DNA of 64,000 bases, from the NCBI RefSeq assembly GCF_006345805.1, contig NC_043007.1, positions 45,570,001 through 45,634,000 of the forward strand, read 5' to 3'. This document shows, one piece after another, positions 1-64,000 of this stretch; positions within the stretch are counted from its first letter, which is position 1, and every line of letters begins with the position of its first letter. The DNA is from Octopus sinensis (taxonomy: Eukaryota). The notes beneath the pieces were generated by a model that saw only the letters and a program-made list of their open reading frames with translations, had not been told where the DNA came from and searched no databases. The position numbers and the translations under genes are program-made.

Positions 1-269
1 ACATATGTGTGTGCATGGGCGTACGTGTGTATGTGTGTGTTTGTGCATATAAGTATAATCATATATACACATATATATATATTTATATATCTGCACATAT
101 CTAGACATGCATACAATCACTTAGATTGATACGTAACTTATTTACAATGTACACATACGCACACAATATATATATATATGTATGTGTGTGTGTATAATAT
201 AAATAATATATAAATATATACATATATACATATATGTACATACCTACATATATATGAATATATACATGC

Positions 270-800
270 ATATATGGGTACAGGCCATCAAAAAACGTTG
301 AACACAATGAGAAACGAAAACATAAAGCAAAAACATAGAAACGAACTTTTTTTCGAACAACGAAAAAAAACAGAGAAACGAGACATACAACAAAAAGAAT
401 ATTTCTCTTCTTCAGTTGTCCATGTTTCATCTACTCCACGCTCCGAAGGCAAGCACAAGATGCGATTTCTTTGAAACAGTCCTTCCCGCAAAGCAAATGA
501 AATAAAATTTGGAATTTTTGCGGAAGGTGAAAGTGGTAACAAGAACAGGACAGTGAGAACAAAACAGTAAAAACAAACGGTGAGGGTTGTTAAGCCAAGA
601 CGATAGAAAAATTATTATGAATGCTAGGAAGACAAGCTTATGAAGGGGACAGTATAAGCACGTTTTGTCTTTACGAAGGTAGTGGGCAGAAAGACAGATT
701 ATCCTTCGTCACCTGTCTGCGATGAGAGAGTCGAGGAGGAAGAGTGAGAGAGAGGTAAGGGCGAAGAGCAAAGAAGAAGAATAGGGAAGAGTGGGAGAGA
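270..800 (-). mobile_element. Non-coding interspersed repeat, possibly a PLE terminal-repeat derivative
   Basis: Complex block between (TA)n tracts. The minus strand has a pyrimidine-rich start, a hairpin (ACGAAGG..CCTTCGT), a later CTGAAGAAG and a T-rich tail; layout resembles 11330-12045. Confidence 0.35.
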
Positions 801-922
801 AAACCAGAAGTGTGTGCGTATATGTATATATATATATACATGTATATACTTATGTAAATCTATCTACCTATCTATATATATGTAGAGACACAGAGAGAGA
901 AAGAGAGAGAGATATATGAAAA

Positions 923-989
<67 letters not shown>

Positions 990-999
990 ATATATATAT

Positions 1000-1071
<72 letters not shown>

Positions 1072-1389
1072 TATATTATACACATAAGTGCACAAATAAA
1101 AATCTATATTGTTTGGGGTTGTTTTCTTCTGTAAAGAAAGGGTCGGAACACCTGTTTTAAGACTGATACATATCGAAAGACCTAAACAGTTATGACAAAG
1201 AATTGACTTTTCAGAGGAGAAAGAACTGGGGGTTAATTCGTTAGTGTAAGACTAACGAAGGATGGAGGAGAAGCCATATCGGTGGCGATGAGAAGAGAAC
1301 AGACGAAGGAGTTAGCAGGACTTGAGGTGAGGCAAAAATAAACCAGCCAGCCTCTTCCAAAGAATGAGTATCATTGTCGTAGTGATAGA

Positions 1390-1625
1390 ACAACATGGTT
1401 CCAGGTTCAGTCCCACTGCGTGGCATCTTAAGCAGATATCTTCTACTATAGTCTCGGTCCAACCAAAGCCTTATGAGTGCACCTGGCAGACATCAACTGA
1501 AAGATGTCCGTCGTACATATATATATATATATATATGTGGTGTGTGTATGTGTGTGTTTGTGTGTGTGTGTGTGTGTGGTGTGTGTGTGAGTGTACACAT
1601 CTATGTCTGTGTGTCTTTGTTGTTC
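1390..1625 (+). mobile_element. SINE family A, partial
   Basis: catggttccaggttcagtcccactgcgtggc...cttctactatag...ccaaagcctt matches the full copies at 49818 and 53350. Confidence 0.85.
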
Positions 1626-2492
1626 ATGCATATTGATATTGCTTATGTGCTTTTGTGTAATGTCACCTTATAATTTTTACAACTAAACGAATAAAATGCA
1701 AAGCAAAGCGATTCTTCACTGCGTGCAATGAAACGGCTGTAAAGTTGAGACTATAACATATAAACTTGTGTAACAATACAGGCAGAAGTATTCCATACAC
1801 CTATGAATGTTTGCGTATCTTGCTTTATTGATATTCATTGAAACGTTTTCTGCTATGTAACTCACATGCTCTTTGAACACAATACTGTCAGTAAGAAGAT
1901 AGATTGTAATATTTGGAATTCTCCGAACACTAACCTGGTACCTAGCTACTCTTGCACATGCTTCCCATCCTCACATCGATCATACTTCTGTGTCTACACA
2001 CACACACACACGCACGCTCACGCATACACATATATCAATATATACATGCATACATACACACACACATACACACACAGACACACATATATATATATATGTG
2101 TGTGTGTAAAGAGAGAGAGAGAAAGAGATTGTGTGTGTTACAGGATTCATTAGAAAGACTTGTAAGGTACCATAACATTCAGTTCACAGTGAGGTAAATT
2201 AACCATTATTTGTCATGTGTTGGTAGTGAACTAAAGTATGCATATACATAGGAACGAAATCAAATACAAACCGTAGATTTGACTACGGATGATTCCAGGC
2301 GTGACGTAGGTATAGAAAAAAACATAGATGCGGTTTAAAATTTACAAATTTTTCCTCTTGTTAGAACGAGCAATTCTGCGACGGAGCGGCATCTCGTCAA
2401 GGGGTGGGATATAGATATATATGCCACAGAAAGCAGGAACCGGCATTATGAGTCTACATGATTCGGGTAGGAGCTTTACTCGTGTATATATA

Positions 2493-2526
<34 letters not shown>

Positions 2527-2529
2527 TAC

Positions 2530-2583
<54 letters not shown>

Positions 2584-2856
2584 AGAGAAAGAGAGTGATA
2601 AAAATATGCAACGTAAGTTAGTAACTTGAATATACGACCACGTCTTATTAGCAAACAAATATTTGTAACCTCAACATCACAACACCATAGTGAAACTATG
2701 ATTTTCGCAAGTCGCAACATGGCTGTGTAACAAAGATCCACAAGTCTGGTTTCATAATTTTTCTGCTGTTTTACTCGATTTCTTTTGATTTACTCGGTTT
2801 ATTGAAAAATGGTGTTGCACGGCTATTTATTCTAATTAAAATCTAGAGTCTAGAGT

Positions 2857-3148
2857 CATTGGTTCCCAAACTTTTTGAAGTTGTCGCCTCCTCGGCACCT
2901 AGGTCACATACCTAGTGTTCAACACCTCCCACCCAAACTCACCACCACAAACACAGACCACTTTCTGCAACAAATTCAAAACAACCGTATTTCATAAATA
3001 TGACTTAACCTAATTAAGCCATCATTATTATATTGTTTTCATCCATATTGTTTTTGGCCGCCACATTATCGCCCCAATTTTCTTCAACGCCCCACTAAGT
3101 CTTTCCATTATCCCAGTAGGGAACTACCGTCCACTTTCGGAATCGCTG
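2857..3148. mobile_element. hAT-type MITE (degenerate)
   Basis: Termini cattggttcccaaac / ctttcggaatcgctg resemble CAGTGGTTCCCAAA TIRs; TSD not clean. Confidence 0.6.
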
Positions 3149-3639
3149 ATCGAGATCAACAGTCCCAAAAGATTGAAAGGTCATTCCAGAGCCCATATGC
3201 ACAAAAAGGTGTTTTCACTGAATCTGTGGCATATATAAACCCATCTTGGATGGGACGCCAGTCGCTGGATTACAGTTTTGCAAGGAGAGAGAAAGAAGCA
3301 ACATGAAATCAAGAGCTTTTTTGCTCAACAGCACAATGCATTGCCTGGTCAAGGAATCGCAACTACGTCGCCCTAAATACTAAGTCAGGTACTTCCACAG
3401 ATAAAAAGTTAGAACAACATATTAGTCTGTATGTAATTGTTATATATGTGCGTGCATGTGTGTGCATACGTGTGCGTGTATGTAGGTATATAAAATAGCC
3501 ATCTGTGTACTATACTTAAAAAATATATACTAGTGAAAGACATGGTGGGCTTTGCTTATACTTTACTGTTTCAAATTACAACACTGAATATAAGTATGTA
3601 TGTGTATGTGTGTATACGCGTGCGTGTATATATATATGT

Positions 3640-3701
<62 letters not shown>

Positions 3702-3765
3702 ATATATATACATACATACATATATACATACACACATCACACAAACACAATCATCTATCTATCTA

Positions 3766-3817
<52 letters not shown>

Positions 3818-4814
3818 CATACATACATATCCATTTTTGAGGTTGTCGCCTCATCACACGCACACATCTATCTATATATATGTATTCATACGTGCATACA
3901 CATGGGGATATAGACTCATGGATATAAATATATATTGAAATGATGATTGAAAGCCGATGAATGTTCCATAACAGGCAAAGATTATTATCATATGTAACGT
4001 ATTCCAGTATCGTTTCTTTACATGTAGGTTTAACCCCAGTTAAATTAAAGTGTTAGGTTACACGTTGAATAGGGATGGTAGAGTTGATGACTAGATTGAT
4101 AAATCTGATGGTGAGGAAAATGCTCAAAGTAATAATGAGGATGAAGGTGATGATAATGGTCGCAATGACAATGTGATGATGATGATGATGATGATGATGA
4201 TGAGGATGAGGATAAAGACAATAATCATGATGATGATGACGACGACGACTACAGCGACAATGATGGGAAATAGAAGGAGGGAAAAGATGAAGATGATGGT
4301 ACTACTTCTGCTACTGATGATGATAATGATAATGATGATGATGATGATAATGATGATGATGATGGTGGTGGTGATGAAGATGGTGACGACGACGCCGACG
4401 GTGACAGCTTCAGCGAGCTTGATAACGGTGATAACGATAAGTCATAATGATGATGATGTTACTTCTGATGCTGACGCTGATGTTGGTATTGATGATGATG
4501 ATGATGATGATAATGATGGTGATGATGGTATGGCAGGTTTTATCATTTAAATATAAATCATTCATGCAAATTCCATCTGTATCCTTTCAAAAGCACACAC
4601 ATACTCGCATTCTTACGCTCACACACCTTACACACCACGCGCAATTACTCACGCATGTGTATGTATGTATGTAGCTTCATCCTACACATATGTGAAGCTG
4701 TTGAATACAGGGGAAAATGTGGTCTGTGTAGAAATTAATGCGGTAACAGAGATTCCAAACTTTTGAAATGTTCTTAACCCAAAGATTTCCAACAGCCAAC
4801 GTTGTTTGGACGAG

Positions 4815-4950
4815 TGTACGCATCAGATAAATCCACTTCACTGAACAAGGGTGGCTGCTCTAAACTTAGAGGGAAGGGTAAGGCATGCTGGTTGGGTGCC
4901 ACGTACGCACCTAACTTCAAAAGCATACATGCTGACATAGTCCGAAAATA
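4815..4950 (-). pseudogene. Ty3/Gypsy reverse transcriptase remnant
   Basis: Translation NQHALPFP...LFSEVDLSDAY resembles the Gypsy RT motif PLP...FSkiDLsdAY; short and isolated. Confidence 0.5.
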
Positions 4951-5058
4951 TACGTACACTAGACTCCGTTAAACACACGTTTTATACACGCACATACATA
5001 TATAGATGTATTTGTGCTCATATATATATATCCATATATATATGTACGTATGTATGTA

Positions 5059-5123
<65 letters not shown>

Positions 5124-5129
5124 TATATT

Positions 5130-5351
5130 ACTCTTTTACTCTTTTACTCTTTCATTTGCTTCAGTCATTTGAATGTGGCTATGCTGAGCACCGTCTTTAG
5201 TCGAGCAAGTCGACCCCAGAACTTATTGTTTGTAAGCCTAGTACTTTTTCTATCGGTCACTTTTGCCGAAGCGCTAAGTTACGGGGACGTAAACACACCA
5301 GTATCGGTTGTCATCCGACGTTGGGGGGGGGGGGCAAGCAGAGGCACACAA

Positions 5352-5410
<59 letters not shown>

Positions 5411-5590
5411 AATACACACATATATACGACGAGCTTCTTTCAGTTTCCGTCTACCAAATCCACTTACAAGGCTTTGGTCGACCCGAGGCTATTGTAGAAA
5501 ACACTCGCCGAAGGTGTCACGCAGTGGGACTGAACCCGAAACGATATGGTTGGTAAGTAAGCTACTTACCACACAGCCACTCCTACGCCT
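5130..5590 (-). mobile_element. SINE family A, full length
   Basis: Reverse complement of the 53350 copy: tRNA-like head, internal (CA)n, (GTAAAAGA)n tail. Confidence 0.92.
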
Positions 5591-5624
5591 ATATATATAT
5601 ATATACATATATACATATATATAT

Positions 5625-7568
<1,944 letters not shown>

Positions 7569-7580
7569 TATATATATATA

Positions 7581-7611
<31 letters not shown>

Positions 7612-8309
7612 GCACACGTGTGTATGCACTTGTAGTGATTGATATTCTTTCACATTTTGTTTTATGTTCCTCGCAGTTTGTTTGGAAGAATGGAGTTCCA
7701 AAATCCCAAAGACATCTAAATCTTCGACTTCAAAATTGGAATGGTTAAATAGTTTGTTTCGGTATATTTTCGTGCCACTCTGTATTACTGGCAGAGGAAA
7801 GAGAAAAGCTGTTTCATTCGTGTAAATATTACCTTCGGAATTTCAAAGTTTGACCGTTAACCGATTTTTCTTAACAGCCGAGAAGCGTTTTTTTTTCTGT
7901 GTGAGTAATGCATGTTATCTGTGTATTTATTTTATCGGCGTTTTTATTACCGTTTCTGTCGTCAAGGAATTTGGGAACGTTGCTCTTTCAAACAAATTCT
8001 AAGGAACTCACAAGAATAAATGAATAAACACAGAGTGAAATTTCCTTTTTAATACAACACAAACAACTTATGTATGCGAAGTCCAATTACAAATGCCTTC
8101 TACGTTGAAGCTGGCTTACGAAATAAGTCGCGAGTTCGGTTTTCAGAAGTAAGACATACCCCAGCGCTAGACAGACATTTCTCTTTGTGTTTAACTGCTC
8201 TGGGTTTTACAAGTTATTTATTTAACTTATCTTATTCACTAAATGCTTCAGTCCTACACAGCCCTACATACACAAAGCTACAGTTAAACACTAAGTATTG
8301 TAAAAACTT

Positions 8310-8512
8310 TGGCGGCGAGCTGGCAGAATCTTTAGCATACTGGGAAAGATGCTTGGTAGCATTTCGTCTCTGTATGTTCTGAGTTCTAATTCCACCGAGG
8401 TCGATTTTGCCTTTCACCCTTTCAAGGTCGATAAAATAAGTACAAGTTGAGTACTAGAATCGATGTAATTGACTTACTCATGTAATTACACTTGTGTTAA
8501 CATTTCAAACCA
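8310..8512 (+). mobile_element. SINE family B
   Basis: ggcggcgagctggcagaatc...gttctgagttctaattccaccgaggtcgattttgcctttca...gtcgataaaataagtac; many similar copies in the window. Confidence 0.88.
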
Positions 8513-8897
8513 ATGGTCCAGCAGAGCTAAGAATGAATACCGACCTACAGTTCTTTGAAGTACGTCCTAACGGGAGTTGGAAGATGCACGAACATCTTAA
8601 ATTCAAAATTATCTTGCCAACAAATTTTCAATTCACAACGTTCATGATTCACACAGTCACATTATATTGATAACTTATCGCAAGATATTGTTGATAACAG
8701 TTGTTCAGAAAATGCATTTAACTCATTCTTGGACGATGGGTAAATACGTGCAGTTGATAACATTTTATTCAAGTTTCTGAAATTCGTAAATCGTCAAAAG
8801 CCAAACAAATTGAATGCACCGGCTGGATGATGAGAAAGAGAAATAGACAATAATACATACATACATACCTGCATACATACATACATACATACATACA

Positions 8898-8929
<32 letters not shown>

Positions 8930-8963
8930 CATACATACATACATACATACATACATACATACA

Positions 8964-8995
<32 letters not shown>

Positions 8996-9079
8996 ATACT
9001 ATAATAACTATATAATAAGTACAAGTTCAGTTCTGGAGTCGATGTAATATTATATTATATTATATTATATTATATATTA

Positions 9080-10165
9080 GAAGCCACTTGATGCAACTTT
9101 CGGGCATCAGTCTGCCGACCGGCATCATTGGGTGACGGCGTACTGCCACATGGTACGTCATTGTTTTGCAGTGTTTCTCTCTTGTTCGTCGATTTTTGCG
9201 AAGGAAGGGCGTGCTTTCATGAAATTCTGTTTTCTGCTGGGGAAGCGACCACAGAAACAGTTGTTGTGCTTCAAACAGCTTACAAGAACGCTATGCTATG
9301 AACAAAACAGAAGTTAACGAAAATCATGAAGTGACCTTGGAGGACCGTCGCCAAACAGCTGACGAACTTGTTGATATGACTAGTGTATCCTGGAAATCCT
9401 AGCAACGAATTTTGAGCGAGGAATTGCGAAAGAAAAGAGCTGCAGCAAAATTTGTGCCTCGCTTGGAAGATCAAAAGCAGTCACGGGTGAATGCGTGTCG
9501 TGAACTGAAAGAACAGTCGGAAGTTTATCAGGATCGTTTTTCGAAGGTCATCACTAGTGACAAAAGCTGGTGCTACGGCTACGACCCGGAAACGAAGCAG
9601 CAACCAAGTTGGAAGCATTTAATGTCACCACACCACGAAAAAGCGCGTCAAGTGAATTCCAATATCAAGACGATGTTGATTTGTTTCATCGATGCGAAAG
9701 GAATTGTTCACACAGAATTTGTTCTTTCAGGTGAAACTGCTAAATAGAAATTTTACTTGGGAGTTCTGAAGCGTTTGCGAGACGCGGTGAGACGAAAACT
9801 ACCCGACCTGTGGCAAAGTGGGAAGTGGTGGTTTTATCACAATATGCTTGCCTACACCACCATGAGTGTATGACAGTTTTTAACCAAAAATGGCATGACA
9901 CTGCTTACCCACCCACACTATTCACTTGCTCCCTGCGACGTTTTTTGGTTCCCCCATATAAAAAAGCCCTTAAAGGAAAACGTTTTGCAGATGTGGAAGA
10001 GGTGAAGAAAAAAGGGAGGTGTTAAAAGGCATCACTTGGCAAGAGCTCTAGGACAGATGCATTGCTTCAAATGGCGAATACTCTGAAGGCGATAAAAGTT
10101 TAAACATGTAAAACTAAGCAAATAAAAAAATATTGCAAAATCCGGTTTCTTTTGAGCACCCCTCG
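9080..10165 (+). mobile_element. Mariner transposon remnant with right TIR
   Basis: KVITSDKSWCYGYDPETKQQ, MLICFIDAKGIVHTEFV and LKGKRFADVEEVK with frameshifts; ends ttttgagcacccctcg followed by TA. Confidence 0.92.
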
Positions 10166-10263
10166 TATATAGTGTAAAATGTGATGATCAAGATAATAAC
10201 ATGAGAAGGAACTTTTTTAACAAATTAGGTATCGGCTTAACGCTGCGATGGAAAGAGAAACTG

Positions 10264-10304
<41 letters not shown>

Positions 10305-10422
10305 GTATGTACGTATATGCATATATACTTATATATAATGTAGGTCAAGGTACGAGTGAGAACATAAACATTGGAGGGATGATAATATCCAATGCAAGCA
10401 CATACATATAGAGTATTATTAA

Positions 10423-10924
10423 TCTATATATATAAAACTCTAGTTGTGTGAGTGTCTGTCCCCTTCGATTTAGATTCCTAACTCCTCCCACATTTTGCGG
10501 TGCAGTTTAACCAAATTCGGGTATCTTATAGTCGTGATTCATATCGAGCCCGTCTGGGTATTAGCGCGCATCAACGATGAGTCTACGATTTTAAAAATAA
10601 TTTAACATCATTTTTTATTCCATTTTAATGCATAAAATGCATCGTGTGTCGATGGCGGCGGAGTTGGCGTTCACGCTCACAGCTGCACCTGTTTGCTTCT
10701 CCCCCTTCTTCCCTCCCTTATGAAGCTGTGGGGAAGGGAGTGTAAAGAAATCAACGTCGTAATGAAGGAGACCAGCGTTCTTTTAGAACAACGACTTCAT
10801 GGTTTGAAGACACCAAAACAAAAATGGCTAAGAAAGCCCGAATTTATAAGGGAAGTAACTCTCTAAACATGCTTATATAGTTATTTCCCTTACAAACCCG
10901 AGCAACGCCGGGCGATACTGCTAG
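10423..10924 (+). mobile_element. Non-autonomous Helitron, complete termini
   Basis: 5' A|TCTATATATATAAAA; 3' hairpin cccgagcaacgccggg then CTAG|T; inserted between A and T with no TSD. Confidence 0.9.
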
Positions 10925-11218
10925 TATTAAATAAAATTTGGTTAATGCTGCGAGTGATGAATTGAAACAATTGTACGTCTGGTCTTGTCAATGTTAATAA
11001 ACTTTTATTAATCTTATCACCATCTCTCTTGTTATATATATATATCTTTTGTATCATCTGTCTCGATGTTTTGCGTTCTTGTCCCATTTTTTGTATTCCT
11101 TTATATATACATATGGCGACGTACGTACACTTTGGTCTTTTATATGTAAGTATATATAGATATGTATATATATGTATATATATATATATATGTATATATA
11201 TATACATATATATACATA

Positions 11219-11315
<97 letters not shown>

Positions 11316-11329
11316 ATATAAGTTTTGCT

Positions 11330-12045
11330 CGACTCTCTTATTCTTTCATTCTTTCTTTCTATCAGCCCCTTCACACTTCGTTCTTTCCACTCTTCTTCTT
11401 TTCGTTCCCCTTCTCTCACATTTCCTGGCTTTCTCTTCATTCTTACCTTCCCTCCTCTTTCACTTTACTCCCTCCCTTTTTCTCTCGTCTGTCCTTAATT
11501 CTTCTGTCCTTCTGCCTCTACCTCTCTTCTCTCTACCCACGTGACCGGTGATCGACCAAGCCTGACCTTTCTTTCTTGGTTCGACTACCATCCGTGCAAC
11601 ATTTATATTCCTCCCATGCCTGTCCCCAGTTATATCCTTGCCGCAAGGCTTCGCTTCCACCACCGCCAGCTTAATTTAATTCCGCCTTATTCAAAAGACA
11701 CCTGTTGTCATGTCCTGTTATTTGCATTTGTATTTGTGTACCATTTCTCCGTTTTTTCCGTCCTTCTTTTTGTATACATTCGCTGCTCTCTTCCAAGGAA
11801 TCTGATGCTCATCGCTTAGTTTTTCCTTGGGGCTGGCCAGATTGGAATAATCTCGAGTATAACCAGCTGAAATTGCAAAGATAATCTGGAACTCGACTGA
11901 GGAAAGAACATTTCGGATGACCCGTTCGTGTTTTTTCTTGTCCCTCTTTTGTATAATTTGCGTGGATGATTTGTTGTCCCTTTTTTGTATCATCTAGCTG
12001 TCTGGATGTTTTGTGTTCTTGTCCCATTTTTTGTATTCCTTTATA
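11330..12045 (+). mobile_element. Non-coding interspersed repeat with upstream direct copy of its tail
   Basis: Tail at about 11985-12045 (gatgttttgYgttcttgtcccattttttgtattcctttat) is repeated at about 11046-11103; flanked by (TA)n; internal hairpin ACCAAG/CTTGGT. Confidence 0.5.
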
Positions 12046-12659
12046 TATATATATATGTGTGTGTGTGGTGTGTGTGTGTGTGTGTGTGTGTGCGTATAGA
12101 CGTACACACCGGAGCAACTTGCTGTGGTCGCACCACACGAATGAAATAGTAGGCAAATTTCCCTCTGATTAGCGTACTACTTCCTTAACTCTGCTCACCA
12201 CACATTGGTGAACTACATAATTTATTTGGATAAGCGTAGCGTCAAAATTACAACGTGTGTTGAAATAGAAGACCTTGCAAATAATTCTTCATTTATTGAG
12301 TAACGCAATTTATTATTTATTCGTTTACGTGTTCCACTCACTAAACTGTGGCCATGCAGGGGCAATACCTTGATGGTTTATGCCTGTAAAATTGACCGGG
12401 GAATTTATTTTCAGTCTGCTGAATATGTCTTTGTCCTTTTTGCCGAACCATTTCGCCAAAGGGACATAGAGAAATCAACACAGTTTGTCAATTGGTGAGA
12501 GAGAAACACAAAGATATACATAAAACTCACACACCTACACACCTACACACCTACAAAAACCCGTACAAACACACTGGCAATCTGTCGATTGCAACAATTA
12601 TGCAAACACATATCTGTAAATAGAACAAGCCGCTACACAATGTCCGGAAATTCACTCAC

Positions 12660-12840
12660 AAAACATAGGAGTGTGGAAACTATTCCCTTGATCAGATGAA
12701 CTGGAACACTAACTGTGAAATTAACTGCACAGACGGACTTCTCATGGTGATTCAGCGTGGAACAAAATGTGACAACACTGGCACCTTTCAATTGAAGGAA
12801 CTACTCATTTTTGCCAGCTGAGTGGACTGGAGCAACGTAA
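12660..12840 (-). mobile_element. SINE family C fragment
   Basis: Reverse complement of the body of 50994-51284 (ttgctccagtccactcagctgg...aaatgagta). Confidence 0.7.
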
Positions 12841-13204
12841 AAATAGTACATCAATGACAGGGAGTAAAAAAAAATACATACAATAAAGTAAAATATATGC
12901 ATAAGTACACATAAATATTTCCATACCTACATTTGTGATCCTGTGAACACACACACATACGCAGTTAAGTAGGTGTCATTGTCATTAAATTTAATGATAA
13001 ACATCCAGCCAGTCTCGTCTCCCGCTGTGATGCCAAGTACAATCTGGAATCCGTCTCTATTATTTGTTATGTACTGGACAAACACTGAAGAGTTCCTGGG
13101 GTGGATCCAGCGACAATTGTGTAAATACCGCGGATGACGTCATGTAGCCACAGGCAGTGATCGTGCTTCACCGGCTAACTGCTATATACATACCCAATGC
13201 TTAG

Positions 13205-13280
<76 letters not shown>

Positions 13281-13514
13281 CATACATATATATATAGTTA
13301 ATAAAAACATACATATATATATATATATTATATATATATATATAATATATATATATATATAGATATATATATATATATATATATACATATATATTGTTAA
13401 TACATACATACATACATATATACATATATATATATATAGAATGGATAGAATAAGAACGAGTCTATTACGTTTACTGCATGTGTTTTCACCTATCTATCTA
13501 TCTATGAATCTATC

Positions 13515-13545
<31 letters not shown>

Positions 13546-13959
13546 TTATCTATGTACATATATATACACGTAAATATACACGTAAATATACGTACATAGG
13601 CGTATAAACACTCACACATGCACACACACTCACCCATAGACACGTTAACGCATTCATAGACAACCATATTGTACACCATATGTTTAACGTTGCAAATTGC
13701 AACATGTTCCTTTGTAAGGTGGTGCGTGATACTACGCATGCGTTGGCGTAAGATACACAGGTATAAACGTATGCGTATACATATGTATACATAGACATAT
13801 CTGTGTGTGTGTGTGTGTGTGCGTATTCTCTTATTATTCAATTTAGTCAACCATATGGATCCAATACTTATTTTCCAATAGCGTATTTATTACATCGATT
13901 TGTATATGTCGACCAACCAATGTTACAGAATATATGCGCGTCCACTAACAAACGCACAA

Positions 13960-13992
<33 letters not shown>

Positions 13993-14535
13993 CATATAAA
14001 TATAGACATACATATTTATATCTCTATGAGTATATATACATGTGTATGTGTGTATGTATATGCAAACATATTAATTCATATATATATATTTAGAAGTGAG
14101 GACGAGTCTCTTCCTAATTTGAATATCTGATTATCTAATTCAGAATGTAAACTATCAAGCGCATGACATTTCTCCTCCCTTTATTTATTCATTTAATTGT
14201 TCTATCTTAGGAATTTAATTGTTCCCGTTCTTTTGGGTGTAGAAATACCCTCCAATTCTTTATTATAAAGCGTAGTTACATCCAATTCAAGTATAGCTTT
14301 GTTTTCTGTATTCCATACATTATTCCATATATGAAAAATGACGGTTTCTTCCAGCATCTCTAACTATCTCCAGGCATAGTTGTACGGTTAAATAGTTGAC
14401 TTTAGAAGCATGAAGTTTCGGCGTCTCAGTACCACTGCCTTGCAGCATGAGTAATGCCTTATGAATGTATAATGAATATGGTGGGCGGAAACTACGAGGA
14501 AGCTCAATTTTAACTCTTTGAGAAAAAAATCTCTC

Positions 14536-14570
<35 letters not shown>

Positions 14571-14637
14571 TGTATACAGTTATACGCAATGTGATACCAT
14601 ACAGGAAAAATATAATCGTCACTAAACGCTAATATAT

Positions 14638-14956
14638 GGGTGTCAAGAAAACTACATAACTAGAAATAGAAGCTAAAATGCCGCTAATGATGAGAAAAGT
14701 ACATAAATGAATACATTTATGGTGAATACATATATGCTGACAAGAGGATTGGCCCGGAATCTGCTAAACGAGCGGTCCTTACTGATGAAGGTTACGAAAA
14801 TAGCCGATACTGGACTTTCAGTCTAAGGAATTCCCGACTCAGCATTTTTGCCGATTGCAGCCTCTGTGATCTTATATATATACATTTATGTGCTTTTCCA
14901 ACACCATTAGGAGCAGTTTAGCTCTTATTTCTAGCAATGTAGGTGCCTTGACACCC
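14638..14956 (+). mobile_element. Short PLE-like non-autonomous element with imperfect inverted ends
   Basis: 14638-14713 is an imperfect reverse complement of 14878-14956; a hammerhead motif lies between. Confidence 0.65.
14776..14829 (+). ncRNA. Type I hammerhead ribozyme motif, one core substitution
   Basis: TCCTTA-CTGATGA-A-GGTTA(cgaaaa)TAGCC-GATA-CTG(gacttt)CAG-TC-TAAGGA: stems I, II and III all pair; GATA replaces GAAA. Confidence 0.75.
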
Positions 14957-15690
14957 GTAGTCGCGTTCCTATAACGTAGCCGTACAACAAATGATCCATA
15001 TAAAAATTATCTGACATAACATAAATTCTGAAGTTGACTCTATCGAAAAGCATTGAAGGCGATTCCAGAGAACAGCCGCAATCCAAAGACGTAAACGAGT
15101 AGTACTAAAAAAAAGAAGCAAAATACAAAAAGAAAATGTTGTAAGGCTTGGTGGAAGCGTTCAAATCTAATTTAAGTTGGTCATCCTATTCTATTCTCTT
15201 CCTGCCACCCGGAAAATCGATGGATATACATTTCAATACATTCACATCTACAGCCCATGTACAATTAGTGGTTTCAAGTTGATTTAAGTATTTTAGAAAA
15301 TATTTAATTTGACTTAAAATTAAAAATGATTCATGAGATATCTTAACGCGATATAAAGACGTACTTCTAAAGATGGCGAAAGTAAAAGGTGAGTATAAAG
15401 AAAAGAACTCCGCTTTAACCAGAGTCGAACTTTTGCCCTCTGTCTTACTTTAAACGATAAATAATTACTTGTAACGCGGAAATATTTTGTTTTTAAAGAT
15501 TAAAGCTATTTCACTAAACAGTAGGTGTAGAAGCTGAAATGTCACGCGAATGACAGGAAATAGTACACATGTACACTCACATATGCTATACGTTTGTGTG
15601 TGTCGGAGGCGTGTGTGTACGTGTTTGTGTGGGGGTGAGTGTCTCGTGTGTGTCTGTGTGGGCGCGCGTGGGTGTGTATGTTGTATATAT

Positions 15691-15761
<71 letters not shown>

Positions 15762-15764
15762 TAT

Positions 15765-15796
<32 letters not shown>

Positions 15797-17454
15797 TATA
15801 TATATATATATACACACACATACATATATATATTATATATATATATATATGGATTGTGCATGTGTATTAAGTATTATGTGTGTATAAGCGTATGAATTCA
15901 TGTATTCATGTATACGTGTATGTATGGGTGTATAAATTTGGGGTCTCTTTCTGAGTATATTCTGAAAACGAATGGAATAGACCAACGATACCCAACTTTA
16001 AATGTATGGAAGGAGGAAGAAGAAGCGGAGATAAAGAAAAATAAGAGTGATAACGAAGCAAAGAGAACGCGGGTATGTGTGTTTGTATTGTGTGTCTGTC
16101 TGTTAGTGCGCACGCGTGACATCGTAAGAAAGTGGTAAGTAGAACCGATGAGAAACAGGGAAAGTAAAAGAAAATGACTGTGTGGAAAGTCAACAGATTT
16201 CACTTCACACAAAAATATACACACATACACTCTCATACAAGTCTATATACTCCTATCAAAAATGATTACTCTTCACACAGAAATATACACACAGCCATGC
16301 AGACACAAATTCACTCAACATATTATGTTCAGCGTACACACACATACGCATATGAGTGTGTGTGGACATATGCATGTCACCAGTGTCTAGTTCTCTCTGA
16401 CTGTGTCCTTTGCTTCCAGGATTTGCATTATTCTCCGCGCTACCCGTGCGGTTTGGTGAGAGTATTGTTTGAGAATCGGGTGGAATGTGATTCAGAAGGC
16501 AGAATACCAAAACAATCTATGTCAGAAATCCAGTCCAACAGTTCCTCAATCCACTGACCCGTATGATTAGTGTACACTTTTTTTGTATCGACCCAGAAAA
16601 GGTTAAAAGTAAATTTGACCTCCATAGGTTTTGATCTCAGAAAGCCGATACAATCAGACGAGGTGTTCTAACCGAAGTTTAAACGACTCTGCCAATATGC
16701 CGTATTGTAATTATACGTCCATTAAATGGATAATATAAGTAGCACATACCTGTGGAGGTTAGGGGAAGCCCTACATTACATTTCAGTTGTTTTCTTTGAG
16801 AGAAACGACATCAATGTTTATCTTGGATAAATATTAATATACGCACTTAACAGCATAAAACTAAAATACCGAAGTGTTTACCACAATATACAGGCATGAA
16901 GCGAACGCCTACTCTACGCAGGAGTATTTGTCATTAAGGCGGCCGAATTAAGACGAAACACTGAGTCTGGCGATCCACCGATAACATTCTGAGCAAGTCC
17001 TGCTTTGTTTTAGCCCACAAATATCTTGAAGAGATTCTCTGTGACAAAATATTACAGCCAGTGCTGCACCATGACTGTATATAATCTCTGAATGTTTAGA
17101 TACGCCGTTATCTTGTAAACATGTTGTTTAACCAATGTAATTAAACGGAGATATATGTCGTAAACATGAGTTGCATTTTATGGACTATTTTTAACTTCAC
17201 CAGACCGAATGATGTTTCATAGTTTTTCGTATAAATCATCAAATTAAGCTGTATCATAGTACGTAGAATAAAAATACATATAGATGACAGAATAATGAAT
17301 ATTTCAAATAAAAATAAATAGGATTTCAAAAATTAGTAGAAATATTTCGAAAATAAAATAAGAGAAAAATTATTGGGAGCAGATACGGCAAAAGTACTTA
17401 GAAAACAATAAATTAAAATTATTATTGTTGTTGTTATTATTATTATCATTATTA

Positions 17455-17504
<50 letters not shown>

Positions 17505-17506
<2 letters not shown>

Positions 17507-17815
17507 GGTGAATTGACTTAATTGTTAGCGCGTCGGACAAAAAACGCTTAGCGCCATTTCTTCCGTTTTTTTCAGTGTCGATTAAATTCAAACGCCAGTA
17601 AACTATTGGGGGTCGGTATAATCAACTATATCCTCCCTCTAAAATTGCTGGTCTTGTGCCTCCGTACCGAGCAAAACGCTTAACGGCATCTCGTTCAAAT
17701 TCCACCGAGATCGACTTTAACTTTCATCCTTTCGTGGTCGACAAATTAAGTACCAGTGATCGACTAGTTCCCTACCCCATAATTTCAGGCCTTGTGTCAT
17801 TAGTAGAAAGGATTA
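17505..17815 (+). mobile_element. SINE family B, two degenerate copies between (ATT)n tracts
   Basis: ttcaaattccaccgagatcgactttaactttcatcctttcgtggtcgacaaattaagtaccag. Confidence 0.8.
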
Positions 17816-17849
17816 TTATTATTATTTAATATTTGTTAGTTTCAGGTAA

Positions 17850-18387
17850 ATTTCTACTGCATTACCTGCTACACCTCTCTGATGCTGGGGTGTATGCAGC
17901 ATTGTGCATTCTTTTCTTTTTTTGTGGGGGGGGGGATGCAAAAACTTTCCAGCATAGTATTGCGTCAGTTTTGTTATGACATCTAATTGCAGCCTTTTAT
18001 TGTTTTGTTTTATTTTCAATGTGTATTTTTCTATTAGTTTGCCTGTTTAAGTTCTGGCCACTTTCCCTCTCGTAGGATATATCGCCGGACATTTGCAAGA
18101 GCATTTTCCGAGATATTTTTCCTTATGTCTGTAATTCTTCTCCACATTTCATATGTTTATTTTATTATCCCTGTGTTTCGAGTATAGCTTTGCAGTGTAG
18201 AATGCATATAATACTTCAATGTAGTCGTCATCTGCTTACTGTTCTCTTTTAGCTTTGTTTTTCGCTTGGACAGTGACATTAAGAGATGGGGTCTGTCTGC
18301 CCAGTGTTAACTTTTTGATAGAACGCCGTATCTGGACGAGTGCTAACGCTTCTTTCGTATCATGATCGCCAGAGATTCAGAGATCGA

Positions 18388-18388
<1 letters not shown>
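17850..18388 (-). mobile_element. R4/Dong-clade non-LTR retrotransposon, 5'/N-terminal remnant
   Basis: Minus-strand YIEVLYAFYTA...TYEMWRR...NALANVRRYIL resembles the R4-clade N-terminus; 5' end abuts a (TAA)n tract. Confidence 0.6.
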
Positions 18389-18450
<62 letters not shown>

Positions 18451-18472
18451 CATTATTATATTTTATTTAAAT

Positions 18473-18661
18473 ACGGCGTGTTGGCAGAATCGTTAGCTCG
18501 CTGGGAAAATGCTTAGCGATATTTCGTCAGGCCTTACATTTTGAGTTCAAATTCCGCAGGGGTTGACTTTGCCTTTCATCCTTTCGTAATCGATAAAATA
18601 AGTTGGGTACCAGTTGAGTACTGGAGTCGAAGTGGCTGGCCCTGTGGCAAAAATTGAAACC
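18473..18661 (+). mobile_element. SINE family B
   Basis: ttggcagaatcgttagc...gagttcaaattccgcaggggttgactttgcctttcatcctttcg; flanked by (ATT)n. Confidence 0.88.
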
Positions 18662-18674
18662 ATTATTATTATTA

Positions 18675-19370
18675 TTGCAAGAACAAATGTGCTTCGTAAA
18701 CATAGAGCAGCATTCGAAAAATCCTTGCTCTTCCTAATAAAATAAATTTCTGTATTAATGCAATTCTCGTGGTTACTGCGATCTCATTATGGAAACTGCC
18801 ATGTCTGTTGGTACCAATACTGAGGGCGCCTAAATCTGCTGGGTTTACTTTTGCAGAGACCCTCTTGACATTTTCCTTGTAACACTTCGTACTTCCCAAT
18901 ATTTTTCCTGCTTTTTACAGCTACATCCATACCAGCTGAAAAATTCACATCAATGATGATAAAATGCAGTCTTTTTGACCCCTAGTCTAGAATGATAATA
19001 TTTGTCTTGTTTGAATCTCGAGGTCAGTCTGTACGACAAAGCCTCATAAGGCCTTAAACTGATCATTCTCTGTCACATGCACCAGTTGCTATTGCTACCA
19101 TTTTCCACTTTAAAAACCCTTTGCCTTCAAAATCGTAACTACTTCTATACTCTTTCTGTAACAAAGAGCTACAAGTACTCACTATGTGCCAACAGACTCA
19201 TCTATCTCGTTGCACTTTCTACACTTGACACTTTCTACGGTCCTGTCTATTTCTGCCTTAATCACATTCGTTCGCAAAGACTAGCTCTGAGCAGTCACCA
19301 TGAGTCGTTTCATTTCTTTTTTGAGTTCTCTTTTCCGATAACATAGCCATTTCTATTTAACGGCAGTTTG
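18675..19370 (-). mobile_element. R4/Dong-clade retrotransposon C-terminal remnant (CCHC knuckle and restriction-like endonuclease)
   Basis: Minus-strand LMVTAQ.SLRTN, CRKCNEIDESV/HIVSTC, VTEND, VQTD, IIIDV, KY, LGAL, IQKFILLGRARIFRMLL with stops and frameshifts; 3' end runs into (TAA)n. Confidence 0.85.
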
Positions 19371-20410
19371 TTTCCTTGTATTTAGCAACAGATTTTCATG
19401 CAAAAGATTTTAAAATTTACAACTACTAATGATATTTTGCAGTAAACAATGATGTATATGATATATCTAAAATAAATAAGAGATAATAAACATTTAATCA
19501 ATGATTTTATCAAAAGTCATATATAATAGTGAATTACGTGTTAAATATCACCACCTAATTACTACTTAGTATGGGGTAGTAATATAAAATGTACAACTCA
19601 CTAATATACATAATAACTTTATTTATATCTATTTTCTGCAACACCTAGAATGTTACGCTGTCTTCCTTTGGTTTCGTCTTTTAGCAGATGTTGCAAATCG
19701 TAATTACTCTGCAGAAGAAATATTGTTTTTAACTCCAAAAAGTAAAAGGAAGAAAATGAAAGGAAATAAAAAGAAACACGTCAGAGTAATTATATTAAAA
19801 ATTCCATGTTTAGACAATATTCATATAATTCTTTTTAATTTTATTCAACCAAGATATTCTGCACGTGACGTAGAAAATTGAATTGAATAAATATTCTACA
19901 TAGCATCAGTTCGTAGATAGGCATACATTTTCTATGTGCACCTAGTGTAGAATCTCAAGCAAAATTTTTTCTATATAACGTCCAAGATGCCCACCAAACA
20001 AAATTAGGTTTTATGCATAAATATACAAAATATCGGAGGGCAAGTTTGTCTTTTGCTGAACATATTTGTTCTGTTTTCGACGTTCTGTTCAGGTAAATAT
20101 ATATATTAAAAAATGTGTGGGGTGGGGAAGTATGTACGATATATCATTAAGGAAGGAGACTGGAACTGACAAAGAAAATCAATGAGGGAAAGAAAGAAAA
20201 AAGGAGAAGAAATATACCTTAACGAAGTGGGAGAGAGTTTCATCGCAAAAAAGACATATGCTCCAACGTTACCTTAAATGCCTTAATTACACACACACAA
20301 GCACATGCGCGTGCGTTAACACTCATATGCATGAGTGTATGTGTGTGTGTGTGTGTGTGTGCGCACGCGTGTTATGAATATATGTATGAATGTGTGATTA
20401 TTAATATTTT

Positions 20411-20460
<50 letters not shown>

Positions 20461-20646
20461 CTAAGCAATAAGGGTTTAGCAACGAGTTGCCTTACCACAT
20501 ACCGAATTTAGAAATAGCAGTCAAAGGGTTATAGCTATTTCTTCTACTAAAAAGGGAGATCTCAGTAAAAACAGCATTGGAAGGCAGACACAAACAGGTA
20601 AGAGAGAATGAATTGACTGCAATCTATCATACATTTTTTTAGTTAT

Positions 20647-20756
20647 CCACGGACGTACGTTTCGAAATCAAGTTTTAAGGAAAGCATAGAATTAAATATT
20701 AAATATTAAATAATAAATAATTCTATCTTACCGAAACTTCTTTCTCTTCAGCGTAG
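20647..20756 (-). ncRNA. Type I hammerhead ribozyme, inverted copy
   Basis: Reverse complement of the motif at 20928-21039; core intact. Confidence 0.8.
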
Positions 20757-20927
20757 AATACTATAATCATAAATGATTATATATTGAATTTTGAGATACC
20801 AGAAGGCACCAACTCCACTCAGTATCAGAGCGAGCTAGAATCCGCAACTGGTATCACCGAATTCAATTTGAATGGTGCCTTCTGGTATCTCAAAATTCAA
20901 TATATAATCATTTATGATTATAGTATT

Positions 20928-21039
20928 CTACGCTGAAGAGAAAAGAAGTTTCGGTAAGATAGAATTATTTATTATTTAATATTTAATATTTAATTCTTAT
21001 GCTTTCCTTAAAACTTGATTTCGAAACGTACGTCCGTGG
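20928..21039 (+). ncRNA. Type I hammerhead ribozyme, intact core, long stem II
   Basis: CTACG-CTGAAGA-G...C-GAAA-CGTACG-TC-CGTGG; palindromic stem III ACGTACGT; predicted cleavage after GUC at 21034. Confidence 0.82.
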
Positions 21040-21350
21040 ATAACTAAAAAAATGTATGATAGATTGCAGTCAATTCATTCTCTCTTACCTGTTTGTGTCT
21101 GCCTTCCAAATGCTGTTTTTACTGAGATCTCCCTTTTTAGTAGAAGAAATAGCTATAACCCTTTGACTGCTATTTCTAAATTCGGTATGTGGTAAGGCAA
21201 CTCGTTGCTAAACCCTTATTGCTTAGTATTACTTAAATTTTCCTCGAATGAGGCTTTTACATGCCGAAGACTACTTGGTGTAATTGATAATGTTTCCAAA
21301 TTAATTAATTTCACCCTTCATTATTACGGATATATATATATATATATATA

Positions 21351-21556
21351 CTCTTTTACTCTTTTACTTGTTTCAGTTATTTGACTGTGGCCATGCTGGA
21401 TCACCACCTTTAGTCGAGCAAATCGAGCCCAGGACTTATTCTTTGTAAGCTTAGTACTCATTCTATCGGACTATTCTGCCGAGCCTCTAAGTTACGGGGA
21501 CGTAAACACACCAGTATCGGTTGTCAAGCGATGTTGGGAGGACAAACACAGACACA

Positions 21557-21600
<44 letters not shown>

Positions 21601-21768
21601 ACACACACACACACACATATATACATATATACGAAGAACTTTTTCAGTTTCCGTCTACCAAATCCATTCACAAGGCTTTGGTCGGCTCGATGCTATACTA
21701 GAAGACACACGCCCAAGGAACCATGTGGTTGGTAAGCAAGCTACTTACCATACAGCCACTCTTACGCC

Positions 21769-21770
<2 letters not shown>
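21351..21770 (-). mobile_element. SINE family A
   Basis: Matches other copies; small deletion in the head. Confidence 0.92.
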
Positions 21771-21825
<55 letters not shown>

Positions 21826-22599
21826 TATATATGTAGTGAGAATTTACAAAAACAAAAACAAAAGACGAAGACGTGTGTGTAAACAACAAACAGATAAACT
21901 GATGAATAATGTGTATAATGTGTTCATGATTGTGTGGGAATAAGTTTGTACGCATCAATGTATACACGAGCACATGAAGACATATCTAAAATATGAATAA
22001 ATCATAAAGTTTATTTAATGCTGCCTAAGTCATACGAAAACTGTGTTTGCAGATTTGAATGATACGTTATATGTATTTGTATGTCTAAATGTCTTCATGC
22101 ATTCGTTTTGCAAGATTTTTTTTATGAAATCGTGTGTTGAAACAGATATTGTTATACTTGGGAGTGGTCATCTTCTGCCAATTAAACATACACACTATTT
22201 ATTTTGATCACTTTAGCTTCATTATTTTTTTTCTTTGTCAAAGTTCTTACGTTACATATACTGTGAACATCTCAGCGACCCTCTGTCCCACGTGACTCCT
22301 CTTGCTCTTTCTATTCAAGTTTTCGTCTCTCTCTTCCTCCCCATCTCTCACTGTACACACAAGCATACATACATGCATACATACATACATGCATACATAC
22401 ATACATGCATACATACATACGTACATACATACATACATACATGCATACATACATATATGCATACATACATACATACATGCATACAAACATACATACATGC
22501 ATGCATGCATACATACATACATACATGCATGCATACATTCGTTATAGATAATCGTGGAAATTATATCGATAATTAAGTTTCATTAAAATGTAAGATTTA

Positions 22600-23455
22600 C
22601 TCACTTGTCAACGGTTGTCAAGCGATGGTGGGAGGAGAAATACAGACACACACATGCTCACAGATACACATTCACATACACACACACACACAACACACAC
22701 ACACATACACACACATATATATGACAGGCTTCTTTCAGTTTCTGTCTACCAAATCCACTCACAAGGCATTGGTCGGCCCGAGGCTTTAGTAGAAGACATT
22801 TGCATAAGGTGCCACACAGTGGTACTTTATTCATGTATCATTCATATTTTACTTGTTTCAGTCATTGGACTGTAGCCATGCCGGGTAAACGCCTTGAAAT
22901 TCTTTACACGAACGAATCGATCCCAGCCTGGCGCTTGTTCTATCGGTACCTTTTTCTCGAACCGCTAATTTACGAGGACGTTTACACACAGGAACACCAT
23001 TTGCCAAGCGGTGGTAGAGTACAAACATTAACACATGGAAGCACGTACGCACACGTAGACACACACACACCACACACACACATACACACACATATATATG
23101 ACAGGCTTCTTTCAGTTTCTGTCTACCAAATCCACTCACAAGGCATTGGTCGGCCCGAGGCTTTAGTAGAGACATTTGCATAAGGTGCCACACAGTGGGA
23201 CTTTATTCATGTATCATTCATATTTTACTTGTTTCAGTCATTGGACTGTAGCCATGCCGGGTAAACGCCTTGAAATTCTTTACACGAACGAATCGATCCC
23301 AGCCTGGCGCTTGTTCTATCGGTACCTTTTTCTCGAACCGCTAATTTACGAGGACGTTTACACACAGGAACACCATTTGCCAAGCGGTGGTAGAGTACAA
23401 ACATTAACACATGGAAGCACGTACGCACACGTAGACACACACACACACACACACA

Positions 23456-23486
<31 letters not shown>

Positions 23487-23545
23487 ACACACACACGCAT
23501 GCGACGAGCTTCTTTCTCTTTCAATCTACCAAATCCACTCACAAG
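22600..23545 (-). mobile_element. SINE family A fragments containing a 376-bp tandem duplication
   Basis: About 22695-23070 is repeated at about 23071-23445; junction in (CA)n. Confidence 0.88.
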
Positions 23546-23591
23546 TCAGCTGCCAATAGTTCTGGTTGGTGGTAGTGGTGATGATGATGGC

Positions 23592-23653
<62 letters not shown>

Positions 23654-23741
23654 CGACGTAGACGACAACGATGACAGTGACATTGGTCATGATGCTGAGG
23701 AGGATTGGTATGATGATATTGATCATTTAGAAGTAATAATG

Positions 23742-23784
<43 letters not shown>

Positions 23785-23834
23785 CAACAACAACAACAAC
23801 AATAATAATGACGATAATAATAATAATAATAATA

Positions 23835-23870
<36 letters not shown>

Positions 23871-23890
23871 TAATAATAATAATAATAATA

Positions 23891-23960
<70 letters not shown>

Positions 23961-25074
23961 GATAATAATAATATAATAATAATAATAATATAATAATAAT
24001 AAATAATAATAATAATAATAATAACAACAACAACAATAATAATAACGATAATAATAATAATGTGAAATTTTCAGAAAGAAAGTAATACTTTTGTTGTAAA
24101 GGATTAAATCGACTTCAGGACTGCCGTGGAATTCCTGTTAATGACCCTGATATAACCAAAGTCTTAGTCGAGCTTAGTAAAATCCGAAGTCAGTATGTAG
24201 AATAATCTGACTAAATACTAAAATAGAAGACATTTTTGTATCGGGTATCTGCTAGAATCTCTGTATTTTCTCAGGTACACATGTATTATAAAAAGAGTTA
24301 GCTTCGATATCACGAGGTTTGAGCTTCACTCTCACTGAGACATAAATAGAAGAAGAGCCTTCTATCATTGACTCAAGGTAACCAAAGCGATGTGAATGAA
24401 ATTTTGTCCACAGAAACTGTATGGAACTTCGTCAAAAGAACCGTTCTGTTTATTGGTGATAGACTTGATTTGGGCCCAGTTTAAAACTACCATCAAATGG
24501 ATTTTACTCGATTGTAAATATCTAGGTCAGGTTTCCAGCTATGGGGATGGTTTTCTCCCTTCTTCCTCCTTCTTGCTTCTCACAGAAGTCTTGAAGATGG
24601 GCGACTACGAAAGTAATTATAATTCTAAGCTATAAGAAGCCAAAAAAATAAATAAACAAATAAATATAAAGAATCAGAAATACACAACTATAATGTTATT
24701 GACTACATCGACACCAACGAAGACTATAACAACACTGACGAAGATGACAACGACGTCGATGATGAAAATGGTGCTTAATATGACGCTTACGCTGATGAGG
24801 AAAATGATAGTGATGAAGGGATGATAATGATAAAAGCGATGAAGATGATGGCAACAACGACGACAATCATGATAATGATGACGGTGAACATAAAAAATAA
24901 TGATGCTGTTGAGAGCTTTTTTTTCTTGTCACTGTTTACATTGGCAAACGGCCACACTTTTGCATGAAGGGTCTGTGTATAGTGAAACTAAAGAACTGAC
25001 AGCAATATTGTAATGCTCCAGAACTTATATAAGAAGTTACAGTGGGTGTTGTTGATGTTGTTGTTCCTGCTGTT

Positions 25075-25260
25075 GTTTAACTCCCAGGTTTTATCCGAGG
25101 AAGAAGAGACAGCCTTATATGAAACGTTTTGCAACCATGAACAGAATGCTGTAAGGGTTGCCAAAATTTACACTAATGTTTTCTGCATCATATGAGGTGA
25201 CTGGGATTGAGGGAGAATGAGCTGTTATTTCGAGAGAATCAAGTAAACATTTAGATTGGT
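25075..25260 (+). repeat. Old dispersed ~200-bp repeat (family D)
   Basis: Starts gttgtttaactcccagg and ends gattgagggagaatgagctgttatttc; relatives at 45499, 49688 and 58500 (minus). Confidence 0.5.
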
Positions 25261-25372
25261 AGTTACTAAGTTTTCGACTTTCCAGGTTTAGAAACGTAAA
25301 GTGAAATTAATGGACTTCAGTTCATATTTAAGCAAAATGAATTTTAATACCCCTGGAACACATATCTATCTT

Positions 25373-25449
<77 letters not shown>

Positions 25450-26080
25450 TTGCCTGTCTGTCTGTCTGTCTGTCTATCTATAAGTATACATATACATACA
25501 TACATACATACATACATATATGCATGCATACATACATACATACATAATACATACATACATACATTCATACATACATACATACATACATACATACATACAT
25601 ACATACATACATACATACATACATACATACATAGACGCATGCATATATACATATATACATATATAGATACACAGATACTGACATAATAATTTGGAGTAGA
25701 AAAAAAAACTCATGTAGTGGCTGCAGAGATTAGTTGTCCTGAAAACGTGGACAACTGCTACAAACCCTTTTACTCGTCTACATTGACTATAAATCCACGC
25801 TTCTACCAATAACAAATGCTGCACTCACTTATGTTAGTAAATGCCTTAGCCACATTGTAGAGAAGATTCCAAGCACAGAAAGAGACTGGCTAACACTAAC
25901 TTTACAGCTATAATGATGAAGCTTTTGTGTCTTCGTTTAAAGAAAGTTTACTAAAAAAATAAAAAGTATAAGATATACATACACACACATGCATGTATAC
26001 ATGCATACGTATATGTTTGTGTGTCTTGTGGTGTGTGTATATATATATGTATATATGTAAATTTTTCCTCTTTTATTTTT

Positions 26081-26481
26081 TCTCTTTTACTTGTTTCAGT
26101 CATTTGACTGTAGCCATGCTGGAGCACCGCCTTTAGTCGAGCAAATCGACTTATTCTTTGGAAGCCTAGTACTTATTCTGTCGGTCTGTTTTGCCGAACC
26201 GCTAAGTTACGGGTACGTAAACACACCACCATCGGGTGTCAAGCGATGGGGGGGGGGCAAACACAGACACACAAACATATACACACACATACGTACATAT
26301 AAATAATATATACATATATACAACCGGCTTCTTTCAGTTTCCGTCTACCAAATCCATTCACAAGACTTTGGTCGACCCGAGGCTACAGTAGAAGACACTT
26401 ATCCAAGGTGCCACGCAGTGGGAAAAAACCCGGAACCATGTGGCTGGTAAGCAAGCTACTTACCACACAGCCACTCCTGCA
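26081..26481 (-). mobile_element. SINE family A, full length
   Basis: Head, body and tail match other copies. Confidence 0.92.
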
Positions 26482-27502
26482 TCTATATAAATATGATGTA
26501 TATATATACATACATACATGTGTGTTTGTATGTGTGTGTTTGAGCGTGTGTGTGTGTATAAGGTGTACGTGTGTAAAGTCATGTTTAGCATGATCGTGTA
26601 CACTAGGCCATAGTAAGATAATCAGCTGCAGCAATTGTTTCGAGAGAAAGAAACTTCTTATAGATACTGTATGAGAAAAATATACCATGAGCAATGAATG
26701 ACGTCATCGTAGGACGCATTCGCTTCCGTGTCGTTACGCTTCATTAGTTACGGATAACGAGCCGTTGTTTATGGCCAATAACAGCTTGCTGTTCTTATAT
26801 TAGGAGAGTAAATACTACATTTGCTGATGTGTCAAAGCTTTGTCAAACTGGAATTAATTAGAGGTGCATTATGCAAAGCATCGTGCGAATTAGATGCATC
26901 AAATGAAATTGAAATATTATAAACACATTACCTATGATATCGTGAAGACCTTAAGCATGATAAAGAAATACAGTTGAATATAGCCTTTATGTTTTCAATG
27001 AAATAAGAAAAAAGTGGGCGGCAAGAGAGCCTCCTGCAAGACAGTTTCAGGATTTGTGGATCGTACTTCGGAGAAGAAGTATCGCAATCACCGTCCCGAT
27101 ATATATACACGAGAGAATAAGCTCCCCACTTATGAACAGCTTAATTTGCATACTTCTCTTTTTAGATGGGTCTTCTTTAAGTATACAATAATATACATAT
27201 CTATATTAATGCTCGTTTTCATGTTCAGCTATGATAAAATCTATTTTACATTAAACTGATGGGTAAATCTATACTTTTGTAGTGTACAAATTTATTATTC
27301 CCACACAACAACGTTGTTGACAATAACTTCGAAGGGTCAGACTACCCGACGATGGTTTAGCTGGTCGAGACTTCGAAGTCACAACCAACAACATTCTTGT
27401 ACAAGAATAATATCTATTTATCTATCTACAGAGAGAGAGAGGGAGAGAGAGGGACGGAGGGAATGTGTGTGTGTATGTTTGAGAGAGAGAGGGACGGAGG
27501 GA

Positions 27503-27555
<53 letters not shown>

Positions 27556-27590
27556 AGAGAGGGAGGGTGGGAGTGTGTGTATGTGTGTGT

Positions 27591-27642
<52 letters not shown>

Positions 27643-27921
27643 GATGACAATACGTACAAAGATCGTACAATAAATAAGAACCGAATTAGTGCTCGAACTA
27701 GATCTAATTCTTAAACTGCAACGTCCTAAACAAGTGAGAAATTGAAGCGCAAATGTTGCTACAAGAAACTCAGAGTTCGAGTAAGTGATAGTAAAGACAC
27801 AGAATGTACTAGTTGTGATATATAGCGTTAAAGCATTTATAACTTTTCTACATAAATTTACAGTCCATGGTAAATCCTTCAATATAGATATACAAATGTT
27901 ACATAAGCGACAATACAAATA

Positions 27922-28147
27922 CAGTAATCCCTCGATTATCGCGGGCGTTACGTTCCAAAACCGCCACCCGCGATTGATGAAAACCCACGAAGTAGAAACA
28001 GTACTGTACACTATATATATTTTTATTATTTTTATAATTTGTATATATTTATTTTATTATAAATGCTAAACAACACCACGGAGAAATCGACGTAAGTTTA
28101 AATAATAAACCGCGATAGGTGAACCGCGATATGTCGATAGATTACTG
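27922..28147. mobile_element. Tc1/pogo-type MITE
   Basis: TA|CAGTAATCCCTCG ... CGATAGATTACTG|TA: TIRs with TA TSD and internal ccgcga repeats. Confidence 0.85.
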
Positions 28148-28321
28148 TATGAGGATAATAATCTGGATAATCTAATACATTTACACATACACACACACAC
28201 AAACGTGAGTATATAGATATAGATATGTGAGGGAGGCTTCTGTGCTTGTGAGCATGCGTAGGTTGTGGTATATACACGCCCGAAGGTACACACTCTTACA
28301 TGGATATGTATATGTGTGTAA

Positions 28322-28700
<379 letters not shown>

Positions 28701-29591
28701 TGGTACATGCTACCAAATGATGGTCATTGAGGAATATGACTTTGCATTATCTTATTCACACACACCCATACTCTCTCTCACACACACACATACACTCACC
28801 TTAATCACACACATGCGCACAGACTCACACACACATTCATGTATGTACATGCACACACACGCACGCACACATACACACGTACACACACACAGAGGAACAC
28901 ACATACACATATACAAACAAATGTAATCAACGATAGAAAACGTTAAAAAAGAAACGAGAGCGAAATATGAGTTTGGAAAATCTTATAGAAGCAAAGAGGT
29001 ATTTGAAACAAAGACCCACCCACACAAGCACACACGTGAATGCGCCCCTCCTCAGACACACGTATATATAATATACACATACATACATACATACATACAT
29101 ACATACATACATACATACATACATACATACATACATACATGCATACATACATACATACATACATACATGGTGGCTGCCCCCTCGTTATCGAGTATGGCCA
29201 TTGCACAAAGCTTAATCAGTGTTGTTATCGTCCAATGCCTGTGCAAGAAGATTTTTTTTAAAGTGAGGAAAGGCTGTGCACTGAGTCAATCCCATTCACT
29301 AAGCAACAGCAGCCATAATCCGAAAAGAAGAACAAGTCAACATCATCGGTAACCCCTGAGCCGCAGGTTTTATGTCGGAGTCATCCCAGTTACCCGAGTT
29401 ACCTTCTCCTAGAAGGATGCCCTAACAAAGCTTGGAGTCCTTCACTACCAATGGTTTAACCGCGCGATCGGGTATTCAGTCCAATTATTTCTATGTCCCC
29501 GCGCATGATACAGCCTTAAGACATTTATTGGATGTCCGATGACACTCAAGAGTTCCTCCGCCTTTCATACATACATACATACATACATACA

Positions 29592-29622
<31 letters not shown>

Positions 29623-30944
29623 GAATGAGATATGTTGGTCGAAAGAGAAAATTGCCATATCAGTCGTATAGACTGGTGTTATATTTGTCAAATTGTGATT
29701 GAGATCTGTCACACTGGGATCAGGTTACGTTATTTTCAAGATTTTATGCTAATATTTTTTTCTTTTTGATTTGAGCTAATTCTTAACTGTAATATTCTAA
29801 TTTTTAAGCGAATGAATGTTCTTGAGTACCATAGAAAACTAGGTCTTTATCAATCGTTACGCTACCGGTAAGAATATTTGCTATCGTGCTCGTACCTTCT
29901 CCAACGAAGTTGACTAAAATCGGCATTTATGCAATGCTTAGATACTTATTGTCATATTGGATTTCTTTCTAACACAGTCTGCACCTTTTTGAAAATTTTG
30001 TGCAATTTTTTTTTCTTAAAATGATCTGACAACATCTGTCTCATTTGCATTAGTTGAGGGAAATACTTCACCTCTATTCTTGAACCTTTTTGGAAATAGC
30101 ATGCTTGCCACAACATCAAAACTCCACTTCTACTAAAAACTATTTATTCGAAAATGAAAAATATAATGTATTATATTAAATAATGTATAATAATGTATAA
30201 ATGATGCATATATGTAATGTATATAGCATTGCATAATTAATACATAATGTGTAATGATATGTCAATATTCTATAACAATGTTTGATTCATGTATGTATAA
30301 CGTGTAAATAATATAAAATGATATCTTAATATAGCATAATAATGTTAAATAATGCATGAAGACATATTAAATGTATAATCTATAAAAAATGTGTAAACTG
30401 TATAAAAAAATGTATAAACCGTTTGGAATGTGTAAATATTGTGAAATAATGTATAAATAATGTATAACAATGTTTTCCACTGCATGAATAATGTAAAAAA
30501 ACATAAAAATATGTAAATGCTTTACTATCAAACATTTTGTCGGCGTATCGTGCGTTCAAAACAAAGTCAACCAAGTGGAGTCCTTCCTCTTCTGAGGCAA
30601 TTTCGTTACGATTGGTAGTGATATTCTTAAGAAGATTGAACGGATCAACGTGATTATGGGTGAAACTGTATCTCAGAATCAATGTGTTGGTTGAAATTTA
30701 CCAATATACTGTGGCACAAGATATCCATCCTATGAAAATAATTCTTGATACCGATATCTGAGTGAGATGAGGTCTCACCAAATTTGCTACAGGTTGTTAA
30801 TAGGGCCAGAATTTAATTAATTGCAGTATTTTTTATTTTTCATCAGAGATTCGGAAACTGGTTAGAGGAAGATAGTGGATGGGCAAGTTAACCTCAGAAC
30901 AAAATCCTGATTCGAATGCTCACTACAGAATAAGCATCGCCAAG

Positions 30945-31670
30945 GATCTTTAAGGACCTGTCGGGGGGATGTGTAAAACCAGACGATATTTCATTATCAT
31001 CAGTCGATATTTCATACCATCAGCATCTGGGGTAAGTGATGTTAAACCAGTCGACGGTTCCACTCTTTCACCACTAGGACATTTAAAAGCCTGACATCTA
31101 AGGCGTAGGAGCTGTTAAAATGGCCGGCAATTCGATTTCACTGGCCTTCTATCGAAGGAGTAAACGCTGTTATACGGATCGAAACTTTATATTTTCCACC
31201 CTTAAAAACATTTAACGATCAATCATCGAAGAGGTAGGGGCTGTTAAACCGGTTGGTAGTTAAGCCTGACATCTAAGGCGTAGGAGCTGTTAAAATGGCC
31301 GGCAATTCGATTTCACTGGCCTTCTATCGAAGGAGTAAACGCTGTTATACGGATCGAAACTTTATATTTTCCACCCTTAAAAACATTTAACGATCAATCA
31401 TCGAAGAGGTAGGGGCTGTTAAACCGGTTGGTAGTTAATATCTTCCAGTCCTAAAAAATTAAGTGTCAGGCATATAAGGGACAGTGGTCGTTGAACCGAC
31501 AAATAGTTCACATCTCCCACACCTAAAAGCATTTAAGAGGTATCTAAGGGCCAAGTAAGGAGGGTAGATTAAGCTGGCCGATTGTTCATATGATATAAGT
31601 ATATCTAAGGGCTAACTGTTAAGGTGTTAAACTGCCTGATTGTTTTTATCTTCTATACCTAAAGAGGATC
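30945..31670. repeat. Degenerate ~70-bp tandem array with an exact 175-bp internal duplication
   Basis: Recurring catctaaggNgtag..gctgttaaacc..; 31087-31261 is repeated at 31262-31436. Confidence 0.8.
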
Positions 31671-32175
31671 TGCACTTCTGGTTTGTTTTCACCCAGATTT
31701 CGTCTCCAGGCTTTCGTCAACTTAAGGTTAGAGCAGAAAGTATTTACCGAGTCTATTATATTGTCCCCAGAGGGTGAAATGCTAGGCGGGTTTCGATGTG
31801 ATTACATCTCTCTTTTAACATCAATGGAGATCAATATGTCTGATAACCAGTGTGTTCACTTTCAGACATCATGGTTCTTAGTTCGAATTACAACAACTGA
31901 CCGTTTTTCTGATCATTCTTTAATCACCAAGTAACAAAACTTCCTTTTTTTCAACATTTGGTCTAGTGTGTAATTGAGAGAAGGAGAAAAAGAGTAACAG
32001 AGTGAGAGGGGAGCAAGAGAGACCAGATGAGGGGGAGTGCGCTGTGTCATACATACACACGCACACACACATATATATACACACACACACAAACAAACAA
32101 AATGTATCAATACATATATATAAACATATGCGTGTGTATATATGTATGCATGTGTGTGTATGTATATAAATAGTT

Positions 32176-32212
<37 letters not shown>

Positions 32213-32345
32213 TCAGAAAGAGAGAGAGAGACAGAGAGAGAGAGAAAAGGAAAAGTAATTATAAGAGACATCTAGAAAGACCTGTTAAAATGTGGAGAGA
32301 ACAATGCTAAACTAACGGTAACAACCACCACCACCACCACCACCT

Positions 32346-32379
<34 letters not shown>

Positions 32380-32907
32380 CGCAAGTAGTAGTAGTAGCAG
32401 TGACCATACGGTGGTGTAGTGGCGGTGCCCGTCTGGAAGTGAAGTGCGGTGTTCTGTCATTTGTTTATTTAGCCCCGGGCTCAAGGTTATCAATAATGGT
32501 ATCAAGCCGTAATCGAAGGCGCCCCAGTCGTAAGCATTCCGCCTGTTTTTCAAAAAGGAGTGTTCAAACATTTGAAAGACAAACTTGTAATTTGAATACG
32601 ACTTTGGCTGCTCTTTCTAACAGACAGACCGAAGACGTAGAAAACTCATTGAGCTGGTCGCTGTTGCTGTTGTTTCACTCTGGATCAATCTTATAAAAAG
32701 TGCATCTGTTGCTGTTATTTAACTCTAGGTCAGACCTGATCCAGCAGATCTGTGGTGAAAAATATATCAGCCATGTGTTATAGTTGTCGTCGTTGCTGCT
32801 GTTTAGCCCAAGGACAATCTTGATGGAACTGGTCTACGATAATGGATATACCAGTCATGTGTGTCGGTGACACACATGACTGGTTTTGCTGTTGCTGCTG
32901 TTGTTGC

Positions 32908-33845
32908 TTAGCCCTAGGCGAGACCTGGTCCCAGCAGGTCTATAATATAAGATATACCAGTCATATGCAATCGTTGTTGTTTAGCCCTAGGCGAGACCTG
33001 GTCCCAGCAGGTCTATAATATAAGATATACCAGTCATATGCAGTCGTTGTTGTTTAGCCCTAGGCGAGACCTGGTCCCAGCAGGTCTATAATATAAGATA
33101 TACCAGTCATATGCAATCGTTGTTGTTTAGCCCTAGGCGAGACCTGGTCCCAGCAGGTCTATAATATAAGATATACCAGTCATATGCAATCGTTGTTGTT
33201 TAGCCCTAGGCGAGAGCTGGTCCCAGCAGGTCTATAATATAAGATATACCAGTCATATGCAGTCGTTGTTGTTTAGCCCTAGGCGAGACCTGGTCCCAGC
33301 AGGTCTATAATATAAGATAATATACCAGTCATATGAAATCGTTATTGTTTAGCCCTAGGCGAGACCTGGTCCCAGCAGGTCTATAATATAAGATAATATA
33401 CCAGTCATATGCAATCGTTGTTGTTTAGCCCTTGGCGAGACCTGGTCCCAGCAGGTCTATAATATAAGATATACCAGTCATATGCAATCGTTGTTGTTTA
33501 GCCCTAGGTGAGACCTGGTCCCAGCAGGTCTATAATATGATATACCAGTCATATGCAATCGTTGTTTAGCCCTTGGCGAGACCTGGTCCCAGCAGGCCTA
33601 TAATATAAGATATACCAGTCATATGCAATCGTTGTTTAGCCCTTGGCGAGACCCGGTCCCAGCAGGCCTATAATATAAGATATACCAGTCATATGCAATC
33701 GTTGTTTAACCCTTGGCGAGACCCGGTCCCAGCAGGCCTATAATATAAGATATACCAGTCATATGCAATCGTTGTTTAACCCTTGGCGAGACCCGGTCCC
33801 AGCAGGCCTATAATATAAGATATACCAGTCATATGCAATCGTTGT
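32908..33845 (+). repeat. Minisatellite, about 13 copies of a 68-76-bp unit
   Basis: Unit ttagccctaggcgagacctggtcccagcaggtctataatataagatataccagtcatatgcaatcgttgttgt; internal hairpin AGACCTG/CAGGTCT. Confidence 0.98.
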
Positions 33846-34130
33846 TATCATCATCATCATCGCAATTTCACCCGAGTCAGTCCTGATCATGTAGACTCGT
33901 AATAAAAGTTCGACCAGTAATGCGTTAACTGTTATTTATTATAGTGTTATTGTTGCAGTTGTTGATGTGGTAGTTATTGTTGCTGTGGTTATTGTTGTAG
34001 TATGAGATACTGCTGCGGCTGCCACTACTACTAGTGCGGCTGGTATTCTTATTGTGATAATTGCTGTGGTAAGTTTTGTTGTTATTCCAATAGTATGAAC
34101 AGCAGCAGCAGCAGCAGTAGTAGTAGCAAC

Positions 34131-34196
<66 letters not shown>

Positions 34197-34419
34197 TATT
34201 GTTGTTAACTAATGGTGCCGCCGTTGCTGTTTTAAAGTTATTGGTGTTGTCGTTGTTGTAGAAGTTATTGATGTTAATGTCACAGCTGTCGTTGTTGTTT
34301 GTTTAGCCCTAGGTAAGACCTGACCACATGCGACTTTACACACACAAAAAATAAAAGAAAAGAAAATACACTAGCCGTGTGTTGTCGCTGTTTTTGCCGC
34401 TGCTTCAGACAGCGACGAA

Positions 34420-34456
<37 letters not shown>

Positions 34457-34472
34457 CTAATGATGATGATGG

Positions 34473-34526
<54 letters not shown>

Positions 34527-34996
34527 CGATGATGACGATGACGACGACGATGCTAATGATGATGACGATGCATCTTTTTAACCCTCGGACATGAACACAG
34601 AACTAACCATGTGTTCGTGACGATGATAACATCACAGAGATTGTTGTTGTGATAGTTGTGGCTGCTATTTAGCCCCGAGTAATGATTAAAGCAAGACGTG
34701 TTTAAATGTTGCTGTTGTTGTTGTTGTTGTTGTTGTTGTTGTGTTGTTGTTGTTTCAACGGTTAATTTTAAGAGTGAAAAAAGGAAAGAAAATAAAAGGG
34801 ATACTTTTACAGACTTACCTTTAACGACGTAGGTGCGGCATCCTTGTCTCACTCACTCTGAAGAAGGTATGTCCGTACCAATGCGAAAATAAAATGTTTA
34901 TTGAAGAAACATCGCCCTTGTTATCAACACCATCACCATCAACATCACGTCACTATCGTCATTATATTACTAGTATCATTATCGTTATCATTGTTA

Positions 34997-35039
<43 letters not shown>

Positions 35040-35306
35040 AACTATTACCGCTACTACTGCTAGTTGTTATTACTATAACTACCGTTATTAATGAAGAGGT
35101 GTGAAGAGACAGACCCAGTATAAAGATGAGAAGATGAAAGTGAGAGAAAGAGAAAGAGAGAGAGAGAGAGAGGGGGAGAGGGAGATAGAGAAGGAAGGAG
35201 AGAGGAGAGAGACGCAAAGAAGGAAAAGCTACAACAGCGGTTGAAAGAATTGTCCCATTAATGATGATAGTAGAAAAAGTTGCCTGCTTCTTGGCATGTG
35301 GTGCCT

Positions 35307-35364
<58 letters not shown>

Positions 35365-35373
35365 GTAGTAGTG

Positions 35374-35417
<44 letters not shown>

Positions 35418-36309
35418 GGTGGTGGTGGTTTTAGTAGTAATAGTAGCAGTAGTGGTAGTAGTAGTTGTAATAATAGTAGTAGTAGTAGTAGTTGAGGTGG
35501 TAGTGGTGAGAGGTCAACGATGTCAACAACGACGTTGTCTTCGTAGTTTTAGCAGTAGTGATGGTAGTAATTTTAACTTTTGTTTTATTTCAGCCACAGC
35601 TCAGCTCTCCATTATCTACGTTCAAATGCAATCCAACTATGACCATCTAGTCTTAAACATATATCTAACGCTATGTTTAGCCTTCGTGTCCCCTGCCTTG
35701 TCAAGGCTAGCAGGACTGTGTGTATGTGTGTGTGTATGCGTATGTGTGTGTGTATGCGCGCGTGTGATGGTGGTTGGGGAGAGCAGATTTGACTGCTATT
35801 TTCAGCCCGTTCAGTGACCACGTCAAGGCATCCTGGGCAGATGTGTAAGATTGATAATTTTGTTTTTGTTGTGGTTGTTGTAATTGATGTGTGTGGGGGA
35901 AGGTGATATGCGGGGTCGGTAAGGCTTACAATGTTATTGTTGTTGTGGTTGTTGTTGTTGTGGTAGTGGTGGAGGCGCTGGTAGTTATGCCATAGAGTTG
36001 CTTTGGCGGTGGTGAAGATTGTCGAGACGATAGTGCGGAGATGGTAGTGGAGGTGCCGGTGAAGATAATCTTCTTATAGTCACTGTGGAATCGGTATTGC
36101 CGGTGGTGGTGATGGTGGTGCTGGTGAATGAAATGATGGTAGTAGTGACGGTGAGGAAAATGTGTTTGTGTTGTTGTTGTTGTTGTTGTTGTTGTTGCTG
36201 TTGTTGGTGTGTTGGTGGTGGCGAAGTGACTCTTGGAGGCGGTAGAAGCGGTGTTATTACTGCTACCGGTGCTGCTGCTGTTGCACACACAAGTTATTTT
36301 TATTGTTGC

Positions 36310-36860
36310 TTCTTGACTTTTAGCTTCTTCTTCTTCTTGTCCTTCTTCTTCTTCTTCTTCTTCTTCTTTTCCTTCTTCTTCTTTTTCTTCTTGTCCTTCT
36401 TCTTCTTCTTCTTCTTCTTCTTTTCCTTCTTCTTCTTTTCCTTCTTATTCTTCTTGTCCTTCTTCTTCTTCTTCTTCTCTTCTTCTTTTCCTTCTTCTTC
36501 TTCTTCTTCTTTTCCTTCTTCTTCTTCTTCTTCTTCTTCTTTTCCTTCTTATTCTTCTCTACTTTTGCTTTTCTTTACTTTTCACTTGTTTTTTCTTCTA
36601 CTGTAATTTTTACTTCTCCACCTCCACATCTTTTTACCTATTTCCTCCTTCCCTTTCTCCTTCTCCTTCTCCTTCTTCTTCTTCTTCTTCTTCTTCTCTC
36701 TTCATCTCCTCCTCCTCCTCTTCTTCTTCTTCTTCTTCTTCTTCTTCTTCCTTCCTCCTCCGCTTCTTCTCCATGCTCCTCCTTCTTTTCTTCTTCTTCT
36801 TCTTCTTCTTCTTCTTCTTCTTCTTCTTTTTCCTCTTCCTACCTCTCCTCTCCTTCCTGC
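36310..36860. repeat. Long (CTT)n-based polypyrimidine tract
   Basis: Directly visible. Confidence 0.95.
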
Positions 36861-37025
36861 TACTACAACTACTGTCTCCTCCTCTCTTGTCAGTTTCCCA
36901 ACAAACATCACAGTTACATCATCATGCCAACTGATAACCACACCAACACACACACACACACACACTCACACACACAGACACACACAGACACACATACACA
37001 CGCGCACACAAACACGCACGCGCAA

Positions 37026-37061
<36 letters not shown>

Positions 37062-37453
37062 TTACGCATACATATCTTTATAAACAACAGCTCACACACA
37101 TACCGGCATGCACACAGACATACGCACGCACTTCTTTATACACGGTGACGCACATAGTCCGACGCGTGCACGCACACACACACAAGCAAGCACTGAGTCG
37201 GCATTACCGCACATCAACACACAAACTCACTGTTACACACGTACATGCACACGCACACACGCGCACACACAATAACAAATAAAACAAAATAAGAAATCAG
37301 AAAAACTACTAAAAAAACAGGAAATGGTTGAAATCACGTTTCAATCGTAGGAATTAGTGATACACACACACACACACGCACAAACACACACACGCACACA
37401 CACACTCAAACACTCACATATGTATCTCTCTCTCTCTATCTATATATATACAA

Positions 37454-37527
<74 letters not shown>

Positions 37528-37537
37528 CACACACCAA

Positions 37538-37601
<64 letters not shown>

Positions 37602-37861
37602 GTTGTTGGTGTTGATAATGATGTTGCTGCTGTTCCTGATAGTGATGATTGGGGTGGGGGTGGTAGCGTCAGCGGTTGTGTTGGTAGTGGTGGCAGTGGT
37701 GCTGCTGCCTCCTGGGAGGCAAGTTGACAACGACGACGACAATGATGCTAACGATGATGATGATGATGACGACGATGATGATGGCAAGTTTTTGCGATAG
37801 CAAATGATAACGGTAGAGGTTGCGCGTGTTTGTAGTCAAGAAGTGCACAGTTATATTATTA

Positions 37862-37939
<78 letters not shown>

Positions 37940-38561
37940 CCATCGGCGGCATCAGCAACATCGTTATTGTCAGTCGTATCGTAATCATCGTCGTTGTCGT
38001 CGTCGCCATCATCACCTTCATCATCATCATCACCGTCAGCATCATCATCATCAACACCGCTACCACCACCAACATCTCCACCATCACAACCACTACCACC
38101 ACCACAACCACCACCACCACCATCTTCATCGTCGTCGTCGTCGTCGTCATCATCATCATCATCATCATCACGATTATCATCATCAGTACTATTTTTATAT
38201 AGTATCTATATCCTCACCTGAAATTTAGGTATTTGTTTGACACATAGAAGATGGTGACGAGTAAACTTGGATTTTGAATATACCAGTAGAAGGATTGCGG
38301 GGGAGTGGATTAGTACCTTAGAGTGGAGCTGATACCCTGACCCTAGATGGTAGGAGTCTTCTCCCTTGAAGAAGAAAGATGCCGCTTTTATAATATGATG
38401 AGTTTTCTCTTCAGTATTTATGTTATTTATTTGTGTCTGAGTTTTGGGTGCATATGTGTAGGTATATATTTATTTATACATACATGCGCAAATATATATG
38501 CATGTTCGTATGTACTATATCTGCATGTATATATGTAAGTGAATATATATGTATGTGTATG

Positions 38562-38628
<67 letters not shown>

Positions 38629-39018
38629 AAGCATGTATGTGTGTAACGATGGAAGGATGAGTGGATGGATGGACGGACGGATGAATGGATGGCTGGATAG
38701 ACCTTCGGCCTGGATATCTCGCAGTATTAGTAGCGGGTCTTTTTGTTCTGAGATCAAATCTCACAAATTTTAAGTTACAGCACAAAGAGCGACAGAAACT
38801 ACCTCAACAAGCATAACTTTCCTTCTTTTGGCGTGGATAAAATAAAATGCCAGACAAGTACTGCAGCCGATGTAGCTAACTAACTCCTCCATTCAAATGG
38901 TAGGCCTAGTGTGTCTAGATAAAACATTATAGTTACACAGACACACACAGACACACACAGACACACACACACACACACACACACACACCACACACACACA
39001 CACACAAACACAGACACA

Positions 39019-39056
<38 letters not shown>

Positions 39057-39146
39057 TACACACACACAATCATATTGAAATGAATATGCACACATGTTTG
39101 TAAATAAAATCAAATAAATATAGTGTCCTAACATAAGGTATAATGA

Positions 39147-39525
39147 AGGCTGCGAGCTGGCAGGATCATTAGAACACCAGGCGAAATGGTTAGCGGTATT
39201 TCTCCGTTGTCACGTCCGGGGTCAAATTCTGCCATGGTCGACTTTGCCTTTCATCCTTCTGGAGGTCGATAAAATAAGTACTAGTTGAGTAGTGAGGGTT
39301 GCTGAAATGGACTTAAACCTCTTCCTCGAGTGTTGAGCGGACTGAATAGTTAGCATGCTTTGCGGTATTTCGTTCGTTTCACGTTCTTGGTTCAAACTCC
39401 ACTGAGGTCGACTTTGACTTCAACCTTCGGAGTCGATAAAATAAGTACCAGACGAGTACTGGGGCCGCTGTAATCGACGTAAATCTTCCTCCGAAATTGC
39501 TGGCCTGGTACCACAATTTGAAATC
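39147..39525 (+). mobile_element. SINE family B, two tandem copies
   Basis: ggtcgactttg...ggtcgataaaataagtac occurs twice. Confidence 0.85.
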
Positions 39526-41622
39526 AGTATACGATATAATGTTTCACCGCTTTATTTTTGGTTATATATAAATTTTAATCTCTATCCGCAGGCTGTTTTT
39601 TAAACACTATTTGTAAACCTGAACAGGCCCTGGTGGTTAAACAGATATGTGATTATTCCCAATCAAATTGATTATTAAAAGGCGGGTTAAGGGAAACGAA
39701 CATGACCCGAATGAAGGTGCTTAATCTAAAAATGTTATCAGAGGGGAGTCAAAGTTGAGACAGGCCACGAGCCCTTCGTGTTTAGGGTAAGAGAGGATCT
39801 ATTGGGCGTCTTGGAAGACGGCTACAGAAATCAGACCCCGTCATCGGTTGGAAGCGTTTTCTTTGATGACAACATATTTCCCTATCTTTGTTGTTTTCCT
39901 TTTATAGTTTCATTTTAACTCATTCCCAACTGTGTTATACCACGTGTTTTTACGGGCCTTATTTCTTTGGGTCTTACTTGCATCTGGGGTTCGTACAAGG
40001 TTAATGGGGTAGCAGAATCACTGAAAGCTCGTATAAAATGGCGGTATTTTTGTGGCTCTTTGCTTTCCGAATTCAAATCCCGGCAAGGTTAGCATAACTT
40101 TTTGCACCTCCAGGAATCGATAATAGAAGCAAGAACTGGGGTCGCTTTTATCGAGTCAGATCTCCCAAATTTTGGGGTAGGGCCAGCAATTTTGGGAATG
40201 AGGATAAGTTGGTTACATCAGGTTCTTATTTCATCGACCCAAAATGTCGAGCGCAGCAGCATTTGAACTCAGAACGTAAAATCAAAACTATTTTCGTTGG
40301 CACGGTGACGATTCTCCCAGCTCGCCGCCTTGATTTCTGCCTACCTTAGAATTAATACAAATTATCATTTATGTTGGAGGGTGGTGGAAGTAGTAGTAGT
40401 AGTAGTAGCTTTTAAGTCTTACCTTTTCCAGAAGCCTAACCACCATAACAACTTTAATTATTTTAGTTTTGTTAGGAACGAAGAGACATGATGAATAAAA
40501 TTCCCCTTCCTCGACCCCAATAAGTCACTGGTATTCACTACAGCGATCCCAAGAAAAAAAAAATTGGGGGAGAAAGGAATAGTTCGCCTTACTGGGATTT
40601 GAACGCGCAGCGTAAAAGCGCTTTGCTTGATGCAGGAAGAAAAGTTGTGAAGTTCTTCACAGTAGTAAAATTGTGATGTACAATATCGTCGTCGTCATCG
40701 TCGCCATCATCATCATTATCATCCTTGTCGTTGGAGTCGTTTTTGTCGTCAACCACAACTAACACTACCACCACCACCACCACCACTACCACCACCACCA
40801 CTACCAACACTACCACCACCTCCATCCCTCAATCATCACTATCGTCGTTATCATCATCATCATTATGATCATCATAGCGACGACAACGACGACGACGACC
40901 ACCACCACTACCACCACCATCGCCACACAATTTTCATCCGCGCGATCATCGTTGTCGTCGACGTGAATATCAACATAACAACGACAACGACGTAGACGAA
41001 TACGACGACGACGACGACCACCGCCACCACCACAGTCATCAACGCAATCATCATCACCACAATCATCATCATCACAATCATCATCATCATCTTCATCATC
41101 ATCATCATCATCGTCATCATCATCATTCATCATTCATTACCTTTAGCAGCAGCGGTAGAAGTGACAGACGCGACTGCTGTGGCTGCTGCCGCTGCTGCTG
41201 CTGCTCTTGAAGACGGTGTGACTACTGCTCAGCTGTAGCAACCGTGACTGTAACAATAATATAGACAGCACCACAAACGGCAGCACTTGCAGCAGCAAGC
41301 TCATAATGATGATGATGATGATGATGATGATGATGGGATGGTACTAGCAATAGTGGATGTGTTACTATAGTTTCAGTAGATAGTAGAAGGCGGTGATGTT
41401 CTCTCTGGTTACCGTAGTAAAAACAGCAGCACCATCAGCACCAGGAGCAGTAGCAACAGTAGCGGCGGGAGTAGTGGTAGTAGTAGCAATGGCTGAGGTA
41501 GTTGTTCTGCCGTGTGAGAGAAGAGAGGAAGAAAGTTCCAGCGCATTTTTTGCGTATACAACTTGGTATTGCTGTTTAGAATTCCGTGTGCGTCTCTTTG
41601 TAGGTGTAGATGTGCGCACGAG

Positions 41623-41704
<82 letters not shown>

Positions 41705-41762
41705 CCAGCGGAGATGGAAAGATAGTTACCTAAATAGATGGGCGTATGTGTGTGCGTGTATA

Positions 41763-41840
<78 letters not shown>

Positions 41841-42051
41841 TGTATAGCAAACGCAATAGTTACTCAAGGGCTGAAAGTTTCGTGTATTAACAATTATCAA
41901 ACTATATATGTATGTGTGTATGTGTATATGTGTGTATATATACATATATATTTATGTATGTATGTGTGTGTGTGTGCTGCGCGCATGCATGAAAAAGAGT
42001 AAAGAGGACCATACATGCATCTTTTTCTGTCTGTCTGCCTTTATCTCTTCC

Positions 42052-42126
<75 letters not shown>

Positions 42127-42994
42127 GCTGCAGAAAATGGAATAGACCTGACAAGAAGAGACAGGGGAACAGAAAATCGTTGAAGATACCAAAGAATGTC
42201 TGACGAAAGATCTTTTACAAATTTACTGATAATGATAATAAATTAAACAGAAGACGAAATATATATTTCATATGGAATCTCTTCTCTTTGGCTGACACTT
42301 CTCAATTTCTTCAAATTTGTTCCAATTGATTTCATTTTTGGTGTTTTGATATAGTTTTTATGGTAATCACTGACATGAAATTCATTTTTTGCCATAAATC
42401 AGTAAATAAAGTGTTAACAACTTTTAAAGTTTGCAAATTTTGGTTAATTTGAGCCAATCGAAAGCCACAGACATATAAGTGGCTTTTTCCATACTAACAA
42501 GCTGCTTACCCACGTGGTTACTTTTTAACTTATTAAATATTTAAAACACATGAAGTATGAAGTGTTCGTGAGATATGATGAAAATAACAGCTAAATAGGT
42601 CTTAAATCATTCACCAATTTTGTTTTGTGAAGGGGTTGCAAAATTGTGTGGATTTCCGTGCGTAGAATACAAATTCGCAAAAATTTTCTGAAAACTCCAA
42701 AAAATAAAATAAAAGGTATGAGTGGTTAAATTGCATGCGTGAAGCAGAATTCCGTCAATATTTCACTTGTTTACAGTTGACAAGACGTGCAATCACGCAC
42801 AAAATGACAACATCCAAATCCTGTTTTCTGACAAAATTTAAACCTCTGTAATTTTACAAAAAAATCTTTTAGAAAAAGTGAAATCCATCATGGAGAATTT
42901 CATCATCACACCAAATTTAAAAAATAAAAAATTTCCACAGGTGCAGCCAAACAGAAAAAATCCTTCATGACCCATCTCCAAACATAAATATAAA

Positions 42995-43390
42995 TATTGG
43001 GTTGTCCGGAAAGAAAAAGGTCAATAAATATTTGCCATTACATTTTAAATCAACCAAATATGAATCATTTTGTTGCACAATGCGCCTCCATCTTTCCTTT
43101 AACTTGAAAATACCCCCTTCCCAGAACTGAGGTGGGTTCATGGCAAAGAATTCATCAAGGTATCATTTCACGTCATCCAAGCAATTGAAATTTTTACCAT
43201 TAAGACTATTCTGCAGAGACCTGAATAAATGGAAATTCGAAGGAACTATATCTAGTGAATATGGAGGGTGGGGTAACACATCCCTGCCGAGCTGCAGCAA
43301 CTTTTGTCTGGTTCCCAAAGCATCACGTGCCGAAAATGAACTTTCTTATCTTCCATTTTAAAGGGTCACAAAATTAACACAGGTTAATGA
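42995..43390 (-). mobile_element. Internally deleted mariner
   Basis: Minus strand MEDKKVHFRH joined to LLQLGRDVLPHPPYSLDIVPSNFHLFRSLQNSLNGKNF...ERWRRIVQQN; TIR-like ttgggttgtccggaaa next to TA. Confidence 0.9.
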
Positions 43391-43708
43391 AGGCATATAA
43401 AGTGGATGAAAGCATGTATACTATTGCTTCGAAAACACGTGTTAAAAATGATTTTTGGCATGAAGAATAATGTTGTTGTCCAAAGTATTAATAGATATGA
43501 AGATTTTGGTAAAATCTAGTGCTTCGTTACTCAATAGTAAAATATGAATGATATCGAAGTGTTTGAAACTACGCCTTCTGCAATTCTTAAATATCTTTTG
43601 CTTTAACAACAGCCCTACGATGTCCGACGATTGATGATATACAATTCAACTCGGAGTAGCAACACCTTGTTTAGTATTTGAGCTTCAATAAAGTTATATA
43701 CATACATG

Positions 43709-43773
<65 letters not shown>

Positions 43774-43782
43774 ATACATACA

Positions 43783-44124
43783 CGAGCAAAAGGCCCCCGC
43801 CCTCCGTCCAATGGACGGTGCAGAGTTGTCAAACATTTAAACCAAATTTTCTCAAAACAACTTATCCGACTGCCCCCATAGGCCTCCCCTTTGAGAAACA
43901 TTGATTTAACTTAAATTTGAGACACCAACAAAAGAAGATAGCCTTTTTTTCTATTCCAAACGGCTTTATCGATCGCATTCTCACCTGGAATCGATTTTTG
44001 TAATTTCTTCAAGACTTATACACGTCCTAATACCGTCGGTATCTACATATCAAATTTGAGCGCAATCGGATGGAGGATGTCCGAGATCCTAGTAGTCACA
44101 CACACGGACAGACAGAACGGATTT

Positions 44125-44130
<6 letters not shown>
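43783..44130 (-). mobile_element. Non-autonomous Helitron-like element
   Basis: Minus-strand 5' tatataaaatccgttctgtctgtccgtg; subterminal hairpin ccgtccattggacgg; CTCG|T end in place of CTAG|T. Confidence 0.7.
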
Positions 44131-44162
<32 letters not shown>

Positions 44163-44198
44163 TTATACATATATATACATACACAAATGCACAGTCAC

Positions 44199-44233
<35 letters not shown>

Positions 44234-44484
44234 CACATACAGGCACATATACGTATAAATACATACATACGTATTATATTGCAGGCAACTATATAAATAT
44301 ATAGATACTGGTTAATTAGCGTTAATTGAAATTATCCAGTATTCTCTCTCACAGTCTCTCTCTTTCACAGTCTCTCTCTTTCACTCTGCAGACACACATG
44401 CATACTTTCTTATACTTACATGCATACATATATATACATACATACATACATACATACAAGCGTACATAAACACACGCGCACACA

Positions 44485-44528
<44 letters not shown>

Positions 44529-44589
44529 CATATTTCTCTAAATCTGCTTTTTGACTGGCCTCTTTCTTTTACTATATATACATATACAT

Positions 44590-44649
<60 letters not shown>

Positions 44650-44820
44650 TGTGTGTGTGTGTGTGTGTGTTGTGTGTGTGTGTGTGTGTGTGCATGTGTG
44701 TGCGTGTGCGTGCGTGTGTATGTGTGTACATATATATGTAAACACACACACACACGCACATACACACGCACACGTGCGCGCAATCAAACACACATGCATA
44801 GATGAAAGAGGGAGAGGGAG

Positions 44821-44860
<40 letters not shown>

Positions 44861-45104
44861 CGAGAGAGAGAAAGAGCGAGAGAGAGAAAGAGCGAGAGAG
44901 AGATATATACAGACAGACATAGAAATATCTAAGAAACATCTAAGTTAATACTGTTCTAGAATTGATAAGATAACACAGACACTGTCCAAGTTATTTTCAG
45001 TTCGTTGTGACTGCAATTTGTCTAACTGGCTTACATTGTTTTTATTGTTGTTGCTGTTGTCGTCGTAGTAGTAGCAGTAGTTGTTGTTGCTGCCGGTGCT
45101 GTAA

Positions 45105-45153
<49 letters not shown>

Positions 45154-45160
45154 CGTAGTC

Positions 45161-45227
<67 letters not shown>

Positions 45228-45378
45228 TAAGAGTAGTAGTAGTAGTATTTGTTGTTGTTAAGGATGATGTATATGACCAATAAGAGACGTGGTTGTGTTA
45301 ATAGTAGAAGCTTTGTTCTGATTCTTCTTGTTGACTTTAGCACTAACAGTAGAAGCAGTAGCAGCAGCAGCAACATCG

Positions 45379-45414
<36 letters not shown>

Positions 45415-45612
45415 TATTATTATTATTATTATTATCAGTGGTGGTGGTGGTGGTAGTGATGGTGGTAGTAGTAACGGTTGTAGCTATAGCTGTTGTTGGT
45501 TAGCCTCAGGTCAACTCTGGTCGAGCAGACATTGATCACAGCAAACGTCACCATCTGATCCTTGTTTTCGTTTTCGCGGGAGTGGAGTTATGCCGCATAA
45601 CATTATCTAATG

Positions 45613-46198
45613 CAATGGTTCTCAACCAGTGTTTGGATGTAGACCCCTTCGATTCCTATTTTGCTAAGGAGTTGGTGACTCTCACAACCATCCATGTCTG
45701 AAAACCATTATATTTTTCTAACTAAATATTATTTTTATCCGCTTCTACTCTTTTACTTGTTTCAGTCATCTGACTACGGCCATGCTGGAGCACCGGCTTA
45801 AAGGGTTTTAGGCGAAGAACTCGACCCCGGGACTTATTCATTGTATGCCTAGTACTTATTCTATCGTCCTTATTTTGTCAAGCGACGGCCGGGGGAGAGC
45901 GACACAGACACAACACACACACATAAATATATACATATACATTTGACAAGCTTCTTTCAGTTTCCGTCTATGAAATTCACTCACAAAGCTGTGATCGTGC
46001 GAGGCTCTAGAAGAAGACAATTGCCCAAGGTATCACGCAGTGGGATTGAACACGGAACCATGTGATTGGGGAGCAAGCTTCTTACCACACAGCCACGATA
46101 TTTTTCGTATAGGAGAAATATAACCAATTTATTGGTTATAACAACAAAATCTTATACGGAACCCCATGGGCCATATGAACCCCGGTTGATGACCACTG
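45613..46198. mobile_element. hAT-type MITE with a nested SINE
   Basis: TIRs caatggttctcaacc / ggttgatgaccactg; 8-bp TSD atctaatg / atctaata. Confidence 0.85.
45745..46097 (-). mobile_element. SINE family A nested in MITE
   Basis: Matches other copies, with an internal deletion. Confidence 0.9.
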
Positions 46199-46344
46199 AT
46201 CTAATACTTCCTCAATGAAGGCAGTACGTTATGATTTGAAGGAGATACAGCTGCCATTTCTAACAAAACAACTTATTATATATATGTGTGTGTGTGTAAA
46301 AGGTTGAAAAGGAATACACGAGTTGGAAGAAAAAAAATCAAGGG

Positions 46345-48032
46345 AGAAAATGCTAAAATAATTTTATAAAAAAACATTTCAGTACCGGTTTCAGTCATTG
46401 AGACATTTTTAACTGTAAGTATGGAAAACAAAAAAATATTTGGAAAATTTAAAAGAAAAGTTTTTTAAAAGAATATTTGAATAGTATTCAAATACAAGGG
46501 GCATTTTCCTTCATACTGTCTGTCTCTGTCTCTCTTGTTTACTCTTGTGGGTTCGAGGTCATTGTGAATTCTTGGCAGGGGAGAAGAAGGAGAAGTAAAA
46601 GAAGAAGAAAAAGAAAAAGAAGAATAAGAAGAATAAGAAAAAGAAGGAGGAGGAGAAGAAGAAGAATGTGGGAGTGCAATGATAGTAGTAGGATGTTAAA
46701 TAGTCAAGTGCCCTAAAAGTGAGTTGTTGTGGATGGTAGTAGTGATTAAATTCTTGAGACATCTCTTTTGAATGTATTGTTTATAATATTTGCGTAGATG
46801 TTATTCTAAACAGCAATAATGGTAAAGTTAGGAAGGAGGTGGCGGGGGGAAGAAGACGAAGAAGAAAAAGGAGAAAGAGAAGGGAGAATAAGAAAGGAAT
46901 GATAGTAGTAGGATGTTAAATGATAAAATGAACTAAAAGTAGTTCGTTATGGATTATAGCGGTGATTGGGACTGTTTTTTAATGAATTGTTGGGAATCTC
47001 TTGAGTGTATCATTTTTAATATTTGTGTGTGTGTTTATGTTATTCGTAGGCCGTTGTGGATATGTCGTTTGTTGTAGATACGTTCAAAAGTGGCCTGTAT
47101 TTTGTCATAAAGTGAGTCTCTTTGCTAATTCGTTGGCTACAGGCTGCATCGTCCCTGAATTGGTAGAGGGGAAAAATTCTGAAGCTTGGATTTTTGTTAT
47201 TGGCGCAAATGTCGATGTGTTTGCTGAATGCTATTTTTCTGCTTTGCGGAATTTAGATCAGGGATCTGTGCAGAGCCATACTTTTACGTAGACTGTTTTG
47301 TGTTTGGCCTATGTATTGCTCTTGACACCCAGAGCAGGTTACTACGTATATCAGGTTCTCCGAAGCACATGTGAAGCTGCTTTTCACTGTGAAACGTTGT
47401 CCCAGTTTGAAGAACTGTGATCCCTTAATTAAATTGACGCATATCTCACAGTTGGGTCTTCTGCATTTTTTTTACAAACGGCTTCTGTGCTGTTGTTGAG
47501 CGTATTGGGGCTTGTGCTAGGAGACTTTTCATAGATTTGGGTTGTCTCTTGCTTTTTATGATGGTGTGTGTTTGGAGGATCAAGTTCAGTCTGTGGTCCT
47601 TTTTTAGCAGGGGACTGTTTGAAGGATGGTGTCTAAGGCTTCATCCTCCTTGTTCTTTTCCTTGTTCTTTTTCTTCTTCTTGTTCTTCTTTTCTTCTTGT
47701 TCTTCTTTTTCTTGTTCTTGTTCTTGTTCTTCTTCTTGTTCTTCTTGTTCTTTTTCTTCTTTTTCTTCTTCTTCTTCTTCTTTTTTTTTTTACTTCTTCT
47801 TCCCAGCCAAGAATTCACAACGGCCTTGAACCACAAGAGTAAACGAAAGAGACAGAGACAGGCAGAAAGAAGGAAAATAGCCCTTCTATTTGAATACTAT
47901 GAAAAATATTCTTTTAAAAAACTTTTCTTTCAATTTTTCCCAAAATTTATTTGTTTATGATAATTACAGTTGAAAAAGTCTCAATGGCTGAAACCGGTAC
48001 TGAAATGGTTTTTAAATTATTTTAGCATTTTC
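46345..48032 (-). mobile_element. 5'-truncated Penelope-like element with inverted terminal repeat
   Basis: About 46345-46600 is an imperfect reverse complement of about 47790-48032; each arm has a decayed minimal hammerhead (CAG-TTGAAAA-AGTC..GGCT-GAAA-CCGG-TA-CTG). Confidence 0.88.
47040..47640 (-). pseudogene. PLE linker and GIY-YIG endonuclease (Neptune-like), disrupted
   Basis: KRQPKSMKSLL / CRRPNCEIC...FTCASENLIYVVTCSGCQEQYIGQT..LR...H...KETHFMTKYRPLLN; one frameshift and one stop. Confidence 0.9.
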
Positions 48033-48164
48033 TACCTTTACTTTTTTCCATACATACATACATACATACATACATACATACATACATACATACATACATA
48101 CATACATACATACGTACGTACATACGTACATACATACGTATATATACACACACACACAAACACA

Positions 48165-48226
<62 letters not shown>

Positions 48227-48269
48227 TCCCTCATTTCAATCCTGTTGGTAATGTTATTAATCTTTTTAG

Positions 48270-49085
48270 GCTTGCAGATTGGCTGAATTGGTAGAGTTTC
48301 GGACGCAGTGCGTCGCAGTATTTGTTTCGGCACTTTACGTTCTGGTTTCAAATCTTGGCCTGGTTCACTTTGCTGTTTATACCTCCTAGGCGGAGAAAAT
48401 ACAATACTAGCCAAGAAATCATGTCATTGCGATTGCCTAGCTATTTTCCATAAAAGTGGCTGATTGTATCCCTAAATAATTTCAAAATTCGCCACCAGAC
48501 TTGCAGTATTAGGGAAACAGAGTTAGTTGATTACATTGAACTTGGTACTTGACTGGTACTTTATTTCATCTACTCCAAAGGATGAAAGGCAAAGTTAGCT
48601 TCAGCGAAGTTTGAGCAAACAGAAAGCACCGGAAGATATGTCACTAAACATTTTGTCCAATGAGCCAACGTTATGATCGTCTCACTACCTTTATCATGCT
48701 CCTAAATAAGAAACAATTTTTAAAAGACGTGGCAGAGTTGTTAGCGGATTGGATACAATGCCCCACGGTATTTGTTCCGACTCTCCGAGTTCAAATCCTG
48801 TGGAGGTTGTTCTTGCTTTTCTTCCTTCTTAGGACGATGAAATAAAATACCACTCAAGAACTGTAGTCAATATAATCAACTAACAGCATACCCTAAGTAT
48901 TTTGTCTAGTTAGAAAATGCGTCTTATTTCTAAATTAATAAGGGTCATGGATTGGCAGAATCTTTACAATGCCTTGCTCTATTCGTTCCGGGTCATCACG
49001 CTTTGAGTTCAAATCTCGCTACGGTCAACTAAACCTCTCATCTCCCCGGAGTCATTAAAATAAAACATCAATCGATTGACACGCT
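48270..49085 (+). mobile_element. Cluster of degenerate SINE family B copies (mixed orientation)
   Basis: Repeated ggcaga..gtt..gagttcaaatc heads; one minus-strand copy near 48500-48690. Confidence 0.65.
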
Positions 49086-49817
49086 TTCCTCACTTGGAGG
49101 CAATGTTGTCTGTCGTTATTTAGACGTAAATCAATCCTAATGAATTATGATCAAAGACATTTCAGCTGTGGCCATCTCGAATTGTAAGAGTTTAAAGTGG
49201 CTACGTAAGGTGGCCACGTAAGATGTAGGTCTGGTATGTGTGATGCCTTTTTCAAGGTGTTGGATATGGGTAGCTAGGAAAGTACGTGTTAATCTCACGA
49301 TCTGGTCATAGGCTCGATTTCTGCGCCGAACATCGTATTCTGTCCTTAATCAAGACACATTATTTTACTTTGTCCCAGTCTACTCAGCTGTAAATGAGTA
49401 ACAGCCAGGGTACTGGTACAAACCTGGGTGCTGGTTCACATCCTGGGTATTCAGATGAGTCAAGGGGGGAACGGTCGAGACGTTGTCTATGTCTTTTCAT
49501 AATTACATTGGTACCTAAAATAATTAGCAAAAGCATGGTACAAATTATCAAGGCATTCTCGCCTGCTAATGACGGCTGGTTTTACTGCTTACAGTTTGTA
49601 ATACTTTCATGGGTTGTTGGTAGATTTGGCACAGTTAATGACTGTGGTGTTTGTTGTAGTACTGTTAACAATGGCTATATTGTCTTGTTTCAGCTCAGTC
49701 CTGATCCAGGACACCAATTATAAAACCGTTCTGCCCATGACCCTCCAGTCTTTTTTTATCAGCCATTGTGTTAATGTATCTTTTCTTTCCAAGAAGGAAT
49801 AAGGTCTGATTTGAAAG

Positions 49818-49975
49818 AGGAGTGGCCGTGTGGTAAGTAGCTTGCTTACGAACTACATGGCTCCGGGTTCAGTCCCACTGCATGGCACCTTGAGCAAGTG
49901 TCTTCTACTATAGCCTCGGGACGACCAAGGCCTTGTGAGGGGATATGGTAGAAGGAAACTGAAAGAAGCCCGTCG

Positions 49976-50006
<31 letters not shown>

Positions 50007-50235
50007 GTATGATTGTAGGTGTGTATATGTTTGTGTGTCTGTGTTTGTCCTCCCCCCAACATCGCTTGACAACCGATGGTAGTGTGTTTCCGTCCCCGTA
50101 ACTTAGAGACCGATAGAATAAGTACTAGGCTTACAAAGAATAAGTCATGGGGTCGATTTGCTCGACTAAAGGTGGTGTTCCAGCATGGCCACAGTCAAAT
50201 GACTGAAATAAGTAAAAGGGTAAAAGAGTTAAAGA
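49818..50235 (+). mobile_element. SINE family A
   Basis: ggagtggccgtgtggtaagtagcttgc...ggttcagtccc head through gtaaaagag tail. Confidence 0.93.
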
Positions 50236-50340
50236 GTACTATGTTTAGCATGTACACAAACCATATAGAGGCTCTCTTCAATATTTATATTGTTATTGAG
50301 CTATCGTTTAGCCACAGGCAATCCAACTATAGCCATCCAT

Positions 50341-50510
50341 ATTATTTACATTGTTTACATTTGACGGATATTTGTCATCATTTTGTTTGCTGTTAACACA
50401 ACGTCTCGGCTGATATACTCTCCAGCCTTCGTCAGGTGCCTTGGGGAAATTTCGATATGCCCGGCGTAGTGGTTAAGAGCGCGGGCTACAAACCCCAAGA
50501 TTCCGAGTTC

Positions 50511-50596
<86 letters not shown>

Positions 50597-50740
50597 TCGA
50601 AAGATACCTTAGGAATGAGAACCTAGGTTCGAAATTTCCCCAAGAGACTTGGTGAAGGCTGGAGGGTATGTCAGCTGAAATGTGTTAACAACAAACAAGA
50701 TGAGGACAAATATCCTTCAAATGTAAATAATGTATATAAT
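50341..50740 (+). mobile_element. tRNA-headed element with hammerhead-containing 3' module and upstream inverted copy
   Basis: Arms 50341-50455 and 50629-50740; between them a tRNA-like head (50459-50514) and (AAT)n. Confidence 0.8.
50395..50440 (-). ncRNA. Minimal type I hammerhead motif, one core substitution
   Basis: GGCAC-CTGACGA-A-GGCTG..CAGCC-GAGA-CG-TT-GTGTT; the sister copy has GAAA but a decayed CTGANGA. Confidence 0.7.
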
Positions 50741-50993
50741 TCCTCATCTCTTAAAGTGTATGGCCATCCAGTTTTAGGTGAGATTTTTACAATTATATCA
50801 TCCGTTCAATATACTTCGAATGAGAGCTTTTAGACCACCATTTTTTGCAGGAAGGAACTAAAACCTGGTGTTAGTTCCTTGTTTGACTTGTGGCTATAGG
50901 TTTTGGTTGTCGGGATTGGCATGGTGGAGCTTACAGCTGTTGCTGATGAGTTAATAGTTGCTGTCGTTGTTGAGATTACAGATATTATTGTAT

Positions 50994-51284
50994 GAAGGCT
51001 CGTGGCTCAGTAGTTAGGGTTTGCGGCTCAAGATCGTAAGATCCTTAAGACACTTTATTTCACGTTGCTTCAATTTACTTACCTGACCAAAATAGAGTAA
51101 TACCCGCATTTCAAAGGGCTAGCTTTTTCACACTCTGCGTCTCGCTGAATCCACCTGAGAACTATATTAGGGGTTTACGTGTCTGTGGAGTGCTCAGCCG
51201 TTATTTGCCCGCTCATTTCACGAGCAGACTGTTCCGTTGATCGAATCAACTGGAAGCCTTGTCATCGTAACCGATTGAGTACCA
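50994..51284 (+). mobile_element. SINE family C
   Basis: gtggctcagtagttaggg A-box-like head; body shared with 12660 (minus) and 49270. Confidence 0.75.
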
Positions 51285-52244
51285 GATATTGTTGCTCTTG
51301 TTAAGTTTTTAGTTGCTGAGCTTATCGCTATTGTTCTTGTTGAGTTTACAGCTGTTTCTGTTATTGTTGAGTCTATAGTTGTTGTCCTGCTTATAGTTAT
51401 TGTTCTCGTTCTTCTTAAGCTTATATGTGTAGTTATTGCTTTTGACTGTCCTTATACTTGAAACTGTTATAGTTGCTGTTGTGGATTGTGGTTAGGTGTA
51501 TTTAGGATAATGGTGATAGTGTTGGTCCAATAAATTATTTTGTGGAGTTTCTTGCAGTTCTTAACGCTCTGAATTCAGTTCCGGGGTATCTCAACAACAC
51601 TCTTCGTCTGATGGTAGTGGCGTTGATAAAACATACGACCAGTGATGTTATTCCGATCAGTTTAACATACTATTCCACCTGCTAGAAGTTACATTTGACG
51701 TCATGGTTTTCACTGTTGTTATTGTAGGTGTTGTTGTTGTTGTTACTATGGTAGTACATCGGGTAGGTGTATTTCATCGTTCATTGCCATAATGCTTCTT
51801 GTTGTCTTTGTTGTGGTGGGTGTCCTTATTGTTCATGATTAAGCGTGTGTAGTACGTCTGATAACTGGTTTTGGCGGAATGACTCTGTTGTTTTTATTGC
51901 TGCTGTTGTTGATAATGATAATGGTTATTTTGATTATTTCTGCTGCTGATAATGATGATGATAATGATGATGATGATGATGATAATGTTAATGAGCCTGA
52001 TGAAGATTTTGATGATGAGTTTCATTGCCTTTGTTTCTTAAGTGGTATTTGGCATCCTTGTTGTAGCTGTTCCAGCTGTTGTTGTTCTTGTTGTTATTTA
52101 CTTTTGTTGTTTTATGTCGTTGCCCAACGCTGACGTTACTGCTATTGTTGAGGTGGTGGTAGTGATGCAGGCAATATGATATTTGATGTTGTTGTTGATG
52201 ATGATGATGATGATGACGATGACGACGATGATGATGATGAGGAC

Positions 52245-52303
<59 letters not shown>

Positions 52304-53349
52304 GGACGATAATGATGATGATGAGGTGATGACGTTGTGTTGCAGTTTTTGTTTTTTTGTTGCTATTTTTGTTATGCTGTATTTCTTTCTGTTGATATCG
52401 ATTATTTATTACTGTGGTTTTGTTGCTGCTGTTGTTGTTGTTTATGATGACGACGATGATGTTATTGATGACGATAATGATGAAGATAATGATACTGCTG
52501 CAGATGATGATGATGAGTGGGTGATGATGATGCAATCTTTATTCTTATTGGGGTTTATATTTATCTCTTATTCCTTTATATTTAGCTGAAACTCTTGGTT
52601 TGAAGAGGAATTATCCTGTACGCGCGCACTCCCTCCCACACACACATGAGTGGGAAAGAAAGAAACACAAACAAACACATACAGTGATATACAAAGTAGA
52701 AGCTGAAGCTTAAACGTACAATAACTGTACAATTACATAATCACACATTGATTTCATACTGTTTCTGTTACAAGGTAGTCGAGGACTAACAGCTGGTTGT
52801 GGCTTTTCTTCTCTCTTGTATTTAGGGGCCAGTTCTTTCGTTTGCAGGGTTTCCCGAATTACCACACCTTCCAAAATAGCTTAACCTGAAATCGAATTTG
52901 TATTGCAGACCCAACTTTTCAGAAATTTATTATTACGGTACAATATTTCTTCCATCACATACACCACACATACACATAGACATTCACACAAGTGGAAGCA
53001 CATATCCACACATATACAAACTCATACATCTATACATGTGTAGGAAATCTTTCGGTAAAGGAACTGAACTTTTAAATCTGTGACATAACCAACCGGTTTC
53101 CGTGACTACATTACTGAATATACCAGGTTGAGAAAAGTTTTATCAGATTTTAACTGTTGTCAATTTGTATCTATATGTTATATCATTAATTTGATACAAC
53201 TTGTTAACCAATTGTTGCTGAAATGATTCTTTTTTATTTTCATGTATAACATATAAACATTATTTGTTTGTTATTTATTTTACAGCTTTGATAGTGAGTG
53301 GAGAAAAAGCATTACAATTAGACCCATTTTACATGACAAGAGGAACTAT

Positions 53350-53514
53350 AGCGTAGGAATGGCTGTGTTGTAAGTAGCTTGCTTACGAACCACATGGTTC
53401 CGGGTTCAGTCGCACAGCGTGACACCTTGGGCAAGTGTCTTTTACTATAGCCTCGAGCCGACCAAAGCCTTGTGAGTGGATTTGGTAGACGGAAACTGAA
53501 AGAAGCCCGTCGAA

Positions 53515-53576
<62 letters not shown>

Positions 53577-53850
53577 GTGTGTTGTGTGTGTGTGTGTGTG
53601 TGTGTATGTGTGTGTGTGTGTGTATGTGTATGTTTGTGTGCCTGTGTTTGTCCCCCAACATCGCTTGACAACCGATGCAGGTGTGTTTACGTCCACGTAA
53701 CTTAGCGGTTCGGCAAAAGATATCGATAGAATAAGTACTAGGCTTCCAAAGAATAAGTCCTGGGGTCGATTTGCTCGACTAAAGGCGGTGCTCCAGCATG
53801 ACCACAGTCAAATGACTGAAACAAGTAAAAGAGTAAAGAGTAAGAGTAAG
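53350..53850 (+). mobile_element. SINE family A, full length
   Basis: Complete head, internal (TA)n(TG)n and tail. Confidence 0.94.
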
Positions 53851-54630
53851 TACTGAGTGCAAGGGCAGCGGCAAAAGAAACTAATGATGTGGAAGGCTCA
53901 AAAGCTGTTAACGAACGTGTGGGCACAAACTGGTTCAGAAATTTTTTAAAGAAGGTGATACCAGTTTCAAAGACAAATGAAGGTCAAATAAACCTTCTGT
54001 TGTGAAAGATGAAGCCTTGCTTGAAATGATTGACCAACAGTCAAGCTCAAACACTCGCAAATTGTCAGCAGAGCTTGGTCCTTTACAAAGTACCAATGAC
54101 TGCCACCTGCATACGTTTGGCCTTGTGAATAGATGCAGTCAAGAAGTTCCTCATGAACTGACCAATGACCAGGCTCAGTAACATGAACATTTGCAAGCAA
54201 CTGCTGGTAGCCTCGTTCCGGACAGGCTGCAGAACCTGTTGTCAAACAAGGATGGTTTGAATAGAAGGCAATGTTGTATGTTTGGTTGAATTTCGGAAGG
54301 GTGTTACAGTTTGAGGTTGTCCCAGATGGTTAAACTTTATGACCAACAACTGCAGCAATTATACTATTCGGTATTGGTCATTCGTAGACGCACACTTCTC
54401 CAGTATTGCAGCAGTATACATTGCCAATGTGATCAAGCGCAAACTTGAAGGACTGGAAATCCTGCCACACCCTACCTAAAGTCCAGACCTTGCACCATAA
54501 GATTACCACCTTCTCTGAACCATGGCTCATTTCCTGCATGGACGGAAGTTCATCAATGCTTTCCGTGTGTAATTTGTTTGAACTATTAATTAAAGTTCAA
54601 AGTACGAAAACCCTTTTGACTTAACCTTCA
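53851..54630 (+). mobile_element. Mariner transposase remnant
   Basis: NWFR..EGDTS, RKLSAELG, EVPHELT, ILPHP.SPDLAP.DYHL..MAHFLHGRKF with stops and frameshifts. Confidence 0.88.
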
Positions 54631-55049
54631 TTTTTAGTCAAATAATTGTTTCTAAAATACGCAGAAGGTTTGAAATTTAGCAAAAGTAGTTTGGTTGATC
54701 AAGTTGACACCAGTACTTGTATTGTTCTTTTTGTTATCGTCACTGATGGGATTGGAAGAAAAGTTAACCTCTTATATCACATCAGTTAGATAGCAATCTC
54801 CACAAAATAGAACGAACGCATACATAATCTACTTGGCGATTTGCTTCAAATTGAACAATGAAGTATTTTGGAAGAGTTGAAATGTTTGAGTGAAAATCTG
54901 TTTAATAGTAATAAAACCTTTTTATAGATGCTTCTGTAATGTAGCAACAACGCCATGTACTGAACTGATTGAGTATTATTTAATGTCAATAGTTATCAAT
55001 ATTTAAAATAAGGAAAAACTACTCCAGAAAGTGGTCCCAAGTTTCAAAA

Positions 55050-55335
55050 CCATATTATGAAAACAGACGGCGACTACCGGACAAAATTTTGTGCATTTAC
55101 CAATGAAAATCGTCATCTAATTCTTCGGGAAGTTTCGATGAGGAAACCAAGAGTAAAAGTTCATACCACAAGATTTAAAAAAAAATTCATGGAGGAATCA
55201 TGTTGTCGCAAAACTTCTGCGGCGTCAAATGAACAGAGAGAAGAGAATCAGTTAGTGTAGAAATGTTCTATGATCGTTTGAAAGATGAAAGCGTCCTAAA
55301 AAGTGCAACATCAATCGATGAAACGTGACTTAACT
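55050..55335 (+). mobile_element. Highly decayed mariner fragment
   Basis: NRHLILREVS...VLKSATSIDET resembles the HTH-to-first-Asp region. Confidence 0.5.
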
Positions 55336-56125
55336 GCAACAATCAGACGCTTATGACCCTCTGCCAGTTGTGCTATGCGGTCGGTGGAAGTAACACTTCG
55401 GTGTACTGTAAAAGTTGTATAGGCGGGAAACAGCGATGATGTTGTCAGGGAAACCCTATAAGCCGACAAGAATCATCTGGCTTTCCAAAAATCCATGGCC
55501 TGCTTCCAGTATGAATTTCAGGTTTGAGATAAACTTTACTGGATTGGCAGTGTAGAGTCACAAAACTGTTTTATTCGCACTCGTTCAGTGGCCGAACATT
55601 GCTGATGTAAAGGATTACGTCTATCATATGCTATCATGTGTAGGACGTACCCGGTTATCAGCTGCGTCCATTGAGGAGATCGACCCGCCGACTTCCTTTA
55701 GCTGAGGAAAACAGACAGTGATTATATATCTGGTAGTTTCATCTGTCGAGCAGATTAAAAGGTTGAAAACAGATTCCTTGCTCTTTGTCCAAGTTATCAT
55801 CAGTTTTTTCAAGTTTTACGTGAAAAGGAAAATGAAGGTTGAGAGGAAAGTAATGCCTCCAAAGAAAGTTGTTGAAAATCTGGTGTGAGTGGCAAGGATG
55901 GTATGAATAAACAGACTTACTCTGAGCAAGCGCTTGTAGATTGAAGGAAGAGAATATGGAGTGAACATTTCTCCCAGTTGTCAGAGAGATAATAGGTTTT
56001 TGGGGGTTTCCACGAGCACATCTCGAAAGTCTTCCCACTTAGGGATCATTTTTCCCTGTTTGAAATTATTGTTTCGTTGGTTGTTTGATGTTTTACGCCT
56101 TACAATCCTCCATGTAACTCCGCAT

Positions 56126-56430
56126 TGTATCGTCCTGTACCCTCCGGTATCGCTCTGTATCTTCCAATATCGTCCTGTATTGTCCGGGCCGTTCTGTCTG
56201 TATCTTCCAGCATCGTCCTGTATCGTCCATTTTCGTCAAGAATCATCCAATATCGTCCTGTATCATTCAATATCGTCCTGCAACGTCCTGTATCGTCTTG
56301 TATTGTCCTGTATCGTTCAGTATCATCCTGTATCGTCCTGTATCGTCCAGTATCGTCATGTATCGCTCTGTATCGTCCTGTATCGTCCAGTATCATACAA
56401 TATCGTCCTGTATCGTCTTGTATCGTCTTC
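56126..56430. repeat. 10-bp minisatellite (TATCGTCCTG)n, about 30 imperfect units
   Basis: Directly visible; accounts for the IVLYRPVSSC ORFs. Confidence 0.95.
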
Positions 56431-56537
56431 TAACATCCTCGATCTACTTGCAAGCCTTAGTAAAGATATCTTTCTTCTTCTTCTTCTTCTTCTTCTTCTT
56501 CTTCTTCTTCTTCTTCTTCTTCTTCTTCTTCTTCTTC

Positions 56538-56569
<32 letters not shown>

Positions 56570-57039
56570 CTTCTTTCTTCTTCTTCTTCTTCTTCTTCTT
56601 CTTCTTCTTCTCATTATTACTATTGTCACTATTAATACAGTTGTTGCTGTTGCTATAATCGACGTTTATGCCGTTGCTAATTACTGGGAGGAAAGTGAAA
56701 CGATCTTACTGACTACGTTGATGTTTGTTATGATTATGATGACGGTCCAAATATTACTAGTAGTACTGCTTTTGTTTCTTACATTGTTTTGTTATTCAGG
56801 ATGCTTCTGTTGCGTCTATCTTTTGATGAATATGTATATATGTTGATGTGGATTTATATATGTAAATAGCTATGAGTGTGGTTGTGTGTCTCTATGTGTA
56901 TGCAAGCACTTGTGTGTGTATGTTAGTGTATGTGTGTGTGTGTGTGTTTGTGTATGTGTGTCTGTGCTTATCATATCAATCGACTGCTGCAGCCAACTTT
57001 CACTCCTACGTATTTTGCTTCGTAAACTCATAACATCGA

Positions 57040-57720
57040 TGCCAACACCACAACAATAACAACAATATCAATATCATCAACATCAACAACAATAGTAACC
57101 TTTCTAATACCCTCTACCATCACTTCCGACACCGGCACCATCATCACTATTAACAACAGCATCACCATCACCAGCATCACTATTACCACCACCACCACCA
57201 CCACCACCACAACCACCACCACCACCACCACCACCACCACCACCACCACCCCACCACCACCACCACCACCACTACCACCACCACCACCACCACTACCACC
57301 ACCACCACCACCATTAACATCATTACCATCACCAGCATCACTATTACCCCCACCAACATCTCCACCATCAGCACCACTACCACCACTACCACCATCATCC
57401 TCACTACCACAACCATCATCACTACCACCACCAATAACAACACCATCATCACCACCATCACCACCAATACTACCACCACCACCACCACCACCAATAACAA
57501 CACCTTGACCAACATCATCATCAGTATCACCAGCATCAATATTACACCACCACCACCACCACCACCACCACCACCACCGCAACCATCACCACTACCACCA
57601 CAACCTCCACACACACACACACACACCACCACCAGCACCAGCACCACCAGCACCAGTACCACCACCAACATCAACAACAACACCTCAACATCATCATCAT
57701 CAACATCACTATTTTCACTA
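57040..57720. repeat. (ACC/ATC)n compound trinucleotide tract
   Basis: Directly visible low complexity. Confidence 0.9.
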
Positions 57721-58879
57721 TTGGTAGTGATAAATTTTAAATCATTCACCTCCACTAACAGGAACCACACTCACATACACACACACACACGCACACACAT
57801 GCACACATACATACACACGCACACACACATGTGCAACCGTCTAGTACCAGGTCTTGGTTTTAGCGACACATCGGGCGGATTTAGAACCACGTTATCGAAT
57901 ATGACCTGTTTGCAAGACAAACGTGAATGATTCGAGATCGATTCGATTGCTGTTTCTAGGAAATTGAACGACAGCTTAGACCCCCAACATCTTTGATGTC
58001 GTTAATGACTGTAGAAATGCTGGTGAGGTTGTGAGAACGTCGTCTAGGTATATAAATTAAAAAGAACGAATGACAAGACGGATCCTCGCAGTACTGCACT
58101 TCGGAAATTAGATTTCGGTAGTGTTGCTATTGTATTCTATATTGGCTTGGCAACATAGTGATAGATCACAGCCAAAGTTTTTGTCTGTTTTTTTTTAAGG
58201 TCTTATGATGTTTCGTTTATAAATGAGTGTTGTTGCTTGTGATGATTTTTGTTCTTTTTGTTCCTATTGCTGTTTATGATTTTTATGATGGTAAATCTGT
58301 GTATTTTTCGAGTAGTTGATGTTTTAGTTTTCTGGATGTCGTTGGCTCCAGACAAATAGACTCAAAGTTGCAAAGAGAAGTAAATAAGACGCATAGGCTT
58401 TAAATATGGCCGACACTTAAATAAACAATATCAGTGCAGAAGTAGTATATTTCATCTGCCATGGATAATACCAGGACTAAGGAGTAATTATGTTGTCATT
58501 TGGCATGCCAGAAATAACAATCAAGTTTCTTTTAATCCACGTTTTACTTATCGCTCCAATTAAAAACAAAAGCAATCTTTAAAATAGTGCAACATATCTT
58601 TAGAAATGACGGATGGACATGATTAATGTTTTGATCATAAATCTATCCTGACCAAGGGCTAAATGGCAACAGAAAGAATAGAAAACAGTACTCTACGCAT
58701 TAGCCCCAGGAGTTGAAAGCTGATACTCTCCCACGCAGTACCAAATCATTGGCTGAAAGATTTTCAAAATTAAGGAGCTCCTTGACTCATCAATCTCTGG
58801 AACAATTTATAACTCACCAAAATCCTTTACACCACTCCCCTAAATCCATAATCCGTCTACTCAGCCCAAAATACAATAA

Positions 58880-58953
<74 letters not shown>

Positions 58954-58967
58954 TATAGATATATATA

Positions 58968-59751
58968 GGGGTAAAATATGAAAAATCAACGAAAATGCAT
59001 ATTGTAGATAGAAAAAGGCTAACTGTGGAACATGCCCCCACCTTCTGGAGGGTTCAGAATTCCAATTCAAACAAGGAGAAATATTTAAGATCAAATCAAA
59101 TTTCACCTGCGCCTCAGCAAATGTAATCTATGTCATGACATGCATAGGATGTGGTAAACTCTATATTGGACAAACAGGAATTTCGCTCCGTCAAAGAATC
59201 ACCATTCACAAAGAGCAAATCCGTCACCCACAATACAGACAGTTAAAGGTGAGTGAACACATAGAAAGATGTGCCAGGAATCTTAATCCCAATTTCCAAA
59301 TATTTCCCTTTTATCAATGCTCACAGAACACCACAATGCAACAAAGGTTGAATAAAGAGTCATTTTTCATCAACAAATTTCTCCCCCAACTAAATATGAA
59401 CACACAACTCAATACAGAACACCTCTAACTCTTCAATTTAAACCCTATACACTTTCTACAAGACTCACATCTTGAATTCCAGAACTACTTACCTCCCTTA
59501 CCTATAATCCAGAACTAGTTACCTCCCTTACAAATGATCTCTTTTCTCAGGAACTATTAGACCTGACACCGTTTATTAACCGGTGTTCTTCAAACGATGA
59601 ATAGCCCACGCGGAAACCAATTTGTCCGTTTTGGTCTCTTACTTTATTATTATTATTAACTTCTTATAATCATCTCATAATAATGACCTTTATGACTCAA
59701 TCTAAATGTATATATTTGTCACTATCTGTCATAAATAGCCTTTTTCTATCT
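58968..59751 (+). mobile_element. 5'-truncated Penelope-like element
   Basis: GIY-YIG frame, 3' UTR, decayed hammerhead at 59592-59631 (AAACG-ATGAATA..GAAA-C..GTC-CGTTT); 59006-59021 is the exact reverse complement of 59736-59751. Confidence 0.88.
59021..59428 (+). pseudogene. PLE GIY-YIG endonuclease domain (open frame, no RT)
   Basis: NCGTCPHL...FTCASANVIYVMTCIGCGKLYIGQTGISLRQRITIH...NKESFFINKFLPQLN. Confidence 0.92.
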
Positions 59752-60437
59752 TCTATCACGCTACAGCTTGAAAATAAAAACACTGTATTTCAAAGTATAG
59801 TAGTTCATTCTGTCTTCCAGCAGATAAAGCATTTTCCTCATACAAATAAAACGCTTTATCTGCTGGAAGGCTGCTTTTGTAGTAGGTGCCTGATTCAGGC
59901 ATGGGTCATAGTTTTATACGATCAAGACTAACGGGAGTTAGACAAGAACAATTTGTTTGACCTCGAATATTACAGTAATTGTAGTAACGATAATCTCAAA
60001 AACGAAAACCGCAAATAGATAGCTGACGCGATAATCGCCCCCAACACCTGGTACAGACGCGATCCTTGAGTAGGCGGATATGTTCTCATGTAAAGTCGGC
60101 GGCACTACATATTTCTTTTCTTTTCACACACACTTTCTCACACACACAAACACACTAACACAAACGTAAACGCTTACACATATACAAATACACACGCACG
60201 CACGCACATACACACGTACACACAAACACATGTTTTTATATATTATATATGCATAGTGTAGACGTTATAACATGTAGCAGGCTGAATACATTCAATTTAA
60301 TTCAGAATTTGTTATGCAATTGTAATACTGTTGTGCAATACGATTGTATAAATATGCATATGTATAATAATATTTTATATACATATGCATAAATACTTAC
60401 TAGCACTTACTTACACATATGTACGTGAACATATATA

Positions 60438-60493
<56 letters not shown>

Positions 60494-60494
60494 G

Positions 60495-60561
<67 letters not shown>

Positions 60562-60704
60562 ATATATATATATTCATATATATACATATATATCTATATA
60601 TATACTCATATATATACATATATATCTATATACATAGAGTGTCAAACTTTTATAATTGCTTGTCGTTCCATCACCTATATCGTCTTCGTTTTTCTATAAA
60701 TTTG

Positions 60705-60764
<60 letters not shown>

Positions 60765-60785
<21 letters not shown>

Positions 60786-61147
60786 ATATATATATTTACT
60801 CACGCATCTATGTACATACATATATATGCATGCATGTGTGTGTATGTATTTGTGAATGCGTGAGTGATTCTGTGTATATGTGTGTGTGTATTTAGGAGTG
60901 AAAGTAAACATTTTTACTTTTAGAGGTTGAAATTTCCTGGATCAATTTGGTTTCAAGCTTTTGAAACCTTTAAACTGCAGGTAATCAATTACTGTAGGTG
61001 AACAGCAAATTTATACATTTATTCCCGCTGAAGTTTATATAAAAATGATACAAGTTACATGCAGTGTATAGTTGTATATACATCTTGTTTTCAAGATGCA
61101 TACATACATACATATATATGCATACACACACACACACACACACACAC

Positions 61148-61178
<31 letters not shown>

Positions 61179-61568
61179 CTTTTATCGTTTATATTTTATT
61201 GTTTCAGTCACTGGACTGCGGCCATGCAGGGGCACCGCTTTGAGGAATTTTAGTCGAATTAATCGACCACAGTACCTATTTTCTTTTTAAGCCTGGTACT
61301 TATCCCATCGTTCTCTTTTGCCGAACCGCCAAGTTACGGGGACGTAAACACATCGACGCTGGTTGTTAATAGATGGTGGGATAGTGTCAGACATAGAAAG
61401 ACAGACACACACACTCTCACAGAGAAACATCTCATATCATATATGTAAATATATATATATATTATATATATATATGCATATGCGCATATATATGTATGTC
61501 TTTGTATATGTGTATATAGATCTAGACATACACACATATACATATATACATACATATATATATTTATG

Positions 61569-61602
<34 letters not shown>

Positions 61603-61937
61603 ATATATATATTTACTCACGCATCTATGTACATACATATATATGCATGCATGTGTGTGTATGTATTTGTGAATGCGTGAGTGATTCTGTGTATATGTGT
61701 GTGTGTATTTAGGAGTGAAAGTAAACATTTTTACTTTTAGAGGTTGAAATTTCCTGGATCAATTTGGTTTCAAGCTTTTGAAACCTTTAAACTGCAGGTA
61801 ATCAATTACTGTAGGTGAACAGCAAATTTATACATTTATTCCCGCTGAAGTTTATATAAAAATGATACAAGTTACATGCAGTGTATAGTTGTATATACAT
61901 CTTGTTTTCAAGATGCATACATACATACATATATATG

Positions 61938-61994
<57 letters not shown>

Positions 61995-62400
61995 CTTTTA
62001 TCGTTTATATTTTATTGTTTCAGTCACTGGACTGCGGCCATGCAGGGGCACCGCTTTGAGGAATTTTAGTCGAATTAATCGACCACAGTACCTATTTTCT
62101 TTTTAAGCCTGGTACTTATCCCATCGTTCTCTTTTGCCGAACCGCCAAGTTACGGGGACGTAAACACATCGACGCTGGTTGTTAATAGATGGTGGGATAG
62201 TGTCAGACATAGAAAGACAGACACACACACTCTCACAGAGAAACATCTCATATCATATATGTAAATATATATATATATATATATATGCATATGCGCATAT
62301 ATATGTATGTCTTTGTATATGTGTATATAGATCTAGACATACACACATATACATATATACATACATATATATATATTTATGTATTTATATATATATATAT
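60765..62400. repeat. Near-perfect tandem duplication, period about 817 bp, including a SINE A fragment
   Basis: 60781-61580 recurs at 61598-62395; differences mainly in microsatellite length. Confidence 0.95.
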
Positions 62401-62403
62401 ATA

Positions 62404-62468
<65 letters not shown>

Positions 62469-63129
62469 TGTGTGTATATATGTTCGTGCTTATCTGAAAT
62501 GTAATAGCGCTGTGAACGGAATTCGTAGGTTGAGGTTATCTAAATTATGTCATCTATGTATTTACCCTCCCCTTCCCTCCCAGTGCCACCATCACCTTCT
62601 CTTGAATACATTTCATTGTCTGCCTACCCTTGGGAATATGCAGTAACTTTTATATTTTATATGAAGGGCAACGTTTTCCCGCCTGCCGTTGATATAAGCT
62701 TACCTGATCTCTGGTCGTAGACCCGGTAATCATATCCTATAGCTTTTCAGGACTGAATACCCATGGCAGTCTGTAAGGAACTACATTGCTAGGTGGTTTT
62801 TATAGAGATTTTATACAATGTGACAGTTAAAATCTCTCAGCCAACAACTTGTACAATCCATTTTCTAGAATACGGCACACAATCCATTTCACCATTTCCA
62901 TTCACAAACTTTGAGTTTAAAACAATTCCAAGCTGTGCACCTGCATGGCCGCAGTCAAATGACTGAAACAAGTAAAAGAAGATAAAAGATTTTGGTAGGA
63001 GATATTAAAGTCAAGACACAGCGCAGTGGGATCGAAACAATGATCAGATGATTGCGAGATTAGCTGCTTACCGCAGCAAAGCTTCCTTTTGTAATTAATT
63101 TCAATTTTTTGTAATTTAAGTTCAAATCT

Positions 63130-64000
63130 GGTAGTTTTGATGGGAAGGTATTAGTCGATATCACATACCTCAGTAATTGACTGTTACCTTATTTTATCGG
63201 CCCCGGAAAGACGAAAGGCAAAGATGAAATAAGCTGGAATTGAACCCAGAATGTAAAGAGGCAGAAGAAAATCCTAAAAGTATTTTTTCCAACGCCCTAA
63301 TCAATTCTTCCAATTCACTGCCTTAGAATGAAGATGATTATGATGATAAAGATGTTGACGGGGATGATAGATTCAAAGTTTGGCTCGAGGCCAGCAAGTT
63401 CGGAGGATGGGGTAAGTCGATTATATAGACCCCAGTATTCAACTGGTACTTATTTTTATCGATTTCGAAAGCATGAAAGGCAAAGTCGACCTCGGCGAAA
63501 TTTGAACTCGGGAAGACGGGCGAAATGCCGCTAAGTATTTTGCACGCCATGCTAACGATTCTGCCTTGCTCGCCGACTTGATAATGATAATAATAATCCT
63601 TTCTATTATAGGCACAAGGCCAGAAATTTGAAGGAGGGGGTGTTGTCGATTACATAGACACCAGTTTTCAGCTAGTACTTATTTTATCGACCCCGAAATA
63701 ATGAAAGGCAAAGTCGACCTCGGCGGAACATGAACTCAGAACGTAAGGACGGACAAATACCGATAAGCATTTTGCCCGGCATGCTAACACCTCTGCCAGC
63801 TCTCCACCATGATAACAATAACAATAACAACAACAACAACAACAATGATAATAATAGTCTTTTCTACTCAAGGCATAAGGCCAGAAATTTTGAGGGAAGG
63901 GGCCAATCGATTAGATCGACCCCAGTACGCAACTGGTACTTAATTTATCGGCCCCAGAAGGATGAAAGGCAAAGTCGATCTCGGCGGAATTTAAACTCAG
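63130..64000 (-). mobile_element. Head-to-tail cluster of four SINE family B copies
   Basis: gaaaggcaaag occurs four times (three as gaaaggcaaagtcgaYctcggcg), separated by (AAT/AAC/GAT)n; last copy cut by the window end. Confidence 0.9.

What the first reader, a model, noticed from the sequence alone, without database searches (positions are those of the whole stretch)
20458..21330. Young 354-bp inverted repeat whose arms each carry an intact hammerhead with an unusually long stem II
Seen: all core nucleotides present (CUGAAGA, G10.1-C11.1, GAAA, GUC), a 5-bp stem I (CUACG/CGUGG), an ~80-nt stem II (GAAA/UUUC, AAGUUU/AAACUU, AGAAUUA/UAAUUCU) and a palindromic stem III (ACGUACGU). The two ribozymes face outward, and the element sits between (TA)n tracts with no ORF. 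Established: palindromic short stem III favours dimeric cleavage in PLE hammerheads. Inference: a recent non-autonomous PLE/retrozyme insertion. Read-through transcripts would form long dsRNA, a potential ADAR or siRNA substrate competing with ribozyme folding.
Basis: partly seen in the sequence, partly recalled or inferred. Interest (0 to 1): 0.72.

Follow-up and report, generated by a model that had tools for sequence, protein, structure and literature searches.

The report
Long-armed hammerhead retrozyme, two-armed insertion
This palindrome is one young insertion of a 607-base, protein-free repeat that carries a well-conserved hammerhead-ribozyme motif with an unusually long second arm; it was likely copied into a TA microsatellite by a borrowed Penelope-type retrotransposon enzyme starting from two fixed sites, and this particular copy is predicted to be unable to release a full-length RNA unit.

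Summary
Observation confirmed. The 873-bp element is two back-to-back, 5'-truncated pieces of a 607-bp tandem unit; its hammerhead motif has 2,372 exact matches in the genome (control 1). It is not a fold-back chimera: the flanks differ, and sister insertions share the outer ends but invert elsewhere. In 21 of 28 complete two-armed insertions one arm ends at each of two fixed sites about 100 bases apart, the Penelope 'tail' signature. Stems I and II show compensatory changes across nine subfamilies (97% paired). Stem II is 52-83 nt across them and grew 60>69>76>83 nt by roughly 7-nt duplications at its tip. A purine-purine internal loop follows its fourth pair in 59 of 59 copies, where canonical hammerheads carry loop 2. 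The two ribozymes here lie on opposite strands, so this copy cannot excise a unit, and read-through is predicted to bury them in a long hairpin. Cleavage, circular RNA, editing and the partner enzyme were not shown. The scan noted similar families before, in this genome and others. Verdict: new variant of a known kind (non-LTR retrozyme / non-autonomous Penelope-like element).

The parts
20441..20460 (.). (TA)n target tract, left side, preceded by (TG)n; overlaps the element end by 2-3 bases
   Evidence: sequence
20458..20870 (-). Left arm: unit positions 91-506 in ribozyme sense; outer end at the 'short' fixed site (506)
   Evidence: 99.0% to reference unit U from L015
20646..20757 (-). Left hammerhead motif (core 20751-20745, 81-nt stem II, predicted cut between 20652 and 20651)
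20812..20870 (-). Apparent spacer of the palindrome: unit positions 91-149, present only in the left arm
20871..20872 (.). Inversion junction, 2 extra bases (AA)
20873..21330 (+). Right arm: unit positions 150-607; outer end at the 'long' fixed site (607)
   Evidence: 99.6%
20927..21040 (+). Right type I hammerhead motif: stem I 6 bp, core 20933-20939, stem II 20940-21022, palindromic stem III 21026-21033, predicted cut after 21034
20944..20945 (+). 5' side (AG) of the conserved purine-purine internal loop after the fourth pair of stem II; partner GA at 21017-21018
   Evidence: position II.6 purine-purine in 59 of 59, paired in 0 of 59
20966..20994 (+). Heptamer repeat (TATTTAA x4.1) at the tip of stem II; source of the subfamily length steps
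21230..21330 (+). 101-bp one-sided extension ('tail'): unit 507-607, between the two fixed end sites
21331..21350 (.). (TA)n target tract, right side, followed by an unrelated dispersed repeat

Best explanation
The element is one young, two-armed insertion of a 607-bp non-coding hammerhead-bearing repeat (a non-LTR retrozyme), likely copied in trans by a Penelope-like reverse transcriptase/GIY-YIG enzyme. Shown: family, architecture, two fixed ends, TA target, conserved ribozyme fold. Inferred: tandem arrays are transcribed; their ribozymes likely cut as dimers through the 8-nt palindromic stem III and release a unit that probably circularises. The enzyme likely nicks both strands of a (TA)n tract and primes one cDNA from each, one at unit position ~506 and one at ~607. 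The two cDNAs stop at random points and are joined head to head with short overlaps or a few extra bases, which gives the palindrome and the one-sided 101-bp tail. Here both cDNAs stopped before one full lap, so this copy is a dead end. The long stem II is a real helix inherited by the whole family; its tip drifts by heptamer duplication, and its basal purine internal loop probably stands in for loop 2 in docking onto stem I.
For: Family: 1,105 candidates, 40 scored, most 99-100% identical over 458 bp on many chromosomes; 2,372 motif matches vs 1 control; 310 exact matches for the 83-nt subfamily; arrays of about 8-9 full units. Ends: of 67 chains in 65 merged stretches, 60 were complete; 28 of these are two-armed: 21 short+long, 1 short+short, 0 long+long, 6 with one other end; 21 of 22 mixed has P=5.5e-6 under independent 50:50 choice. 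24 of 32 complete one-armed chains end at the short site, 6 at the long site, 2 elsewhere. Frangieh 2024 (PMC11167929, parts 1-2 of 4 read) shows a PLE protein cutting and extending both strands of AT-rich DNA from two internal start sites, the tail being the stretch between them. Inversion points vary: 20 of 33 overlap by 1-11 nt, 2 are blunt, 11 have extra bases. Fold: 59 copies, 9 subfamilies; stem I 96.9% paired with 4 of 6 positions changed on both sides, basal stem II 97.0% and 4 of 8; slid controls at most 51.7% / 2 and 63.4% / 1. Stem III is a perfect palindrome in 41 of 43 rows, in two versions. Circular monomer z -5.9 in ribozyme sense vs -3.1 antisense, 60 shuffles each. Template: 3 of 66 inner arm ends lie within 10 nt of the cut site, about 2.3 expected; 11 near-private substitutions are fixed across all units in 8 of 22 arrays, 6 of them in both arms.
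Against: No cleavage or circular RNA was shown. Li et al. saw cleavage in only 1 of 9 tested elements, and in the anole PLE ribozyme cleavage was not needed for insertion in vitro, so the template may be uncleaved multimeric RNA. In subfamily D, 3 of 5 aligned rows have A.C in place of the G10.1-C11.1 pair, yet D is young. Four sites in 3 of 22 arrays are mixed among units, against a single circle for those arrays. Loci were chosen for an intact ribozyme, which biases against arms that stop at the cut site. No autonomous element sharing sequence with the unit was found. The tail is 101 bp against the 30-40 bp described. Covariation counts are on related copies with a register set by hand.
Confidence: 0.82

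Rival explanations
1. Same element and enzyme, but the template is an uncleaved multimeric transcript; the ribozyme is weak, protein-dependent or dispensable and no circle is involved.
For: Arms run through the cut site without piling up there; ribozyme mutants still insert in vitro in the anole PLE; young subfamily D tolerates A.C at the base of stem II; mixed sites in 3 of 22 arrays.
Against: Near-private substitutions fixed across all units and both arms suggest a one-unit bottleneck; compensatory changes in stems I and II across nine subfamilies imply selection on the fold; stem I forms in the circular-monomer fold. This rival differs from the best explanation only in the template step.
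Confidence: 0.35
2. A MITE-like DNA transposon or foldback element, the inverted repeats being its terminal repeats.
For: Long near-perfect inverted repeat, TA flanks, no ORF.
Against: Arm lengths and inversion points differ at almost every locus; 32 of 60 complete chains are one-armed and 5'-truncated; the two ends are different sequences; tandem arrays with a conserved RNA fold.
Confidence: 0.03
3. Assembly or library artefact (fold-back chimera).
For: No contig from 8 public runs spans the junction among the pieces listed (short pieces of a high-copy repeat, so uninformative). Three homopolymer gaps suggest base errors.
Against: Flanks on the two sides are unrelated; the palindrome stops exactly at the family's fixed end; the 59-bp inner piece and the 101-bp tail are unit sequence present once; 27 other complete two-armed insertions in the sample have this build.
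Confidence: 0.03
4. Ordinary satellite spread by DNA-level recombination or extrachromosomal DNA circles, with a relic ribozyme.
For: Homogeneous tandem arrays.
Against: Polarised structure (fixed 3' ends, variable 5' ends), TA targeting and strand-biased RNA folding.
Confidence: 0.05

Closest known systems
Metazoan non-LTR retrozymes (Cervera and de la Pena 2020, PMC7229834, parts 2-3 of 6 read; Li et al. 2026, bioRxiv 10.64898/2026.07.22.740005, parts 1-3 of 5 read, supplements closed)
   Same: Non-coding tandem repeats with one type I hammerhead per unit, short palindromic stem III, AT-rich, self-paired predicted circle, dispersed arrays, co-occurring PLEs.
   Different: Unit 607 bp (150-450 in Cervera; within Li's 51-972); stem II 52-83 nt instead of about 4 bp plus loop; two-armed insertions with two fixed ends are not described in the parts read; cleavage and circles not shown here; Li's supplementary tables, not seen, might hold long-stem families.
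Penelope-like element insertions and pLTR hammerheads (Cervera 2014, PMC4209133, parts 1-2 of 4 and passages; Craig 2021, PMC8557442 and its preprint, passages and rows of File S1; Frangieh 2024, PMC11167929, parts 1-2 of 4)
   Same: 5' truncation, partial tandems, inverted truncated copy, one-sided tail between two start sites, (TA)n targets (Neptune, Naiad, Hydra), palindromic stem III; dual ribozymes 100-700 bp apart on opposite strands already reported in Schistosoma.
   Different: No RT or endonuclease ORF; tail about 100 bp, not 30-40; PLE helix II is reported at 6-8 bp, far shorter; no matching autonomous pLTR found. File S2 of Craig (consensus sequences, ribozymes) was not held and may bear on the partner.
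Canonical type I hammerhead (6-bp helix I, 4-bp helix II with loop-loop contact; PMC4209133; PMC3088659 passages)
   Same: Intact core; both helices are interrupted at exactly 6 and 4 pairs from the core.
   Different: Helix II continues beyond a symmetric purine internal loop instead of ending in loop 2; Rfam hammerhead models give no match.

Membership tests
Type I hammerhead ribozyme | Core CUGANGA, GAAA, NUH with G10.1-C11.1 | tested here: met
   Both arms intact; core unchanged in 37 of 43 aligned relatives
Type I hammerhead ribozyme | Three helices, open at stem I, supported by covariation | tested here: met
   stems I and II 97% paired with double-sided changes; stem III pairs invariant, palindromic in 41 of 43
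Type I hammerhead ribozyme | Terminal loop 2 docking on loop 1 | tested here: not met
   No terminal loop after 4 bp; an internal purine loop sits there instead; its docking is inferred only
Type I hammerhead ribozyme | Self-cleavage | not testable with these tools
   Only assembled contigs available
Non-LTR retrozyme | Tandem units each with a type I hammerhead (family level) | tested here: met
Non-LTR retrozyme | At least two consecutive complete ribozymes at this locus (Li's 'active' criterion) | tested here: not met
   One ribozyme per strand; arms cover unit 91-506 and 150-607
Non-LTR retrozyme | No protein, no LTR structure, low GC | tested here: met
   Longest stop-free frame 58 codons; region GC 0.34; primer-binding site not searched for
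Non-LTR retrozyme | Highly self-paired monomer | tested here: met
   Predicted only: z -5.9, 64% paired
Non-LTR retrozyme | Expressed as linear and circular RNA | tested here: inconclusive
   Four runs guessed to be RNA hold pieces of the unit and its tandem joint; no holder is on record as RNA
Penelope-like element (autonomous) | RT plus GIY-YIG ORF | tested here: not met
   PLE fragments near 4 of 117 loci; for the three that lie beside a long-stem copy end (L012, L027, L087) a TA tract separates them
PLE-mobilised insertion | Inverted 5'-truncated copy, one-sided tail, microsatellite target | tested here: met
   tail 101 bp, longer than described
PLE-mobilised insertion | Sequence homology to the pLTR of an autonomous PLE | tested here: inconclusive
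   Only one PLE family tested (30 loci) plus one other ribozyme family; none matched
PLE-mobilised insertion | Target-site duplication | not testable with these tools
   Both flanks are (TA)n

The most novel reading that the evidence does not exclude
This family defines a structural class of type I hammerhead in which internal loops at the canonical 6-bp and 4-bp positions of stems I and II replace the loop 1-loop 2 contact, freeing stem II to carry a growing 50-83 nt arm; and its insertions record two cDNAs primed from opposite target strands at two obligatory start sites on a circular RNA.
Probability: 0.3. Interest if true: 0.65.

Novelty: new variant of a known kind. Interest (0 to 1): 0.42.

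Why it matters
How retrozymes are mobilised and how Penelope elements make their inverted ends are open questions. This young family gives a small, protein-free template with two precise start sites and a short+long pairing rule (21 of 22) that can be put into the published in vitro PLE assay. The ribozyme offers a natural series of stem II lengths with a fixed basal loop, a direct test of whether internal loops can replace loop 2. Standard short-stem descriptors and Rfam miss such motifs, so ribozyme counts in animal genomes may be low. The locus itself is one probably inert copy among hundreds.

Tried and rejected
Rfam: no hammerhead match; the miRNA hits reflect the hairpin and microsatellites. 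One search used a structure string that was out of register for the upper helix and for subfamily E; only its stem I rows are usable, and replace it. One search left out L113 (one base short), L148 and L164 (another family) and L165 (subfamily E again); the tree left out 3 of 72 rows (L012, L083, L140). Short-stem relatives with the same stem III: 2 matches, both deletions in old copies; other neighbouring families with about 30-nt stem II and similar 3' region were seen by eye. Partner search: the Neptune-like PLE family of window 59 kb shares no sequence with the unit; the Hydra lead from earlier notes was followed through L164's family without finding an ORF or similarity to the unit. Sequencing runs: no RNA holder listed; DNA-type contigs do not span the junction among listed pieces; in guessed-RNA contigs one A>G site among 9 differences, at a position where genomic copies also carry G, so no evidence on editing. 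Literature: no paper on long-stem-II type I hammerheads with this build or on cephalopod retrozymes came up (listings only, except as cited); 'long helix II' in PMC13725137 (passages) means 6-8 bp. A pseudoknot was not tested.

Full report
Observation. The inverted repeat is real: 354 of 357 columns match with no substitution. Rfam does not detect it.

What it is. A search of the genome with the right arm gave 1,105 candidates; the 40 scored are mostly 99-100% identical and often spaced 607 bp apart. Mapping a 607-bp unit (U, from L015, ribozyme sense, core at 210, cut after 311) shows the locus to be U91-506 on the minus strand, two extra bases, then U150-607 on the plus strand. The spacer and the 101-bp extension are thus parts of the unit. 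The motif pattern has 2,372 exact matches against 1 for the control, the 83-nt subfamily 310. The unit has no frame over 58 codons and folds as a circle far better than shuffles, more so in ribozyme sense (z -5.9 vs -3.1).

Insertion anatomy. 95 loci were merged into 65 stretches with 67 chains, 60 complete. Of 28 complete two-armed insertions, 21 end once at U506-515 and once at U601-607, one ends twice at the short site, none twice at the long site, and six have one other end (465, 486, 493 opposite a long end; 559, 569, 594 opposite a short end). Under independent choice 21 of 22 mixed has P=5.5e-6. Fixed ends lie in (TA)n. Inner ends are scattered, with short overlaps in 20 of 33 junctions. 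This is the PLE pattern of an inverted truncated copy plus one-sided tail (PMC8557442). Frangieh et al. showed that a PLE protein cuts and extends both strands of AT-rich DNA and starts at two internal RNA sites that bound the tail. One cDNA from each strand, each from its own site, is my inference. The build also argues against a chimera or a DNA transposon.

The ribozyme. With registers set by hand, 59 copies from nine subfamilies give 96.9% pairing in stem I and 97.0% in basal stem II, with double-sided changes at 4 of 6 and 4 of 8 positions; slid controls reach at most 51.7% and 63.4%. Stem III is ACGUACGU in 34 and ACGCGCGU in 7 of 43 rows; both are palindromes, as expected for dimer cleavage (PMC4209133), though CpG decay could link them. 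The long stem II is a family trait: with this stem III only 2 matches have under 50 nt, both deletions. A tree built without the tip nests about 69 nt within about 60, 76 within 69 and 83 within 76 (69 rows, midpoint root, main nodes 100/96-99, 5 changes against a minimum of 3), and the alignment shows 7-nt steps at the tip, about 8-9 nt for the first. After four pairs, stem II has a purine-purine mismatch in 56 of 59 and then 59 of 59 copies; after six pairs, stem I has U.U in 54 of 59. Canonical type I ribozymes have their docking loops at these distances, so internal-loop docking is a reasonable but untested inference.

This copy. One transcript carries only one sense ribozyme, so no unit can be cut out. 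In a read-through of 20458-21330 the predicted probability of stem I is 0 on either strand (90% paired hairpin), and about 0.01 in the right arm alone, while stem II persists there; in the circular monomer stem I forms. The copy is most likely inert as a retrozyme. Whether it is transcribed or edited is unknown: guessed-RNA contigs hold the family, not this junction.

Template. Inner ends show no pile-up at the cut site (3 of 66 vs about 2.3), with a selection bias towards arms that cross it; 8 of 22 arrays carry near-private substitutions fixed in all units, 6 of 11 across both arms, while 3 arrays have mixed sites. This leans towards a circular monomer but does not exclude uncleaved multimers; Li et al. 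found cleavage in 1 of 9 elements, and subfamily D spreads with A.C at the base of stem II in 3 of 5 rows.

Partner. The genome has an abundant C-terminal GIY-YIG PLE family (19,046 candidates, 150 scored) with a Zn-finger-like linker (Neptune-like by the definition) whose copies also end in (TA)n; one fragment lies at window 59012-59428. It shares no sequence with U. A Hydra lead from earlier notes found nothing. The partner is unidentified.

Comparison and verdict. It works like, and at family level meets the sequence criteria of, a non-LTR retrozyme mobilised by a PLE; this locus fails the 'active' criterion. The long arm, its stepwise growth and the fixed basal loop did not appear in my literature searches, whose library lacks most subscription papers. 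The scan's own notes describe similar families repeatedly; none matched this stretch by sequence or place. New variant of a known kind; interest 0.42.

Noticed in passing
window 58950-59760 (+): 5'-truncated PLE fragment: 138-aa GIY-YIG frame (PF01541, E 5.6e-07) after a (TA)n tract; its 3' region has a degenerate hammerhead-like stretch near 59590-59630, seen by eye; a 627-aa open frame of the family lies in L035.
   Followed up: partly
window 20953-20965 with 21077-21089: The 5' strand of upper stem II is complementary at 12 of 13 positions to a stretch about 45 nt past the cut site, a possible alternative pairing; seen by eye, no statistics.
   Followed up: no
L133-L147 (subfamily D): Young subfamily (98-100% identity among hits) in which many copies have A.C instead of G-C at the base of stem II.
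   Followed up: partly
L122:957-3257: A younger 69-nt-subfamily array lies directly against a copy of the older subfamily E.
   Followed up: no
L046:2739-3244, L038:2445-3000, L095:3408-3990, L065:1-355, L074:471-906: Further families share the unit's 3' region at 67-85%; four show hammerhead-like motifs with a stem II of about 30-50 nt, seen by eye.
   Followed up: partly
L148:1501-1593, L164:1501-1593, L168-L182: Unrelated hammerhead family with a 74-nt stem II and the ACGCGCGU palindrome; 465 candidates.
   Followed up: partly
window 32900-33846: 73-bp tandem repeat, 13.1 copies, 96% matches.
   Followed up: no
window 22682-23458 and 31087-31438: Near-perfect tandem duplications of 376 bp and 175 bp.
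   Followed up: no
window 5590-7600: Repeat pattern recurring at about 975-bp spacing, suggesting a local duplication.
   Followed up: no
window 21351-21770 and seven other places: Abundant dispersed SINE-like repeat (label recalled) flanks the insertion; one 25-nt probe matches 8 places in the window, 0 expected.
   Followed up: partly
window 27640-28053: Non-repetitive stretch inside a 211-codon stop-free minus frame; plus frames are broken.
   Followed up: partly
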